64,000 nt of DNA from an uncultured Bacteroidaceae bacterium (GCA_934426255.1 CAKRYD010000004.1:28320-92319), one strand, 5' to 3'. Shown: positions 1-64,000, counted from the stretch's first letter. Numbers and translations: made by a program. Notes: generated by a model from the sequence alone, not told the origin.

Positions 1-439
1 CCAGACCTTCGACTTCGGGCAACAGTCCTTTATGGCTTTGCTTCATGGCCGATACCATGATTTTTTCGATGCGCCCGATGTTGACGTTCCTACGTTCCGA
101 AAAGGCGCAATCGAGCAAGGTGAGACGGTCGAAACCTATTTCGGTGGCTTTTTCAGCCATCCATTCCGTGCGGTCGGCATTTTTGGTGGGAGCCATGGCC
201 AAATGCAGCGTTCCGTTCCAGGGCTTGTGCCATTTTTCCTCCCTCATGATTTCAAACTGACAGTCTTTCTTGCCTGTCTTTACGATGCGCGCATCATAAA
301 GAAAGCCTTTGCCGTCGCTTATCACGATGTAGTCGCCCTCGCTCAGGCGCAACACACGCAAGGCATGGCGCGCTTCCTCTTCGGGCAACTCCTGCACATG
401 GCGTGCTTCGGGAACATAGAAAAATCTCACCTCTTTCAT
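1..439 (-). CDS. rsmE: 16S rRNA (uracil1498-N3)-methyltransferase RsmE, N-terminal ~146 aa (3' end runs off the window)
   Basis: Own minus-strand translation from ATG at 439 gives MKEVRFFYVPEARHVQELPEEEARHALRVLRLSEGDYIVISDGKGFLYDARIV...AMKQSHKGLLPEVEGL, an RsmE-like pattern. It is absent from the ORF track because the window edge truncates it. ATGA overlap with the stop of the upstream gene (436-439). Confidence 0.75.
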   Translation of the reverse strand, partial: MKEVRFFYVPEARHVQELPEEEARHALRVLRLSEGDYIVISDGKGFLYDARIVKTGKKDCQFEIMREEKWHKPWNGTLHLAMAPTKNADRTEWMAEKATEIGFDRLTLLDCAFSERRNVNIGRIEKIMVSAMKQSHKGLLPEVEGL

Positions 440-993
440 CGCCGCCGTTTAATCTCGTCGCGGATATGCGAAGCCAGTTCATAGTTTTCGTCGCGTATGG
501 CATCGCGCAACACGTCCTCAAGCATTGGAAGTGTCAGGGTATTGATGGGAAGCGAAACGGCACCCTGCACATCGGAATGGTTGCACTGCTGTTCAAAAAG
601 CGCTTCTTCTATGAATATGGGGCATCTGAACGCCAAAGCCATTATAATGGACTGAATGGCATCCATTTCCATAGAAAAATTCACGCCGTTGTGCAGCAGC
701 TGCACCTGTGTCATATAGCGGTTGCCCCTGATTTCGGTCAATATCACCCCTTCGACTACAAAATCCAGCTCGGTGCCCAATGATTTCATGATTTGCGTCC
801 AGGGAGCATGGAACTTCTGTTCACGATTGGAAGCAAACAACAGGTCTTCGGCCTCTCGCTTGTCGAGAAGAATGGGCATAAGCATTTTTCCGTCAACCTC
901 CTTCAGTATCAACAGATATTGCGTGCCGTCGGCATGAATCTTTGAGATTTCATGCACTTTCAGACGGATTATTTTCGATGGGTTGCCTATCAT
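436..993 (-). CDS. bifunctional nuclease family protein (DUF151-like core plus C-terminal UVR motif)
   Basis: ORF 436..999 starts at TTG; the first ATG is at 993 (MIGNPSK...). The C-terminal YELASHIRDEIKRRR resembles the UvrB/C (UVR) motif. The size and the LMPILLDKREAE segment resemble DUF151 nucleases. Confidence 0.65.
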   Translation of the reverse strand: MIGNPSKIIRLKVHEISKIHADGTQYLLILKEVDGKMLMPILLDKREAEDLLFASNREQKFHAPWTQIMKSLGTELDFVVEGVILTEIRGNRYMTQVQLLHNGVNFSMEMDAIQSIIMALAFRCPIFIEEALFEQQCNHSDVQGAVSLPINTLTLPMLEDVLRDAIRDENYELASHIRDEIKRRR

Positions 994-1010
994 ATCCAAT
1001 ATGCTTTATG

Positions 1011-1018
1011 CAAAAGTA
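1011..1018 (-). promoter_or_regulatory. Bacteroides-type -7 box (TACTTTTG on minus strand) upstream of the nuclease/rsmE pair
   Basis: Plus strand reads caaaagta, which matches TAnnTTTG on the minus strand, 18 nt upstream of the ATG at 993. Confidence 0.45.
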
Positions 1019-1133
1019 CTCAAATATTCCGAGCCGCTGATTAGTTTAGCGGTAAATGTGCGATGTGGCAGACTATTTTTTCTATTTCAACAAGATTGAA
1101 CATGCAGCATGCTGCCTTTTAGTCGCTTTTTGC

Positions 1134-1141
1134 TAATTTTG
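1134..1141 (+). promoter_or_regulatory. Bacteroides-type -7 box TAATTTTG
   Basis: Exact TAnnTTTG match 20 nt upstream of the ATG at 1161. Confidence 0.5.
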
Positions 1142-1160
1142 CCGCACAAATATATCTGTT

Positions 1161-1910
1161 ATGAGAGCAATGGTATTCGCTGCCGGCATGGGCACACGCC
1201 TCAAGAGTCTCACGGCCAACCGTCCAAAAGCCATGGTCGAGGTGGAGGGCAAACCGCTGTTGGAGCATGTTTTAAACAAATTGCATCGTGAATCCGTAGG
1301 CAGCGTGGTGGTCAACGTCCATCATTTTCCCGACCAAATCATTGATTTTATCAGCCGTTATCCGTATAAAGATGAAATGCACATACAGGTGAGCGACGAA
1401 CGCACGCTGCTGCTCGATACCGGCGGCGGACTGCGCAAGGCTTTTCCCCTGTTTCTCAAGTCAGACGCGGCTTCACCCATACTTATCCACAATGTCGACA
1501 TCCTGAGCAACGTATGTCTGCACAATTTGTACAATGCCTGCAGCGGCCACGATGCCGTGTTGCTGGTTAGCCGGCGCACCACATCGCGCTACCTGCTCTT
1601 TGACGACGAAATGAAAATGGTGGGGTGGACAAATGTCCAGACAGGCGAAGTGAAGTCGCCCTACCAAAATCTGGATCCCTCACGTTGCCACAGATTGGCC
1701 TTTGCCGGCATTCATGTGGTTGCGCCGTCGATGGGAAAAGTCCTGGAAAAATGGCCCGAAGTGTTCGGCATCACCGATTTTTACATCCGCGAATGCTCGC
1801 ATCTCGACATTAGGGGATATATACAGCCCGATTTGCAATTGCTCGATGTGGGCAAGCCCGACACCTTAGAGCGCGCAGCCTCTTTCATACACGACAATGG
1901 GTTGGAATAG
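1161..1910 (+). CDS. sugar-phosphate nucleotidyltransferase family protein (MurU/GlmU-N-like)
   Basis: N-terminal AAGMGTRLKSLTANRPKAMVEV matches the GxGTRL...K signature of NTP-sugar nucleotidyltransferases. 249 aa. Confidence 0.8.
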   Translation: MRAMVFAAGMGTRLKSLTANRPKAMVEVEGKPLLEHVLNKLHRESVGSVVVNVHHFPDQIIDFISRYPYKDEMHIQVSDERTLLLDTGGGLRKAFPLFLKSDAASPILIHNVDILSNVCLHNLYNACSGHDAVLLVSRRTTSRYLLFDDEMKMVGWTNVQTGEVKSPYQNLDPSRCHRLAFAGIHVVAPSMGKVLEKWPEVFGITDFYIRECSHLDIRGYIQPDLQLLDVGKPDTLERAASFIHDNGLE

Positions 1911-2013
1911 GCCGCTTCCGGTCTGTAAACGCTCCCTTCCTTTTCTGATTGGCAGCACTCCGCTGCAAAAAGGCTCCCTATCTTTTTCAACAACTGCACA
2001 GGCAAAAAACAAA

Positions 2014-2047
2014 CGGTGCGGAAATGATGGTCAACATCTCCGCACCG
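2014..2047 (-). terminator. Rho-independent terminator candidate for the zinc-ribbon gene
   Basis: 9-bp perfect stem cggtgcgga / tccgcaccg with a 16-nt loop. On the minus strand it is followed by tttgtttttt. It lies 26 nt past the stop at 2073. Confidence 0.55.
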
Positions 2048-2072
2048 CCTTTACAGACCGACGCTACTGGTT

Positions 2073-3164
2073 TTATTCTTCTGCCGGTTTCATCCGCGCA
2101 CTGATGATGCGCTTGTCGGGCGATACCACATAAATGGCATTGTAGAGCGTATTGACTGTCTCGCCCGACTTTGAAACCAATGAACGCTCCACTGCGCATT
2201 TGGCGATATACACAAACTCTGTGTTGGGGTTGGGAGCCTTGGACACCTGCACGGGAGTGACGGCAGCGAACGACACACGGACATTTTCGCCGTGCAGCTT
2301 GGCCATGAAGCCTACGCTTTCGTCATACAACCGTCCGGCAGCAGCGGCCGAAAGAGCCTCAGTGTCGTTGGCGGTGAGCGCCGACAGATAGGACGCCACC
2401 AAGGAACGCACGGCATATTTGTCGGGATAGGAAACGGTCATGCGGTCGATATTTTCTTTGGCGGCTTTTGCCTCGGCGATATAGCGGCCGGAAGAATGCT
2501 CGTCAATGTATTTCTGGTAAGACAAGGCCGTGTTTTCGGTGGTGGCATCGACCCAATCGAACGAATCTATTTTGGATTTGCAGGCTTCGTCGAACGCGCT
2601 ATGAGGATAGTCGGCCAAAAACCGCACAAAATCGTCCTTGGACGGCGACATGGCTATTTCGCCCCATTTGGAACGGATGTTCTTCAGCATCTCAAGACGG
2701 CTTTTCACTTCGTTATTGTAAGGCGAATCGGGATAGTCGGCCAAAAACTGCTCATATTCGGCAGTGTCGAAACTGGTCTGTAGTGCGTTATAGGCCTGAG
2801 CCACTTTTTCTTCATGCACTTTATTCATGTAAAAATATAGACCGCCTCCTGCAACAGCTGCCACGAGGACAATGGCCACGATAACTTTCCAGGCCGAAGA
2901 TCGTCCCTTGCGCGGCTTGGCAGGCGGGGCAGGTTCTTCGCTTTGGCCGTATTGATAAGCAGAAACTACCTTGCGGGGAGCCGGTGCCTCAGACGCATCC
3001 AGCACGCAACCGCAGTTGGGGCAGGTTTTTTCCTTTTTGAGCAAAATTTTTCCGCAATCGGGACAAATCACAATGTTGCCGGCAATCGCCACACCGCAGG
3101 AAGGACAATGTGGAGCAAGGTCGGAAACTTCATGACCGCATTCGGGACATTTTATAAGAGCCAT
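2073..3164 (-). CDS. zinc-ribbon domain-containing membrane-anchored protein
   Basis: The N-terminus has two CxxC...CxxC ribbons (CPECGHEVSDLAPHCPSCG; CPDCGKILLKKEKTCPNCG). A hydrophobic helix follows (WKVIVAIVLVAAVAGGGLYFY), then a ~230-aa helical domain. Confidence 0.6.
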   Translation of the reverse strand: MALIKCPECGHEVSDLAPHCPSCGVAIAGNIVICPDCGKILLKKEKTCPNCGCVLDASEAPAPRKVVSAYQYGQSEEPAPPAKPRKGRSSAWKVIVAIVLVAAVAGGGLYFYMNKVHEEKVAQAYNALQTSFDTAEYEQFLADYPDSPYNNEVKSRLEMLKNIRSKWGEIAMSPSKDDFVRFLADYPHSAFDEACKSKIDSFDWVDATTENTALSYQKYIDEHSSGRYIAEAKAAKENIDRMTVSYPDKYAVRSLVASYLSALTANDTEALSAAAAGRLYDESVGFMAKLHGENVRVSFAAVTPVQVSKAPNPNTEFVYIAKCAVERSLVSKSGETVNTLYNAIYVVSPDKRIISARMKPAEE

Positions 3165-3184
3165 GTTTTTAACTATTTGGATTG

Positions 3185-3192
3185 CAAAAATA
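3185..3192 (-). promoter_or_regulatory. -7 box (TATTTTTG on minus strand)
   Basis: Plus strand reads caaaaata, 21 nt upstream of the ATG at 3164. Confidence 0.45.
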
Positions 3193-3247
3193 CATCTTTG
3201 ACATCAGAACAAGAAAAAGTAGGGTGCTTTTTTTATGCCGAAGCCTG

Positions 3248-3736
3248 TCATTTGCCCTTTTCAAGCACCGATTGGACAGCGGCATAGGCCTTTACCCAAT
3301 CGGTATCGAGCGAAAAAGGCGTAAGCTGACCCTCGGTCGTAACATAAGCGTCGGCCACCTCACGGTCGGGGTCATTAAAAAGACGGTTAGACCCCGAAGC
3401 GTCGATAAAAAGCAAGATGCGCTTCTTTTTGTCGGACTTGCTCAAACTCGTATTGACCAAAGCGTCACGGATAAAGCTGCTCACAAACTGGTTCATGTAG
3501 TAAGCCTGGTCGTCAAGGAACTTGACCGTGACTTCCTTGTCGCTTTTGAAAGCCTTCTCCTTGATATACTCGAGTCCTACGCGCTTGAACTGCGCTATCT
3601 TGCGGGAAACGGCATTGCTCTTGGGGTTTTCGGCCGCTTTCTTCGCGTCATTGAGCAAAGCGTTGTAGATATCCTGCGCATAAACAGGAAACGACAAAAA
3701 GGAAAAAAAGAAAAGTGTGACGATGAACTTTATCAT
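3248..3736 (-). CDS. hypothetical secreted protein
   Basis: The ORF 3248..3844 is trimmed to the internal ATG at 3736, which gives a signal peptide MIKFIVTLFFFSFLSFPVYAQD. No recognisable motif. Confidence 0.5.
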   Translation of the reverse strand: MIKFIVTLFFFSFLSFPVYAQDIYNALLNDAKKAAENPKSNAVSRKIAQFKRVGLEYIKEKAFKSDKEVTVKFLDDQAYYMNQFVSSFIRDALVNTSLSKSDKKKRILLFIDASGSNRLFNDPDREVADAYVTTEGQLTPFSLDTDWVKAYAAVQSVLEKGK

Positions 3737-3744
3737 AAAATAGA

Positions 3745-5220
3745 TTATTTGTTTTTCTTCAGGCAAAGACGGTGAGTGATGCACGAGGGGAAATCCTCCT
3801 TGTAATGCGAAACCATCACCATCGTTTTGTGAGGCCTCGAACAAAAAGCCTCAATGATCCACATGGCACGGCGACGATTGCGCGCATCAAGGCCATGGAA
3901 AGGCTCGTCAAGAATAAGCAGGTCGGGGTCTTTTACAAAAGCCCTGGCCAAAAGCACAAGCCGCTGCTCGCCGCCCGAAAGCTGCGTGTAATCGCGCTTG
4001 CGCAGACTTTCAATGCCAAACAGGCACAACCAGAAATCTATCCTGGCAAAATCCTCGGACGTAAACTTCCGGAACAGACCGACAGAGTCGTAAAGACCGC
4101 TCGCAACAATGTTTTCGACGGGGACAGGCCTGCGATAGGAACGATACATCTCGGGACTTACGTATCCAATGTGCTTCTTAATGTCCCAAATGCTTTCGCC
4201 CGAACCGCGGCGGTGGCCAAACAGCGTTATGTCGCAGGCATAACTTTGCGGATTGTCGGCACACACAAGACTCAGCAAGGTAGATTTGCCTGCACCGTTC
4301 TCTCCTTCAAGAATCCACTTGTCGCCATAGTCGACACGCCAGTCAAGATTTTTCAGAATGGTACGCTCTCCGTAACGTATCGTGATGTCGTGAAACGAAA
4401 GCACTTCGGAAGTTTCGGCCGCAGTAAGCGTCGTGTGGTTGGGGAGCTGCATTACTTCACGGAAAATGTTTTCTTTTTCTTCGGGCGGCAGCGCAGCCTT
4501 CTCGTAAAGGCTGCTGTCGAAATCGCTGACAGGCATTTTCCGGATGCTGCCGCTGTCTACAACCACAACATGGGTGAAAGCCGAAACATCTGCGGCCATT
4601 CTGGAAACGACAAGGATGAGCTGAAGCGGCAAAAGCCTGACAATAGAATTGAGAAACGCAGCCACTTGCTTCCTGTTGGCTTCGTCGAGGCCTATATAGG
4701 GATTGTCGATGATCAGGAGGCGCGGACAATGCGAAACGGTAAAGGCTATCTGGAAACGGCGGTACTCACCGCTCGAAAGCATAACGGGCTTTTTCGCACG
4801 CAAGTCGTCAAGATGGAGCGCGGCAAGCAGGCTTTTGCTTTCGGGACGTTCGCCAAACTCACGGTCAAGCAGCTCGCCGACGGTCGGGGCATCATCGTCG
4901 AGCAGGCCTTGGTTCCAGCGCAGCTGGTAACAGGTGGAATCGGCATTGCTGCCATACTGATCGTGGAAGGTGACATACCTGATGTTGTCGGAAACGCGGC
5001 GCGACGCGGCGGGGGCGAAGTCATAGTCGATTTGTCCGCGGCGCAGACGGTAGGCTTCCCTGATAATATCGACCAATGTGGATTTTCCGGCTCCGTTGAA
5101 GCCGTAAATGATCCATTGTTCGTTCTTTCCCATGGCCAAATCAATCGGATTTTTGAACTGGAAGCTGCTGTATGCAACTACATCCGACAGTTTGAATATG
5201 GTAGAGTTGTCAGTTGTCAT
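3745..5220 (-). CDS. ABC-type ATPase with two fused ATP-binding cassettes (ModF-like, no membrane domain)
   Basis: Two Walker A motifs (GFNGAGKST, GENGAGKST) and two ABC signatures (LSSGEYRR, LSGGEQRL). Start trimmed to MTTDNSTIFK at 5220. The longer ORF would overlap ruvC by 190 nt. Confidence 0.8.
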   Translation of the reverse strand: MTTDNSTIFKLSDVVAYSSFQFKNPIDLAMGKNEQWIIYGFNGAGKSTLVDIIREAYRLRRGQIDYDFAPAASRRVSDNIRYVTFHDQYGSNADSTCYQLRWNQGLLDDDAPTVGELLDREFGERPESKSLLAALHLDDLRAKKPVMLSSGEYRRFQIAFTVSHCPRLLIIDNPYIGLDEANRKQVAAFLNSIVRLLPLQLILVVSRMAADVSAFTHVVVVDSGSIRKMPVSDFDSSLYEKAALPPEEKENIFREVMQLPNHTTLTAAETSEVLSFHDITIRYGERTILKNLDWRVDYGDKWILEGENGAGKSTLLSLVCADNPQSYACDITLFGHRRGSGESIWDIKKHIGYVSPEMYRSYRRPVPVENIVASGLYDSVGLFRKFTSEDFARIDFWLCLFGIESLRKRDYTQLSGGEQRLVLLARAFVKDPDLLILDEPFHGLDARNRRRAMWIIEAFCSRPHKTMVMVSHYKEDFPSCITHRLCLKKNK

Positions 5221-5809
5221 TCGTGGGTAGTATTTGTTTTGTATCACGGGCAGAATGGATGCGGCCGGCGTTCTTTTCCAAAAAATCGTGCCAGCCGGAA
5301 TAAGGCCTGGCATGCCTTGCCTGACTGCCCTGCAGATAATGGCAATAGGCGGCGGCCAAAGCGTCTGTGGCATCCATGTAAGGAACGAGCGATGCGGCAT
5401 CGAGATGGAAAATGTGGCGCAACATTTCGGACACTTGCTCTTTTGATGCCGCGCCGTTGCCTGTAAGTGCCATCTTAATCTTTGTCGGTGCGTATTCGAA
5501 GACTTCGATTCCGCTGGTAACCGCAGCCGCTATGGCCACGCCCTGTGCGCGTCCGAGTTTTAGCATGCTCTGTACGTTTTTTCCGTAGAAAGGTGCTTCG
5601 ATAGCCATTGCAGTTGGCGCGAAGGAGCTTATAAGTCCGCTGACGCGCTCATAGATGCGTCCGAGCTTGGCGTGAACGTCTGTACACTTCCTGAGGTCTA
5701 TGACGCCCATGGCTTTGAGTTGGGGTTGGCGACCTTGCATCTTTATCAGGCCATAGCCTAAAATGTTTGTGCCGGGGTCTATTCCCAAATATGTAGCTTC
5801 TTCTGCCAT
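5210..5809 (-). CDS. ruvC: crossover junction endodeoxyribonuclease RuvC
   Basis: YLGIDPGTNILGYGLI is the RuvC N-terminal catalytic Asp motif. The size and the C-terminal DATDALAAAYCH fit RuvC. Confidence 0.9.
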   Translation of the reverse strand: MAEEATYLGIDPGTNILGYGLIKMQGRQPQLKAMGVIDLRKCTDVHAKLGRIYERVSGLISSFAPTAMAIEAPFYGKNVQSMLKLGRAQGVAIAAAVTSGIEVFEYAPTKIKMALTGNGAASKEQVSEMLRHIFHLDAASLVPYMDATDALAAAYCHYLQGSQARHARPYSGWHDFLEKNAGRIHSARDTKQILPTNDN

Positions 5810-5831
5810 TCTGCTCCGTTGTAAACTATGG

Positions 5832-5839
5832 CAAAAATA
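5832..5839 (-). promoter_or_regulatory. -7 box (TATTTTTG on minus strand) upstream of ruvC
   Basis: Plus strand reads caaaaata, 23 nt upstream of the ATG at 5809. Confidence 0.45.
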
Positions 5840-5903
5840 CGAATATATATCGACAAAAGCCCTTTTTGGGCTGTTTATTTGAGACGATGTGGGATTTATT
5901 ACT

Positions 5904-5911
5904 TACCTTTG
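5904..5911 (+). promoter_or_regulatory. -7 box TACCTTTG
   Basis: Exact TAnnTTTG match 17 nt upstream of the ATG at 5928. Confidence 0.5.
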
Positions 5912-5927
5912 CAAACTCAACTTATAA

Positions 5928-6341
5928 ATGAGTTCAATGATGAAGCGTTTAGTTTGTACCGTTGCGCTGCTGATTGGCTGGCTTTGCCTTTTTGCCGCCG
6001 AGCCGCAGGCTGAAATCAAGTTTGACAAGGCTTCCCATAATTTCGGAAGCTTTTCAGAAAGCAATCCGATTGTTTCGTGTATTTTCAAGTTCAAGAATAC
6101 GGGTAAGGCTCCGCTTGTGATTAATCAGGCCGTTGCTTCGTGTGGATGCACGGTACCGACGTTTACCGAGAAACCCATTGCCCCCGGAGATTCGGGGGTG
6201 GTAAAGGTGACGTATAATGGTCAGGGCCGCTATCCGGGGCGTTTCAAAAAAGTGGTAACGGTGATGTCTAACGCCAAGTCGCGTCTCGTGAGGCTCTATA
6301 TCGAGGGCAATATGATCGAGAACGTCAAGAAAAAGGATTGA
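5928..6341 (+). CDS. DUF1573 domain-containing protein
   Basis: Signal peptide, then FKFKNTGKAPLVINQAVASCGCTVP, which is the characteristic DUF1573 SCGCT motif. 137 aa. Confidence 0.75.
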   Translation: MSSMMKRLVCTVALLIGWLCLFAAEPQAEIKFDKASHNFGSFSESNPIVSCIFKFKNTGKAPLVINQAVASCGCTVPTFTEKPIAPGDSGVVKVTYNGQGRYPGRFKKVVTVMSNAKSRLVRLYIEGNMIENVKKKD

Positions 6342-6405
6342 ACGGCTTGCAGGCATCATTTTCTTTTTTTCAGCAGTAACAAGTAACGATTATCTTTTTT
6401 ATTAG

Positions 6406-7458
6406 ATGGATAACATTTATGTCGTAATTATGGCCGGCGGCATAGGCAGCCGCTTTTGGCCGATGAGCAGTGAGGAAATGCCCAAACAGTTCCTCGACAT
6501 CCTTGGCTGTGGCCGCACTCTTTTGCAAATGACGGCAGACCGATTTGCTCCCGTGTGCTCTGCCGACCATATTTGGGTGGTGACTTCAAAAAAATATGCG
6601 CCCATCGTCAGGCAGCAACTGCCGGAAATTCCGGAACAGAACATCTTGAAGGAGCCTTGCAGGCGCAACACGGCGCCTTGCATCGCTTATGTCAGCTGGG
6701 CCATCAAGGCGAAAGACAATAATGCCAATATCGTTATTACGCCAAGCGACCACTTTGTGGCCAATCCCGAAGAGTTTCAAAAAAGCATCAAGTCGTGCTT
6801 GAAGTTCTCTTGCGAGACCGACTCGATTGTTACCATCGGCATCAAGCCCAATCACCCCGAAACGGGATACGGATACATAGAGGCCGACCTTAGTTATTCA
6901 TCGCCCACCAACAGCAACATATACCGCGTGGATTCGTTCAAGGAAAAACCCGATCTGGAGCTTGCCAAGCAGTATATCCGCGAGAGCAATTATTTTTGGA
7001 ACGCCGGCATCTTTATCTGGAACGTCAATACCATTGTCAACGCCTTCCGGGTTTACCAGCCCACGCTCTCGCACATGTTCGAAAACATACGCGACAGCTA
7101 TGGCACCGACAAGGAGCAAGAACTGATCGATGAAATTTATCCCAAGTGCGAAAACATTTCGGTTGACTACGCCATTATGGAAAAAGCCGACGAGATATAT
7201 GTCTATCCGGCCGATTTCGGATGGAGCGACCTGGGCACATGGAGCTCATTGAAAGAGCACGTGAAAAATGATATACACGGAAATGCCAGAATAGGCAGCG
7301 ACATCAATCTTTTTGAAACCAACGACTGCATCGTTCACACCACACAGGAAAAGAAAGTCGTTGTGCAAGGGCTCAACGGGTATATCGTAGCCGAAAAAGA
7401 CGGCATTCTGCTCATTTGCAAGCTGTCGGAAGAACAGCGCATCAAGCTCTTCCACTAA
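6406..7458 (+). CDS. mannose-1-phosphate guanylyltransferase
   Basis: VIMAGGIGSRFWPMS matches the GGxGxRxWPxS signature. 350 aa, with no C-terminal isomerase domain. Confidence 0.85.
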   Translation: MDNIYVVIMAGGIGSRFWPMSSEEMPKQFLDILGCGRTLLQMTADRFAPVCSADHIWVVTSKKYAPIVRQQLPEIPEQNILKEPCRRNTAPCIAYVSWAIKAKDNNANIVITPSDHFVANPEEFQKSIKSCLKFSCETDSIVTIGIKPNHPETGYGYIEADLSYSSPTNSNIYRVDSFKEKPDLELAKQYIRESNYFWNAGIFIWNVNTIVNAFRVYQPTLSHMFENIRDSYGTDKEQELIDEIYPKCENISVDYAIMEKADEIYVYPADFGWSDLGTWSSLKEHVKNDIHGNARIGSDINLFETNDCIVHTTQEKKVVVQGLNGYIVAEKDGILLICKLSEEQRIKLFH

Positions 7459-7563
7459 ACCGGAATGCATTTTCCATAAAGCGCGCAAGGCAGCGCGCGA
7501 CACATTCACCTGGGCATCTTTTCAACAAGGTGCCCCTTATTTTATTCTCATAACTTCAAACGA

Positions 7564-7596
7564 AATTCGCTCCCTCTACGTTTCAATTCGCTCCCT
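7564..7596. repeat. 12-bp perfect direct repeat aattcgctccct x2, spaced 21 bp start to start
   Basis: Copies at 7564-7575 and 7585-7596, in the 300-bp intergenic region upstream of the XRE-cupin gene. Confidence 0.7.
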
Positions 7597-7751
7597 ACGA
7601 CACAAAAAAGACAGCACACCGCGTGCATGAAACGCATAAAATAGTTGCAATCGTTTGCACATTCGTTCGTTTCGTGTGCCATTTTTGTTTCTTTAATTCT
7701 CTTTGAATCATAAAATTGCCCATTGACAATATTCTTTCATTGAAATCTTTC

Positions 7752-7759
7752 TAAATTTG
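7752..7759 (+). promoter_or_regulatory. -7 box TAAATTTG, the only recognisable promoter for the 7787-15066 gene string
   Basis: Exact TAnnTTTG match 28 nt upstream of the ATG at 7787. Confidence 0.5.
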
Positions 7760-7786
7760 CAACAGACAAAACAAAAAGTCTGCACC

Positions 7787-8335
7787 ATGGACAACCAAAT
7801 AAAAGAAATTGCAGAACGACTGAGCGGCTTGCGCGATGTGATGCAATTGAGCGTTGAAGAATTCGCACAGACTTGCGGGATAGACAAAACCGAATATGAA
7901 CAGGCCGAAAGCGGCACAGGTGACATCTCGCTGTCAATGCTACAAAAAATAGCACGCAAAAACAACATATCGCTTGACGAACTGATGTTCGGGCTCGAAC
8001 CGCGCATGACCAAGTTCTTCCTGACACGAAACGGTGCCGGAGTTTCAATAGAGCGTACCGAAGCCTACAAATACCAGTCGCTGGCATCCGGATTCAAAGG
8101 GCGGTTGATGGATCCCTTTCTGGTCACCGTAGCGCCCAACGACCGCCCCATTACGCTCAACAGCCATTCGGGACAAGAATTCGACATAGTGGCCAAAGGA
8201 ACACTCCTTATCAATATAGACGGCAAGGAACACATCCTCAAGCCGGGCGACACCATCTATTTCAACGCCCAATATCCACACGGAATGAAGGCTCTCGGTG
8301 GTGAGCAGGCACAATTTATAGCGATTATAATCTAA
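7787..8335 (+). CDS. XRE-family HTH transcriptional regulator with C-terminal cupin domain
   Basis: The N-terminal HTH is LRDVMQLSVEEFAQTCGIDKTEYEQAESG. The C-terminal cupin motifs are GQEFDIV...G and GDTIYFNAQYPHGM. The TTG start in the ORF track (7757) lies inside the promoter box, so ATG 7787 is preferred. Confidence 0.8.
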   Translation: MDNQIKEIAERLSGLRDVMQLSVEEFAQTCGIDKTEYEQAESGTGDISLSMLQKIARKNNISLDELMFGLEPRMTKFFLTRNGAGVSIERTEAYKYQSLASGFKGRLMDPFLVTVAPNDRPITLNSHSGQEFDIVAKGTLLINIDGKEHILKPGDTIYFNAQYPHGMKALGGEQAQFIAIII

Positions 8336-8344
8336 GGAAAAAAC

Positions 8345-10036
8345 ATGCTTGAGAAATACTTACGACAAACGCACTTTTCATCACAAGAAGATTTCAAGGA
8401 AAATCTGCACATCAACGTTCCCGACAACTTCAACTTCGCTTACGACGTGGTCGATGAATGGGCGCGTATAGAGCCCGACAGAAAAGCTCTGTTGTGGACC
8501 AATGATGAAAACAAGCACAGGCAGTTCACCTTCGCCGAGATGAAGCACTATTCAGACCAAACCGCATCCTATTTCAGCTCATTGGGAATAGGGCGCGGCG
8601 ACATGGTAATGCTCATACTGAAAAGGCGTTACGAATTTTGGTTCTCCATATTGGCACTCCACAAGCTGGGCGCAATATGCATCCCCGCCACACACCTGCT
8701 CACAGACAAAGACATCGAATACCGCTGCCAACGCGCATCCATCAAAGCCATCGTATGCGCCGGCGAAAAGACCATCACCGACCACATAGCAAAAGCCTTG
8801 CCCAACTGCCCCACCGTGGAAAAAGTCATCAGCGTAGGGCCGCTCATACCACCGGGCTTCGAGGATTTCGGCAAAGGCATCGAAAGCGCACCACCATTCA
8901 GGCAGCCCGCCAAAACCAACAGCAACAGCGACCCGTCGCTGCTCTATTTCACCAGCGGCACAACGGGAGAGCCCAAAATGGTAGTCCACGACTTTACCTA
9001 CCCCCTTGGACACATCGTAACCGGAGCCATATGGCACAACCTGCACAAAAGCAGCCTACATCTCACCATAGCCGACACCGGATGGGGCAAAGCCGTATGG
9101 GGAAAACTCTACGGGCAGTGGTTTGTGGGAGCCAACATCTTCGTCTACGACCATCAGAAGTTCACACCCGCCGACATACTGCACAAAATAGAGCAATACC
9201 AGGTCACATCGCTCTGCGCACCGCCCACCGTATTCCGCTTCCTCATCCATGAAGACCTGTCCAAATACAATCTGTCCTCATTGGAATACTGCACCATCGC
9301 AGGCGAAGCACTGAACCCCTCGGTGTTCAACGAATTCAAGCGCCTTACAGGGCTCCAACTCATGGAAGGCTTCGGCCAGACAGAAACAACGCTCACCATC
9401 GGCACCTTTCCGTGGATGAAACCAAAACCGGGCAGCATGGGCGTACCCAATCCGCAATACGACGTAGACCTGATCGACGAAAACGGACGCAGCGTAGAAG
9501 ACGGCGAACAAGGGCAGGTAGTCATACGCACCGGCAAAGGAAAACCCCTCGGCCTATTCAAAGAATACTACCTCGACGACAAACTCACCCGCGAAGCCTG
9601 GCACGACGGCATCTACTATACAGGCGACATAGCCTGGCGCGACGAAGACGGCTACTACTGGTACGTAGGCCGCACCGACGACGTCATTAAAAGTTCGGGC
9701 TATCGCATAGGCCCCTTCGAAGTGGAAAGCGCCGTCATGACACACCCGGCCGTCGTCGAATGCGCCATAACCGGCGTAAAAGATCCCATACGCGGCCAAG
9801 TAGTAAAGGCAACCATCGTGTTAGCAAACGCCTACAAGGAAAAAGCAGGAGAAGCCCTCGCCAAAGACATTCAAAACCACGTCAAGCAAGTGACAGCCCC
9901 CTACAAATATCCGCGTGTGATAGAATTCGTCGACGAACTGCCTAAAACCATCAGCGGCAAGATACGCCGCGTAGATATAAGGGCAAAACAGGAAACCGAC
10001 GAGCCACAAAAGCCAACAGACAACAAACCCGCTTGA
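8345..10036 (+). CDS. AMP-dependent acyl-CoA synthetase (medium-chain/ACSM-like)
   Basis: Adenylate-forming motifs are present: [36 protein letters not shown] and [10 protein letters not shown]. Confidence 0.85.
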
Positions 10037-10038
10037 AA

Positions 10039-10479
10039 ATGTACACCACGCCGGAAGGAAAAGTAAACTGCCAACTGATAAAAGTACGCCCCATCACCGA
10101 TGAGCGCGGCTCCCTCTGTTATGTTGAAGCACACAAGGAAATACCGTTTCCCATCCAACGCATATTCTGGATCTACGACGTCAAAGAGGGAGCACAGCGC
10201 GGCGGACACGCCCACCTGACGTGCGCAGAAGCCGTGTTTCCTCTTTGCGGAAGCTTCGACATAGATATCGATGACGGCACACACCACCGGACTTTCACCC
10301 TTACGGCTCCCGATGAAGGCATCGTCGTCAATCCCGGCGTGTGGTGTGTCTTGCACGACTTCAGTCCCGGCACCGTCTGCATGGTTGCCGCATCGAAAGA
10401 ATACGACCCGAGCGGCTACATCAACGATTACAGCCAGTTTTTGGAACTGATGCACCGAAAACAAAAGCCGAATGATTGA
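10039..10479 (+). CDS. WxcM/FdtA-like dTDP-4-keto-6-deoxyhexose 3,4-ketoisomerase
   Basis: About 146-aa cupin with GSLCYVE...IPFPIQRIFWIYDV..GAQRGGHAH, the FdtA-type motif. The ATG at 10039 is 2 nt after the upstream stop. The ORF track start at 10033 is TTG. Confidence 0.75.
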   Translation: MYTTPEGKVNCQLIKVRPITDERGSLCYVEAHKEIPFPIQRIFWIYDVKEGAQRGGHAHLTCAEAVFPLCGSFDIDIDDGTHHRTFTLTAPDEGIVVNPGVWCVLHDFSPGTVCMVAASKEYDPSGYINDYSQFLELMHRKQKPND

Positions 10480-11419
10480 AACTGTCCCATATACCAACAA
10501 TTTCAAGTCAACCTGGAATGAATTTGTCAGCACATCGAAAAATGCAACATTCCTTCTTGACCGCAATTATATGGACTATCACGCCCAACGCTATAGGGAC
10601 TGTTCGCTGCTTTTCTTCGACAAGGGCAAACTTGCAGGCCTCCTGCCCGCCAACCTGGGCGAAAAGACGGTTTTTTCACACGAAGGGCTCACTTACGGAA
10701 GCCTGCTGGTTCAAAAAAACACCGGTTATGCCTTGATTCAGTCCATGCTCGATGCTGCCACAAGCCATTACCGCAATCATTTGAAGGCCACCGCTTTCAT
10801 CTACAAACCGATACCCGCCATTTATCACCGCTATCCGGCCGAGGAAGACCTTTATTGGTTGTTCGCTCAAGGCGCGCAGCTCACGGCGCGTTCGCTCTCG
10901 TCGACAATTGAACTGTCGTGCGCGCAACCGTTCTCGACACTCCGCAAACGGCATGCGTCGAAAGCCCGAAAATGCGGCCTCACCGTTACTGAAGCTACCG
11001 ACGAGAGCCAATGGAAAGCTTTTTGGAACATACTGACATCCGTTTTGCTTGCGCGCCACGGCTGCCGGCCCGTACATTCGCCCGACGAAATCCTTTTGCT
11101 CAAGCAACGCTTCAACAATATCAGGCTTTTCTGTGTGTTTAAGGACGTTGAAATGCTGGCTGGCTGCGTAGCCTATCTTACCGACCGCGTCATCCATATA
11201 CAATACATCGCTGCCAGTGACGAAGGCCGCCTCTATGGTGCTCTCGACTTGCTTTTCCTCACCATGCTGAGTCTTCCTATGTGTAAAGGTCGCCGTTATT
11301 TCGATTTCGGCATCTCTACCGAGCAGGGCGGAAAGCTTCTCAATCCGGGCTTGCTCTTTCAGAAAGAGGGATTCGGGGCTCGCGGAATCTGTTACGACCA
11401 ATACTGCTTGAAGTTATGA
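10472..11419 (+). CDS. FemAB/GNAT-like acyltransferase family protein
   Basis: 315 aa. The family call rests on overall resemblance to the GNAT (FemAB-type) proteins that accompany WxcM/DegT genes in polysaccharide loci. No sharp motif was verified. Overlaps neighbours by 8 and 4 nt. Confidence 0.5.
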   Translation: MIETVPYTNNFKSTWNEFVSTSKNATFLLDRNYMDYHAQRYRDCSLLFFDKGKLAGLLPANLGEKTVFSHEGLTYGSLLVQKNTGYALIQSMLDAATSHYRNHLKATAFIYKPIPAIYHRYPAEEDLYWLFAQGAQLTARSLSSTIELSCAQPFSTLRKRHASKARKCGLTVTEATDESQWKAFWNILTSVLLARHGCRPVHSPDEILLLKQRFNNIRLFCVFKDVEMLAGCVAYLTDRVIHIQYIAASDEGRLYGALDLLFLTMLSLPMCKGRRYFDFGISTEQGGKLLNPGLLFQKEGFGARGICYDQYCLKL

Positions 11420-12537
11420 GGACAGACATTAAATACTTGGACTTGCAGAAGGTAACCGAAGCTTTCGAGCCCGAACTCAGTAGGGCCATCCATAAAGTGA
11501 TTCAGTCGGGTTGGTTTCTTTATGGCTCAGAAACGCAACTCTTCGAGCAGGAATTTGCCGACTATTGCGGTGTGTCAGGATGTTTAGGCGTTGCCAACGG
11601 ATTGGATGCTCTTACCCTGATACTCAAATCGTATAAGTATCTCGAAGGGTGGGCCGACGGCGACGAAGTCATCGTACCGGCATTCACTTTCATCGCTTCG
11701 GCCGGTGCCATTGAGCGTGCCGGTCTCCGTTCCGTGTTCTGCGATGTCTCGTCCGACGACTATCTGCTCGATTCCCACCTGATCGAATCGCTCATAACGC
11801 CCCGCACGCGCGCCATCCTGCCTGTTCATCTCTACGGACGTGTCTGCGATATGGAAACCCTATGCCGCCTTGCCGATGCCTACGGTCTGAAAATCGTCGA
11901 AGATTGTGCCCAGGCCCACGGTACATGCTCCGAACAGGGAAAGAGAGCCGGCAGTTCAGGTCATGCCGCCGCCTTCAGCTTTTATCCGGGCAAGAACCTC
12001 GGTGCCCTGGGCGATGGCGGTGCCATTGTGAGCAACGACAAAGAACTTCTTGCCGAGGCACACACGATTGCCAACTACGGAATGTCGACCAAATACGTCC
12101 ATCCCATACAAGGCATCAACAGCCGTCTCGACGAGCTGCAAGCCGCTGTGCTGCGTGTCAAGTTGCGTCGTCTGGACGAAGCCAACGCCTGTCGCCGTCA
12201 AATTGCCCGTTCCTACGACGAGGGCATCAATAACCCTTTCATTCGCCTTCCCTATGCCGAAGCCCTCGGAGAGCGGAAAAGCGTCTATCATATCTATCCT
12301 ATCTTCTGTCAAGAGCGCGATAAGCTGCAATCCTATCTGGCGCAGCAGGGCATCCATACTCAGATACACTATCCCATTCCCGTCCACAAGCAGGGAGCCT
12401 ATGGGCAGTGGAGCCAGCATTGCTTTCCCGTAGCCGAACATTTGGCAGAGACAGAGCTGAGCCTGCCGCTCAATCCCTCATTAACACAAAACGAAGTCGA
12501 TTACATCATAGATAAACTAAACCATTTCAAATGCTAA
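11416..12537 (+). CDS. DegT/DnrJ/EryC1/StrS family sugar aminotransferase (FdtB/QdtB-like by context)
   Basis: SGWFLYG...GVANGLDAL...PAFTFIAS...AFSFYPGKNLGALGDGG carries the PLP-lysine motif. 373 aa. Confidence 0.9.
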   Translation: MRTDIKYLDLQKVTEAFEPELSRAIHKVIQSGWFLYGSETQLFEQEFADYCGVSGCLGVANGLDALTLILKSYKYLEGWADGDEVIVPAFTFIASAGAIERAGLRSVFCDVSSDDYLLDSHLIESLITPRTRAILPVHLYGRVCDMETLCRLADAYGLKIVEDCAQAHGTCSEQGKRAGSSGHAAAFSFYPGKNLGALGDGGAIVSNDKELLAEAHTIANYGMSTKYVHPIQGINSRLDELQAAVLRVKLRRLDEANACRRQIARSYDEGINNPFIRLPYAEALGERKSVYHIYPIFCQERDKLQSYLAQQGIHTQIHYPIPVHKQGAYGQWSQHCFPVAEHLAETELSLPLNPSLTQNEVDYIIDKLNHFKC

Positions 12538-13355
12538 CTCTTGATATACTTATTTGCTCGCTCAACACACGCATTGTGAGAGTCCCCGACATACTTATGC
12601 CGGTAAAGGAAGGTGTCAACTATATCATATCGCTGCAATACACCAAGGATGATTATCTGAAGATGATTCCCGAGGTGCTTTTGAAACGCAAAGACGTGAA
12701 ACTCGTCAAGTTGCGTGGCGAAGGATTGTCGGCCAACCGCAACAATGCCTTGTCGTATGCCACCTCCGACCTTGTTTACGTCATCGATGACGACACCCAT
12801 TTGTTGCCTCAAACCGTTGACGTCATTCAAGAAACCTTTGAAAAGAATGCCGACATCGATATTGCTGTTTTCAAGACGCAGAGCTATGCCGGAAAAGACG
12901 TTCACGAATACGAACAAAAGGAGCGCGACCTTACGACCTTCCGCGACATTCATTTTGTACTCACCACCGAGGTAGTCTGCCGCCGTTCAAGCATCGCCGG
13001 CGTTCTCTCGTTTGACCCGCGCTTCGGTCTGGGCTCACCTTTCCTGGCATGCTACGAAGAACAGATCTGGCTGGCCGATGCCCGCAGGCACAACCTGAAA
13101 ATAAGATACTTTCCCAAGGCCATCAACCAGACTTCGGCCATATTCCTGCCGCGCTTGATTTATGTCGACAACAATGTGCAGCGCTCATTCGGTGCCTTGC
13201 TCTATTATGTCTACGGGACGGCAGCGTTTTACAAGGCCTTCAAGTTTGCTTTCGTCTCGTTTCGCAAGCGCACCGCCCATTTCTTTTCATTATACCACCA
13301 TCTGCTGCAAGGCATTTTCTATATACGCAAGGCCAACAGCCGCCATCGTCCATGA
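12531..13355 (+). CDS. GT-A fold glycosyltransferase (paralog 1)
   Basis: DILICSLNTRI...GLSANRNNALSYATSDLVYVIDDDT contains a DxD. A clear paralog of the next gene. Confidence 0.65.
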   Translation: MLTLDILICSLNTRIVRVPDILMPVKEGVNYIISLQYTKDDYLKMIPEVLLKRKDVKLVKLRGEGLSANRNNALSYATSDLVYVIDDDTHLLPQTVDVIQETFEKNADIDIAVFKTQSYAGKDVHEYEQKERDLTTFRDIHFVLTTEVVCRRSSIAGVLSFDPRFGLGSPFLACYEEQIWLADARRHNLKIRYFPKAINQTSAIFLPRLIYVDNNVQRSFGALLYYVYGTAAFYKAFKFAFVSFRKRTAHFFSLYHHLLQGIFYIRKANSRHRP

Positions 13356-14143
13356 TTCTTGAAGTTCTTGTCTGCACATTCAACGACAGGATAGGGCGCG
13401 TTTCGGGCATATTCCTCCCACCCATGCCCGAGGTTCGCTATCTTGTGTCGTTTCAATATTCAGACGAGAAGTTCAAAGAGGCCGCCCGTTCGGCCGTTCC
13501 CCAACGCAGCGACATCCGCCTCACCTGTATCCAGGGACGCGGTCTGTCGGCCAACCGCAACAATGCCATTGCCCACGCCACAGGCGACATTTTGCTGATT
13601 GCCGACGACGATGTGAGCTATGAAAAAGACTTTTTCAGACACATCCTACAGTGCTTCCAATCCCATCCCCACCTTGACATAGGTTGCTTTCAGGCCGAGA
13701 CCCCCGACCATCGGCCCTTTCGCCGCTATGCCGGCCATTCGTTCGACTATGCCCACCAGCCTCGCGGCACTTATTTCTGTTCTGTCGAGATAGCCCTTCG
13801 CCGCCGTCCCGACTGTCCGTCTTTCGACGAGCGCTTTGGCCTGGGCGCGCCTTTCCTCGGTGCCGGTGAAGAAGAAGTGTTTCTTTTGCAGGCCTTCAAG
13901 CGCGGATGGTCCATCCGTTATTTCCCTTTTGTCGTGGTACGCACCGAAGCCGTCACCACCGGCCGCCGCTTCTTCACCTCGCCGCCGCTGCAGCGTTCCA
14001 AAGGAGCCGTGCTTTGCCTCATCCATGGTCCATGGAGTGCCTGGCTGCGCTGCCTGAAATATGCCTTCACCCATTTTCGCCAGTCCAATCCGCTGCGCTC
14101 ATTGTTTGAAATGACACGTGGCATATTCTACATCTGCCGATGA
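13352..14143 (+). CDS. GT-A fold glycosyltransferase (paralog 2)
   Basis: Start trimmed to ATG 13352 (MILEVLVCTFNDRI...), with an ATGA overlap on the previous stop. GLSANRNNAIAHATGDILLIADDDV is present. Confidence 0.65.
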   Translation: MILEVLVCTFNDRIGRVSGIFLPPMPEVRYLVSFQYSDEKFKEAARSAVPQRSDIRLTCIQGRGLSANRNNAIAHATGDILLIADDDVSYEKDFFRHILQCFQSHPHLDIGCFQAETPDHRPFRRYAGHSFDYAHQPRGTYFCSVEIALRRRPDCPSFDERFGLGAPFLGAGEEEVFLLQAFKRGWSIRYFPFVVVRTEAVTTGRRFFTSPPLQRSKGAVLCLIHGPWSAWLRCLKYAFTHFRQSNPLRSLFEMTRGIFYICR

Positions 14144-15066
14144 ACCTTGTAAGCGTCATCATGCCCTATCGCAACCGCGCCGCCAGCCTCGAACGCGCCA
14201 TGCAAAGCGTAAGAGCGCAGCGTTACAGACCTTTGCAACTGATTTTGGTCGACAACGGTTCAACCGACGATTCACACGCGATTGCCGAAACATTCAAGGA
14301 AAAATACGAAAAGCCCGATTTTTCTGTCCTTTCCACCGATTGCCCTACCGAAGGAGCATCGTGCGCACGCAATCGCGGTTTGGAAAAGGCAGAAGGCGCG
14401 TATGTCTGCTTCTTCGATTCCGACGACGAAATGTCCTACGACTACATAAGCAGCGTAGCCCCCATAGCCCGGGCACGAAAGCTCGATGCCGTGTTCAGCG
14501 TCACCAATATGGTGATGCCCGACGGCTCTGTCGTGGCGCGCAACTACGGCCGCAGCATGAATCCGGCCGCACAAATTCTCTCGGGCATGCTCTCCACTCA
14601 AGGTATCTTCGTGAGCAAAGCCTTTCTAGTTCGCTTGGGAGGCTGGAACGAGCTTCTGCCGTGTTGGAACGATTGGGAGCTGGGCCTGCGCCTGCTTTTG
14701 GCTCACCCTTCAGCCTGCTGGTACAGCAAAAAACCTTTCCACCGCATCTATCAGCATGCCGACAGCATCACCGGCAACAGCTACAGCCCCAATTGCGACA
14801 ACATCGTAAAAGCCCTCCATGCCGCACAAACCGATTTGGACAACTGCCCCACCGACGAGGCCCGTCGTTGCCGCCGTGCCCTGCTTTATAGAAGTGCCAT
14901 CATGGCCGCCTTGTGCCGCCGCGAGGGCAATAAAGATTGTGCCCGACGGCTTTGGACGGCATTCGGCAAGGGACTTCACACCGTTCCCGCGTTTCTGCTC
15001 TACGCCTATACCCGCATGGGCGGGCGAGGTGCGTGGCGCATTGCCCTTTGGTGGACACAGATTTAG
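14140..15066 (+). CDS. glycosyltransferase family 2 protein
   Basis: VSVIMPYRNRAASLERAMQSVRAQRY..LQLILVDNGSTDDS, plus the DxD in FFDSDDEM. Confidence 0.85.
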   Translation: MNLVSVIMPYRNRAASLERAMQSVRAQRYRPLQLILVDNGSTDDSHAIAETFKEKYEKPDFSVLSTDCPTEGASCARNRGLEKAEGAYVCFFDSDDEMSYDYISSVAPIARARKLDAVFSVTNMVMPDGSVVARNYGRSMNPAAQILSGMLSTQGIFVSKAFLVRLGGWNELLPCWNDWELGLRLLLAHPSACWYSKKPFHRIYQHADSITGNSYSPNCDNIVKALHAAQTDLDNCPTDEARRCRRALLYRSAIMAALCRREGNKDCARRLWTAFGKGLHTVPAFLLYAYTRMGGRGAWRIALWWTQI

Positions 15067-15163
15067 GAAGAAAGGTTAGGGGTAAAATTTGCTCTCTGCG
15101 GTTTTCGATTGGCAGCCTTTGAGTTGACATTTGCCGCGTCAGCCAACCGGCCTTGCCGGCCTC

Positions 15164-15754
15164 TCATTGCGACAGGAGGCCTTCGCGTTGCAACATGTCA
15201 CGATAAAAAGCCGCTTTCTTATCGAGTGCCAACGGATAAGAACGGCTGCTGCTCGGCATGCGATACAGGCGTATGCCAAGACTTTCCACTTCGGTAAAAC
15301 TTCCTACAGCGGGTCTCTTTACGTCCAGGGCGTCACACAGCTCTTCGGCAGCTTTGCCGCCCGTGGCCGCCACAGCCTTGCAGCAGGGAATGCGCTTGAG
15401 CAAGGCATTTATGTCGGTGCGCCCGACTACCTGCAGAAACTGGTCGGAAGCATTGCCTTTGAGGCGCTTCACAGTCACGGCCGTGTCGAAAAGGGCAATG
15501 CCTTTTTCCTTCAGGAAACGCTCGATGTTAGGTTGCCTGAATTTCTTGTTGGCAGCGTCATAAAAATAATTTTTATCGCCAAAGAATATTAGGGCGTAGA
15601 TGCGCCACATGTCGTTCTGCACATTGGGATAAAAAAAGTCCATCGACCATCGTTTGCGCGGTGGCGGGAAGCTGCCGAGCATGAGTAGCCGGCTGTTTTC
15701 GGGCAAGAACGGCTGCAAGGGATGATATTCGAGGATTTCGGCTTCGGAAGTCAT
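15164..15754 (-). CDS. uracil-DNA glycosylase superfamily protein (DNA-deoxyinosine glycosylase-like)
   Basis: HPLQPFLPENSRLLMLGSFPPPRKRW...FFYPNVQNDMWRI has the GSFP motif typical of this UDG subfamily. Confidence 0.75.
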   Translation of the reverse strand: MTSEAEILEYHPLQPFLPENSRLLMLGSFPPPRKRWSMDFFYPNVQNDMWRIYALIFFGDKNYFYDAANKKFRQPNIERFLKEKGIALFDTAVTVKRLKGNASDQFLQVVGRTDINALLKRIPCCKAVAATGGKAAEELCDALDVKRPAVGSFTEVESLGIRLYRMPSSSRSYPLALDKKAAFYRDMLQREGLLSQ

Positions 15755-16863
15755 TTCTTGTACTTCTTTTTCTTGAGAAAATTGAATCCGGCATAGAAGC
15801 TTGCCGTCACCAGGGAATTGCGGATGGAAAACATGGGCTTCTTATAGGTGTAGGTATGGCCTACGAGCGAAATGCCGGCAAAGTAGCGCGAATTGTTCCA
15901 CACGACGGAAGCGCGCGTAATGAAGTCGAAATTGAGGGCATCGAGGTCAAACAGTTTTTCGGACGCATTGAATTTTTCGCCCTTTGAGAAATTGTAGCCA
16001 AAGGTGGGCGAAAAAGTAAAATTGGCCAGGAAATTCTTGTGAAACACCCAGTTATAACCATATCCCGCACTTATGCTATAGTCACGGTAATGCACCGCGC
16101 CCACTTTCAGCTCGTCGAGCAAGAGCGGGCGGCCGTTATCGTCGTAAAGAAGAGCCGAAGGTAGTTTGGTATAGTCGAACCTTACATTTTCATGTGTATA
16201 GTTGAACCCGAGGATAAAGCCTCCCGTGCTTCGTTTTTGCACGGTGGATTGGCTGTAGGCCGCGGGATAAGAAAAATGCTTGTTATTAAAGAGGTAATAT
16301 ACATGAAGGTTCATGAAATAGGTGCTCATTCCCGAAAAAGACATGTTGCGTATGCCGTCGGCGGCATCGTTGCCGAATCCGCTGGCGCTTTTCAAACGAT
16401 AGTTGTTGGCATCGGCCTCATAATAGTAGTCTATCCCCACAAATTGCGAATAGAGACTGAGATAGATGCTTGAGCGGTCGAACGAAGAGCCTTTGGCACC
16501 GATATTAAACGTATATCCCAGAAACAACAGGCTGAAACCCACATAAGGCCCCATGCGAAAAGGCATGTCGGGCGAAAAGCGCAGCTCCTGCTTGTTGCCA
16601 TCGGCATCGTGGGCACTGAGCGAATAGAAAGAATAGCGTTTTTCGCCCAAAAGCATGGCACAAGCGTGGTAGCGATTGGGGGCTATGTAGTTGGTATCTA
16701 CTTCGGTGATGGATTGCAGAAAACCGCGCAGACCTTTCCGCTTGGCCTTCGGTTGTATGTTGGACGAAAAGAGGCTGTCAGCGGCTATAGGCTCATGGTT
16801 TTCGGCCGAGAGGGGAGACACTGCCAACAATAAGCATAAGAAGAGACACGCCCGTTGTAGCAT
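15751..16863 (-). CDS. putative outer-membrane beta-barrel protein (DUF4421-like)
   Basis: The ATG at 16863 gives the signal peptide MLQRACLFLCLLLAVSPLSAE. The body is aromatic and Gly rich with alternating pattern, and it ends in F..KKKKYKK. The family name is recalled, not verified. Confidence 0.45.
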   Translation of the reverse strand: MLQRACLFLCLLLAVSPLSAENHEPIAADSLFSSNIQPKAKRKGLRGFLQSITEVDTNYIAPNRYHACAMLLGEKRYSFYSLSAHDADGNKQELRFSPDMPFRMGPYVGFSLLFLGYTFNIGAKGSSFDRSSIYLSLYSQFVGIDYYYEADANNYRLKSASGFGNDAADGIRNMSFSGMSTYFMNLHVYYLFNNKHFSYPAAYSQSTVQKRSTGGFILGFNYTHENVRFDYTKLPSALLYDDNGRPLLLDELKVGAVHYRDYSISAGYGYNWVFHKNFLANFTFSPTFGYNFSKGEKFNASEKLFDLDALNFDFITRASVVWNNSRYFAGISLVGHTYTYKKPMFSIRNSLVTASFYAGFNFLKKKKYKK

Positions 16864-16871
16864 CTGACTGC

Positions 16872-17864
16872 TCAAAGCTTACCCAAAATTCTGTCGACCA
16901 CCCAATTGACCGATGTGGCACTGACGCTGTCGCAGGTGCATATCGTTTTTTGCTGCAAATGCTCCACCACTTGTTTGATGAGCGGCAGCTGCACATGGGG
17001 TGGGTTTTCAATGACAAATTCTTCGCGGCCCCTCTCCGTATGGAGTGCTATGGGCTGGTAGGTAAACACAGAAAAACAAATTTGCCCCTTGTTGCCGATA
17101 ATTTCAATGCGGTCTTCCTTGGCCGACTCGTGGGCCACGAAGCACCACGAACCCGAGCCCGGAAGCCCTCCGGCAAAGCGAAAACAGGCACTGACCGAGT
17201 CTTCCGTTTCGTAAAGACCACCGCGGTTGGCGCTATAGCCCTTGGCCTCGATGATGGGGCCGAGCATGCCTTGCAACAAATCGATCTGATGGGGAGCCAA
17301 ATCGTAGAAATAACCACCGCCGGCAATGTCGGGCTGAACGCGCCAGGGCAGATTGGTGCGGTTGTAGTCCAAATCGCGGGGAGGCACGGCAAACCTTATT
17401 TGCACATTGATGACAGTTCCTATGTCGCCCTGCCGAATCATCTCTTTCACTTTCTGAAAGTAGGGAAGGTAGCGGCGATAATAGGCTACAAAGCAAGGTA
17501 CACCGGTTTTCTCGGAGATGCGATTGATGCGGCCGCATTCTTCATAGTTGGACGAAAGCGGTTTTTCAACGTATACGGGTTTGCCCGATTTCATGGCCAT
17601 GATGGCATAGGTGGCATGGGTCGAAGGCGGCGTTGCAATGTAGACAGCATTGACATCGGGGTCGTCAATCAGTTCCTGCGGGTCTGTATACCAGCGCGGT
17701 ATGTTATGACGCTCGGCATAAGAGCGCGCTTTTTCCTTGGTGCGGCTCATCACGGCAACTACTCTCGAACCTTCTATAAGACTGAACGCCGGTCCGCTTT
17801 TTTTCTCGGTGACTTCACCGCAGCCGATGAATCCCCATTGAACGGTAGTTAATTTGTCTATCAT
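16872..17864 (-). CDS. Gfo/Idh/MocA family oxidoreductase
   Basis: The N-terminal Rossmann motif is WGFIGCGEVTEKKSGPAF, and EKP is present in VYVEKPLS. The ATG at 17864 is preferred over TTG at 17882. Confidence 0.85.
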   Translation of the reverse strand: MIDKLTTVQWGFIGCGEVTEKKSGPAFSLIEGSRVVAVMSRTKEKARSYAERHNIPRWYTDPQELIDDPDVNAVYIATPPSTHATYAIMAMKSGKPVYVEKPLSSNYEECGRINRISEKTGVPCFVAYYRRYLPYFQKVKEMIRQGDIGTVINVQIRFAVPPRDLDYNRTNLPWRVQPDIAGGGYFYDLAPHQIDLLQGMLGPIIEAKGYSANRGGLYETEDSVSACFRFAGGLPGSGSWCFVAHESAKEDRIEIIGNKGQICFSVFTYQPIALHTERGREEFVIENPPHVQLPLIKQVVEHLQQKTICTCDSVSATSVNWVVDRILGKL

Positions 17865-17889
17865 ACGCACAAAGGTAGTCAAAAATCCG

Positions 17890-17897
17890 TATCTTTG
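17890..17897 (+). promoter_or_regulatory. -7 box TATCTTTG
   Basis: Exact match 24 nt upstream of the ATG at 17921. Confidence 0.5.
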
Positions 17898-17920
17898 CCG
17901 TTAGTTTGAAGTAAAATAAA

Positions 17921-18847
17921 ATGAAAACAAAGCAGAATAAAGCCATTTTGGTCATTGTCAAAAGCAGAAGCTACCGCGCCAGCTTTCAAGAGGCGGCCAA
18001 CCTGATTGTTTCAAACCTGAAAGCATTGTGTGTTTCACTGTTTCCTTTTCCCCTGGCGATAGGAATCGTTGGAGCCGCGCTCTTGCAATTGGCAGGGGCG
18101 GGGATTGTTTCACTGGCAGCAAGCATCGTAGTGTTTTCTTTCGTTGTTTCAATGTTTTGCACAGCGTTTTGCCAAATGATGAAAGACTTTGGAAAGACAC
18201 AGGCCTTGGAGAAAATCAGTTGGAAAAAAGACTTTAAGGCAATTGCCCTAAAGTCGCTCACTCCTTTCTACCTGCTTTTGCTGCAAACGGCCTTTTGGGC
18301 AGCACTGGCCATCGGGACAACCGTTTGCATCGGGCTTCGTCCGGGATGGGCAATAGCCATCGGCGGCGCGGCAGCCTTGATTGTGGTGGCTCTATGCGTT
18401 CCTTTTAATATAAGTCTGGGCTGCGCCTGGTTTTCGGGCCTGGGTTTTGTAAAGGCGGCACTGCGCGGATTCACAGCTATGCGCCACCACTACGGCACAA
18501 CGCTGATGCTGCTTTTCATGTCGTTCATCGTCATAGCAGTAACGTGCATCATAGGCTACACGCCCTTGCTGATTCTCGACAGGGCGGTTGAAGCATCCGA
18601 GACAGCCGTTTCGTTTGGCGACCCTACCGACATGCCCTCACTGATTTATGTAGTCAGATTCGTATTGCGGCTTGTATTGTTTACCTTGATGGCTTCGATG
18701 CTGCTGATATGGCTCGTGCCACTTTATTTGCACCATTTTTCCATGCAAAAGAAAAACGAGGAACGCAAAAAGGAACAGGAAAAACTGCAAATGACGCGCG
18801 AAGCATACAAGGCAGCACGCGAAAACTATTATCTGACAACCCCCTGA
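17921..18847 (+). CDS. hypothetical multi-pass membrane protein
   Basis: At least six hydrophobic segments and a charged C-terminal tail (KKNEERKKEQEKLQMTRE). No motif recognised. Confidence 0.5.
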   Translation: MKTKQNKAILVIVKSRSYRASFQEAANLIVSNLKALCVSLFPFPLAIGIVGAALLQLAGAGIVSLAASIVVFSFVVSMFCTAFCQMMKDFGKTQALEKISWKKDFKAIALKSLTPFYLLLLQTAFWAALAIGTTVCIGLRPGWAIAIGGAAALIVVALCVPFNISLGCAWFSGLGFVKAALRGFTAMRHHYGTTLMLLFMSFIVIAVTCIIGYTPLLILDRAVEASETAVSFGDPTDMPSLIYVVRFVLRLVLFTLMASMLLIWLVPLYLHHFSMQKKNEERKKEQEKLQMTREAYKAARENYYLTTP

Positions 18848-18868
18848 TTTTTTCCTTGGCAACAAAAA

Positions 18869-18893
18869 AGGCCGACTCAAAACGAGCCGGCCT
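18869..18893 (-). terminator. Rho-independent terminator candidate for gdhA
   Basis: aggccgactc / gagccggcct forms a 10-bp stem with 1 mismatch and a 5-nt loop. A T-run follows on the minus strand. Confidence 0.55.
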
Positions 18894-18934
18894 CAAAAGC
18901 TAATGTATGAATTAAATGCTTCGTAAAGCCATTA

Positions 18935-20269
18935 TTAAATGATGCCTTGAGCCATGATGGCTTTAGCCACTTTCATAAAGCCAGAAACGTTGGCACCCTT
19001 GACATAATCGACTGTACCGTCGGCCAATGTGCCATATTTTACACATTGTGCGTGGATGTCGGCCATGATTTGCTGGAGTTTTTGATCTACTTCCTCACTG
19101 CTCCAGTTGAGATGGTTGGCGTTTTGAGTCATTTCGAGACCCGAAACCGACACACCGCCGGCATTGGAAGCCTTGCCGGGAGCATAGAGCAAACCGTTGC
19201 TTTGGAAAATCTTGATGGCCTCGGGAGTAGATGGCATGTTGGCTCCTTCGGAAACAGCGATGCAACCGTTGTTGACCAAGGTCTGGGCATCGTCGCCGTT
19301 AATCTCGTTCTGTGTGGCACTCGGCATGGCAATGTCGCATTTCTCACCCCAAGGACGTGCACCGGCCACGTATTTAACATTGTATTTCTCGGCATATTCG
19401 CGAATACGTCCGCGGTAAATGTTCTTGAGCTCCATGATATAGTCGAGCTTTGCGCGGTCGATTCCTTCGGGATCGTAGATATAGCCGTCCGAATCCGAGA
19501 AAGTGACAACTTTGGCACCTTCCTGAAGGAGCTTCTCGGCAGTATATTGTGCCACATTACCAGAACCCGACACGCAGACGGTTTTGCCTTTGAGCTCGAT
19601 GCCGCGGGTTGCCAACATATGCTTTAAGAAATATACGTTGCCGTATCCTGTTGCTTCGGGGCGTATGAGAGATCCGCCGAATTCGAGTCCCTTTCCGGTA
19701 AGTGTACCGGTATGTTCACGCGTAAGCTTTTTGTACATTCCGAAGAGGTAGCCAACTTCGCGGCCGCCAACACCAATATCACCGGCGGGAACGTCTGTGT
19801 CAGGACCTATATTGCGCCACAGTTCAGTCATGAACGCCTGGCAGAAACGCATCACTTCGGCATTCGACTTGCCACGTGGGCTGAAGTCAGAGCCGCCTTT
19901 TGCGCCGCCCATCGGAAGGGTTGTCAAGGAGTTCTTGAACGTCTGCTCGAAAGCAAGGAACTTAAGAATAGACAAATTCACTGACGCGTGGAAACGCAAA
20001 CCTCCTTTGTAGGGGCCGATGGCGTTGCTGTGTTGTACGCGGTAGCCGGTATTGGTCTGTACTTTGCCTTTATCGTCAACCCAAGTGACACGGAAGGTAC
20101 AGATACGGTCGGGAATACAGAGGCGCTCTATCAAATTGCTTGCCTCGAACTCGGGATGCTCATTGTAAACATCTTCAATGGAATTCAATACTTCTGTAAC
20201 CGCCTGATAGTACTCTGGCTCGTTGGGAAATCTTCTTTTAAGATCATCGATTACTTGTTCTGCTTTCAT
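18935..20269 (-). CDS. gdhA: NAD(P)-specific glutamate dehydrogenase
   Basis: KGGLRFH and LPMGGAKGGSDF are Glu/Leu/Phe/Val dehydrogenase active-site motifs. 444 aa. Confidence 0.95.
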   Translation of the reverse strand: MKAEQVIDDLKRRFPNEPEYYQAVTEVLNSIEDVYNEHPEFEASNLIERLCIPDRICTFRVTWVDDKGKVQTNTGYRVQHSNAIGPYKGGLRFHASVNLSILKFLAFEQTFKNSLTTLPMGGAKGGSDFSPRGKSNAEVMRFCQAFMTELWRNIGPDTDVPAGDIGVGGREVGYLFGMYKKLTREHTGTLTGKGLEFGGSLIRPEATGYGNVYFLKHMLATRGIELKGKTVCVSGSGNVAQYTAEKLLQEGAKVVTFSDSDGYIYDPEGIDRAKLDYIMELKNIYRGRIREYAEKYNVKYVAGARPWGEKCDIAMPSATQNEINGDDAQTLVNNGCIAVSEGANMPSTPEAIKIFQSNGLLYAPGKASNAGGVSVSGLEMTQNANHLNWSSEEVDQKLQQIMADIHAQCVKYGTLADGTVDYVKGANVSGFMKVAKAIMAQGII

Positions 20270-20301
20270 TTTTTCAAGTGTTATAAATTCTATTTACCCT
20301 G

Positions 20302-20309
20302 CAAATTTA
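20302..20309 (-). promoter_or_regulatory. -7 box (TAAATTTG on minus strand) upstream of gdhA
   Basis: Plus strand reads caaattta, 33 nt upstream of the ATG at 20269. Confidence 0.5.
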
Positions 20310-20389
20310 AGAAAAAGCACGGAAATATCAAACGTTTTGAATGGAAAACACGCAGAAAAAATCAATTTGTCAATTTTTCGCGCTTCAAT

Positions 20390-21913
20390 TCATCCTTTTC
20401 TGTTCTTTAACAGGCTGCACTTGGCTTTTAATACTTGCACAACGGATGTTTCTTTGCAAAGAATGCGCAAGGAAATCCACGAAGACAAGGCCAAAGCCGG
20501 AAGGCCAAGGATGTATTTGTAAGGAGCAGGAGCCACGATACAGGCGGTAACGGCCAAAGCGAGCAGTGCGGCTTGAAGCACTCCAACAAGAAAGGAACGG
20601 GAGGAAAAGCTGAACTTGTATTTGGCATGATAGACCGACGAAATGAGCAGCAAATCGAACAGATTGGACAATGACAGCGCCATTCCGCAGCCTTTAAGCC
20701 CCCAGCAACGATAGCCTACGATGACCAAAGACACGAAAACCAGGTAATAGAGAAATTCCATGGTGAAATACAGAACGGAATCGCCGCGTGCAAGCGAAAG
20801 ATAGGCGACCGGTGTGGTGATGGCCTTAAAATACATGTAGAAAGCCGCGTAAAGGGCCATGGGAACGGCCAGCATGAACTTTTCGGAAAACAAAAGATGT
20901 ATGATCAGGGGAAGCAGCAGCACAAAAAGGATGAGAAAGGGTGCTATGAGCAGCATGCACACTTCCATCTGACTGTTGACGGCATGGTTCATCTTTTCTT
21001 TGTCGTGACAGATGGAAGAAAGGCGCGGAAAGTAGTCGGCATCCATGCTGACAAAGACAAAACGCGCATACGAGACCGTGAGCACGAAGCCTGCGCAGTA
21101 GAGCCCTTCGTCGGCCAGCGAACCTTGGTTGACGATATAGGAACGCACTGCCATTTCGGCCACGGCGGCCACGATGCCGGCCAATATATAGGAGATGCCG
21201 AGCCGTATCATGTCGAAACCTTTGCCCAAGGTTGAGCGCGAAAAAGGATTTGCCTTCCAGGGGAATATGCGCAAAGTGCAATTCAACTGTATGAGCATGG
21301 CGGCCAAGGTGCTGATGATTAGAGAGGGTATGATGCCGCCAAGTCCCCAGACATAATAAAATGGAACAGTGGCCATCAGTGTTGCCAAGGCACCGGCAAG
21401 TGTGACGAGTGCCAGGGTCTTCAGGCGGCGCATGGCCTTGAGTAGGGCAATCTCTGCGCCCGAAATGGCCAGCATGGCCACAACCGGCGACAACAAAGCG
21501 ATCTGAAAGGTATAGGAATAGTCGCCAAACGAAAGTCGGCTGATGAGCGGTGACAGAAGCAGGCATAGCGACATGCCCACCAAGGCTGTCAGCAGACTCC
21601 AGCTGCGTATGACGGCAACTTGTGAAGCCAGCTTTTCGTGGTCGCAGCCTTGCCCTTGAAGCTCGGAAAGGCTGCGGACGGCCGTGAGCGGTATGCCAAA
21701 CTGGGTGGCATTGCTCAAAAGGTTCATGGCATGGTTGTAGATGTCGATAAGGGCCAGGCCTACACTTCCCAAAAGCACCGCCACGAATTTGTTGCGGACG
21801 ATGGACAGCAGCACGGTGATGCCCTGCACACCGCCAAAGAGGCCCGTGTATTTCAATACGTGGTTGTAGGCTTTGCTGCCCTTGTCGTCTTCGTGCGGGG
21901 CTTTTGTCTTCAT
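20390..21913 (-). CDS. oligosaccharide flippase (Wzx/MOP superfamily) protein
   Basis: 507 aa with about 14 hydrophobic helices. The N-terminal KYTGLFGGVQGITVLLSIVRNKFVAVLLG is typical of polysaccharide biosynthesis/flippase proteins. Confidence 0.75.
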   Translation of the reverse strand: MKTKAPHEDDKGSKAYNHVLKYTGLFGGVQGITVLLSIVRNKFVAVLLGSVGLALIDIYNHAMNLLSNATQFGIPLTAVRSLSELQGQGCDHEKLASQVAVIRSWSLLTALVGMSLCLLLSPLISRLSFGDYSYTFQIALLSPVVAMLAISGAEIALLKAMRRLKTLALVTLAGALATLMATVPFYYVWGLGGIIPSLIISTLAAMLIQLNCTLRIFPWKANPFSRSTLGKGFDMIRLGISYILAGIVAAVAEMAVRSYIVNQGSLADEGLYCAGFVLTVSYARFVFVSMDADYFPRLSSICHDKEKMNHAVNSQMEVCMLLIAPFLILFVLLLPLIIHLLFSEKFMLAVPMALYAAFYMYFKAITTPVAYLSLARGDSVLYFTMEFLYYLVFVSLVIVGYRCWGLKGCGMALSLSNLFDLLLISSVYHAKYKFSFSSRSFLVGVLQAALLALAVTACIVAPAPYKYILGLPALALSSWISLRILCKETSVVQVLKAKCSLLKNRKG

Positions 21914-21921
21914 ATTTGTTG

Positions 21922-21929
21922 CAAAGATA
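21922..21929 (-). promoter_or_regulatory. -7 box (TATCTTTG on minus strand) upstream of the flippase gene
   Basis: Plus strand reads caaagata, 9 nt from the ATG at 21913, which implies a very short leader. Confidence 0.4.
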
Positions 21930-21951
21930 AGTTTTTTCGTTTAATTTGCCG

Positions 21952-21959
21952 TAACTTTG
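21952..21959 (+). promoter_or_regulatory. -7 box TAACTTTG upstream of the glycosyltransferase gene
   Basis: Exact match 43 nt upstream of the ATG at 22002. Confidence 0.45.
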
Positions 21960-22001
21960 CCGCAACAAGAGACAACAGAACATAGTAGAGGAACTATTCT
22001 T

Positions 22002-23123
22002 ATGAAGATACTGCTAATCGGCGAATATAGCAATGTGCATTGGACGCTGGCCGAAGGGTTGCGCAAGTTGGGGCATAGTGTCACGGTGGTTTCCGACGGC
22101 GACGGCTGGAAGAACTATCCGCGCGACATTTCGCTCAAAAGAAATCTGTCGTGGGGCCGGGCAGGGGCTCTTTTATATGCTTTTCGTCTGTTGACGTTGC
22201 TTCCAAGATTGAAAGGATATGATGTCGTGCAGTTGATCAATCCGATATTTTTCAGCTTAAAGGCTGAAAAACTGATACCCATCTATCGCAAAATAGCGCG
22301 AAACAACAAACGGATATTTCTTGGAGCGTTCGGTATGGACCGCTATTATGTAAAAGCCTGCGTAGACACCGACATATTTAAATACAGCGACTTTAAGCTT
22401 GACGGCCGATTGCGCCAATCGCAAGACAATACCGTGTGGTATCGCGACTGGTACGAGGGAGACAAAGGCCGTCTCAATGACTTGATAGCCAATGACTGTG
22501 ACGGCATCGTTTCGGGGCTCTACGAATATGATGCCGCTTATCGGCCCTATTTTGCCGACAAACTGACTTATATACCATTCCCCATCAATACCGACAAGAT
22601 TGCAGCCCATGAAATACAGAGGGTTGACAATGTGAGGTTTTTCATAGGCATTCAGAAGCTGCGCAGTCAGTATAAGGGCACCGACATCATGTTGCGCGCC
22701 TTGGAGCGTGTGAAACGCGAGTTCCCCGATTTGTGCACCATCGTAAAGGTCGAGTCAGTTCCGTATGCCGAATACCAACGGTTGCTCGACTCATGCCATA
22801 TGATGCTCGACCAGCTCTATTCGTACACGCCGGCCATGAATGCGCTGCTCGGCATGGCCAAAGGACTGGTGATAGTGGGCGGCGGCGAGCCTGAAAACTA
22901 TGAAATTATCGGTGAAGACACTTTGCGGCCGATTGTCAATGTGGAACCAAACGAACAAAGCGTTTACGAAGCCTTGAAAGACCTGGTTGTACACAAGGAA
23001 AAGATTCCCCGGCTTTCCAGGCAGAGCGTGGAATATATCCGCAAGCACCACGATTACGTAAAGGTGGCACAACGCTATTTGGATTTTTGGACGAAAAGGC
23101 TGATAAAAAAAGGAAGAAATTAG
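22002..23123 (+). CDS. glycosyltransferase (GT-B, family 1/4-like)
   Basis: The ATG at 22002 gives MKILLIGEYSNVHWTLAEGLRKLGHSVTVVSDGDGW. Size and N-terminal Rossmann pattern fit GT4-like enzymes. Confidence 0.65.
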   Translation: MKILLIGEYSNVHWTLAEGLRKLGHSVTVVSDGDGWKNYPRDISLKRNLSWGRAGALLYAFRLLTLLPRLKGYDVVQLINPIFFSLKAEKLIPIYRKIARNNKRIFLGAFGMDRYYVKACVDTDIFKYSDFKLDGRLRQSQDNTVWYRDWYEGDKGRLNDLIANDCDGIVSGLYEYDAAYRPYFADKLTYIPFPINTDKIAAHEIQRVDNVRFFIGIQKLRSQYKGTDIMLRALERVKREFPDLCTIVKVESVPYAEYQRLLDSCHMMLDQLYSYTPAMNALLGMAKGLVIVGGGEPENYEIIGEDTLRPIVNVEPNEQSVYEALKDLVVHKEKIPRLSRQSVEYIRKHHDYVKVAQRYLDFWTKRLIKKGRN

Positions 23124-23241
23124 ATTTTTCCTTCCACACGAAAAAATACCCAATCGTCACCATAGCGTCCTACATTTGAGGCATCAAGCAACCTTGATAA
23201 AGAAGATCAGCCACCTTTTCTGCCATTATAATAATTGGATT

Positions 23242-23571
23242 TTACCACAATGCAACTTTACCTGCTATTCCTAAATCAATCGTTGCAGTAGCTACGCCCA
23301 ATGCTTTGAACACTCTTCTCATAGTTGGAATAGTGATACTGTAACCTCTTTCCAATCGGGAAATCTGTGCTCTTTTCACACCTATACGTTCACCAAGCTG
23401 TTCTTGCGTCAAATTCTGTTCTATACGGGCCTTTTTGATTGCTTCGCCCAATCGATAAGCATGCAAAGCCTCATCCACGTCACTTTCAAAGGCATCACGT
23501 TTTGCTGTGCCTACTTTACCGAAATGCTTATCAAGCACATCGTCTAATGGGGTAAGATTTATCTGTGCCAT
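23242..23571 (-). CDS. XRE-family HTH antitoxin (HigA-like)
   Basis: The C-terminal HTH is LTQEQLGERIGVKRAQISRLERGYSITIPTMRRVFKALG. Overlaps the 3' end of the toxin gene by 13 nt. Confidence 0.8.
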   Translation of the reverse strand: MAQINLTPLDDVLDKHFGKVGTAKRDAFESDVDEALHAYRLGEAIKKARIEQNLTQEQLGERIGVKRAQISRLERGYSITIPTMRRVFKALGVATATIDLGIAGKVALW

Positions 23572-23885
23572 AATCTCTTATTTTTAAAATATTCTTTTCT
23601 TATTTCTTCTGCTTTTGCTATTTCCTTACTTGGTATCTTTTGAGTTTTCTTGATGATGCCGTGGGTAGCAATCACTAATGTTTCTTTGTCCTTGTCCCAA
23701 AAAGCAAACAGACGATAAGCAGTTTTGTTATACAATGTACGAAACTCCCATATCTCCGAGTTCTCCAACTTCTTGAAAAGTTCTTTGTTGCGTTCTCCAC
23801 CAGCAACACGCTTAATGTTGTAGTAAATCTTGTAAGATACCGATTCGGGCAAACTCTCAATAAAGTTCTTTGCCTCATCTGTCAA
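23559..23885 (-). CDS. RelE/ParE-superfamily toxin (HigB / phage Gp49-like)
   Basis: LFKKLENSEIWEFRTLYNKTAYRLFAFWDKDKETLVIATHGIIKKTQKIP is the typical Gp49/HigB-like core. The start codon is TTG. Confidence 0.75.
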   Translation of the reverse strand: MTDEAKNFIESLPESVSYKIYYNIKRVAGGERNKELFKKLENSEIWEFRTLYNKTAYRLFAFWDKDKETLVIATHGIIKKTQKIPSKEIAKAEEIRKEYFKNKRLWHR

Positions 23886-23929
23886 GACAAGGCGGAAGAT
23901 ACTTTATTCCATACATTATCATTTTTGTA

Positions 23930-23937
23930 CAAAGGTA
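23930..23937 (-). promoter_or_regulatory. -7 box (TACCTTTG on minus strand) upstream of the toxin-antitoxin pair
   Basis: Plus strand reads caaaggta, 45 nt upstream of the TTG at 23885. Confidence 0.5.
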
Positions 23938-24113
23938 TGCATATTGTTTCGCAAAAAAGAAACAATGGGCACTTAAAAGCAATTCACAGCTTATATTTAA
24001 CACTTTTACAGAGGATAATTACTTATAAAGTACTTGCAAACCTTGCGGAATTTCTAACTAAAAATAAAGTCTAAAGAAATGAATGATATTTTCGTTGATC
24101 CACATATATATTG

Positions 24114-24121
24114 TACCTTTG
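24114..24121 (+). promoter_or_regulatory. -7 box TACCTTTG
   Basis: Exact match 44 nt upstream of the ATG at 24165. It lies inside the N-terminal extension of the ORF-track call (TTG 24111), which argues for the 24165 start. Confidence 0.5.
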
Positions 24122-24164
24122 TTCTAATAAAGAGTGGTTTAACAGCAATGAAGACTATCGACTT

Positions 24165-25046
24165 ATGAAACAGACGGCAATTATCCTATTCGCATTTATG
24201 CTGGCTGCAACCGCGGCAGCCCAAGGCTTAGACCCCCTATATGAAAAAAGCGATTCAATAAAGATAGAAAAGTTATTGGGCGAAGGCTTTCGGCAGCCTG
24301 CCGGCACCTGTCTGCCGCTATTCTATGCCAAAAAGTTTGTGGGCATTCCCTATGTAGGCGCAACGCTCGAAGTTTCGCAACGCGAACGCCTTGTTGTCAA
24401 CTTGCGCCAATTGGATTGTACCACCTTGGTTGAAACCGTCACGGCGCTGGTGTTGACGCAGCATCACGGGCAACGCGACTTCGGCAGCTTTTGCCATTGG
24501 TTGCAAACCATCCGTTACGACAACGGTACGATTCGCGATTACACATCGCGCAATCACTATTTCAGCTCGTTCATATTGAATGCCGAGCGCATAAAGCTTG
24601 CCCATGAAATAGTGCCGGCCGACAGCGGAAAGTCCTCATTGTTTACAGGCACAAAACGCCTTGACCTTCATTTCATGAGCCGCCACTACGACCGCTATCC
24701 ATCCCTTAAAAAGAATCCGGCTCTTATTGCCGGCATTAAACGCACTGAGAAGGAGCTGACAGGTAACCTTGTCCGATACATCCCCATTAAATCATTGGGA
24801 AAGTCGAAAGCTTTAAAACAGGCTGTGCACGATGGCGACATTCTTGCCATTGTCACCAATCGCGACGGCCTCGACATCAGTCATGTGGGATTTGCCGCGT
24901 GGGGCAAAGACGGATGTCTGCATTTGCTCAACGCTTCGAGCCTGCATCACAAGGTGGTGCTCGAAACCAAGACGCTTCAAGCCTATCTCCGCACGCAACG
25001 GCTGCAACCCGGAATCCGTGTTATCCGCATTGCCGGCTGCCGATAA
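24165..25046 (+). CDS. DUF1460 domain-containing protein (amidase-like, secreted)
   Basis: Signal peptide MKQTAIILFAFMLAATAAAQG. LRQLDCTTLVETVTALV resembles the DUF1460 core. Confidence 0.6.
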   Translation: MKQTAIILFAFMLAATAAAQGLDPLYEKSDSIKIEKLLGEGFRQPAGTCLPLFYAKKFVGIPYVGATLEVSQRERLVVNLRQLDCTTLVETVTALVLTQHHGQRDFGSFCHWLQTIRYDNGTIRDYTSRNHYFSSFILNAERIKLAHEIVPADSGKSSLFTGTKRLDLHFMSRHYDRYPSLKKNPALIAGIKRTEKELTGNLVRYIPIKSLGKSKALKQAVHDGDILAIVTNRDGLDISHVGFAAWGKDGCLHLLNASSLHHKVVLETKTLQAYLRTQRLQPGIRVIRIAGCR

Positions 25047-25049
25047 TGA

Positions 25050-26495
25050 CTACCGGCTGTTGGAGATGGCAAGAAGTATGTCGCCTTTTTTCAGCTCCAC
25101 TTGTCCGTTGGGAACGATAAAGCTGTCTCCCCGCTTTATCATCATGATAAGCGTTCCCTGAGGCAGACTCATTTCAGACAATCTGCGTCCCTTTTCCAAT
25201 GCTTCTTCGGTTAAAGTAATTTCGTAAAGGCGCGAGCCCAGTTCTTCGGGTATTTCTATGCCGAATTCGTTGCCGTCTTTCTCGGCCGGAGCGTCCAGAT
25301 GCAACTTGCGTGCGAACCAGGAGATGCTCATACCTTGCAACGTCAGGGAAAGAAGCGTTATGAAAAATACTATATTGAATATAAGGTCGGCACCGTCCAC
25401 TTTGCTCACAACCGGATAGGTGGCAAAAATGATCGGAACGGCACCACGCAGCCCCACCCACGATAAGAACAGTTTGGAACGGGTTGAAATCTTACGGAAC
25501 GGCAGCAGGCAGGCAAAAACGCTTATGGGGCGTGCCACCAACATCATGAACAGACCTATGATAAAGGCCGTTCCGGCAACGCCGATCACCTCTTTCGGAT
25601 TGACCAGCAAGCCTAATGTCAAGAACAGGATAATCTGTACCATCCACGTAAGCCCGTTCATGAAAGTATTCATCTCGCGCCGATACGACAGGCGGCTATT
25701 GCCCACTATCAATCCGGCGATGTATACTGCCAGATAACCGTTGCCATGCAATAGGTCGGTGATGGTAAAGATGATGCAGACAATGCTTAACAGCATCACG
25801 GGATATAAAGCCGCATTCGGCAAATTGATGCGGTTGATGGTCCATGTGCAGACTTTTCCTAAGAGGTAGCCAAGCACAGTTCCTATGGAAAATTGCACCA
25901 GCAATCCATAGAGCATGCTTTGCAAAGGTGATTCAGCATGCGATGTAAGGATTTGTATCAAAGCGATGGTGAGCATGTAGGCCATCGGATCGTTGCTGCC
26001 GCTTTCGAGTTCGAGCATCGGGCGCAGATTGTTCTTGAGTCCGATGCTTTGCGTGCGCAGCAGATTGAAAACCGAAGCCGAATCGGTCGATGACATGGTG
26101 GCGGCCAGCAATAGGGAGCCTACCAGCGAAAAACCGGTACTGCCACCCGACCAACGAAGCAGGTAGTAGGTAAACACACCTGTTACTATCGTCGTGATGA
26201 TGACACCGATAGTTGAAAGCAACACGCCCTGCATGATGATGGGACGTATTTCTTTCAGCTTCGTGTCCATGCCGCCGGTAAACAAAATGATGCTGAGAGC
26301 TATCATGCCTATGAACTGGGCATCTTCGGGGCTGTTAAACTGCAAGCCGAGACCATCGCTGCCAAACAACATACCGGTAAACAGAAAAAGCAACAGGGTG
26401 GGAATGCCGAAGCGCGACCCCGTTTTACTGATTAATATACTTACAAGCACAAGAGCAGCGCCTAATAAAAAGATGTTTTCTGTTGTAAATACCAT
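25050..26495 (-). CDS. K+/H+ antiporter (CPA1, NhaP2/CvrA-like) with C-terminal TrkA-C domain
   Basis: 12-13 TM helices and the C-terminal YEITLTEEALEKGRRLSEMSLPQGTLIMMIKRGDSFIVPNG (TrkA-C). The start MVFTTENIF at 26495 is supported by the -7 box at 26525. Confidence 0.85.
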   Translation of the reverse strand: MVFTTENIFLLGAALVLVSILISKTGSRFGIPTLLLFLFTGMLFGSDGLGLQFNSPEDAQFIGMIALSIILFTGGMDTKLKEIRPIIMQGVLLSTIGVIITTIVTGVFTYYLLRWSGGSTGFSLVGSLLLAATMSSTDSASVFNLLRTQSIGLKNNLRPMLELESGSNDPMAYMLTIALIQILTSHAESPLQSMLYGLLVQFSIGTVLGYLLGKVCTWTINRINLPNAALYPVMLLSIVCIIFTITDLLHGNGYLAVYIAGLIVGNSRLSYRREMNTFMNGLTWMVQIILFLTLGLLVNPKEVIGVAGTAFIIGLFMMLVARPISVFACLLPFRKISTRSKLFLSWVGLRGAVPIIFATYPVVSKVDGADLIFNIVFFITLLSLTLQGMSISWFARKLHLDAPAEKDGNEFGIEIPEELGSRLYEITLTEEALEKGRRLSEMSLPQGTLIMMIKRGDSFIVPNGQVELKKGDILLAISNSR

Positions 26496-26524
26496 AGTTG
26501 CAACGATGTTGGGAGTTTTCTCAA

Positions 26525-26532
26525 CAAAGATA
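26525..26532 (-). promoter_or_regulatory. -7 box (TATCTTTG on minus strand) upstream of the antiporter gene
   Basis: Plus strand reads caaagata, 30 nt upstream of the ATG at 26495. Confidence 0.5.
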
Positions 26533-26611
26533 CTACTTTTTAGCCATAAAAAAGCGGGCAACCCGACCTTTCCATCAAATCGGATTGCCCGCCACAGACT
26601 TGGCAGCAATA

Positions 26612-29203
26612 TCATTTGTCGGCCGAAAACGACAGATTGTCTTCGCCTTTGCGATGCGTTATGTTGATGATGCTTCCTTTTTTGACTTTTCCGCTTAGGA
26701 TAAAATCGCTCAACCCATCTTCAAGACAGGTCTGTATGGCACGTTTCAAGGGACGCGCCCCATATTGTATGCTGAAACCTTTCTCGGCAATGAAATCGCG
26801 TCCTTTCTTGTCTATCTTGAAAGAATATCCCATCTGCTTGACACGAGATTGAAGTTTTTCAAGTTCGAGCAGTGCAATCTTGTCTATGGCTTCGCGGTTG
26901 AGTTGCTCAAAAACGATGATTTCGTCCAGACGGTTGAGAAACTCCGGCGTAAACTGTTTGTTCAAAGCCTTGTTGATGATGCTTTCGTTGTTCTGCTGCT
27001 GCCATTCGGGCGACATTTCGGATGTACCGAAACCAATGCCGCGCCCAAAGTCCTGCACCTGGCGCGAACCGGTGTTCGATGTAATGATGATGATGGTGTT
27101 CTTGAAATCTACCGTGCTGCCGTTGCTGTCGGTCAGCCGGCCTTCGTCCATTACCTGCAACAGCAGATTGAACACATCCTTGTTGGCTTTCTCAATTTCA
27201 TCGAGCAGCACAATGGAGTAGGGGTGACGCCTTACCTTTTCGGTCAGTTGTCCGCCTTCGTCGTAACCCACATATCCCGGAGGCGCGCCCACCAAACGGC
27301 TGGTGGAATATTTTTCCATGTATTCGCTCATGTCGATGCGTATCAAGGCATCGGCCGAACCAAACATGTACTCGGCCAAGGCTTTGGCCAAATACGTTTT
27401 GCCAACACCCGTAGGCCCCAAGAACAAGAAGCATCCGATAGGCTTGTTGGGGTCGCAAAGTCCCATCCTGTTCCGGATGATGGCTCTTGTCAGCTTATCA
27501 ATCGCTTTATCCTGATTGATGACATGTCCCAGCAATTCCTTCTTCAGGTTTTTCAGGCGCGTGCCTTCCTGTTCGGCCATTCGGGCTACCGGAACGCCGC
27601 TCATCAGCGAAACGGTTGCTTCCACCGCGTGCCGGTCTATGCGCACATTGCGTACTTTCATGTCCTTTTCCCATTTTGCCTTAAGATCCGACAACTGATT
27701 TTCAATCTGTTTCTCTTCATCGCGCAGCAAAGCCGCCAATTCATAATCCTGCTTGTTGACCGCCATAGTTTTTTTGCCGCGAACATCTTCAAGCATCTGC
27801 TCGGCTTCGACTATATCGCCGGGAACTTCCACCTTGACAATCTGAGCGCGCGAGCCGGCCTCGTCCATCGCATCGATGGCTTTGTCGGGCAATTGGCGGT
27901 CGGTCAGATAGCGTTCGGTCAACCTTACGCAGGCCTCAAGAGCTTCATCGGTATAGCTAACATGATGATGGTTTTCATAGCTGTCCTTTATGCTGTGAAG
28001 AATGGCCAGCGTTTCCTCGGGCGTGGAAGGCTCTACCATCACTTTTTGGAAACGGCGCTCCAAGGCACCGTCCTTTTCAATCGTGCGGCGATACTCGTCA
28101 ATGGTTGTCGAACCTATACACTGCAATTCGCCACGCGAAAGGGCGGGTTTCAGCATGTTGGCGGCATCCATGCTGCCGCTTGCACTGCCGGCACCTACTA
28201 TGGTGTGTATTTCATCGATAAAAAGTATGATGTTCGGGTTTTCCTTCAGTTCGGAAACAACACCCTGTATCCTTTCTTCAAACTGGCCGCGATATTTTGT
28301 GCCTGCCACCATCGACGGCATGTCGAGCGATACCACACGTTTGTCGAACAGGCATAAGGGAACCTCGTTGCGTGCAATGCGGTCGGCCAGGCCCTCAACA
28401 ATAGCAGTCTTGCCAACGCCCGGATAACCTATCAGAATAGGATTGTTTTTCTTTTTGCGGCTCAGAATCTGTGCTATGCGCTCTATCTCTTTTTCACGGC
28501 CGAAACACTTGTCAAGCTTGCCTTGAGCGGCTTTGGCCGTAAGATCCACGCCATACTTGTCAAGAAAAGGTGTCGACGAAACTTTTTCGTTGCCTGCGGC
28601 TGTTTCGGGAGCTAAAGCACGCTTGCTCTTGTCAAACGAATTGTCGACAGACGAATCCGATTCGTCTTCATCAAAATCAAACGAATCTTCGGTCTTGTTA
28701 CCATGAATATTCGCCACTTTCCCAAATTCAATGCCTGCTTCTTCAAGCATCCGCGTGGCTATAGTGCCGGGCTGGTCGAGCAGGGCCCGCAGCAGATGCA
28801 CACTTGTTATTGTTGAACAGCCTTTATCCACAACCTCATAGACCATTTCCTTCAAGCAATAGTCAAACACCTGCCTAACCGATTCGTCAATCACGAAACC
28901 GTTGCCACAAAAATTCACTGTAGTGGTTTTTGAGCGTCTTCTTGATTTCTGCCCTTTAGGTTTTTGCTCTTTTTCGGCTGCCGCTTCGAGCATGGCCTGT
29001 TCTATTTTGTGAATCAAATCTGTGGAATCAATCTCGCTGTATAATGAACGTAGCAATTTCATGGCCATACAATTGTCGTCACGAAGAAGCCCCATCAAAA
29101 GATGCTCAGAGGAGATTCGCTCACTACCCATCCGGGCAGCTTCTTCGCGCCCGAACAACAGTACATGCGAAAAATCATAGGAATAGTTTACTTTCATCTT
29201 CAT
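26612..29203 (-). CDS. clpC: ATP-dependent Clp protease ATP-binding subunit (ClpC-type, two AAA+ modules plus UVR motif)
   Basis: Walker A motifs GYPGVGKT and GPTGVGKT. The Clp N-domain repeats are present, and the UVR-like segment is [20 protein letters not shown]. The ATG at 29203 or 29197 is preferred over TTG at 29215. Confidence 0.9.
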
Positions 29204-29219
29204 TTGTTGTAACAATATG

Positions 29220-29227
29220 CAAAGTTA
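29220..29227 (-). promoter_or_regulatory. -7 box (TAACTTTG on minus strand) upstream of the clpC-type gene
   Basis: Plus strand reads caaagtta, 17 nt upstream of the ATG at 29203. Confidence 0.5.
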
Positions 29228-29407
29228 ATGTATCGTTGCGGTCCAACCAAATTTTTAAACTTGCAGATTCAATAATTCTTTTGGCTCAATCGGTATGGGA
29301 CTTCAAGCTCGATATTGGCAGCCTCAAAAAGGTCTTTTGCACTCGGGCGGCAGATATCCTTGTCGCCAAGCTTCATGCAGTCATGATATTTCCTGTTCGG
29401 AATTTTA

Positions 29408-30097
29408 TTACTGCGGCTTCCCTTCTCCTATCTTTAGGCTCAGATGAAAATGACGGGATATGAGCTCCAAATCTTGTACTTTCTGTGTGTTAGAGATATT
29501 GCTGTAAACAAACCATCCGTCACATTCATGTTGCCACACACGTCCAATTTGGGGCGTACGCTGCTGTTTGCTTACAAGTTTAAAGCCTTTCCCATGCATG
29601 ATGTCCAATGCAGCAATTCGTTCAAAGCCAATTCTGCGTAAGGTTTCTACAAAGGTTTCAATGGCAGTCTTACGACATATTACAGTACCATCGGGAAACT
29701 CGACTCTTAATCCTTTTGTTGGATTTTCCACTTTTTTTGTCGGTATATGAGGTCCTACTGGTTCTACGGCTTTGCCTCTCACAACCGGTGTGCTAATTTT
29801 CTTGTCACCAGATGATTTAGGAGTAAGTTGTTTGGCATCTAATATTTCCGTTATTTTGGCTTTTCGAGAAAGTGCCACACTAATCGGATTACCCGGATGG
29901 TACTCTACTACCAGTACCAAATCACGTTGTATTTTAGACAGCAAAGGCTCTACATTCTTTGACATGGCAGGCAGAATTTCCGTCTTGATTAGCTGTTCTT
30001 CCAAATTGTCCACATCTTGTAAAGTCTCCTTATTAAGGGGAAGCCCCAAGTCCTGCAGGTTCTTGATGCTTTCATATAGTTTCTCAAGCTTTGTCAT
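29408..30097 (-). CDS. hypothetical two-domain protein (orf229): helical N-domain, K/P-rich linker, alpha/beta C-domain
   Basis: Intact 229-aa ORF with an ATG start in the AT-rich islet. The linker is TPKSSGDKKISTPVVRGKAVEPVGPHIPTKKVENPTKG. No family recognised. Confidence 0.5.
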   Translation of the reverse strand: MTKLEKLYESIKNLQDLGLPLNKETLQDVDNLEEQLIKTEILPAMSKNVEPLLSKIQRDLVLVVEYHPGNPISVALSRKAKITEILDAKQLTPKSSGDKKISTPVVRGKAVEPVGPHIPTKKVENPTKGLRVEFPDGTVICRKTAIETFVETLRRIGFERIAALDIMHGKGFKLVSKQQRTPQIGRVWQHECDGWFVYSNISNTQKVQDLELISRHFHLSLKIGEGKPQ

Positions 30098-30117
30098 AGT
30101 GTACTATTTTAAATTCT

Positions 30118-30261
30118 TCAAAACAACTTTCTCAAATCCATCGAAAGGAAGCCCTCTGCACCAATGCCTCCATCTCCCACAATGAATGCGGCTTGCGGCT
30201 TGAACATCTTCGGCACTTCAATTCGCTTTTTAATCAATTGATATTCTGCTCTTTTATACAT
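30118..30261 (-). pseudogene. 47-codon remnant resembling the N-terminus of a DUF4143-type AAA ATPase (P-loop destroyed)
   Basis: Own translation gives MYKRAEYQLIKKRIEVPKMFKPQAAFIVGDGGIGAEGFLSMDLRKLF. It follows the pattern M.KR..Y..I.KR..EP..F..VIVGPRQVGKTTL, but GKT is replaced by GAEG. It is below the ORF-track size cutoff. Confidence 0.3.
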
Positions 30262-30304
30262 TCGTATATATTTTACTCAGTATATTGAGTGTTTTTACTC
30301 ATCG

Positions 30305-30312
30305 CAAAGATA
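30305..30312 (-). promoter_or_regulatory. -7 box (TATCTTTG on minus strand) upstream of the ATPase remnant and orf229
   Basis: Plus strand reads caaagata, 44 nt upstream of the ATG at 30261. Confidence 0.45.
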
Positions 30313-30555
30313 AGAAATACATTTGATTAATATCCTTCTGTTTACAAAGAAAAATCGTATGGAAGTTCCATTCAAACGTTTTGCAATATACTTGTGGAAA
30401 TTCCCTATCATTCATGACCACTGCATGCAAGCGGAACGTGACAGGCGAACGCTTGTCACCTCTCTTACCGCACCACTTCCAAGCATCGGCATCCACCTCC
30501 CGATGGCTCGAAAGGTGATTGAAGTTAGGAAATGTTGCTTATATCCTTGTTTATG

Positions 30556-32637
30556 TCATTCTTCGCCATTATCACTTGGATCCTCTCTAAATTCAAATGC
30601 TAATTCAGAAGTCGGAATGCTGCACTCTTTAAACAAGCCTGTTAGTATGCCAATCTTTGTAGCCGTACTATTGTCTGTCCACACATAGATATTTGGTGCT
30701 AATTCTCTTCTCCACGTCTCCGGCTTAGTATGGAATCCACTCTTTTCATTAGCACATAGCCATTCAACCGTAGAACGTTTTTCTAACAGAATATGACTAC
30801 AAACCTGTATAAGCATTTCCTTCCATGTATTGACTGTATAGCGTACATCATGAAGAATGAATGCCTGCAGTTTTTTCCCTGTAAACTCGAAATCTTCGTC
30901 ATCCAAAGACGCTGACTCTACCTCTTGTTTCGTTACTTCAAAACTTGTTGTCGGCATTGGCCATAGCGTCATGAATACTTGCAACAAATTCTGTTGACGT
31001 TCCTTTAGTTCCACCTCTGTCCATTGACTACAAGTTTTCACATAGTTATTCAACCGAAAAGCACTATCCTTGAAGCCTTTCTCCATGTCTCTCTTTTCTA
31101 AAAACGACAAATTGCTGTACTGAGAATTATAACCGGTAAGCGTAAGGTTTGCCATCGTATGCAAATACTGCTGATGGATACGTTCCCAATCTGCTCCTAA
31201 TGCCTTCTTCCACTTGTCTGATAAAGTCTGAGGCATAATGTGTTCAATGGTGATGTTTTTTTCTGTCAATTCTTTTACAATGTCATGACGTTCATTGTTA
31301 TCACGGTTCTCCATTCGTTCAAGTATGAACATACGTTGATTTGTAGGCATCTTATAAACCTGTCGTGACTGAAAGTCACCTTTTACATCTTCGTCTGACG
31401 GAAAAGCTGCAGCCTGTCTCTTCTTCAAGAGTACATAAACAAGCACATCAACGTATAAAGGAACGTTCCTTCCATCTTTCTTGTTTATATGTTTCAATAC
31501 GTCACGGTGCAAAGTTGAAAATACCTTGTTCAAAGCATTTGATGGCAGATTGCAGATAATTCTTCGTGCCCAATAAGCCTCTATCACATCTATCACTTGG
31601 TAAATCTCATTTTCCGGCATTCCAACTTTTGCAGCATAATCAAAGAAAGCCATAAAGAACGGGTAGGCTACTGTAGAGTCTAAAGTTCGCAACTGATTCA
31701 ATTTACGGTTTATCTTTTCAGTCCCGATTTGTACATCATCTATCTGATTATAGATTTTCGCATAATGATACATGTCGGAGAGCAAAGATGCTCTGTCTAT
31801 TCCAACTTTCTCTGCATACTCTTTAAAGATAAAGTAAATCTTGTCAATTCGGCCAATCTTTCCTTGCTTCATTGTGAGATAATCACGCACAAAAGACGTT
31901 GGCTCGTACTTTGTAAACTCCTCAATTGGATTCCAGAAACGAGAATACAAGTCATCCTGCTCTGCCGGTTCCAATGACATTAATAGGTAGTTGCGAATTT
32001 TGTCTGCCTCACTAAGATCAAGACCTGTAGAGTTCAGACTCTCGAAAATCAACTGAGGGTCATCATCCTCATCCAGCCTTATATTGATTACCTCCAGTTT
32101 CTTGATGGTCTCAAAAATCTCATCAACAGTTAGTCCGCAATGGACTATTTTGTCAAAGAAATACTCATAGTTGCGGGTTACATTCGACTCCTTTACATAC
32201 TGCTCTTTTGTCTTATACAGCAAAGCATCAAAAGCCTGCATATCCTTCTTTATTGGCTTCAGCTTAACTTTTCGTTCATCTTCCTGATATTCGTCCACAA
32301 GATAACGCTTGAAAATTTTCTCAACAAGCTTTGCATCTGTAGCATCTATCAGTCCCTCCTTCTTGGCGTTGACCATGGCAATGAGCAGCAATGAAACCGT
32401 TGTGATTCGTTGCTGCCCGTCTATGATGTAACGGTCTTCGGTTCCCGCATGAATACATGACACGATGCTGCCAAAGAAATGACTTCTACGATCGCTTTTG
32501 TGCAGCTTCATCAAGTCTTGAAACAACTGCTCACAATTATCTTCTTTCCAGTCGTAGTTACGCTGATATAATGGTATGATGAACCGTTTGTCAGAGCCAT
32601 CAAAAAATTTTATAAGTGGTTGGGCGTCTCCTTTCAT
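30556..32637 (-). CDS. GmrSD-family nuclease (N-terminal DUF262 ParB-like NTPase plus DUF1524 His-Me finger nuclease) with ~130-aa C-terminal extension
   Basis: DUF262 motifs are FIIPLYQRNYDW (aa 19-30) and IIDGQQRITT (aa 71-80). DUF1524 motifs are ITIEHIMPQ (aa 462-470) and ANLTLTGYN. 693 aa. Confidence 0.85.
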   Translation of the reverse strand: MKGDAQPLIKFFDGSDKRFIIPLYQRNYDWKEDNCEQLFQDLMKLHKSDRRSHFFGSIVSCIHAGTEDRYIIDGQQRITTVSLLLIAMVNAKKEGLIDATDAKLVEKIFKRYLVDEYQEDERKVKLKPIKKDMQAFDALLYKTKEQYVKESNVTRNYEYFFDKIVHCGLTVDEIFETIKKLEVINIRLDEDDDPQLIFESLNSTGLDLSEADKIRNYLLMSLEPAEQDDLYSRFWNPIEEFTKYEPTSFVRDYLTMKQGKIGRIDKIYFIFKEYAEKVGIDRASLLSDMYHYAKIYNQIDDVQIGTEKINRKLNQLRTLDSTVAYPFFMAFFDYAAKVGMPENEIYQVIDVIEAYWARRIICNLPSNALNKVFSTLHRDVLKHINKKDGRNVPLYVDVLVYVLLKKRQAAAFPSDEDVKGDFQSRQVYKMPTNQRMFILERMENRDNNERHDIVKELTEKNITIEHIMPQTLSDKWKKALGADWERIHQQYLHTMANLTLTGYNSQYSNLSFLEKRDMEKGFKDSAFRLNNYVKTCSQWTEVELKERQQNLLQVFMTLWPMPTTSFEVTKQEVESASLDDEDFEFTGKKLQAFILHDVRYTVNTWKEMLIQVCSHILLEKRSTVEWLCANEKSGFHTKPETWRRELAPNIYVWTDNSTATKIGILTGLFKECSIPTSELAFEFREDPSDNGEE

Positions 32638-32639
32638 CG

Positions 32640-33053
32640 TCAGAAAACAGATTTGATATAATTGATTAGTTCTGTATTATTGCAACTTGGAGTCTCAAGA
32701 GATTTTCCACCTTTGAAGCCATGCTTGCACAAATTTTGCTCAGAAAGCATTCTGCCATCATATTCTCCAAGGAGCTTAAGTTTGTAGGTTATATCATTTG
32801 GCGGAGTTTCCACCCAAAATGCTTGGTCTTCACGTTTGCTGTTTTCCTCAACGACTTTCAGCTTGAAACGGACACATCGTTCGTCTGACATGAAAAGATA
32901 CACAACATCATCAATAGATAAATGGGCTCTTCCCATTCTCCAACTGATAAATCCAAGACTATGGATAGCATCAGCATGTCTGCACCTTTTTTTATTGGCA
33001 AAGGCTAACCATGTACGATTGCTTGACATTATATTATCTATTATAGCTTTCAT
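32640..33053 (-). CDS. hypothetical 137-aa protein (orf137), possibly a PUA/EVE-like beta-barrel
   Basis: Intact ORF. Its ATG shares one nt with the Fic stop (TAATG), and its stop is 2 nt from the GmrSD ATG. The pattern TWLAFANKK...ISWRMG...IDDVVYLFMSDERCVRFKLKVVE is reminiscent of PUA-like reader domains. No motif verified. Confidence 0.55.
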   Translation of the reverse strand: MKAIIDNIMSSNRTWLAFANKKRCRHADAIHSLGFISWRMGRAHLSIDDVVYLFMSDERCVRFKLKVVEENSKREDQAFWVETPPNDITYKLKLLGEYDGRMLSEQNLCKHGFKGGKSLETPSCNNTELINYIKSVF

Positions 33054-33601
33054 TATTTTTCATACCCCTCATAGTAATAACTCTGTTCAATCCCCTTGAA
33101 TATCAATTCACGGTTCTCCGTATCGGAAGTGAGATTCTGCGAGAGGAGATAACGCAGTTCGAGGTCGTTGATGGGTGAGCGTTCCATGGCCGAGAGGTAT
33201 TGGTTTTTATCCACATACTGCCAATTAACCACCTTGCCGAGAGAGCGTTTCAGTATCATGTCGAGCCAGATGCGTGTGGAGCGACCGTTGCCTTCCATGA
33301 AAGGATGACACACGTTCATCTCGACATACTTCTCGATAATGTGCTCAAAAGTGTCTTCTGGCATCTTCTCCACGGCGGCGAGGGCGGCTTCAAGATAGAG
33401 AGAATTGGCAAAGCGGAATCCACCCTTGGCTATATTTTTGCCACGAATAACGCCGGCAAACTGGTATAACCCTTCAAACAGATAATGGTGTATCTGCTGA
33501 AGACCTGCCGTCGTGCCAACAGGTATATTGTCTATATCGCCCGACTCGTAGAGGCGGTGTGCATTATCTAACGACTTTTCATCAATCTCTTTTGTTGTCA
33601 T
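33053..33601 (-). CDS. Fic family protein (AMPylase), class-III-like with C-terminal inhibitory motif
   Basis: Canonical Fic motif [12 protein letters not shown]. The C-terminal SYYYEG matches the inhibitory consensus [ST]xxxE[GN] 4 aa from the end. The ATG at 33601 (MTTKEIDEK) is preferred over TTG at 33607. Confidence 0.9.
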
Positions 33602-33675
33602 GATCAATTGAATTGGATTTGTACTACTCGTTTGCCGAAATATTAAGAAAATTCTCGGCCTCTTTCTCTATATAG

Positions 33676-34042
33676 TTATTTTAAGAGTTTTCTGTCACCT
33701 GTATCTTCAAGGATTCTCATTTGTTGGATAGCAATCTGATTGAGTTTTATCAGTTGCTCTGACTGCGACATACCATCGTTGATGAATACAGCGTTGAGGT
33801 TCTCCATGTTCGAGAGGCAGATAAGCTCGTTGATGCTGGCATAATCACGAATAATTGGTGTTATTCAACTGCTCCCATAGGCCAAGATATTCCAATGTGT
33901 TTTTAGAGCATAACCAATTCTTTACCACATCTTTTGGCTCTATAGGATTCTTTTGTCTTGCTATATCTGTAATGCAGATATAATCGACTCCATCTATGGA
34001 TAGAGTCTTTATCGTTTGATTCTTTACAATTATTTTTACCAC
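33676..34042 (-). pseudogene. KilA-N domain protein pseudogene (internal deletion plus frameshift)
   Basis: The N-terminal 65 aa (33845-34042) read KTLSIDGVDYICITDIARQKNPIEPKDVVKNWLCSKNTLEYLGLWEQLNN, a KilA-N pattern. The ORF stops, and the next frame continues as IIRDYASINELICLSNMENLNAVFINDGMSQSEQLIKLNQIAIQQMRIL..., the typical C-terminus of the same family. The central ~150 aa are missing. Confidence 0.55.
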
Positions 34043-34131
34043 AATCTTATACTTCTTATTATACCATTATTATATTTAGGCCGTATAAAACAGGCATTAC
34101 GCAACCAACTTTTCACAGAAATCCTTCAATC

Positions 34132-34302
34132 TTACCTGTGAGTTATCGTTGAATGCTTCTTTTGAGAACTGCAACCTTGGTCAATTTGTAAGTTATTGGT
34201 ACACCTTTTTGATATAGTTGCAGAATCTTTTCCTAACTGTTCGGAAAGCCATTTACTTGTCTGTTTCTTCTCTACTAACACGACTTTTGTCGGTTTATTT
34301 CT
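34132..34302 (-). pseudogene. decayed small XRE-type HTH gene
   Basis: Own translation gives ..KPTKVVLVEKKQTSKWLSEQLGKDSATISKRCTNNLQIDQ.., the helix-turn-helix core of small Bacteroidales XRE regulators. There is no ATG (a stop lies where the start is expected, and a GTG is at 34281). The C-terminal half is out of pattern. Confidence 0.3.
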
Positions 34303-34329
34303 TTATCGTATCTTTTTATTGCGCTCAGA

Positions 34330-34337
34330 CAAAGATA
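34330..34337 (-). promoter_or_regulatory. -7 box (TATCTTTG on minus strand) at the upstream end of the AT-rich islet
   Basis: Plus strand reads caaagata, about 30-50 nt upstream of the HTH remnant. It could drive read-through into the Fic/orf137/GmrSD genes. Confidence 0.4.
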
Positions 34338-34427
34338 ATGGAATATCTTTAAACTCAGATTATTCTTGTAGTATTTTTATTATTAATTCACCTGTGTCTC
34401 TTCCCGTACTATCCGAGGGTTCGCCAC

Positions 34428-34482
34428 ATACAAGGTGGGAGCCTTCCGAATAGTATGTTAGAGCTTCCTGGATACAAGGTGG
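34428..34482. repeat. 11-nt perfect direct repeat atacaaggtgg x2, flanking gagc(c)ttcc x2 in mirrored order
   Basis: atacaaggtgg is at 34428-34438 and 34472-34482. gagccttcc is at 34439-34447 and gagcttcc at 34461-34468. The region is non-coding. Confidence 0.7.
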
Positions 34483-34604
34483 CAACCTCTTATATTGTAT
34501 CTGAGAGGCTCGCGAATACAATCTTGCACTTTCTGTGTTTGGCTTAGGGGGCTTCGAAGTCAAACATCAGGGTTTCAAACTAAGGTGTGGGGTGGGGCGC
34601 CTGC

Positions 34605-34973
34605 TTAGGCTTGCGGGTTGTTTTGCCGCTCCCATTCTTCAAGGGCCTGATGCCAGTCGGTGGTGTCGGCGTTGGCCGCTGCTTCGGCCTGCCGGAGTGC
34701 TTCATCGTTTTGACGGTCGCGCTGGCGTTTGGCTTTCATGTCGGCTATCGTGGCATCGTCGAGAACGAAGATGGCATGGCGGCGGATGGCTTCGTGGAGG
34801 TCACGGGAACCGAAAGCTTGTCCGGGCTGGTTGAAGTCGGCAATGTTGAATTCGTATTTCACACGCAATGTGTGGCGTATTTGTTTTTGCCTTAACCGGT
34901 TGGCGGTGTTTTTCAAATCGAGCAGACGGGCTATTTCCTTGATTTCGTTTTCCGAGAATTTGTTTCTTCCCAT
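34605..34973 (-). CDS. hypothetical 122-aa protein (orf122) translationally coupled to cdaA
   Basis: The ATG at 34973 is 1 nt after the cdaA stop (34975-34977). GC content matches the core genome. Charged helical sequence with the acidic, Trp-rich tail DTTDWHQALEEWERQ. Confidence 0.55.
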   Translation of the reverse strand: MGRNKFSENEIKEIARLLDLKNTANRLRQKQIRHTLRVKYEFNIADFNQPGQAFGSRDLHEAIRRHAIFVLDDATIADMKAKRQRDRQNDEALRQAEAAANADTTDWHQALEEWERQNNPQA

Positions 34974-34974
34974 G

Positions 34975-35745
34975 TCAGTTGGCTATTGAATCGGGATTGG
35001 AGAGGATGTTTTCCAATTCGTCGGCCGACAGGGCCAGATGGAAACGTCCGTTGAAGGCTACCGAGATGCCTCCCGTTTCTTCTGAAACGACAACAGCGAG
35101 TGCGTCGGTTTTTTGTGAAATACCCAGTGCCGCTCTATGGCGCAGACCGAGCGATTTGGGAATGTCGTTGCTGTGTGAAACGGGCAGGATGCATCCTGCG
35201 GCGGCTATGCGCTGTCCGCGTATAATCATGGCTCCGTCGTGAAGGGGGCTGTTTTTGAAAAAGATGTTTTCAATGAGCCGCTGCGTGATGTTGGCGTTGA
35301 TCTGGTCACCCGAGTTGATGTATTCGCTCAGTCCCACGTTGCGTTCGATGATGATGAGCGCGCCCACTTTACCTTTGCTCATGTTCATGCAGGCTAATAC
35401 GATGGGCAGGATGTCTTCGTGCCGGCTGTCGGCTTGCTTGTTTCGGAAGAAACGCAGTATGAACGAACCGTTGTGGTGCATGCCGATGGTGGAGAAAAAC
35501 CGCCGTATTTCTTCCTGAAACAATATGACCAAGGCCAAGGCACCCATGCTGACCATTTTGTCGAGTATGGTGCCAAGCAGGCGCATGTGGAAGAATTGCG
35601 TGACGATGATCCACACGATGATGAATATGATGATGCCGGAAAAGATGTTGGCCGCACTCGATCGTTTCATGAGGCGGTAGATGTAGTAGAGTAGCAGGGC
35701 TACCAGAATGATGTCGATGGCATCTATGAATCCGAACTTGATCAC
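34975..35745 (-). CDS. cdaA: diadenylate cyclase CdaA (DAC domain, three N-terminal TM helices)
   Basis: IDAIDIILVALLLYYIYRL is followed by further TM helices. DAC motifs are HDGAMII and GLRHRAALGIS. GTG start. Confidence 0.9.
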   Translation of the reverse strand: MIKFGFIDAIDIILVALLLYYIYRLMKRSSAANIFSGIIIFIIVWIIVTQFFHMRLLGTILDKMVSMGALALVILFQEEIRRFFSTIGMHHNGSFILRFFRNKQADSRHEDILPIVLACMNMSKGKVGALIIIERNVGLSEYINSGDQINANITQRLIENIFFKNSPLHDGAMIIRGQRIAAAGCILPVSHSNDIPKSLGLRHRAALGISQKTDALAVVVSEETGGISVAFNGRFHLALSADELENILSNPDSIAN

Positions 35746-35758
35746 GAGGGCATGAGTT

Positions 35759-36601
35759 TTAGACGTTGTTGTTCATAGCGTTGTATATGGCCACGGCTTC
35801 TGTGCAGGCACGCACGTCGTGTACGCGCAGAATATTGGCACCTTTGACGAGTGCCAAGGTGTTGATGACGGTTGTTCCGTTGAGAGCTTCGTCGGCCGTT
35901 GTTCCAAGAAGCTTGTAAATCATGGATTTCCGCGAAATGCCTACGAGCAACGGTAATCCGAAACAGCTGAATTCCTGAAGGTTGGCCAATAGTTGGTAGT
36001 TGTGTTCAAGGGTTTTGGCGAATCCGAATCCGGGGTCTAATATGATGTCGCACACACCGAGGTCGTGCAGCCGTTTGACGCGTTCGGAAAAATAGTAGAA
36101 CATTTCACCTATCAGGTCGTCGTAGACGGGTGCCTGCTGCATGGTCTGCGGTGTGCCTTTCATGTGCATCAGGATGTAGGGAACATGCTGAGAGGCAACT
36201 GTCTTGAACATTTCCGGGTCGAGCTGTCCGCCTGAAATATCGTTGATGATGTCTACACCGTATTCTTCGACACACATGCGCGCCACATCGGCTCTGAAGG
36301 TGTCAACCGAGACGGTTGCATGGGGTGCGCAACTGTTGATAATGGCCAGGCCATGGCGCAGGCGTTGCATTTCTTCGGCAGTCGTTACATTGTCTGCTCC
36401 GGGACGCGACGAATAGGCACCTACATCAATCATCGTTGCCCCCTCGTCCAATATCTCGCCGATGCGTCGACGCAGGCTTTCTTCGCTTTGCTTGCGGCTG
36501 GGTGCATAGAAAGAATCGGGCGTGAGGTTGACAATGCCCATCACTTGCGGCTTGGCAAGCGACAGGAGCTGTCCTTTGATGTTGATTGTGAGGTGAGACA
36601 T
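35759..36601 (-). CDS. folP: dihydropteroate synthase
   Basis: VMGIVNLTPDSFY, IDVGAYSSRPG and DIINDISGG are pterin-binding domain motifs. Confidence 0.9.
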   Translation of the reverse strand: MSHLTINIKGQLLSLAKPQVMGIVNLTPDSFYAPSRKQSEESLRRRIGEILDEGATMIDVGAYSSRPGADNVTTAEEMQRLRHGLAIINSCAPHATVSVDTFRADVARMCVEEYGVDIINDISGGQLDPEMFKTVASQHVPYILMHMKGTPQTMQQAPVYDDLIGEMFYYFSERVKRLHDLGVCDIILDPGFGFAKTLEHNYQLLANLQEFSCFGLPLLVGISRKSMIYKLLGTTADEALNGTTVINTLALVKGANILRVHDVRACTEAVAIYNAMNNNV

Positions 36602-36611
36602 GGCGGCTACG

Positions 36612-37280
36612 TTAGTTCCACGAGGGCACTTTGGAGCCGTTGCGATAGAACGCCACCAATTCCACGTCGAATATCAGGGTGGAGTAGGCCGGTATGCTTT
36701 CGCTGTCGCTTGAATCTTTGTAGCCAAGGGGATAGGGGATGTATATCCTCCATCGGTCACCTACGTGCATCCGCATGAGTGCCGTTGCGAGTCCGCGCAC
36801 GTACGATGTGGCCTTGCGCGTGCTCGGTGTGGCTATCGTAGGATCGAAGATGTCTTCATAGATGGACGACTGCCCGCTGTAGGCAAACACATATCCCGTG
36901 GTGTGAGCCGCTGTCGGGATGAGCCTGCCCTGGTAGAAGATGCGGCAGGAATCGCTGCCCATCGGGCTTTCCTGACCGTTTCCACGTTTCAGGATTCTTA
37001 CGTAGATGGAGTCGGTCGAAGCATTCTCAATGGTCTCGTCCAACGAATAGCACAGATAGGTGCGCCAGAGGCAATTGGCTTCCCACTCGCTGCCATAGGT
37101 GGCACGCGCCCTGTTGATGGTGTCGAGGGCGCAGGCACGGATGTTGGCGAAGTAAGCGTCGTTGCGGTTTTTCCAGTCTGAAAATTCGGATTCGTCGTCC
37201 TTGTCGTCGCTGCAGGCTGTGACTGAAATCAGCACGACCGGCAGCAAGAACAATAAGTACAGTAGCTTGTTGATGCGCAT
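36612..37280 (-). CDS. FKBP-type peptidyl-prolyl cis-trans isomerase lipoprotein
   Basis: The lipoprotein signal is LISVTACSD. The C-terminal GDRWRIYIPYPLGY...IPAYSTLIFDVELVAF is the FKBP fold signature. Confidence 0.75.
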   Translation of the reverse strand: MRINKLLYLLFLLPVVLISVTACSDDKDDESEFSDWKNRNDAYFANIRACALDTINRARATYGSEWEANCLWRTYLCYSLDETIENASTDSIYVRILKRGNGQESPMGSDSCRIFYQGRLIPTAAHTTGYVFAYSGQSSIYEDIFDPTIATPSTRKATSYVRGLATALMRMHVGDRWRIYIPYPLGYKDSSDSESIPAYSTLIFDVELVAFYRNGSKVPSWN

Positions 37281-37288
37281 GTCGAATG

Positions 37289-38830
37289 TTAAACTAACTT
37301 TTTGAGCAAAGAGGTGATGCTTACATTATCTTCGATGATGCCGCACAGCTCACTGATTTTTACGCGCTTCTGTTCCATCGTGTCACGATAGCGCAGGGTG
37401 ACGGTGTCGTCCTTCAAGGTGTCATAATCCACAGTGACGCAATAGGGCGTTCCGATGGCATCCTGACGACGATAACGCTTGCCGATGGAATCTTTTTCGT
37501 CGTAATGGGTATTGAAATGAAAGCGCAGGTCATTGACTATTTCGCGCGCTTTTTCGGGCAGTCCCTCTTTGCGCACCAGAGGCATGACGGCGAGTTTTAC
37601 CGGTGCCAGCTGCGGAGGGAATTTCAGTACTACGCGGCTTTCACCGTTGGGCAGCTGCTCTTCGTGATAGGAATGGCAAAGCACACTGAGCGTCATGCGG
37701 TCAACACCGATACTCGTTTCAATATCATAGGGAGTGTAGCTTTCGTTGGTTTCGGGATCGAAATATTTGATTTGGCGACCCGAGAATTTTTCATGCTGGC
37801 TCAAGTCAAAGTCGGTGCGGCTGTGAATGCCTTCCACTTCCTTGAATCCGAATGGCATCTTAAACTCGATGTCTGTGGCAGCATTGGCATAGTGGGCCAG
37901 CTTTTCGTGGTCGTGGAAGCGGTAGTTCTCGGCACCGAATCCCAGTGCCTGGTGCCAGGCCATGCGCAGCTCTTTCCATTTGCGGAACCATTCCATTTCG
38001 GTGCCTGGCTTTACAAAGAACTGCATCTCCATCTGTTCGAATTCACGCATGCGGAAGATGAACTGACGGGCTACGATTTCATTGCGGAATGCCTTGCCTA
38101 TCTGGGCAATGCCGAAGGGCAGCTTCATGCGTCCCGTTTTCTGAACGTTCAGATAGTTCACAAAAATGCCTTGAGCCGTTTCGGGGCGCAGATATATCTT
38201 GTCAGTGCCGTCGCCCGTGTTGTTCAACTGTGTACTGAACATCAAGTTGAACTGGCGCACGTCTGTCCAGTTTTTTGTGCCGCTGATAGGGTCTATAATG
38301 CCTTCGTCAAGGATAATCTGTTTCAGCTCTTCCAGGTCGGGTCCCTGCATAGCGCGTGTGTAGCGTTCGTGCAAGGCGTTGCGCTTTTCCAGGTGTTCAA
38401 TCACACGCGGATTGGTTTCGCGAAACTTGGCTTCGTCAAAGGCTTCGCCGAAACGCTTGCGCGCTTTTGCCACCTCTTTTTCTATCTTTTCGTCATACTT
38501 GGCTATTTGATCTTCAATGAGGTTGTCGGCACGATAGCGTTTTTTAGAGTCGCGATTGTCTATCAGGGGATCGTTGAAAGCGTCGACATGACCGCTGGCT
38601 TTCCATATGGTGGGGTGCATAAAGATGCAGCTGTCTATGCCCACAATGTTTTCGTGGAGCAACACCATGCTTTTCCACCAATATTCCTTTATATTGTTTT
38701 TCAGCTCTACGCCGTTTTGTCCATAATCGTAAACGGCAGCCAAACCACCGTAGATATCACTTGAAGGAAACACGAACCCATATTCTTTGCAATGGGATAC
38801 GATTTTTTTGAATACGTCTTCTTGAGCCAT
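37289..38830 (-). CDS. glyQS: glycine--tRNA ligase (homodimeric type)
   Basis: 513 aa. FRNEI..R.FIFRMREFEQMEMQFF is class II motif 2, and the overall sequence is GlyRS-like. Confidence 0.95.
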   Translation of the reverse strand: MAQEDVFKKIVSHCKEYGFVFPSSDIYGGLAAVYDYGQNGVELKNNIKEYWWKSMVLLHENIVGIDSCIFMHPTIWKASGHVDAFNDPLIDNRDSKKRYRADNLIEDQIAKYDEKIEKEVAKARKRFGEAFDEAKFRETNPRVIEHLEKRNALHERYTRAMQGPDLEELKQIILDEGIIDPISGTKNWTDVRQFNLMFSTQLNNTGDGTDKIYLRPETAQGIFVNYLNVQKTGRMKLPFGIAQIGKAFRNEIVARQFIFRMREFEQMEMQFFVKPGTEMEWFRKWKELRMAWHQALGFGAENYRFHDHEKLAHYANAATDIEFKMPFGFKEVEGIHSRTDFDLSQHEKFSGRQIKYFDPETNESYTPYDIETSIGVDRMTLSVLCHSYHEEQLPNGESRVVLKFPPQLAPVKLAVMPLVRKEGLPEKAREIVNDLRFHFNTHYDEKDSIGKRYRRQDAIGTPYCVTVDYDTLKDDTVTLRYRDTMEQKRVKISELCGIIEDNVSITSLLKKLV

Positions 38831-38858
38831 TTTCTTTTTCTGTTTTGTTCTGAATATG

Positions 38859-38866
38859 CAAAGTTA
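38859..38866 (-). promoter_or_regulatory. -7 box (TAACTTTG on minus strand) upstream of glyQS
   Basis: Plus strand reads caaagtta, 29 nt upstream of the ATG at 38830. Confidence 0.5.
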
Positions 38867-38935
38867 GTGTATTTTCGGCAGATGCACCGGTGAAACGCCT
38901 AAAACTTTCTCCCGTCCAAATGTCAGAGAGCCTGT

Positions 38936-40099
38936 TTATTTGAAGTCTTCTGAGGTATATTCACCCGGCAGCTGCCGGCAATTGTATTGCGAAGCCATGA
39001 CAAATCCGTAGGCTCCGGCCGAAAGTAGTGCCAGCAGGTCACCGCGGCTTACTGCGTCCAATTGTATGTCTGTATCGAACACATCGCTGCTTTCACAAAT
39101 GGGCCCCACCACGTCGTAGGTCTCTTTGGGTGCACGGCTGCTCAGGTTCACGATTTGGTGGTGAGCCTGATAGAGGGCGGGGCGTATCAGGTCGGTAAAG
39201 CCGGCGTCTACGATGGCAAACTGCTTCGTTTTGGTCTTTTTCACCAGTATGGTGCGCGTAATGAGTGAGCCGCATTGTGCACACAGCGCTCTGCCCAGCT
39301 CGAAGTGGAGCGATTGGCCGGGGCGCAGCTTGAGATGCTGGGCAAAAGTTGCGAAATATCTTTGAAAGTCGGGCACAGGGTGCTTTTCGGGCTGTGCATA
39401 GTCTACGCCGAGACCGCCTCCCACATTGATGCTTGGCAGTGTGGGGTAGCCTTTGCTCTCGAGCAGGTCCTGCAGCTCGTTTATCTTTTTGCTGAGGGCC
39501 TCGAAGCAGTCAAATTCCAATATCTGCGAACCAATATGGAAATGCAGTCCGAAAAGTTCAAGATTCGCGGCTTTCATAACTGTCTGCACGGCCTTTTCCA
39601 TGTCGTCGAGCGAAATACCGAATTTATTCTCTTCCAAGCCCGTTGTGATGTTCTTATGGGTGTGGGCATCGATGTTCGGGTTGATTCGCAGTGCTATGCG
39701 CGCTGTTTTCTGCTGCTCGGCAGCCAATTGGTCGATGATTTCTATTTCGGGCAAACTTTCCACGTTGAAACAGAGTATGCCCCTTTCGATGCCCAGACGT
39801 ATTTCCCGGTCGGTTTTGCCCACACCGGCATATACAATCTTGTTGGCCGGTATTCCCACTTCGAGACAGCGTTCAATTTCGCCGCCGCTCACGCAGTCGG
39901 CACCAAAGCCGGCATCGCGCACATGGCGCAGTATTACGGGATTGGCATTGGCCTTGACGGCAAAGTGTATCTCGGCCGCGGGAATGAGTGCGGCATAGCG
40001 CTTGGCCTCATCGAGCGTGCGGTCCAAAAGGTCGGTATCATAATAGTAGAACGGCGTTTCAAGTTGTTCAAACCGCTCTTTCAGTGCATAGATTTCCAT
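38936..40099 (-). CDS. lysA: diaminopimelate decarboxylase
   Basis: TPFYYYD...IHFAVKANANP carries the PLP-Lys. GGGLGVDY and the C-terminal CESSD are present. Confidence 0.9.
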   Translation of the reverse strand: MEIYALKERFEQLETPFYYYDTDLLDRTLDEAKRYAALIPAAEIHFAVKANANPVILRHVRDAGFGADCVSGGEIERCLEVGIPANKIVYAGVGKTDREIRLGIERGILCFNVESLPEIEIIDQLAAEQQKTARIALRINPNIDAHTHKNITTGLEENKFGISLDDMEKAVQTVMKAANLELFGLHFHIGSQILEFDCFEALSKKINELQDLLESKGYPTLPSINVGGGLGVDYAQPEKHPVPDFQRYFATFAQHLKLRPGQSLHFELGRALCAQCGSLITRTILVKKTKTKQFAIVDAGFTDLIRPALYQAHHQIVNLSSRAPKETYDVVGPICESSDVFDTDIQLDAVSRGDLLALLSAGAYGFVMASQYNCRQLPGEYTSEDFK

Positions 40100-40105
40100 C
40101 GTTGT

Positions 40106-41437
40106 TCAGGCTTGTTTCGGGGCATTGAATATACGGTCGCTCAAGGCCTGCAGAGCCTTTTTCTTGTCGGCTTCATGGATGATGAAGGAGATGTTGTGGT
40201 TGCTTCCGCCATACGAAATCATCCTTACGGGCACGTCTTTCAGGGCTTGCGTGATGGCCGACTCGAATCCTTTGTTGCAGGGGCGCAGGTCGCCCACCAC
40301 ACAGATGATGCACATGTCTTTTTCAACGTCAACCATGCCATATTTTTTCAGTTCGGCAACGATATTGGCCAGATAGGCGTCGTTGTCGATGCTCATCGAC
40401 AGCCCTACTTCTGATGTGGTTACCACGTCGATGCTTGTGTGGAACTGCTCGAATATCTCGAACACCTTGCGCAAAAACCCTGTGGCAAGCAGCATGCGGC
40501 TCGACACGATTTTCACCACCGTGATGTTGTCCTTGGCTGCCACGGCCTTGATTTTCCCCTCTTCCGACTCGTTGTTGATGATGGTTCCTTCGGCTTGGGG
40601 GTCCATGGTGTTGAGCAGTCTGACGGGCACTCCGGCAAATTTGGCCGGCTGCACGCAGGTGGGGTGCAGTATCTTGGCACCGAAGTAAGCCAGTTCTGCG
40701 GCTTCTTCAAAGTGAAGCTGGTGCACGGGCTGCGTGTTTTCCACAATGCGCGGGTCATTGTTGTGCATGCCGTCGATGTCGGTCCATATCTGTATTTCTT
40801 CCGCCTTGATGGCCGCCCCTATGAGCGAAGCCGTATAGTCCGAGCCGCCGCGTTGCAGGTTGTCAATTTTGTTGTCGGCGTTCAGGCAGATAAATCCCTG
40901 CGTAATGAATATTTCCGTTTCGGGATGCGCGTCGATAATCTTCGTGATGTGCTCGCTCAGGTAGCCCATGTCGGGTTCGCGGTTGGCATCGATGCGCATA
41001 TAGTCGAATGCCGAAACCAGAGTCACCTTGATGCCTTTTTCTTTCAGGTAGTTGGTCATCATGTTGGTGCTCATCATTTCGCCTTTCGAGAGTATTTCCT
41101 TTTCGTCGTCGGCAGTCAGCTGTTTGCTGCTGCCTATCACGAGCAGTCTTGTAAAGATTTCCTCCAGAATGGCGAGTGTTTCCTTTTTGGTTTCTTCTTT
41201 GTCGTAGAGCTCGTCTACGTGTTTCTTGTATTTTGTGCGCAGGGTGTTGATAAGGGCTTTTGCGCTTTCAAGATTTCCTTTCGAATAATAGTCGGCAATT
41301 TCGACCAGCGAATTGGTTGTGCCCGACATGGCCGACAATACCACCACTTTTCTTTCGCCGTTGCAGATAAGGGCGGCTACTTCTTTCATGCGTTGCGGGG
41401 AACCCACCGAGGTTCCTCCGAATTTCAGTACTTTCAT
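40106..41437 (-). CDS. lysC: aspartate kinase
   Basis: MKVLKFGGTSVGS is the kinase signature, and C-terminal ACT repeats are present. 443 aa. Confidence 0.9.
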   Translation of the reverse strand: MKVLKFGGTSVGSPQRMKEVAALICNGERKVVVLSAMSGTTNSLVEIADYYSKGNLESAKALINTLRTKYKKHVDELYDKEETKKETLAILEEIFTRLLVIGSSKQLTADDEKEILSKGEMMSTNMMTNYLKEKGIKVTLVSAFDYMRIDANREPDMGYLSEHITKIIDAHPETEIFITQGFICLNADNKIDNLQRGGSDYTASLIGAAIKAEEIQIWTDIDGMHNNDPRIVENTQPVHQLHFEEAAELAYFGAKILHPTCVQPAKFAGVPVRLLNTMDPQAEGTIINNESEEGKIKAVAAKDNITVVKIVSSRMLLATGFLRKVFEIFEQFHTSIDVVTTSEVGLSMSIDNDAYLANIVAELKKYGMVDVEKDMCIICVVGDLRPCNKGFESAITQALKDVPVRMISYGGSNHNISFIIHEADKKKALQALSDRIFNAPKQA

Positions 41438-41486
41438 TTCTTGCTTCTGTTCTTGTCTTGGCCGGCGCCCCTTTGCGCCCGCCTGT

Positions 41487-42167
41487 CTATTGTTGATTAT
41501 ATAAAGATGTCGTTTCTTCGATGCTGCCGTCTTCGCAGTTGAACACGCGCGAAGGTATCATTTTGAGCAATTGCAGGTTGTGCGTGCTCATGATGACGGC
41601 CGCACCCTTTTGCGAGATGGCATAGAGTATGTTTACAATGGCTCTGCTGTTTTCGATGTCCAAATTGCCCGTTGGTTCGTCGGCAATGATCAGCGGAGGA
41701 TTGTTGAGCATGGCGCGCGCTATGGCCACCCGCTGCTGTTCGCCGCCCGAAAGTTCGTGCGGGTAGTGGTCGGCCTTGTCGCTCATGTCCACTTGCTGCA
41801 GCACTTCAGCGATGCGCCTTGTGATGTCGGCTTTCTTCTTCCATCCCGTTGCCTTCAGCACAAATTCCAGATTGGCATTGACCGTGCGGTCGGGCAGCAA
41901 CTGGAAATTCTGGAATATGGTGCCCAGCATGCGCCTCAGCTCCTGCAGTTTTTTGCGCTTCAATGTCTGCATGCCGAAACCCAGCACTTCTGTGCGCTCT
42001 CCTTTCACGGGCAAAACGCCATAGAGCGTGCGCAGCAGGGAAGTCTTGCCTGAACCTACTTTGCCTGTCAGAAAAACGAAATCGTTTTCTTTGACTTCCA
42101 GATTGACGTTTTTCAATATCCGGCGGTCGTCAATGCTGATTTCGGCGTTCTTGTAGTCTATGATCAT
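41487..42167 (-). CDS. ftsE: cell division ATP-binding protein FtsE-like ABC ATPase
   Basis: Walker [10 protein letters not shown], signature [14 protein letters not shown] and Walker B LIIADEP. Confidence 0.8.
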
Positions 42168-42180
42168 GGCCGTCAGTGTA

Positions 42181-42795
42181 TCAATGTTTTTTCCATCCCG
42201 GTTTGTGCCGGCTTGCCAGTTCGCTTGCCACGTCCTCGATGCGCAGCCCTTTGGCGGTCAGCAGCACTATCAGGTGGTAGAACATGTCGGAAGCCTCATA
42301 CACCAGGCGCTCGTCGCTGCCATTGACGGCTTCTATGACGGCCTCGAGGGCTTCTTCGCCTACTTTTTGCGCCATGCGGTTCAGGCCGTCCTTGAAAAGC
42401 GATGTGGTATACGATCCTTCGGGCATCTCACGGTGGCGTTTTTCTATGAAGTCCTGCAGCTCCGAGAGAAACTGCAGCGGATTGCTTTCGTTCTTTTCGC
42501 CCCAACAGGTATCGCTGCCCGTGTGGCAGGTAGGGCCTTCGGGGTGAACCTTTACCAACAAGGTGTCATTGTCACAATCGTTCTTGATGTCTACAAGGTG
42601 CAGAAAATGGCCGCTTTCCTCGCCTTTTGTCCAGAGACGTTTACGCGTTCTGCTATAGAAGGTGACTTTTTTTGTTTCCAGCGTTTTCCGATAGGCTTCT
42701 TCGTTCATGAAGCCCAGCATCAGCACGTTTTTCGTGTCGGCGTCCTGTATGATGGCAGGAACGAGCCCGTTCAGTTTATTAAAATCTATGTTCAT
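42181..42795 (-). CDS. hisIE: bifunctional phosphoribosyl-AMP cyclohydrolase / phosphoribosyl-ATP diphosphatase
   Basis: GLVPAIIQD...YSRTRKRLWTKGEESG is HisI-like, and the C-terminal half is HisE-like. Confidence 0.9.
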   Translation of the reverse strand: MNIDFNKLNGLVPAIIQDADTKNVLMLGFMNEEAYRKTLETKKVTFYSRTRKRLWTKGEESGHFLHLVDIKNDCDNDTLLVKVHPEGPTCHTGSDTCWGEKNESNPLQFLSELQDFIEKRHREMPEGSYTTSLFKDGLNRMAQKVGEEALEAVIEAVNGSDERLVYEASDMFYHLIVLLTAKGLRIEDVASELASRHKPGWKKH

Positions 42796-42804
42796 GGTTC
42801 TACC

Positions 42805-43569
42805 TCATTGTAATCTTACCGGTATGCCTTCCTTGGCCAGATATTTTTTCAGGTCGGCAATTTTTATTTCGCCGTAGTGGAATACGCTTGCAGCCAGTGC
42901 CGCATCGCTTTTTCCTTCTACGAATGTGTCGCGAAAGTCTTCCATGCATCCTGCTCCGCCCGATGCAATGACGGGTATGGGCAGGTTGTCGGAGAGCATG
43001 GCCAGCTGCTCATTGGCAAAGCCTTTTTTTACACCGTCGTGGTTCATGCTGGTAAAAAGTATTTCACCGGCTCCTCTCGCGGCCGCTTCGCGCGCCCAGT
43101 CGAGCAGCAGCCGCTCCGTTTGTATGCGTCCGCCGTTCAGGTAGCAGTGCCATTGTCCGTTGGCTTCGAGCTTGGCATCGATGGCCACTACGCAGACTTG
43201 CGAACCGAAGTTGGCCGCAATCTCGTCGATCAGTCCGGGATTTCTCAAAGCGGCCGAGTTGATACTCACCTTGTCGGCTCCGGCGTTCAGCATACGCTCC
43301 ACGTCGGCCAGTTCGTTGATGCCGCCGCCCACGGTGAAGGGTATCGACACTTCGGCCGCCACACGCTGCACCAGTTGCGTGAAGGTCTTCCGGCCTTCGT
43401 GGCTCGCCGTGATGTCAAGATAGACCAGTTCGTCGGCATTTTCGTCACTGTATTTCTTTCCCAGCTCTACGGGGTCGCCCGCCTGCCTCAAGTTGACAAA
43501 ATTGGTGCCTTTCACCGTCTGCCCGTCCTTTACGTCAAGACAGGGAATGATGCGTTTGGCCAGACTCAT
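42805..43569 (-). CDS. hisF: imidazole glycerol phosphate synthase cyclase subunit
   Basis: [12 protein letters not shown]...[15 protein letters not shown] and VASGGAG. Confidence 0.95.
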
Positions 43570-43572
43570 GTG

Positions 43573-44310
43573 TTATTTGGTTTTTGATAGGAATTTCCTG
43601 GTCACTTCTTTCAACGACAGCTTGCCTTCATAGATGGCTTTGCCGAAAACCACGGCCGGTACTTTGGCCGCATTGAGCTCTTCGATGTCGTTGATGTTGC
43701 TGATGCCGCCGCTGGCGATGAGCTTGCACCGCCTGAAGGCCTTCATGATGCTTCGGTAGAGCTCTACCGAAGAGCCTTCGAGCATTCCGTCGCGGCTGAT
43801 GTCGGTACACAGCACGTTTTTCACGCCTTTGTCGGTGATATATTCTTTCAGAAAGTCAAACAGCCCGATGGCGCTTTCTTCTTTCCAACCGTTGATGCTG
43901 ATATGGCCGTCTTTCACGTCGGCACCGAGTATCAGGCGTTTGGCTCCATAGCGTGCCAGCCATTCGTCAAACAGTGCGGGCTGCGTTACGGCCACACTGC
44001 CCACGGTGGCCCATTCGGCTCCGCTATCGAAGACGGCCTCTATGTCGGCGTTGCTTTTGATGCCACCACCGAAGTCTACCTTGAGTTTTGTCTGCGAAGT
44101 GATGTCTTGCAACACTTTCAGGTTGACCACATGTCGGGTGCGCGCTCCGTCGAGGTCTACCAGGTGAAGCCGTCTGAACCCCATGTTCTCAAAATGCCTG
44201 GCCATGGCAGTGGGGTCGTCGCTGTACACTTTGACGGAGTCGTAGTCGCCTTTGGTGAGCCTTACGCACTTGCCGTCTATCAGGTCAATGGCCGGTATGG
44301 GTTCTATCAT
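43573..44310 (-). CDS. hisA: 1-(5-phosphoribosyl)-5-[(5-phosphoribosylamino)methylideneamino]imidazole-4-carboxamide isomerase
   Basis: IIPAIDLIDGKCVRLTKGDY, LHLVDLDGA and IASGGIS. Confidence 0.9.
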   Translation of the reverse strand: MIEPIPAIDLIDGKCVRLTKGDYDSVKVYSDDPTAMARHFENMGFRRLHLVDLDGARTRHVVNLKVLQDITSQTKLKVDFGGGIKSNADIEAVFDSGAEWATVGSVAVTQPALFDEWLARYGAKRLILGADVKDGHISINGWKEESAIGLFDFLKEYITDKGVKNVLCTDISRDGMLEGSSVELYRSIMKAFRRCKLIASGGISNINDIEELNAAKVPAVVFGKAIYEGKLSLKEVTRKFLSKTK

Positions 44311-44317
44311 AGGGATA

Positions 44318-44911
44318 TCAGGTTGTTTTCAAGAAATTGTCCAGTATGGTCTCGCCGATGCTGCCGCTTTTTTCGGGATGAAACTGCGTGGCATAGAAGT
44401 TGTCTTTATGCAGCGAGGCACTGAAAGGCGTGATGTAGTCGTTGGCCGCCACGGTGTGGCTGCACAGGGGCACGTAGTAGCTGTGGATGAAATAGACGTA
44501 GGCTCCCTCATCGATACCCTTGTAGAGCGGTCCCTTGAGACGGGTCAGCGTGTCCCAACCCATGTGGGGAATCTTGAGATGGTGGTCGTCGGTGCAGAAT
44601 TTCCTGACCGGCACGTCGAATATGCCCAGGCAGTCGGTGTTGCCTTCTTCGCTGTGGCTGCACATGAGCTGCATGCCGATGCAGATGCCCAATACGGGCT
44701 GGCGCAGGTTGCGTATCACATTGTCGAGCCCCCGTTGCCGCAGGTATTCCATGGTTTTGGCCGCTTCGCCCTGTCCGGGAAACACCACATGGTCGGCCTC
44801 CCTGATGGCTTGGGCATCGTCGGTCACGAGGGGCTCTATGCCCAGACGCTTGAGTGCATGCACCACCGAGTAGATGTTGCCAGCGTTGTATTTGATAACG
44901 GCTACATTCAT
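44318..44911 (-). CDS. hisH: imidazole glycerol phosphate synthase glutamine amidotransferase subunit
   Basis: VAVIKYNAGN, the nucleophile Cys in LGICIGMQL, and the HSY/FHPEKS triad region. Confidence 0.9.
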   Translation of the reverse strand: MNVAVIKYNAGNIYSVVHALKRLGIEPLVTDDAQAIREADHVVFPGQGEAAKTMEYLRQRGLDNVIRNLRQPVLGICIGMQLMCSHSEEGNTDCLGIFDVPVRKFCTDDHHLKIPHMGWDTLTRLKGPLYKGIDEGAYVYFIHSYYVPLCSHTVAANDYITPFSASLHKDNFYATQFHPEKSGSIGETILDNFLKTT

Positions 44912-44927
44912 CGTGCTTTTCGGGTGT

Positions 44928-46412
44928 TTAGTAGGCCCGGGCTATGATAACCTTGTGGCGGGCAGGCTTGCCGCTCACCATGTCGGTGCCGGGGTTGCTT
45001 TGGTCTACGTTGAGCGGTATGCAGCGTATGGTGGCCTGTGTCTCTTCCTTGATGCGTGCCTCGGTTTCGGGCGTGCCGTCCCACGGACACAGGAAGAAGC
45101 CGCCGCCGGCGATTCTTTTCTTGAACTCTTCGTAGTCGTGGCATTCGTAGATGTGGGCATCGCGATAGGCCACGGCCTTGCGGAAGATGTTTTGCTGCAT
45201 ATCGTCAAGAAGGTTTTTCACGTAGTTCTCCAATCCGTCGAGACCTACGGTTTCCTTCTCCAGTGTGTCGCGGCGCATCACCTCGGCCGTGTTGTTTTCC
45301 AGGTCGCGTGCACCGATGACGATGCGCACGGGCACTCCCTTCAACTCATAGTCGGCAAACTTGAAGCCGGGGCGTCGCTTGTCGTCGTCGTCAAACTTGA
45401 CGCTGATGCCCATGCCTTTCAATGCGGCCGTCAGGGGTTCCACGCGGCGACGTATGGCTTCAAGGTCGTCGGCTGTCTTGTAGATGGGCACGATGACTGT
45501 TTGCAGCGGGGCGAGCCGCGGCGGGAGCACCAGGCCGTTGTCGTCGGAATGGGCCATGATGAGCGCGCCCATCAGGCGCGTGGATACGCCGAACGAGGTG
45601 GCCCAGGCATATTGCATCTTGTTGTCCTTATCGACAAACTGCACATCGAAAGCCTTTCCGAAGTTCTGGCCCAGGAAATGCGATGTGCCGCTCTGCAGGG
45701 CTTTGCCGTCCTGCATCATGGCTTCGATGGTATAGGTGTCGAGCGCACCGGCAAAACGCTCGGTCTCGCTCTTTACGCCCTGCACCACGGGCACGGCCAT
45801 GAAGCCTTCCACAAAGTCGGCATATACTTTCAACATCTGCTTGGCGCGGGCTTCGGCCTCCTCACGCGTGGCGTGGGCCGTATGGCCTTCCTGCCAAAGA
45901 AATTCGGAAGTGCGCAGAAACAGACGCGTGCGCATTTCCCAGCGCATCACGTTGCACCACTGGTTGCACAGTATGGGCAGGTCGCGGTAGCTGTGAATCC
46001 AGTTGCGGTAGGTGTTCCATATGATGGTTTCCGATGTGGGACGGATGATGTATTCTTCTTCAAGGCGCGCGGCGGGATCTACGACTAACTGCTTGGATTC
46101 TTCGTCGACTTTCAGCCGGTAGTGGGTCACCACGGCGCACTCTTTGGCGAATCCCTCGACGTGCTCGGCCTCTTTGCCGAAAAACGATTTCGGTATGAGC
46201 AGGGGGAAATAGGCGTTTTGCAGACCCGTCTCCTTAAACTTGTCGTCGAGTTCGCGCTGTATCTTTTCCCAAATGGAATATCCGTAAGGCTTGATGGTCA
46301 TGCAACCTCTCACGTCGGCCTGTTCGGCCAGATCGGCCTTTACCACCAGCTCGTTGTACCACTTGGAATAATTTTCGCTACGTTTTGTCAGATTTTTCAG
46401 CTCTTTTGCCAT
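44928..46412 (-). CDS. proS: proline--tRNA ligase (archaeal/eukaryote-like type)
   Basis: Start trimmed to [23 protein letters not shown] at 46412, supported by the -7 box at 46433. Class II motifs are present and the length is 494 aa. Confidence 0.95.
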
Positions 46413-46432
46413 ATATTTTGTTGATTTTGTTG

Positions 46433-46440
46433 CAAAGTTA
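46433..46440 (-). promoter_or_regulatory. -7 box (TAACTTTG on minus strand) upstream of proS
   Basis: Plus strand reads caaagtta, 21 nt upstream of the ATG at 46412. Confidence 0.5.
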
Positions 46441-46540
46441 CTGCAAACGCGGTGAAAGGCAAAACGAAAAGCAAGGTTTTTGGACTTTTCGGAGTTTGCA
46501 GGGCTTTTGCAGTGGTGCAAAAGGCTGGGCTGCGAATAAA

Positions 46541-46579
46541 AACGGAAGCCCTCGGTTTTTCGTGCCGTGGGCTTCCGTT
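46541..46579 (-). terminator. Rho-independent terminator of the LRR surface-protein gene
   Basis: 11-bp perfect stem aacggaagccc / gggcttccgtt with a 17-nt loop. ttttt follows on the minus strand. It lies 29 nt past the stop at 46608. Confidence 0.65.
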
Positions 46580-46607
46580 GAATTACGGTGTATGAGGCGG
46601 CTGCCTT

Positions 46608-48689
46608 TCAGAATTTCACTTTGCGGCTTTGCCCGTCCTGCCGCTGAATGTAGATGCCTTTCGAGGGGCGGTCGACGGCGTTGCCCTTGAGGTCGTACCA
46701 ACGGGTTTCCCGGTGTGTGCCTGCGGTGGTTGTCGGGCTGTCAACGCCTGTATAGACGCCTTCGGTGATGTTGAAGTTTTTCCAGAAAAGGGTGGAGGCA
46801 TAGGCCTCGCGGCTGCCTTGGGGCACATAGAGGGTGGCTTCGTAGCTGCCCCATGTTTCGGCGTCGATGGCCGGAGGCACAGCGGTGCGCAGGGTGATGT
46901 GCCTGATGGCGGGCGAAGCCGTGAATGTGAGGTTGGCGATGGAGGTGAGCGACGACGGAAGATCTACGCTTTCGAGTCTGGGACAATTGAAATCGCAGTT
47001 GTCCAGGCGACTGGTGTTTTCACCGACGACGAGGTGGCGGAAATTGCCGGAGAAATACATGGCGTTTACGTCCGACATACCGTTGATATAGAGCGTGTCG
47101 AGCTGCTCGCAGCCGTCGAAGAGCTTGAAACCGAACATGCTGAATTCCGTCAGTTCGATGCGCACGTTGCGCAGGGAGCTGCATTGGGCGAATGCGCCGC
47201 TCAGTATGGTTTCGATGTTCGAGGTAATGTTGGCTTCGGTGAGCGAGTTGCATCGGGCGAAAGCCTCTTCGCCGATATGGTCGATGTTTTCCCAGTCAAT
47301 ATCCTTGAGACCGGTGCATCCGTCAAACACATTAGCACCTATGTAGATGTATTCACTGTCCGGGAAACGTATGCCGACAAGGTTGGTCTGGCCGGCAAAG
47401 GCGTAGTCGGTGATGCGTCGGGTGCCTTCTTTGAGCTCGAACACGGTATTGGGCTGCATTTCGCCCTTGTAGACGAACAGTTGGTCGGCTACGTAGACGG
47501 GACCGTCGGGCAGGTTTTTCTCCCAGGCCGTGCCCTTGAAGGAATTGTACCTGACCGATATCAATTCTTCGGGGAATATGATGTTTTTCAGGGCGGTGCA
47601 ATTTTCAAAGGCCTGCTCACGTATAACGATGTTGTTGGGTATTCTGACGCTGACGAGGCTGCTGCAGTCCTTGAAGGCGTATTTGCCTATTTCGATCAAG
47701 CCATCGGTAAATTCCAAGTTGGTGAGCGATGTGCAGCCTTCGAAGGCCGACTCGGTGATGCTCCAGATATTTTGGGTGATGATGACGCTTTCGAGACTTT
47801 TGAGGCCCTTGAACCACACCGGTACATCGCAAAGGTCGAGGTAGAGCCTGCGGATGGCAGAGCAGCCTTTAAAGAGATTGACATCTTCCCACTGGGGCTG
47901 GAAAATGTCGTTGAAAATGAGACTGACATCGGTGAGCGACGTGCACTGGTCGAAGGCATCGGCCGGCGCAGTGAAGTCTTCATTGTCAATGACGAGTGTC
48001 TTGAGCGAGGTGGAGCCTTTGAACCAGTTGCCGATGGCCGGTGCATAGATGGTGAGGCTTTCGGGACGGGTGCCGGTAAAGGCATCGTCGCCCACTTCGG
48101 TGAGCGAAGAGGGCAACGTGAGGGCCGTGAGCCGGTTGCAATCCATGAGGGCGCGGGCGGCTATGCTTGTTGTCCCTTCGGCGATGGTCAGCGCGCCCAG
48201 GCGGGCCGCCGGACAGAAAACGAGCTCGGTGGTGTCATTATTATATAGCACCCCATCGATGGTGGCATAGGCGGAATTGCCTGCGGCCACGGTAAGCGAA
48301 TGCAGCGAGGTGCAGCCTTTGAACAGGTCGGCATGGAGCTGCGTGATGCCGTTGGGCAGGGTGAGCGAGGTGAGAGCCGTGTTGCCGGCAAAGGCGGCAT
48401 CATCGATTGCCGTGACGGGCAGGCTGTGGCCGTCGTGCGTGACTTGGGCGGGGAGCGTGGCTTCACCTTTGAGCTCTTGAGCCGACTTGACGGCCAGTGC
48501 AGACTGCGCTTCGTCGAGATAGCGGTAGGTGATGCCTTCGAGGGTGAATGAGGTTTCGCCGGAAGTGCTTGTCATGGCTGTCGGAAACTCTTGGAGGGCC
48601 GGTTGCTGGCTTGCAGAACCTACGGCCGGCAGGGCGGTGCAGCACATGGCGGCAATGCCCAAAGTGAGGAGTCGTGGCAGTGTTGGCAT
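46608..48689 (-). CDS. BspA-type leucine-rich-repeat surface protein with T9SS-like C-terminal sorting domain
   Basis: Signal peptide, then more than 15 degenerate ~23-aa repeats (..I.IP.SVT.IG..AF.GC.SL..). The C-terminal TRWYDLKGNAVDRPSKGIYIQRQDGQSRKVKF resembles a T9SS CTD. Confidence 0.75.
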   Translation of the reverse strand: MPTLPRLLTLGIAAMCCTALPAVGSASQQPALQEFPTAMTSTSGETSFTLEGITYRYLDEAQSALAVKSAQELKGEATLPAQVTHDGHSLPVTAIDDAAFAGNTALTSLTLPNGITQLHADLFKGCTSLHSLTVAAGNSAYATIDGVLYNNDTTELVFCPAARLGALTIAEGTTSIAARALMDCNRLTALTLPSSLTEVGDDAFTGTRPESLTIYAPAIGNWFKGSTSLKTLVIDNEDFTAPADAFDQCTSLTDVSLIFNDIFQPQWEDVNLFKGCSAIRRLYLDLCDVPVWFKGLKSLESVIITQNIWSITESAFEGCTSLTNLEFTDGLIEIGKYAFKDCSSLVSVRIPNNIVIREQAFENCTALKNIIFPEELISVRYNSFKGTAWEKNLPDGPVYVADQLFVYKGEMQPNTVFELKEGTRRITDYAFAGQTNLVGIRFPDSEYIYIGANVFDGCTGLKDIDWENIDHIGEEAFARCNSLTEANITSNIETILSGAFAQCSSLRNVRIELTEFSMFGFKLFDGCEQLDTLYINGMSDVNAMYFSGNFRHLVVGENTSRLDNCDFNCPRLESVDLPSSLTSIANLTFTASPAIRHITLRTAVPPAIDAETWGSYEATLYVPQGSREAYASTLFWKNFNITEGVYTGVDSPTTTAGTHRETRWYDLKGNAVDRPSKGIYIQRQDGQSRKVKF

Positions 48690-48734
48690 AATGGTTTTCG
48701 TTGTTAAAGGTTGATATTGCTTTTAAATGTTTTG

Positions 48735-48742
48735 CAAATGTA
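48735..48742 (-). promoter_or_regulatory. -7 box (TACATTTG on minus strand) upstream of the LRR gene
   Basis: Plus strand reads caaatgta, 46 nt upstream of the ATG at 48689. Confidence 0.45.
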
Positions 48743-48871
48743 CGCAAAACAACGTGACTTTCAAAGCTAAAATGCCATAAATGCGTTTTTTAGACGGCTC
48801 AAAGAAAGGGCGGAAGAGCATGCTTTAAGTTAAAATCCTAAAAAGGCGGCACCGGTATGGTGCGAAAACCG

Positions 48872-48879
48872 TAATTTTG
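48872..48879 (+). promoter_or_regulatory. -7 box TAATTTTG upstream of the OmpA-family gene
   Basis: Exact match 27 nt upstream of the ATG at 48906. Confidence 0.5.
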
Positions 48880-48905
48880 CACCCGTAACAAATTACATCA
48901 GAATT

Positions 48906-49601
48906 ATGAAAGCAAGAATTTTAAGCATCGGCGCATTGTGCGCATTGTTGGTATTCAGCGGTTGCAGCAACATGAGCAATACTGCGAAGGGCGGACTGAT
49001 AGGTGCCGGAAGCGGTGCCCTGCTCGGCGGCATCATCGGCAAAGTGGCCGGTAACACGGCAGTAGGTGCAGCCATCGGTACGGCCGTAGGCACGGGAGCC
49101 GGTGTACTGATAGGCAAGAAGATGGACAACGCCAAGAAGGCCGTGGCACAGCAAGTGCCGCAGGCACAGGTGGAAGAGGTGCAGGACAAGAACGGATTGA
49201 AGTCGGTAAAAGTAACCTTCGATTCGGGCATATTGTTTGCCACCAACAAGGCCGACCTAAGCGCATCGGCCAAGACTTCGCTGGCCAAGTTTGCCGGTGT
49301 ATTGAAAAACAATGCCGATATGGACATCAACATTTACGGCCATACCGACAACACGGGAAGTGATGCCATCAACGACCCCCTGTCGCTGCGTCGTGCCCAG
49401 TCGGTGCAGGGCTACCTTTCGACATGCGGTGTTAACGCAAGCCAGATGAAATCGGTGCTTGGCAAAGGTTCGAAAGAGCCTGTGGCATCGAACGATACCA
49501 AAGAAGGCCGCGCACAGAACCGTCGCGTTGAAGTATATCTCTATGCCAGCGAGGCCATGATAGAGGCCGCACAGAAAGAAGCAGGCGAAACATCCAATTA
49601 A
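48906..49601 (+). CDS. OmpA-family lipoprotein with N-terminal glycine-zipper
   Basis: The lipobox is LVFSGCS. The Gly-zipper is GGLIGAGSGALLGGIIG. The OmpA C-terminal motifs are GHTDNTGS...N..LS..RA and NRRVEV. Confidence 0.85.
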   Translation: MKARILSIGALCALLVFSGCSNMSNTAKGGLIGAGSGALLGGIIGKVAGNTAVGAAIGTAVGTGAGVLIGKKMDNAKKAVAQQVPQAQVEEVQDKNGLKSVKVTFDSGILFATNKADLSASAKTSLAKFAGVLKNNADMDINIYGHTDNTGSDAINDPLSLRRAQSVQGYLSTCGVNASQMKSVLGKGSKEPVASNDTKEGRAQNRRVEVYLYASEAMIEAAQKEAGETSN

Positions 49602-49622
49602 TAAAGATGCACAATTGACAAC

Positions 49623-49668
49623 GGCAGGGCTTGAAACCAAAACCGCCAAGGAGGTTTCAAGCCCTGCC
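49623..49668 (+). terminator. strong hairpin (16-bp perfect stem) downstream of the OmpA-family gene
   Basis: ggcagggcttgaaacc / ggtttcaagccctgcc with a 14-nt loop. No long T-run follows (only gtttatt a few nt downstream). Confidence 0.55.
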
Positions 49669-49711
49669 AACGTTTATTGCAAACTACCTCGGCTACAAAA
49701 CACCACAAACA

Positions 49712-50407
49712 ATGATAGTTTTATTCATCATACGACACATTCTGAAATGGCTGATAAGCCTGTTTTTCGTCTCGACGCTGCTCTTTGTGCTGCTCTACAA
49801 GTGGATTCCCGTAGCTGTGACGCCATTGATGGTGATACGCTGCGTTGAACAGGTGGGACGCGGCGAAACTATCAGGCTGAAGCACCATTGGGTGTCGCGC
49901 GACAAGATATCGCGCTATCTGCCCGTTGCCGTGATGGCCTCGGAGGACCAGCGTTTTCTCAATCACCACGGATTTGACTTCAAGGAGATAGGCAACGCCG
50001 TGGAAGACCGTTTGAGCGGCCGTCGCAAGCGCGGAGGTAGCACCATCAGCCAGCAAACGGCCAAGAATGTCTTTCTGTGGCCCGAATCGTCGTGGGTGCG
50101 CAAGGGTTTCGAGGCTTATTTCACCGTCTTGATAGAATTGCTGTGGAGCAAGCAGCGCATCATGGAGGTATATCTGAACTCCATTGAAATGGGCGACGGC
50201 ATCTATGGCGCCGAAGCAGTGGCGCAGCAGCATTTCAACTGCACGGCCAAGGAACTGACGCGCGCGCAGTGTGCCCTGATTGCCGCCACATTGCCCAACC
50301 CGCTGCGCTTCGACTCGTCGCGGCCGTCGCGCTACATGATGAAGCGGCAGTATGCCATCATGAAACAGATGAAGTACATCGGCTTCATGAAGGACGATAA
50401 GAAATGA
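49712..50407 (+). CDS. mtgA: monofunctional biosynthetic peptidoglycan transglycosylase
   Basis: [15 protein letters not shown] and [13 protein letters not shown] are GT51 motifs. The start MIVLFIIRH at 49712 lies downstream of the hairpin. The ORF-track extension from 49631 runs through the hairpin. Confidence 0.85.
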
Positions 50408-50412
50408 CCCTT

Positions 50413-51282
50413 TTATTTTTCGCGGAAACGCGCACGGTAATTGCGCGGTGACAGTCCGGTTTTCGACTTGACGAATTTGCCGAAAAAGGCCTGGTTGGGA
50501 AATCCCATTTCGTTGGATATGTCTTTGATGCTTTTGTCGGTATATCGCAACTGCTGCACGATGACATTGATGCTGTGCTGGTGAATCCATTCAAGCGGCG
50601 TTTTGTCGCTGCATTGCCTGACCACGGTAGACAGGTATTTGGGGGTGATATAGAGTTGGCGGGCTATTTCGGTAACAGAGCGCATCCTGCCATTTCCTTT
50701 GCCCAAGAGCTCAATGAAACGGCGGAATAGCTGATCTTTACGGTTAACGTTAGCCTCATCGTCGTAGCGGTTGGTGACGCGCGATATGATGTCGAAAAAC
50801 ACGTAGATGATGGATTGCAGCAGCGCGTGCATCATGCGTTTCTGAAAGGGATTGCCGGTTTGGCGTATCTTGAGCTTGGTGATTTCGGCAAAATGGTAGA
50901 GCGTCTCCAGCTCGTCCTCGGTGAGGCTGATGACGGGGGCTTTGGTGGCATCGAAGATGGTGTCCCAGATGCGCTCGTTGGCATAAAACGAGTTTTCCAT
51001 GGCCTGTACGGAAAACCCGAAGATGAGGCATTTCATGTCGGGCGAATGCTGCAACGGCTCGATAGCCATTCCGGGGTAGCAGATGGCCACCTTGTCGTGA
51101 CTTATTTCGTAGGTCTGGTTGTTGAGCCGCATGCTGAGCGTGCCGCTGTAGCAGGTGATTACCACCACCTTGTTGAGACTGAAGGATTCGGGGATGTCGC
51201 TCGGAATTGACCTGAGGTCGTTCACAACAAACAGGTCGCCATCGTCGTAGTTGAGCCATTGCCGGCCGACGGTGTCGATCAT
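50413..51282 (-). CDS. AraC-family transcriptional regulator
   Basis: The C-terminal double HTH is VTEIARQLYITPKYLSTVVRQ...IKDISNEMGFPNQAFFGKFVKSKTGLSPRNYR. The ATG at 51282 is preferred, with TTG at 51315 possible. Confidence 0.8.
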   Translation of the reverse strand: MIDTVGRQWLNYDDGDLFVVNDLRSIPSDIPESFSLNKVVVITCYSGTLSMRLNNQTYEISHDKVAICYPGMAIEPLQHSPDMKCLIFGFSVQAMENSFYANERIWDTIFDATKAPVISLTEDELETLYHFAEITKLKIRQTGNPFQKRMMHALLQSIIYVFFDIISRVTNRYDDEANVNRKDQLFRRFIELLGKGNGRMRSVTEIARQLYITPKYLSTVVRQCSDKTPLEWIHQHSINVIVQQLRYTDKSIKDISNEMGFPNQAFFGKFVKSKTGLSPRNYRARFREK

Positions 51283-51325
51283 TTCCTGTTTGTCGGGCGT
51301 TGTGTCGGATTCCAAAGCGGGCGGT

Positions 51326-52783
51326 TTATTGGTTGAAGCGGCTGTAGACGACAGACATCTTGACAGGGTTGGCCGAGCCGCCCTTGAGACGTGCCCCGCT
51401 CAGCGAGAAGTCGTTGCTGACGCTCAGCACGCTTCCCATGGTGCTTGTTTCCGTGGTGACGGGTACGAGCATCACTTTGTTCCAGTCGGGGTTGGCGGCC
51501 ATCCAGGCATCGAGTTTTGCCTTGCGTGCCTGCGGACTGTCGTTTTCGGTGACGCCGGCTTTAGTGTCGCGCTGTCTTTTAAGGTAGGATATAAGGTTGG
51601 CGATGTTGTTGAACGAGTATGAGTTGTAAACGTTGTCGTAGCTGGCCAGGAAAGTCTTGTAGTTATCGGGCACGCGGTTGTTGTCAAAAAAGTCGTTGAG
51701 CTCGCCTTTGGGCACCATGAGCACGGATGAGGGTGTCGACAGCTTGTATTGCGTGACGATGTTGCTGTTGTAGCGGCGGAAGACGATTTTCGCACTGTTT
51801 ACAGAGTCTGTTTCGTGGTTTTCATAGATGTTGTCGATGGGCAGTGACACTTCGGTAAAGATGGCGGCCGGTGTTTTCAGATAGGTATAGTCGGTCTGCG
51901 CTATCAGTTTGTCGATGTTTTCGTTTTCTATGCGGTTGCTTTGTATCACTTCCTGGGTGGCGGCTACGCGCTGCACGCCCACGTAGGTGGTGTCGCCGTC
52001 GTTATATCTGAAATATACGCTGAGGGTTGCAATGTCGATGTCGACAAGTGTGCCGTTGCCCGATATGGTCTTGAAATAGAAGCCGGGCAGCACGTTGCGT
52101 ATGAAATTGTAGGAATTTTTGAAGTTGTCGGGATTTTCGTAATACTTGCGCAGTATTTTTGTGCCGAAAGCAACGGGAAGCTTAACCAGTATATTTTTGG
52201 AGTAGTCCGAAGAATAGCGTATGCTGTCGGGCAGCGAGAGGTCGGCCACTGCGAAGCTCATTTCCTTTTTGACGGCATCGGGCTTGCGGCTGACGTATTG
52301 CTGTGCGTCGATGTTGGTGTAGTAGGTGGTTTCCTCGTCGAGAATTTTGTCGGCATCGAGCTCGTAGACGCCTATCTTGAGGGAGTTGAGCGAATCGCCA
52401 TAATAGGATTTGACATAGAGGCGCAGCTCTACCGAGTCGGCCACGGGCTGTCCGTTTTCTTTGTGCATGTTGTCGAGTTTGGGCAGGCTGTAGTCTTCGA
52501 GCGAATAGAATTGTGCCAGAAAACTGCACGTTGTTGTCGATCCTGTTTCGGGGTCGGTGACACGCCCGAGGTAGCAGTCGCTCGATTTGGCCACGAGTGA
52601 ATCTATTTTGACCGACCGCGTGCCGGTGTCGAAGACGGCTTGCGTTACTGAGGTGACGTCGCTGCCGGGCATTACGATGCTGCCGAAAGTGTCGGTATTG
52701 TCGTCGCACGAAGTGAATGCGCACACAGCGGCGAAAAGGAGCAGTAAAGATTTAACGGTGTTCTTGCAGATGGATTTCATCAT
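51326..52783 (-). CDS. DUF4270-like lipoprotein
   Basis: The lipobox is AFTSCDD. The segment YLGRVTDPETGSTTTCSFLAQF and the position next to the short glycogen-synthase-like gene and panC are both typical of DUF4270 in Bacteroidota. Confidence 0.6.
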   Translation of the reverse strand: MMKSICKNTVKSLLLLFAAVCAFTSCDDNTDTFGSIVMPGSDVTSVTQAVFDTGTRSVKIDSLVAKSSDCYLGRVTDPETGSTTTCSFLAQFYSLEDYSLPKLDNMHKENGQPVADSVELRLYVKSYYGDSLNSLKIGVYELDADKILDEETTYYTNIDAQQYVSRKPDAVKKEMSFAVADLSLPDSIRYSSDYSKNILVKLPVAFGTKILRKYYENPDNFKNSYNFIRNVLPGFYFKTISGNGTLVDIDIATLSVYFRYNDGDTTYVGVQRVAATQEVIQSNRIENENIDKLIAQTDYTYLKTPAAIFTEVSLPIDNIYENHETDSVNSAKIVFRRYNSNIVTQYKLSTPSSVLMVPKGELNDFFDNNRVPDNYKTFLASYDNVYNSYSFNNIANLISYLKRQRDTKAGVTENDSPQARKAKLDAWMAANPDWNKVMLVPVTTETSTMGSVLSVSNDFSLSGARLKGGSANPVKMSVVYSRFNQ

Positions 52784-52799
52784 GAAGATCGTTGTGGGG

Positions 52800-53615
52800 T
52801 TATTGTTTTAATAGGGTATCGTAGAAGTCCAAGTAGCGCGCGGCATCGATTTCGTCGCCAGCATAAGGCAAGATAGGGATATTTTTTGAGGCTGCGAAAT
52901 CGAGCAGTTCGGGATTGGCGTTTTCGGTTGAGGCTATCACTCCGTCGCAGAAGTTGATGGCGAATTTTTCAAAGTCGGCCGGTGTTTCGAGCTTGAGTCC
53001 GAAGTCGGCTATCATCTGTGGCGTCATGTTGCGGAAGGCCAGACATTCTTTGATGTTGGCGGGCATGGCGACTGTCAGCGGATTGTCGTAGAGCGAATAG
53101 ACCACTTTGGTGTTGGCGAAAGGCTGCTCTTCTTTATAGATGGCTTTAATAAAAAAAGGCGTGGCCGCCGAAATCCATCCCTGACAGTGAATCACATCGG
53201 GATACCAGCGAAGTTTTTTGATGGTCTCGAGCACGCTGCGGGCATAGAAGATGGAACGTTCATAGTTGTCGGTGTATTCGTTGCCGTTCTTGTCGCCAAC
53301 CATCAGACGTTTCTGGAAAAAGTCTTCATTGTCGATGAAATAGACTTGCATTCGCGCCGATTGCAATGATGCAACCTTGATAATGAGCGGATGGTCGGTG
53401 TCATCTATGATGATGTTCATGCCTGATAATCGTATTACTTCGTGCAGCTGGTTGCGTCTCTCGTTGATGTTGCCCCATTTGGGCAGGAAAGTGCGGATTT
53501 CGCAACCCGAATCCTGAATGGCCTGTGGTATTTTCTTGCCGTTCGACGACATGGGTGTCAGCGGCACATAAGGTGTTATCTCTTGGTTGATGAACAATAT
53601 TTTCTTCGCTGTCAT
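52800..53615 (-). CDS. glycogen/starch synthase-like protein (short Bacteroidota form, N-terminal GT5 domain only)
   Basis: MTAKKILFINQEITPYVP...IRTFLPKWGNINERRNQLHEVIRLSG. Start at ATG 53615. Confidence 0.75.
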   Translation of the reverse strand: MTAKKILFINQEITPYVPLTPMSSNGKKIPQAIQDSGCEIRTFLPKWGNINERRNQLHEVIRLSGMNIIIDDTDHPLIIKVASLQSARMQVYFIDNEDFFQKRLMVGDKNGNEYTDNYERSIFYARSVLETIKKLRWYPDVIHCQGWISAATPFFIKAIYKEEQPFANTKVVYSLYDNPLTVAMPANIKECLAFRNMTPQMIADFGLKLETPADFEKFAINFCDGVIASTENANPELLDFAASKNIPILPYAGDEIDAARYLDFYDTLLKQ

Positions 53616-53633
53616 GATTTGTTCTTTGTAATG

Positions 53634-53641
53634 CAAAGGTA
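53634..53641 (-). promoter_or_regulatory. -7 box (TACCTTTG on minus strand) upstream of the glycogen-synthase-like gene
   Basis: Plus strand reads caaaggta, 19 nt upstream of the ATG at 53615. Confidence 0.5.
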
Positions 53642-53774
53642 CGAAAAAAAGGCGATTTGCGGCGCATCAATTTTAAAACTTTTAAATATCAGACGCTTTT
53701 GCCGCCGTTCTTTCTTCTGTATGTGGAATTATTTCTGTTATTTTGCACCCCGATATAAACATTCAGACGGAAAA

Positions 53775-54623
53775 ATGGAAGTCTTACAAACCATCAAAGC
53801 ATTGGACGAGAAGCTGCTTGCAGCCCGCAGGGCAGGAAAGTCGGTCGGTCTGGTTCCCACCATGGGTGCCCTGCACCGCGGCCACGCCTCGCTGATTGAA
53901 AAGAGTGTTCAGGAGAATGACGTGACCGTGGTGAGCGATTTTGTAAACCCCACACAGTTTAACGACCAGAACGACCTGTTGCGCTATCCGCGCACCTTCG
54001 ATGCCGATTGCAGCCTTGCCGCTGAGCTGGGTGCCGATTATATATTCTTTCCTTCGGTGGCCGAGATGTATCCCGAGCCCGACGAGCGGAGTTTCAGCTA
54101 TCCTCCTGTCGACAGTGTCATGGAAGGGCCGCGCCGCCCGGGTCATTTCAACGGAGTGTGCCAGATTGTCAGCAAACTTTTCTACGCCGTCAAGCCCGAC
54201 AGAGCCTATTTCGGCGAAAAAGACTACCAGCAAGTGGCCGTTATCAGAGCCATGGTGGCCGATTTGAAACTGCCTGTCGAGATCCGTCAGTGCCCCATCG
54301 TGCGCGAAGCCGACGGACTGGCGCTCAGCAGCCGCAATGCCCTGCTCACACCGGCCGAGCGCAAACTGGCAGCCAATATACACAAAACGCTTCTCGCCAG
54401 TGTTGACTATGCAAAAGGCCATACCGTCGAGGAGACACGCAGCCATGTGATCGATGCCATCAACGCTTTCGACGGACTCAAGGTGGAATACTACGAAATT
54501 GTAGACGGCATCACGCTGCAAAGCATCTCTTCGTGGGAGCAAGCCCCCACCGTGGTGGGTTGCATCACGGTCTATTGCGGAAAGCTCCCCGTGAGGCTCA
54601 TAGATAATATAAGGTACAAATAA
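53775..54623 (+). CDS. panC: pantoate--beta-alanine ligase
   Basis: Start trimmed to [12 protein letters not shown] at 53775. [14 protein letters not shown] is the HxGH motif. Confidence 0.95.
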
Positions 54624-54636
54624 ACTACCAAGCGAC

Positions 54637-54990
54637 ATGTTTATAGAAGTATTAAAGTCGAAAATACATTGCGTCCACGTTACCGATGCCAACCTGAAGT
54701 ATATGGGAAGCATCACCATAGACGAAGATCTGATGGATGCCGCCGGGCTTGTAGAGGGCGAGCATGTCTACATCGTCGACAACAACAACGGCGAGCGCTT
54801 CGAGACCTACGTCATCAAAGGGCAGCGCGCAAGCGGATGCATCTGCCTTAACGGAGCAGCCGCCCGCAAGGTGCAGATTGGCGACGTGGTCATCATCATG
54901 TCGTATGCCACGATGACCCCCGAAGAGGCGCGCAGCTTCCGTCCGCGCGTGATATTTCCCGACACAGCGACCAACCAACTGCCACAATAG
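54637..54990 (+). CDS. panD: aspartate 1-decarboxylase
   Basis: [29 protein letters not shown] contains the Gly-Ser self-processing site. 117 aa. Confidence 0.95.
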
Positions 54991-55009
54991 CAGCAAGCAG
55001 CATACAGCA

Positions 55010-55045
55010 AGCCGGTGTTTCCCGTAAGGATAGGAAGCACCGGCT
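55010..55045 (+). terminator. Rho-independent terminator after panD
   Basis: 8-bp stem agccggtg / caccggct with a 20-nt loop, followed by tttt. Confidence 0.5.
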
Positions 55046-55077
55046 TTTGCGTTGCCGTCGGGCCAATCGGCGAAGGC

Positions 55078-55887
55078 CTATTTGGGAAGGTTGAAGGCCA
55101 CAGACATTTCCTTCATCTGTTCCTGACTCATGCCCTCGGGCTCAAAGCCCATGGCCTTGCTGTCGATATAGATTTTTGCACTCTTCGAAAGCACGTCGAT
55201 TTGGTCGAACGCATCCATCACGTCGAGTCCTTTGGCAAAGACTCCGTGCTTTTCCCACAACACCACATCATAGTCTTCAAGCTCTTTGAGCGTAGCATCG
55301 GCCAGCTTCACCGATCCCGGCAGCTCGTAGGGGATAATGCCCAGACCCAGCGGGCAGAAAGCCTTGGTCTCGGGTATCATGCTCCAAAGCAGGTTGGTAA
55401 GCACGTCCTTTTCAAGGAATTTTCTTGCGTGACTCATGGCAATGAGCTCAATGGGGTGGGTGTGCACGGTGGCACGATAGGCCGAACCGGTCTCTATCAG
55501 GTGGTTGTGCACCGTCAGGTGCGAGGGAAGTTCGCTTGTCGGCTTTACGGGATTGTCGGCAATGATTTCATAGCCGGCACAGTCGTCGGTAATGCGTATC
55601 ACCGAACCGTTGTCCATGGGATAGCGTGCCAGGTCTCTCATGCGCTTGTTGGTGCCTTTGCAGAAAAAGTAGCATCCCTTCAAGTGGGGCAGCGTGGTGC
55701 CTATGGGTGTGACCGGTGCGATGGCGGGCAGGGCCTTGATTTCATCGTCTACCAGCTCGGTGATGTTGATGGTAATGTTGCCTCCGTTGCGCTCGGCCCA
55801 CCCGTTTTGCCACAGGTAGCCGGCCACTTCGGCCACTTTGTCCACTTCTTTTTTTAAGGCGGGACGGCCTTCCAGAATTGATTTCAT
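55078..55887 (-). CDS. rhaD: rhamnulose-1-phosphate aldolase
   Basis: Start trimmed to MKSILEGRPAL at 55887. GWAERNGGNITI, PTSELPSHL and TVHTHP are RhaD/class II aldolase motifs. Confidence 0.85.
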   Translation of the reverse strand: MKSILEGRPALKKEVDKVAEVAGYLWQNGWAERNGGNITINITELVDDEIKALPAIAPVTPIGTTLPHLKGCYFFCKGTNKRMRDLARYPMDNGSVIRITDDCAGYEIIADNPVKPTSELPSHLTVHNHLIETGSAYRATVHTHPIELIAMSHARKFLEKDVLTNLLWSMIPETKAFCPLGLGIIPYELPGSVKLADATLKELEDYDVVLWEKHGVFAKGLDVMDAFDQIDVLSKSAKIYIDSKAMGFEPEGMSQEQMKEMSVAFNLPK

Positions 55888-55910
55888 AAATAACGCTTTG
55901 CTATGTATTT

Positions 55911-56945
55911 TTACAGGAGTTGGGGCAGGAACGATGAAACGATCAGCACCAGCAACCCTACAATCAGTACTGCGATGGTCTTGGGCGAGCATCCTTTCCA
56001 TTCTTTGAGGATGATGCCCCACACATTCGAGAACGTTACGTTGAGAGCCATCAGTATGCAGAACGAAAGGGTCATCAATGTTTCCGACGAAGTGAGGAAT
56101 CCCTTGCCGAGCGACAGTCCGAAGAACTGGCTGTACCATAAGGCACCGGCCAGGGCGCAGAAGAGCAGGTTGTTTCCTATGACGCCACCTTTGGCATAGT
56201 CGCCAAAAGTCTTGTTTTTGGCGTTCTGATAGAAGCAGTAGGCGGCATTGGTCACAAATCCGCCGAGTGTCACGAGCAGCGTGGCGGGCAGCGTTTTGTA
56301 GATGTCGGGTGTCAGGTCGCCGAAGTTGATGTCCTTGCCGAATTCAAGGCCTACGTTGAAGCATCCGCTCATGAAACCTGCCAGCAGGGCTATGGCCAAT
56401 CCTTTGGGGAAGTTGAAATCCTTGACGGCGGCCTTCTTCTCTTCGTCAGAGAGCGACGCGGCTTTCATGGAGCCAGCCACACCGATGATGGCTATACCGA
56501 CAAGTGTCACGGCCACGCCGGCAAGCACGGCAAATGTGAGCTTTGAAAGCGCGTCTTCGGCGGGAAAGAAGATGTTGAGCAATACGGGGCCCATGATGGT
56601 GCCGAGCGCGGCGCAGGTGCCCAGTGCAATGCTTTGTCCGAGGGCCACGCCAAGGTAGCGCATGGAGAGTCCGAAGGTGAGTCCGCCGATGCCCCACAGG
56701 ACGCCGAAGAGCACTGTCATCCAGATGTTGAACGCGTTGCTTGCGCCCAGCAGTTCGCAGAGCGAATGTCCTTCAGGCACGGCGAGCAGTGCGCCGAGCA
56801 GGGGGAAGGCAATCCATGCGAATATGCCCTGTACGAGCCAGTATGATTCCCAGCTCCATTCTTTTATTTTGTTGATGGGCACGTAGCAGCTCGACTGGCA
56901 GAACGCACCGATGGCTATGATGAGCAATCCTATGAGTATTTCCAT
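55911..56945 (-). CDS. rhaT: L-rhamnose/H+ symporter
   Basis: 344 aa with ~10 TM helices. The overall sequence is RhaT-like, and the gene sits between rhaA and rhaD. Confidence 0.8.
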   Translation of the reverse strand: MEILIGLLIIAIGAFCQSSCYVPINKIKEWSWESYWLVQGIFAWIAFPLLGALLAVPEGHSLCELLGASNAFNIWMTVLFGVLWGIGGLTFGLSMRYLGVALGQSIALGTCAALGTIMGPVLLNIFFPAEDALSKLTFAVLAGVAVTLVGIAIIGVAGSMKAASLSDEEKKAAVKDFNFPKGLAIALLAGFMSGCFNVGLEFGKDINFGDLTPDIYKTLPATLLVTLGGFVTNAAYCFYQNAKNKTFGDYAKGGVIGNNLLFCALAGALWYSQFFGLSLGKGFLTSSETLMTLSFCILMALNVTFSNVWGIILKEWKGCSPKTIAVLIVGLLVLIVSSFLPQLL

Positions 56946-57048
56946 CGTTCAAGTTTGTTTGTGGGTTTAAAACAGCGGCTTTCCGCCCTTTTGCCGCTCG
57001 GGGCGGTCAGAAAGTGGCGGAAGGCCGTCTTTGCAGAGTTCCTGATGC

Positions 57049-58302
57049 TTATCTCTTGGAGGTCACGTCGGCCTCGTATTTTTCAACGTCTGCGATAAAC
57101 GATTCGCCTACAGGCACATCGTTAATCATATTAAAGTAATCGTAGACTGCACCCATGGGCAGTGTCTTGGCTTCTTCGAGCAGTGCCAGGCGTTCGAAGA
57201 GCTGTCCGTTGTCTTCGTATTGGCGGAGCAGTTTGCCGGGTTCGAGCAGTGCGCTGAGGATGCACTTCTGTGTGGCGCGTGTACCTACGATATAGGCACC
57301 GATGCGGTTGATGCTGGCATCGAAGTAGTCGAGTCCGATGTGTACGCGGTTCATGGCGTCGGCGCGTGCTATTTCTTTGAACAGGTTCAGTGTGGCGTCG
57401 TTCATGGTGGTCACGTGGTCGCTGTCCCAGTGTACGGGTCGGCTCACGTGGAGCATGAGTTCGGGCACGAAGAGCAGCATGCTGGGCACTTTGTCTGCGA
57501 TGTCTTCGCCCACCTGGAAGTGTCCGGTGTCGATGGTTGCTATCACTTTGTTGGCGGCGCAGTAGGCGCAATAGAAGTCCCACGAGCCCACGGTGAAGCT
57601 TTCCAGTCCGATGCCGAAGAGTTTGGCTTCAAGGCAGTCGCGCATGTTGTCGTATTTGGTGGCGAGTATTTCGTCGAGCGATTCCTTGAGCAGTGTTCTG
57701 TAGCGCAGTTTTTCCACGGTGGTGTCTTTGCTTCCGTCGTGAATCCATATGTTCATGATGCAGGGGTCGCCCTGTGCCTTGCCCATGGCTTCGGCGATGG
57801 CGCGGCAACGCTTGGTGTGCTCAATCCAGAAGTCGCGTATTTCCTTGTCAGGGTTGGCCAGTGAGAGGCTGCCGCTTTTGGGGTGCGAGAAGCTGGTGCT
57901 GTTGAAGTCGAGCTTCAGGCCTTGCTGTTTGGCCCAGTCTATCCATCCCTGGAAGTGCTTCACTTCGACTTGGTCGCGGTCTACTTTCTGTCCGTTGAAC
58001 TCTCCGTAGATTTCGTGGAGGTTGAGGCGGTAGGTTCCGGCCAGCAGGGATGTGACTTTTTCGATATCCTGGCGCACTTCTCCTATGTTGCGTGCGCGTC
58101 CGGGATAGTTGCCGGTGGTCTGAATACCGCCCGAGAGTGTGCCATCGGGGGTTTCAAATCCTATCACGTCGTCGGTCTGCCAGCAGTGGAGCGAGATGGG
58201 TGTGTTTTTCAGTGTTTCCACTGCTTTGTCTGTATCGACGCCAAGCGCTGCATAGCGTTCTTTGGCGATTTCGTACGATTTCAGGATGTTAGCTTCTTTC
58301 AT
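57049..58302 (-). CDS. rhaA: L-rhamnose isomerase
   Basis: 417 aa. ISLHCWQTDDV.GFE and IWIHDGSKD are RhaA-like. Confidence 0.9.
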   Translation of the reverse strand: MKEANILKSYEIAKERYAALGVDTDKAVETLKNTPISLHCWQTDDVIGFETPDGTLSGGIQTTGNYPGRARNIGEVRQDIEKVTSLLAGTYRLNLHEIYGEFNGQKVDRDQVEVKHFQGWIDWAKQQGLKLDFNSTSFSHPKSGSLSLANPDKEIRDFWIEHTKRCRAIAEAMGKAQGDPCIMNIWIHDGSKDTTVEKLRYRTLLKESLDEILATKYDNMRDCLEAKLFGIGLESFTVGSWDFYCAYCAANKVIATIDTGHFQVGEDIADKVPSMLLFVPELMLHVSRPVHWDSDHVTTMNDATLNLFKEIARADAMNRVHIGLDYFDASINRIGAYIVGTRATQKCILSALLEPGKLLRQYEDNGQLFERLALLEEAKTLPMGAVYDYFNMINDVPVGESFIADVEKYEADVTSKR

Positions 58303-58346
58303 GTTTTATGTTTTGATTGAGATGAGTTATTTTCTTTTGTTGATTG

Positions 58347-59810
58347 TCAGCCCACTATGCTTTTATATTTGGTGTAGGCCTCGTTCCATGTTGCGATGTC
58401 TTGCGGGTCGTAGCGTTTGGGCTGCTCCGACTGTGCGATGAGTGCTCTCATCTGGTGTATGTCGGCCACCATTCCGCATGCTTTGGCCTGCATCATGATG
58501 TTGCCTTCTGCGGTGGCTTCTTGCGGGCCGGCAAAGACGGGTATGTTGAGGCTGTTGGCGATAAACTGGTCGAGCAGGTAGTTGAGGCTTCCTCCTCCGA
58601 TGACGTGCATTCGTTCGAGCGGGAAGGGCGACATTTCCTTGAGCATTTCAAATACGTCGCGATAGCGCAGTGCCAGTGAGTCGTAGATGCAGCGGCATTC
58701 TTCTGCATAGCCACCGGGCACGGGCTGCCCGGTGCGCTTGCAGTAGTTTCTGATGGCATCTACCATCGATATCGGGTTAGCAAAGTCAGGATCATCGGGA
58801 TTGATGAGGCTTCTGAAGGGTTCTACCTTCATGGCTGCTTCATAGAGTTCGTCATAGCTTTGCGGGGCATCGTTCCATTCTTTGCGGCAGCGTTCGAAGA
58901 GCCACATGCCGCAGATGTTTTTGAGGAATCGGGTGGTGCCTTCTATGCCGCCCTCGTTGGTGAAGTTTTTTTCAAAGCTGTCTTTGTTGATAATGGGCTT
59001 TTTGGTTTCTATGCCCATGAGGCTCCAGGTGCCGCTGCTCAGGTAGGCAAAGTTTTCGTCCCCGGCGGGTATGGCGGCTACGGCTGAAGCTGTGTCGTGT
59101 CCCGCCACGGCGATGACGGGTATATCGTTGAGCCCTGTGAGTCTTTGTATTTCGGGTGTGAGTCGTCCTATGATTTCACCCGGCTGCACGTATCGTCCGA
59201 ACTGCTCTTCGGTGATGCCTATGGGTGCTGTGAGTTCTTCGCTGATGCGTCCGGTGTGTGCGTCCATCATCGAGCTTGTTGAGAGAATGGAATATTCGGT
59301 GACCATTTCTCCTGTGAGCAGATAGGAGAGTGCGTCGGGTATGAACAGTATTTTGTGGGCTGCCTCGAGTGCCGAGTCATTGTTGCGGCGCATGGTGGCC
59401 AGTTGGAACAGTGTGTTGAAGTTCATGAACTGTATGCCGGTGATTTCGTATACGCGTTCTTTGGGCACCAGTTTGAAATATTCTTCCATGGCACCTTGGG
59501 TGTGTGGGTCGCGATAGGAATAGGGGTTGCGCAGGAGTGCGCCGTCACGGCCGAAGAGTGCTACGTCGACGCCCCAGGTGTCTATTCCGATGCTTTCGAT
59601 GGTGATGTCTTCCTGGGCCACGATTTTGAGTCCGCGGATGATTTCCCAATACAATGCCTGGATGTCCCAATAGCAGTGTCCGGTCATTTGGATGATGTTG
59701 TTGGGGAAGCGGGTGAGCTCCCTCCGGGTCAACTTGTCGCCCTCGAGCGTCCCCAAAATGGTTCTGCCGCTCGATGCGCCCAAGTCTACCGCGAAGAAGT
59801 GTTTTTTCAT
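58347..59810 (-). CDS. rhaB: rhamnulokinase (FGGY family)
   Basis: FFAVDLGASSGR at the N-terminus, IGIDTWGVD, and GGGS in VIGGGSLN. Confidence 0.85.
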   Translation of the reverse strand: MKKHFFAVDLGASSGRTILGTLEGDKLTRRELTRFPNNIIQMTGHCYWDIQALYWEIIRGLKIVAQEDITIESIGIDTWGVDVALFGRDGALLRNPYSYRDPHTQGAMEEYFKLVPKERVYEITGIQFMNFNTLFQLATMRRNNDSALEAAHKILFIPDALSYLLTGEMVTEYSILSTSSMMDAHTGRISEELTAPIGITEEQFGRYVQPGEIIGRLTPEIQRLTGLNDIPVIAVAGHDTASAVAAIPAGDENFAYLSSGTWSLMGIETKKPIINKDSFEKNFTNEGGIEGTTRFLKNICGMWLFERCRKEWNDAPQSYDELYEAAMKVEPFRSLINPDDPDFANPISMVDAIRNYCKRTGQPVPGGYAEECRCIYDSLALRYRDVFEMLKEMSPFPLERMHVIGGGSLNYLLDQFIANSLNIPVFAGPQEATAEGNIMMQAKACGMVADIHQMRALIAQSEQPKRYDPQDIATWNEAYTKYKSIVG

Positions 59811-59945
59811 AATTTATTTAAAGTACAGGTTGGTGTTTTTGTAAGGGCGAAGTTAGCGATTATATCTTGACTTTCGTTGTGTGTCGCCCGGTTGTTTTTT
59901 CGATTTTAACTGTTTTTAACCGACAAGGCCTCCGGTTGCCTATTT

Positions 59946-60818
59946 TTATTGGCCGAAATTGCGTGAGGCGAAGGGCAGGCTGGCGCGCAGGGCGGTGTGC
60001 CAGTATTCCCAGTTGTGCGAGCCGTTGCGCACGCGCAGCTCGCATTTGATATTGTTGTCGCGCATGAGCATGTGGAAGGCTTCGTTGAGCTTCAGCAAAT
60101 AGTCGTCGTCGCCGCAGTCGACATACCATTTTACGGTTTTCAGCTTGTCCTTGGCTGCGCCATCGGCTTTTTTAAGGTATTCGATGCACGAGTTGTCGTG
60201 TACGGCCACTTGCACATAGGCCAGTTTGGTTGTTTCAGCGCGTTTCTTGTCGTCGACGTCCTGGTCGAGCCATGCGCTCATGGCGTAGCACGAGGAGAAG
60301 AGCTCGGGATGCTTCTGGCAGTAGGATACGCTGCCGCCGCCGCCCATGGAGAGGCCGCTCACGGCGCGGTGCTGCTTGTCAGAGGCTATGTTGAACTTCT
60401 TTTCTATATAGGGCATGAATTCTTCGAAGAAAAACCGCTCATACGGCCATCCGGGCATGTTGAAGTAGCCGCACCAGTCGCCCTTGGAGACGTCACCACC
60501 GGCGTTGGGCATCACGATGACCATGGGCACGGCTTCGCCCGAGGCCATCAGTTCGTCGGTCACTATCTGCATCTGTCCTTTGAGAGCCCATCCCGTGTGG
60601 TCGTCGCCCAGACCGTGGAGCAGGTAGAGCACCGGATATTTCTGCGGCCTTGTGGCATCGAATCCGTCGGGCAGATATACATTATAATGTCGTTCGGCAT
60701 TCAGTATCTTGCTTTGCATCTTTTCGGTGATGATGCGGCCGGCTTCGGCGCTTGGGCAGGCGGCCAGGAGGATCAGGGCCGCAAGCAGGGTTTTCAGCAT
60801 TGTCATTGATTTTGTCAT
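59946..60818 (-). CDS. secreted esterase (alpha/beta hydrolase, esterase-D/CE1-like)
   Basis: Signal peptide, then YPVLYLLHG and the nucleophile elbow GLSMGG. The ATG at 60818 is preferred over TTG at 60836. Confidence 0.75.
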   Translation of the reverse strand: MTKSMTMLKTLLAALILLAACPSAEAGRIITEKMQSKILNAERHYNVYLPDGFDATRPQKYPVLYLLHGLGDDHTGWALKGQMQIVTDELMASGEAVPMVIVMPNAGGDVSKGDWCGYFNMPGWPYERFFFEEFMPYIEKKFNIASDKQHRAVSGLSMGGGGSVSYCQKHPELFSSCYAMSAWLDQDVDDKKRAETTKLAYVQVAVHDNSCIEYLKKADGAAKDKLKTVKWYVDCGDDDYLLKLNEAFHMLMRDNNIKCELRVRNGSHNWEYWHTALRASLPFASRNFGQ

Positions 60819-60952
60819 GTGTGGTTGATGTTTCAATCTGCCTACAAATTTATGTCTTTTGTTTTAAACGGCCAATCCGCGAGCCATGTTTTTTCTTTTG
60901 CTTTCACTTTTTACGACTGCGGGCGGCAGAGGTTGTCTGTCGCCCGATGGTC

Positions 60953-61093
60953 TCATTTGCGCTTGTGTATGCGGTTTACATTGTCTACGATGCCTGCCAG
61001 CTTTTGCTTGTCGTCGTCGCCAAACAGGCCGCTATTGAGCAGTATTTGAATGATCTGCAGCACAATGCGCAGCAGGAAGGGGATGTTGATCAT
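60953..61093 (-). CDS. possible 46-aa small protein downstream of the HU-like genes
   Basis: Own translation gives MINIPFLLRIVLQIIQILLNSGLFGDDDKQKLAGIVDNVNRIHKRK, a hydrophobic helix plus a charged tail. It is below the ORF-track cutoff and lies 57 nt after the stop of the upstream HU-like gene. Confidence 0.3.
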   Translation of the reverse strand: MINIPFLLRIVLQIIQILLNSGLFGDDDKQKLAGIVDNVNRIHKRK

Positions 61094-61150
61094 GGCATTT
61101 GGTTTTTCAGGTTGACATCTGGTTTTTTGAGTTCTTCGGTGTTGCGATGT

Positions 61151-61549
61151 CTAAGCCTGCCTGTTCATCACGAGCTTCATCCCTGCTGCGGCCGGATTGA
61201 CGGCCACGGCTTCCTTGAGCACATGGCTCGGCGTGAACTGCACGCGCACCTGCTCAATGTCGTCGGCCGTGACTTCGTCGGCCGTGTCGCGGCCTTTCAC
61301 CTTGGCCGTCAGTCGAAACGCGCCGAGGGTGCCCAGCCTTACGCTCTTGCCGTCGAGCAGGGCGGCTGCCACCTGCTCTTCGAGGGCCGACAGGGTGGCC
61401 ACCACGTCGGGGCGCGCTATGGTGCTCTCGCGGGCTATGCTGTCGACAAAGCTGTCGAAAGCGATGGGTCTGGTGCCGCTCACGGCGGGATAGAAGGCGT
61501 CTTCCTTCGTCTTGGGGTTCTTGCGCTTTACTACTTTCAGTGTAATCAT
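61151..61549 (-). CDS. HU-family (Bacteroidota long HU-like) DNA-binding protein, paralog A
   Basis: KNPKTKEDAFYP...VVATLSALEEQVAAALLDGKSVRLGTLGAFRLT matches the HU/IHF fold pattern. 132 aa. Confidence 0.7.
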   Translation of the reverse strand: MITLKVVKRKNPKTKEDAFYPAVSGTRPIAFDSFVDSIARESTIARPDVVATLSALEEQVAAALLDGKSVRLGTLGAFRLTAKVKGRDTADEVTADDIEQVRVQFTPSHVLKEAVAVNPAAAGMKLVMNRQA

Positions 61550-61603
61550 GGCTTTTTGGTTTTTTGGTTAATGGTTAAGGTTTACAAGATTGGCGGTTTC
61601 TCG

Positions 61604-62008
61604 TCACACGGTTGCATCCTGCTTCTTGAACTTGAGCGAACCGTTGGCGCGTTTGAAGGTGCGGAGCAGCTGCGGGCTCTTGCTGAAATGGATGCGCAGG
61701 CGTTCCACATCGTCGGTCTTCACGTCGTCGGCCGCGGTCTTGCCGCCTTTTTTGGAATTGACGCGCACATGAAAGCTTCCCAGATTGGGCAGTCTCACAC
61801 TGCGGCCCTCGCAGAGCGACGTGGCCACATGCTCCTCGACAGCGGCGAGCACACCCTTCACGTCGTGTACCGACACGGTGCAGGCGCAGCTGATGCGCAG
61901 GGCCACCTCGTCGAGATCCAGATGACCCGAACATACCGGCACGGGATAGAACTTCTGCTTCGTGGCATCGGCCGGATTTTTCTTCTTGATTACTTTGTAA
62001 AAAATCAT
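61604..62008 (-). CDS. HU-family (Bacteroidota long HU-like) DNA-binding protein, paralog B
   Basis: KNPADATKQKFYP...VKGVLAAVEEHVATSLCEGRSVRLPNLGSFHVRV. A clear paralog of the adjacent gene. Confidence 0.7.
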   Translation of the reverse strand: MIFYKVIKKKNPADATKQKFYPVPVCSGHLDLDEVALRISCACTVSVHDVKGVLAAVEEHVATSLCEGRSVRLPNLGSFHVRVNSKKGGKTAADDVKTDDVERLRIHFSKSPQLLRTFKRANGSLKFKKQDATV

Positions 62009-62083
62009 TTTATTGTGTTTTTTAGTGGGTCTCCCGCCCGGTGCCTTCGTGGCTCGTGGCAGGTCGCCCGGTTAACGATATGG

Positions 62084-62091
62084 CAAAGTTA
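62084..62091 (-). promoter_or_regulatory. -7 box (TAACTTTG on minus strand) upstream of the HU-like pair
   Basis: Plus strand reads caaagtta, 76 nt upstream of the ATG at 62008. Confidence 0.45.
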
Positions 62092-62258
62092 CGAAGAGCC
62101 CCGCCACCCTCCAAGCCTTTTTCGCGACGCAGTGCAGAGCAAGTCGCAATTTGTCTGCAACAGATTGAAAGGCAATGCGTTGCAAAACACCATCCGTTTC
62201 ACTTTTTTTTCGCGGCCACCCTTGGCGGCCACTCCTGCAAGGCTCATGGCCGCGAGGC

Positions 62259-62299
62259 GTGGGCTCTGAATGGCGGCCGTTGGGCTCTGAGTGGCAGCC
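62259..62299. repeat. 20-nt imperfect tandem repeat gtgggctctga[a/g]tggc[g/a]gcc x2, period 21 bp
   Basis: Copies at 62259-62278 and 62280-62299, with 2 mismatches, in a GC-rich 380-bp intergenic region. Confidence 0.7.
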
Positions 62300-62390
62300 A
62301 ATGGGGCAGGGCGGCATCGCAGAAAGACCCGCAGATGTGACATTTTTCAGATTTTTACGGCCTGAAAACGGCATTTTGAAAAGAAAGCAG

Positions 62391-62398
62391 TACCTTTG
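62391..62398 (+). promoter_or_regulatory. -7 box TACCTTTG upstream of asnA
   Basis: Exact match 31 nt upstream of the ATG at 62429. Confidence 0.5.
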
Positions 62399-62428
62399 CA
62401 CTACAAAATAATTCTAAGACACATTTGC

Positions 62429-63466
62429 ATGAGCAAGTTGATTGAAATACGCGATTATAAGCCGCTGCTGGACGTACAGCAGAACGAGCTGGCCATAAAA
62501 CTGGTGAAGAGCTTCTTTCAAGAAAACCTGGCCACGGGGCTCAAGCTGCACCGCACCACGGGTCCCCTCTTTGTGCTCAAGGGCACCGGCATCAACGATG
62601 ACCTGAGCGGCACCGAGCGCGCCGTCACCTTTCCGGTGCGCGACATGGGCGACGCACGCGCCGAGGTGGTGCACTCGCTGGCCAAGTGGAAACGCCTGAT
62701 ACTGGCCGACCACCACATCGAGCCGGGCTATGGCATCTATACCGACATGAACGCCATACGCGCCGACGAGGAGCTCGACAACACCCATTCGCTCTATGTG
62801 GACCAGTGGGACTGGGAGCGCGTCATAACGCCCGCCGAGCGCACCACGGCATTCCTGCGCAAAGTGGTCAAACGCATCTACTCGGCCATGCTGCGCACCG
62901 AATTTCTCGTGTGTGAGCAATACCCGCAAATCCGTCCACAGCTGCCCGACGACATCTACTTTATTCACGCCGAAGAGCTGCGCCGCCGCTATCCCGACAA
63001 AACCGCCAAAGAGCGCGAAGACCTCATAGCCCGCGAAAAAGGCAGCGTGTTTATCATCGGCATAGGAGGCCCCCTGGGCGACGGCAAGCCCCACGACCTG
63101 CGCGCCCCCGACTATGACGACTATACCACACCGGGCGACGACGGACTGCCGGGACTCAACGGCGACCTCATCGTATGGGACGAAATACTGCAACGCTCGC
63201 TCGAGCTCAGCTCCATGGGCATACGTGTAGACCGGGAAGCCCTCGTGAGACAGCTGCACCAATCGGGCAACGACGACCGTCTGCAGCTCTACTTCCACCG
63301 CAGGCTCGTGGGCGGCGAACTGCCGCTGAGCATCGGAGGAGGCATAGGGCAGTCGCGCCTGTGCATGCTCTTCCTGCGCAAAGCCCACATCGGCGAAGTG
63401 CAGGCCAGCATATGGCCCGACGACATGCGCCGCAAGTGTGCCGAAGCCGGCATCAGACTCATCTGA
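62429..63466 (+). CDS. asnA: aspartate--ammonia ligase
   Basis: Start trimmed to MSKLIEIRDY at 62429. LHRTTGPLFV, HSLYVDQWDWERVI and GGGIGQSRLCM are AsnA motifs. Confidence 0.95.
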   Translation: MSKLIEIRDYKPLLDVQQNELAIKLVKSFFQENLATGLKLHRTTGPLFVLKGTGINDDLSGTERAVTFPVRDMGDARAEVVHSLAKWKRLILADHHIEPGYGIYTDMNAIRADEELDNTHSLYVDQWDWERVITPAERTTAFLRKVVKRIYSAMLRTEFLVCEQYPQIRPQLPDDIYFIHAEELRRRYPDKTAKEREDLIAREKGSVFIIGIGGPLGDGKPHDLRAPDYDDYTTPGDDGLPGLNGDLIVWDEILQRSLELSSMGIRVDREALVRQLHQSGNDDRLQLYFHRRLVGGELPLSIGGGIGQSRLCMLFLRKAHIGEVQASIWPDDMRRKCAEAGIRLI

Positions 63467-63527
63467 CGCCCCGGCAAGCACCCCCATAGGCAACCCAAAA
63501 ACAGTTCATCATAATCAAATTTTATAT

Positions 63528-63561
63528 GGAGACCTGCTGAGACGGCACGTCTCCTTTTTTT
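63528..63561 (+). terminator. Rho-independent terminator after asnA
   Basis: 6-bp stem ggagac / gtctcc with a 15-nt loop, followed by a 7-T run. Confidence 0.6.
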
Positions 63562-63651
63562 ATCTGCTGACAATCATGCAGTTGCAAAAAAAATCGCGAT
63601 AAAACAGAAAAATAATCGCAAATATCCTTGCACGGAACAAAAAGAATACAC

Positions 63652-63659
63652 TATCTTTG
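63652..63659 (+). promoter_or_regulatory. -7 box TATCTTTG
   Basis: Exact match 42 nt upstream of the ATG at 63701. Confidence 0.5.
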
Positions 63660-63700
63660 CAGCGAAAACAGAAGTTAACCTTATTATTTAAAATAATATA

Positions 63701-64000
63701 ATGAACTCAAGCGACTTAAAACCCCAAATGCCCACCGTCTCAGGCAGCTACATCAAGAGACACCCCGAACTGGCCGACATGCTCAAGCACCTGCGGCCCG
63801 GAAGCTGCATCAGTATGAACAACGGCGCGCACTACCTGATGTGCGAAGCCCTGTATGAACCCCTCGACTACCGCCCCTGCCTGCGCTGCTCGCTGCAGCA
63901 CCAGAGCGAGAGCTTCTGCCTGCGCCACCGCCTGTGCTGCGCCCATGCACGGCCCGATGGCACAAGCGTACGTTTCATCCTTTTAACCCCAGAATCATGA
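63701..64000 (+). CDS. hypothetical Cys-rich 99-aa protein
   Basis: Complete ORF whose TGA occupies the last 3 nt of the window. It has seven Cys, including CLRC and CC. It is preceded by a -7 box. No family recognised. Confidence 0.4.
   Translation: MNSSDLKPQMPTVSGSYIKRHPELADMLKHLRPGSCISMNNGAHYLMCEALYEPLDYRPCLRCSLQHQSESFCLRHRLCCAHARPDGTSVRFILLTPES

Follow-up and report, generated by a model that had tools for sequence, protein, structure and literature searches.

Three genes packed closely on the minus strand of a 64,000-nucleotide stretch of DNA from an uncultured Bacteroidaceae bacterium (the window) raise the question of which of them, if any, work together. A first-pass annotation had described them, a Fic AMPylase gene, a small open reading frame (orf137) and a GmrSD-type nuclease gene, as a translationally coupled, AT-rich triad and a candidate composite defence system. 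Re-checking the sequence bore out its coordinates and the close packing (Table 1), and the motifs that it had read were all present: Fic (Pfam Fic 1.4e-11), DUF262 (GmrSD_N 1.5e-35) and the EHIMPQ...NLTL of DUF1524 (GmrSD_C 2e-27). The last A of the Fic stop codon TAA (33055-33053) is common to the ATG of the long orf137 reading (TAATG), and 2 nt separate the orf137 stop TGA (32642-32640) from the GmrSD ATG. The GC contents of GmrSD (0.397), orf137 (0.377) and Fic (0.468) all lie below those of the flanking genes (clpC-like gene 0.49, cdaA 0.515; whole window 0.508). To this extent the reported AT-richness holds, but AT-richness is clearly lower in Fic than in orf137 and GmrSD, and a compositional step lies at the Fic/orf137 junction. 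The genes belong to a partly decayed island, located at ~29.3-34.6 kb in the window between cdaA-orf122 and the clpC-like gene.

Table 1. Features of the island and their positions in the window
Feature	Coordinates	Strand	Description
Fic gene	33601-33053	-	182 aa counted from ATG; class III Fic AMP-transferase, NmFic orthologue by sequence
orf137	32640..33053	-	137-aa reading; probably 129 aa with ATG at 33029
GmrSD gene	32637-30556	-	693 aa; predicted GmrSD-family type IV restriction nuclease (Pfam, PADLOC)
Fic 5' leader, 70 nt, conserved	33602..33671	-	blastn homology moving with the Fic ORF
Fic/orf137 junction, A/T-rich, lineage-specific	33030..33052	-	codes for residues 1-8 of the 137-aa reading, absent from the 129-aa one
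Decayed KilA-N gene	33675..34042	-	island cargo outside the orf137-GmrSD module; 65-aa ORF
Deletion scar	30074..30218	-	matches the 3' end of, and sequence just beyond, the AAA_14+DUF4143 ATPase gene (PADLOC PDC-S01)

We analyzed the conservation of the two downstream genes in 51 assessable stand-alone orf137 homologues from Bacteroidales loci. An intact GmrSD gene (79-98% identity) was observed directly 3' of orf137 in 19 of the 51 cases and GmrSD remnants in a further 4, and 16 of the 19 intact pairs have their genes 2-3 nt apart; in the other 3 the distance is 39 nt. These pairs originate from Prevotellaceae, Bacteroidaceae, Paludibacteraceae, Lentimicrobiaceae and Muribaculaceae-type MAGs. 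The pairwise distances of orf137 and GmrSD were correlated with a mirror-tree r=0.84, a value reached in none of 5000 Mantel permutations; alternatively, joint horizontal transfer of neighbouring genes could account for this co-divergence. Look-ups seeded with GmrSD found the 129-aa orf137 gene upstream in 4 of 7 sequence clusters, and the other 3 (81-83% identity; L167, L179-181, L185-187) contain an intact 693-aa GmrSD without orf137 or with a remnant only. At one further locus (L170) a disrupted orf129 lies beside an intact GmrSD, and one GmrSD sequence without orf137 (P0311) occurs on 204 contigs. Different neighbours surround roughly half of the orf137 homologues; they comprise an unknown protein of 197 aa, GIY-YIG/DUF4357, DUF6642, AAA_14-DUF4143 and oppositely oriented genes. 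By adjacency, orientation, spacing and co-divergence orf137 and GmrSD are thus a conserved pair, which is not obligate since each gene is also found intact alone.

The homologues also bear on the start of orf137. In nearly all homologues, which are mostly 129 aa long, the start corresponds to the second methionine of the long reading (M9, ATG at 33029); DNA and protein homology among the orf137 loci begins at this codon, and the upstream alignments against other orf137 loci gave no homology before it. In the AF2 model residues 1-10 are disordered (pLDDT <50). Instead of overlapping in TAATG, Fic and orf137 may in truth be separated by 23 nt (33052-33030). Because the family starts at M9 and the first ten residues are disordered, translational coupling of Fic and orf137 is not established: the overlap itself is there in the sequence, but the gene probably starts, like its family, at the ATG at 33029.

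The larger gene of the pair encodes a DUF262/GmrSD_N domain (PF03235, residues 10-219) and a DUF1524/GmrSD_C His-Me finger (PF07510, residues 412-553), and in 20 homologues both D73-G-Q-Q-R77 and the residues E465, H466 and N497 are invariant. Among the PADLOC models it matched Orf5 (4.6e-161), HEC-06 (2e-63) and also mREase_IV. At least 8000 homologues exist, the best 120 of which are all at least 80% identical. By homology, we predict a type IV, modification-dependent restriction nuclease. It resembles the single-chain enzymes Eco94GmrSD, BrxU/HEC-05, HEC-06 and SspE in combining DUF262 (with DGQQR) and the DUF1524 His-Me finger in one chain, in its strong Orf5 and HEC-06 scores and in being embedded in R-M/defence loci; it differs from them in its length of 693 aa, in a conserved extension at the C-terminus, about 140 aa long (~residues 554-693), and in the reader gene that is frequently found upstream. 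The extension matched no family, the PDB held no sequence-detectable relative of the protein, and its AF2 model was unusable (pLDDT 41.8).

For orf137 no match was found in Pfam, NCBIfam or PADLOC (Pfam at E up to 0.1 gives only a spurious Toxin-JAB1 hit at 0.06) or with curated EVE, ASCH and YTH sequence models, and a profile search against PDB sequences returned nothing. The AF2 model of orf137 is confident (pLDDT 85.6, pTM 0.80), and its top 50 PDB matches in Foldseek are almost all EVE, ASCH, YTH or VcaM4I structures, with the EVE proteins 1zce, 2p5d and THYN1-5mC among the top matches together with ASCH, YTH and the EVE-HNH enzyme VcaM4I. The Foldseek probability is up to 1.00, but E ranges from 1.7e-3 to 0.1 and TM from 0.35 to 0.62, and even the best matches are modest (E 1.7e-3, TM 0.55-0.62, about 10% identity). 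A viral structure library yielded EVE, ASCH and DUF3850 matches. Aromatic and charged residues are invariant in the family (W15, F18, W38, F54, D57, E58, R59, W80, Y90), an indirect hint at an aromatic pocket that would bind a particular modified base. ASCH-type domains can also be RNA-directed enzymes.

Multidomain relatives indicate the company that this domain keeps. Nuclease or McrB modules were present in 23 of the 30 relatives scanned (HNH or HNH_2 in 12, a REase fold, NOV_C or Tox-REase-9, in 5 and McrB-type AAA_5 in 6), and AlbA_2-reader-HNH-type fusions were found at two genome loci (L057, L064). In distant relatives that are McrB-type AAA_5 GTPases (P0239, P0245, P0255, P0257, P0269), the orf137-like domain lies at the N-terminus, in the place of the sensor, and in the McrB-like fusions Pfam EVE matches below threshold (17-19 bits; cut-off 23) coincide precisely with the segment that resembles orf137. 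Based on the model, we assign orf137 to the PUA-like (EVE/ASCH/YTH-like) fold class as a stand-alone domain protein, and it is likely to be a reader of modified DNA bases. The earlier suggestion of a small possible nucleic-acid reader agrees with both the modelled fold and the nuclease fusions of the domain.

Our preferred reading, which we regard as probable though well short of certain, is that of a decaying defence island with independent cargo, in which the sole conserved unit is a two-gene type IV module of orf137 and GmrSD with a reader acting in trans, Fic being unrelated to it. What the analysis shows are the identities of the genes, the fold class, the fusions of the domain, the statistics of synteny, the co-divergence and the boundaries of the cassette. 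In such a module orf137 would most likely bind a flipped-out modified base in invading DNA and would serve, in trans, as the subunit that gives the GmrSD encoded 2 nt downstream its specificity or its target. GmrSD in turn would cut the DNA with its DUF1524 His-Me finger, controlled by the DUF262 NTPase domain. The nuclease is probably active alone, and orf137 probably widens or redirects its targets. The binding of a base by orf137, the kind of modification and an interaction of the two proteins, physical or functional, are what we infer here, as is co-transcription from the Fic leader.

The closest known parallels are modification-dependent enzymes of the PUA superfamily, the EVE-HNH enzymes VcaM4I/TspA15I and the rare EVE-GmrSD fusions, which combine a PUA-like sensor of a flipped modified base with a His-Me/HNH-type nuclease (PMC6765204, PMC7897488, PMC7641849). 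Relatives of orf137 show the same fused architectures, and VcaM4I is itself one of its structural matches. In contrast to these enzymes, orf137 is a separate polypeptide of 129-137 aa without a Pfam EVE, ASCH or YTH match, and the nuclease beside it is a complete GmrSD that includes the DUF262 NTPase domain. McrBC systems with an EVE or other reader at the N-terminus of McrB are similar insofar as distant relatives carry the orf137-like domain in that sensor position; however, the window contains neither McrB nor McrC, and the effector here is GmrSD. More tentatively, and with doubt prevailing, the orf137 family might represent an uncatalogued clade of PUA-like readers that serves as an exchangeable trans specificity subunit, with GmrSD, GIY-YIG/DUF4357, the 197-aa protein and others as separate partners and HNH, PD-(D/E)XK-type and McrB modules as fused ones. 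If true, such an exchangeable reader would mean that gut Bacteroidales possess type IV restriction in a form with two components.

The alternative that survives best, although we consider it unlikely, is that orf137 is a negative regulator or immunity factor for GmrSD, which shields modified host DNA or restrains the nuclease, or else an ASCH-like RNA or nucleotide enzyme. An upstream position with tight coupling is typical of antitoxin and immunity genes, and the best structural matches of orf137 include ASCH proteins. Host methyltransferases near the pair could moreover demand self-protection: a type I MTase-HsdS lies upstream of it in about 12 loci, and a C5 MTase lies two genes downstream in relatives of the window. 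However, several widespread lineages keep an intact GmrSD but no orf137, one such sequence being that on 204 contigs, which argues against an essential antidote, and the fusion in cis to nuclease or McrB modules in 23 of 30 scanned relatives is typical of the sensor domains of modification-dependent enzymes and not of inhibitors (PMC6765204, PMC7897488).

Next in order is the absence of any functional link, with orf137 and GmrSD as independent single-gene cargo co-mobilised within R-M-embedded cassettes. This, too, we consider rather improbable. It would explain a gap of 2-3 nt in 16 of 19 pairs and strong co-divergence across several families poorly, given that the surroundings change, and the same logic of reader plus nuclease recurs in the fused relatives and in the rare EVE-GmrSD fusions on record (PMC7641849). 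In its favour, each gene occurs alone and intact, the other island genes are independent, shuffling PADLOC candidates, and GmrSD-family enzymes are normally single polypeptides, HEC-06 (GmrSD-like) being a validated single-protein defence that is often embedded in R-M loci (bioRxiv 10.1101/2024.01.29.577857).

The preferred module of orf137 and GmrSD leaves Fic to be placed. The first-pass annotation had assumed the FicT/VbhT type, which is class I. We rejected a class I FicTA assignment, for the VbhT equivalog scored 48 against a cut-off of 800 and E. coli Fic 51 against 181, whereas the NmFic equivalog NF046029 of NCBIfam scored 294.4 bits (cut-off 230). The protein is 74% identical over 181 aa to Neisseria NmFic (PDB 2G03), its translation matches the FIC active-site motif HxFx(D/E)GNGRxxR, and its C-terminal SYYYEGYEK is identical to that of NmFic and aligns as the (S/T)xxxE(G/N) inhibitory helix motif defined in PMC3667792. 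We therefore classify it by sequence as a class III NmFic orthologue with the inhibitory helix at its own C-terminus. Equivalents of Y183, E186 and Y188 of N. meningitidis NmFic (PDB 2G03, 3S6A) are also present (PMC3667792; PMC12894286); the differences are that this Fic belongs to a Prevotellaceae gut bacterium, lies within a defence island and stands directly 5' of a restriction cassette. NmFic of Neisseria AMPylates GyrB after relief of autoinhibition (PMC12894286). Since the inhibitory helix is part of the same chain, as indicated by the equivalog match and the identical motif, a partner protein is not needed (PMC3667792; PMC12894286). No separate small antitoxin gene for Fic was found: upstream lies the KilA-N remnant, and orf137 lacks the (S/T)xxxE(G/N) motif.

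When we compared the region by blastn with 80 metagenome loci of related Fic genes (Fic 72-96% identity), about a dozen of them shared a homologous segment that starts at 33671 and breaks off precisely at 33053, with the final base of the stop codon; beyond it the sequence was different in every context. The mobile unit is thus the 70-nt leader plus the ORF and ends exactly at the stop codon. None of the 80 loci had orf137 or this GmrSD clade beside Fic. At least 17 of them carry another restriction gene directly downstream (type IIG-like, type III, type ISP or a distant GmrSD, the latter directly 3' of NmFic-type genes at L085 and L098), and the remaining neighbours include relaxases, ABC-F and P-type ATPase genes. 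The order Fic-orf137-GmrSD was observed only in the window's own species (L001, L159-L166), always with the flank glyS-FKBP-folP-cdaA-orf122 and with proteins 97-98% identical; here the three genes are kept together in all 20+ contigs. Outside this species no Fic was found beside orf137-GmrSD among 76 orf137-seeded genome loci. Fic is thus a self-contained cassette that moves independently and inserted immediately 5' of the orf137-GmrSD pair in one species, where it probably drives co-transcription of the pair from its leader without mechanistic coupling.

These distributions weigh against the proposed three-gene composite, which as regards Fic failed its own check for conserved synteny by being confined to one species and one cdaA site, with none of the 80 Fic loci sharing it. 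That Fic, orf137 and GmrSD form an integrated system at least in this lineage, combining restriction with abortive arrest by Fic or controlling the nuclease by AMPylation, is very unlikely despite three contiguous same-strand genes (spacings of 0-23 nt and 2 nt), their stable retention in the species, the recurrence of NmFic-type genes directly 5' of restriction genes and the standing of this Fic as PADLOC defence candidate PDC-S04 (4e-91), because the triad has a single origin at one chromosomal site, is absent from the orf137 and Fic loci of other species, has a GC step where the cassette ends precisely at the stop codon, contains a self-inhibited class III Fic in no need of a partner and shares that Fic with downstream genes too diverse for a specific protein-protein mechanism. 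For control of the nuclease by AMPylation, which the first-pass annotation had raised, the analysis gave nothing in favour. Its impression of an arrangement unlike any named system has to be divided: a growth-arresting Fic beside restriction genes had already been proposed by guilt-by-embedding as the candidate PDC-S04 (bioRxiv 10.1101/2024.01.29.577857); orf137 has no entry in PADLOC, Pfam or NCBIfam. We therefore see in the locus a defence island rather than a new system of three parts. As a weaker addition, the recurrent NmFic cassette 5' of restriction genes may reflect a co-regulated layer of growth arrest.

Candidates proposed by guilt-by-embedding (PDC-S04 Fic, PDC-S22 KilA-N, PDC-S01 AAA_14-DUF4143, PDC-S05 RhuM) gave strong matches to genes around the pair, both in the window and at related loci, in contrast to orf137, which is in none of the PADLOC, Pfam and NCBIfam libraries. 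The cargo genes KilA-N, Fic, AAA_14-DUF4143 and RhuM are all single-gene PADLOC candidates and shuffle freely. The KilA-N remnant (Pfam KilA-N 2.2e-5, PDC-S22 8e-21) corresponds in position to an intact 266-aa KilA-N in relatives, and ~1 kb of L001 at this position is represented by 312 bp in the window. On the other side of the pair, an AAA_14+DUF4143 ATPase gene (PDC-S01 2.7e-183) follows GmrSD in relatives; positions 8854-9875 of L001 are missing from the window, and window positions 30218-30074 match 9876-10021 of L001.

The three minus-strand genes named in the first-pass annotation, Fic, the small putative reader gene orf137 and a GmrSD-type nuclease (DUF262 + DUF1524), were recovered at exactly the coordinates it gave, together with the TAATG in which the Fic stop codon overlaps an ATG, the 2-nt gap between the orf137 stop and the nuclease ATG, and all quoted motifs; Pfam assigned Fic, GmrSD_N (DUF262) and GmrSD_C (DUF1524). 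The AT-richness of the three genes compared to their flanks was likewise reproduced: per-gene GC was 0.397 for GmrSD, 0.377 for orf137 and 0.468 for Fic versus 0.515 in cdaA and 0.491 in the clpC-like gene, and GC of the region ~29.0–34.5 kb was 0.35–0.45 with ~0.50–0.53 on both flanks. The Fic/orf137 junction coincides with a downward step in GC. The ATG of the TAATG may not be the true start of orf137, because almost all close homologues (n = 194) have ~129 aa and begin at the second methionine of the window's gene (ATG at 33029; this shorter reading is called orf129), the DNA homology to other loci likewise begins there, and residues 1–10 are disordered in the structural model. Translational coupling from Fic to orf137 is a candidate feature and not an established one. 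When scanning 29–35 kb for sigma-70 promoters and terminators we observed promoter-like sites no more often than in shuffled sequence, a sigma-70 scan being uninformative for Bacteroidales promoters.

Positions of the genes, gene remnants and deletion scar discussed in the text (window coordinates unless a comparison locus is named)
Feature	Position	Strand	Remarks
Fic	33601–33053	-	182 aa counted from the ATG
orf137	33053–32640	-	137 aa
GmrSD-type protein	32637–30556	-	693 aa
KilA-N pseudogene	33675–34042 (-) and 33853–34164		only a 65-aa N-terminal ORF left
Deletion scar	30074–30218		AAA_14 + DUF4143 ATPase gene (PDC-S01), located 3' of GmrSD in relatives, is missing
orf229	29408–30097	-	in the AT-rich island, 458 nt 3' of GmrSD
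orf122	34605–34973	-	122 aa, no family match
Reader 3' remnant	L167, 1298–1433
Disrupted orf129 adjoining intact GmrSD	L170, 5609–5998

A scan seeded with orf137 in one genome per GTDB species gave 76 loci, 75 of them from Bacteroidales, and 51 stand-alone, full-length homologues formed the assessable set. In 19 of these 51 cases the gene directly 3' of the orf137 homologue is an intact GmrSD from the same clade (79–98% identity), with a gap of 2–3 nt in 16 of the 19 pairs and of 39 nt in the other three; four more of the 51 have GmrSD there only as remnants or with an internal deletion. The pair occurs in Prevotellaceae, Bacteroidaceae, Paludibacteraceae, Lentimicrobiaceae and Muribaculaceae-type genomes and therefore extends over several gut Bacteroidales families, while everything around it changes from genome to genome: a type I-like methyltransferase, HsdS and an AAA_21 ATPase lie upstream in ~12 loci, an ATPase_2/STAND protein is a neighbour in ~14, and AAA_15 with DUF4435 and HTH, RhuM, an MksE-like pair or Thoeris-like genes are found in others. 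Pairwise distances of orf137 and GmrSD were strongly correlated (r = 0.84), a value reached in 0 of 5000 Mantel permutations. By starting from GmrSD instead, we observed the 129-aa gene 2 nt upstream in four of seven sequence clusters; in the other three the 693-aa GmrSD is intact and the reader is absent or left as a 3' remnant only (loci L167, L179–181 and L185–187). We counted 204 contigs with P0311, one of these GmrSD sequences. At some loci other genes follow the orf137 homologue, namely GIY-YIG + DUF4357 (PDC-S14), DUF6642 or AAA_14-DUF4143. In addition, a 197-aa protein takes the place of GmrSD in L008, L019, L021 and L060 (~6313–6906 in L060); it has no match in Pfam or PADLOC and could be an alternative effector partner.

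Of the 76 loci, L001 alone has an NmFic-type gene, i.e. one related to the class III Fic of Neisseria meningitidis, upstream of orf137; this locus belongs to the window's own species (97% identical proteins). Contigs carrying the GmrSD cluster 98% identical to the window numbered 23, and the eight loci displayed share one arrangement, glyS-FKBP-folP-cdaA-orf122-(Dam fragment)-KilA-N-Fic-orf137-GmrSD-AAA_14/DUF4143-C5 MTase-XcyI-like REase, which suggests a single site of insertion in a single lineage. The first-pass annotation had suggested a composite three-gene system, to be given up if the genes had unrelated neighbours elsewhere; by this synteny check Fic drops out, as it occurs independently and the three genes are not a real unit, and the orf137–GmrSD pair stands. 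Nothing indicates a mechanistic coupling of Fic to the pair.

NmFic is already characterised in structure and biochemistry. The Fic of the window reaches 294 bits on the NCBIfam NmFic equivalog (cut-off 230), stays far under the cut-offs of the VbhT and E. coli Fic equivalogs, and is 74% identical to the Neisseria meningitidis protein (PDB 2G03) over 181 residues; it is of the class III NmFic type and not, as first proposed, of the FicT/VbhT type (class I). A C-terminal stretch of 13 residues, identical in both proteins, corresponds to the (S/T)xxxE(G/N) inhibitory helix, the defining mark of class III Fic proteins (PMC3667792). In NmFic, access to GyrB is controlled by this helix, by tetramerisation and by auto-AMPylation of Y183/Y188 (PMC12894286). 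From the equivalog match and the identical helix, the window's Fic is predicted to be self-inhibited, so that a partner protein would be unnecessary. A role of orf137 as its antitoxin was discarded, given the class III type of Fic and the lack of an (S/T)xxxE(G/N) motif in orf137. PADLOC assigns Fic to PDC-S04 (4e-91), an untested single-gene candidate derived from ‘guilt-by-embedding’ in R-M, BREX and DISARM loci (bioRxiv 10.1101/2024.01.29.577857).

For the mobility of Fic we analyzed 80 metagenome loci carrying a Fic of 72–96% identity. Neither orf137 nor the window's GmrSD clade was found in any of the 80, and the neighbours are highly variable. In at least 17 loci a restriction gene lies directly 3' on the same strand (type IIG-like MTase-S fusion in eight, type III Mod-like in five, a 24%-identical GmrSD in two, and type ISP and another N6-MTase in one each); a MobA/VirD2-type relaxase fragment adjoins Fic in 10 loci and housekeeping genes do so in others. 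Nucleotide homology between the window and these loci starts at 33671, 70 nt 5' of the Fic ATG, and ends precisely with the stop codon (last base 33053), and the sequence past the stop is different at every locus, which argues that Fic is a self-contained cassette of leader and ORF, repeatedly set flush against the next gene. Because such cassettes insert in this way, tight packing or a stop/start overlap alone is no proof that neighbours in a defence island form a system. In 11 loci (among L077–L125 of the 80 related loci) the NmFic-type gene is preceded by an 86-aa HTH_3 protein. Another Fic family (~373 aa, Fic + winged HTH) turns up repeatedly close to orf137 homologues at variable positions, following GmrSD in L003, L020 and L061 and the 197-aa protein in L008 and lying upstream in L041, a placement consistent with Fic genes as common defence-island cargo rather than specific partners.

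Sequence searches with orf137 gave no match in Pfam, NCBIfam or PADLOC, and its profile returned only noise from PDB sequences. Its AF2 model, computed with 23 homologues, is confident (pLDDT 85.6, pTM 0.80), and the structural neighbours in the PDB are almost all PUA-like modified-base readers: EVE proteins (1zce, 2p5d, PH1033 and human THYN1 bound to 5mC DNA), ASCH domains, YTH domains with m6A and the EVE-HNH restriction enzyme VcaM4I. A viral library likewise gave EVE, ASCH and DUF3850 proteins. With E from 1.7e-3, TM 0.55–0.62 and ~10% identity the similarity is modest, so that the model supports a PUA-like fold class and not the assignment to any single family. W15, W38, F54, W80 and Y90 of orf137 are invariant and would belong to its putative pocket. 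Among 1.84 billion representative proteins the orf137 profile identified 381 relatives, and 40 of the best 150 exceed 250 aa. We scanned 30 multidomain relatives against Pfam for partner modules and observed HNH or HNH_2 in 12, McrB-type AAA_5 in six, a restriction-endonuclease fold (NOV_C, Tox-REase-9) in five, HARE-HTH in one and no recognisable module in six; fusions of the AlbA_2-reader-HNH type are encoded at two genome loci. In the McrB-like fusions, sub-threshold Pfam EVE matches coincide exactly with the orf137-like segment. Such fusions are architectures known from modification-dependent (type IV) restriction enzymes (PMC6765204, PMC7897488, PMC7641849). The earlier guess of a small nucleic-acid reader is, by predicted fold and domain logic, well supported. 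No match to orf137 was found on plasmids; an annotated phage collection contains one remote match of 32% identity (gut phage MT835483.1, 26633–26968), and IMG/VR contains two predicted viral contigs (L157, which is UViG_3300014750_000018, and L158), one with the pair and the other with just the reader.

GmrSD-family enzymes are held to be self-sufficient single polypeptides, and the basis on which they choose modified DNA is poorly understood. A widespread and conserved association with a PUA-like reader encoded as its own protein would offer a directly testable handle on how type IV specificity is set and swapped. The window's GmrSD has the canonical single-chain architecture with invariant DGQQR, E465, H466 and N497, and matches the PADLOC models Orf5 (4.6e-161) and HEC-06 (2e-63). 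Its C-terminal extension of ~140 residues is conserved, and residues 555–693 scanned alone gave no family match in Pfam; phmmer gave no match among PDB sequences. The AF2 model of the whole protein, from a shallow alignment (20 sequences, all at least 80% identical), was unusable (pLDDT 41.8). A further ORF of exactly 693 aa in the window (46608–48689, minus strand) is unrelated and no second GmrSD, the same length being a coincidence. GmrSD-like proteins embedded in R-M loci are known, HEC-06 among them being validated, and such enzymes function as single proteins (bioRxiv 10.1101/2024.01.29.577857). Fusions of EVE to HNH, PD-(D/E)XK and McrB have already been described, as have ‘rare fusions to homologs of GmrSD’ (PMC7641849); uncatalogued are the orf137 reader family and its widespread placement as a separate gene before GmrSD and a few other putative effectors. 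The family would bring an unannotated reader into the catalogues of defence systems.

We propose that orf137 would bind a flipped-out modified base in foreign DNA and, in this state, act in trans on GmrSD as a targeting or specificity subunit, upon which GmrSD would cut via its His-Me finger under control of the DUF262 NTPase domain. Taken as a whole, from base binding through targeting to cleavage, we regard this mechanism as somewhat better than an even bet. Since GmrSD is intact without the reader in several lineages and GmrSD-like enzymes act as single proteins, we favour for the reader an accessory role, broadening or redirecting specificity, over that of an essential subunit or of an antidote. 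A wider reading, in which several nucleases would use orf137 as an exchangeable reader subunit acting in trans, is less likely than not. Type I N6-adenine methyltransferases accompany the pair in ~12 loci, and in the window's relatives a C5-cytosine methyltransferase lies two genes away; from these host enzymes we infer that the target would not be the usual 6mA or 5mC of host type at such sites but more probably a phage-type hypermodification. As the pair lacks a conserved leader upstream, Fic probably supplies its promoter in the window's lineage.

The best-supported reading of the locus is a defence island of independent cargo, comprising a decayed KilA-N gene (PDC-S22), the NmFic (PDC-S04), the reader–GmrSD pair and the scar of the deleted AAA_14-DUF4143 gene (PDC-S01). 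The relatives L001 and L159–L166 carry an intact 266-aa KilA-N gene and a Dam-like fragment; in the window, 312 bp stand in place of ~1 kb there. The C5 MTase + XcyI-like type II R-M system found after the AAA_14-DUF4143 gene in relatives has no counterpart in the window, which diverges completely beyond 30074. No tRNA was found within the window as a signature of an integration site. orf122 starts 1 nt past the cdaA stop, shares the high GC of the core genome, is kept with cdaA in relatives and is probably a core-genome partner of cdaA rather than island cargo. orf229 belongs to an unannotated family of 1068 homologues and is absent from the same position in the window's closest relatives. 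orf229 is not a disguised orf137-like reader, nor do its ~350-aa relatives carry one, as there is no similarity to orf137 and the long forms only duplicate the family's own C-terminal domain (~100 aa). One distant protein (P0253) combines this C-terminal domain with an orf137-like reader domain in a single chain.
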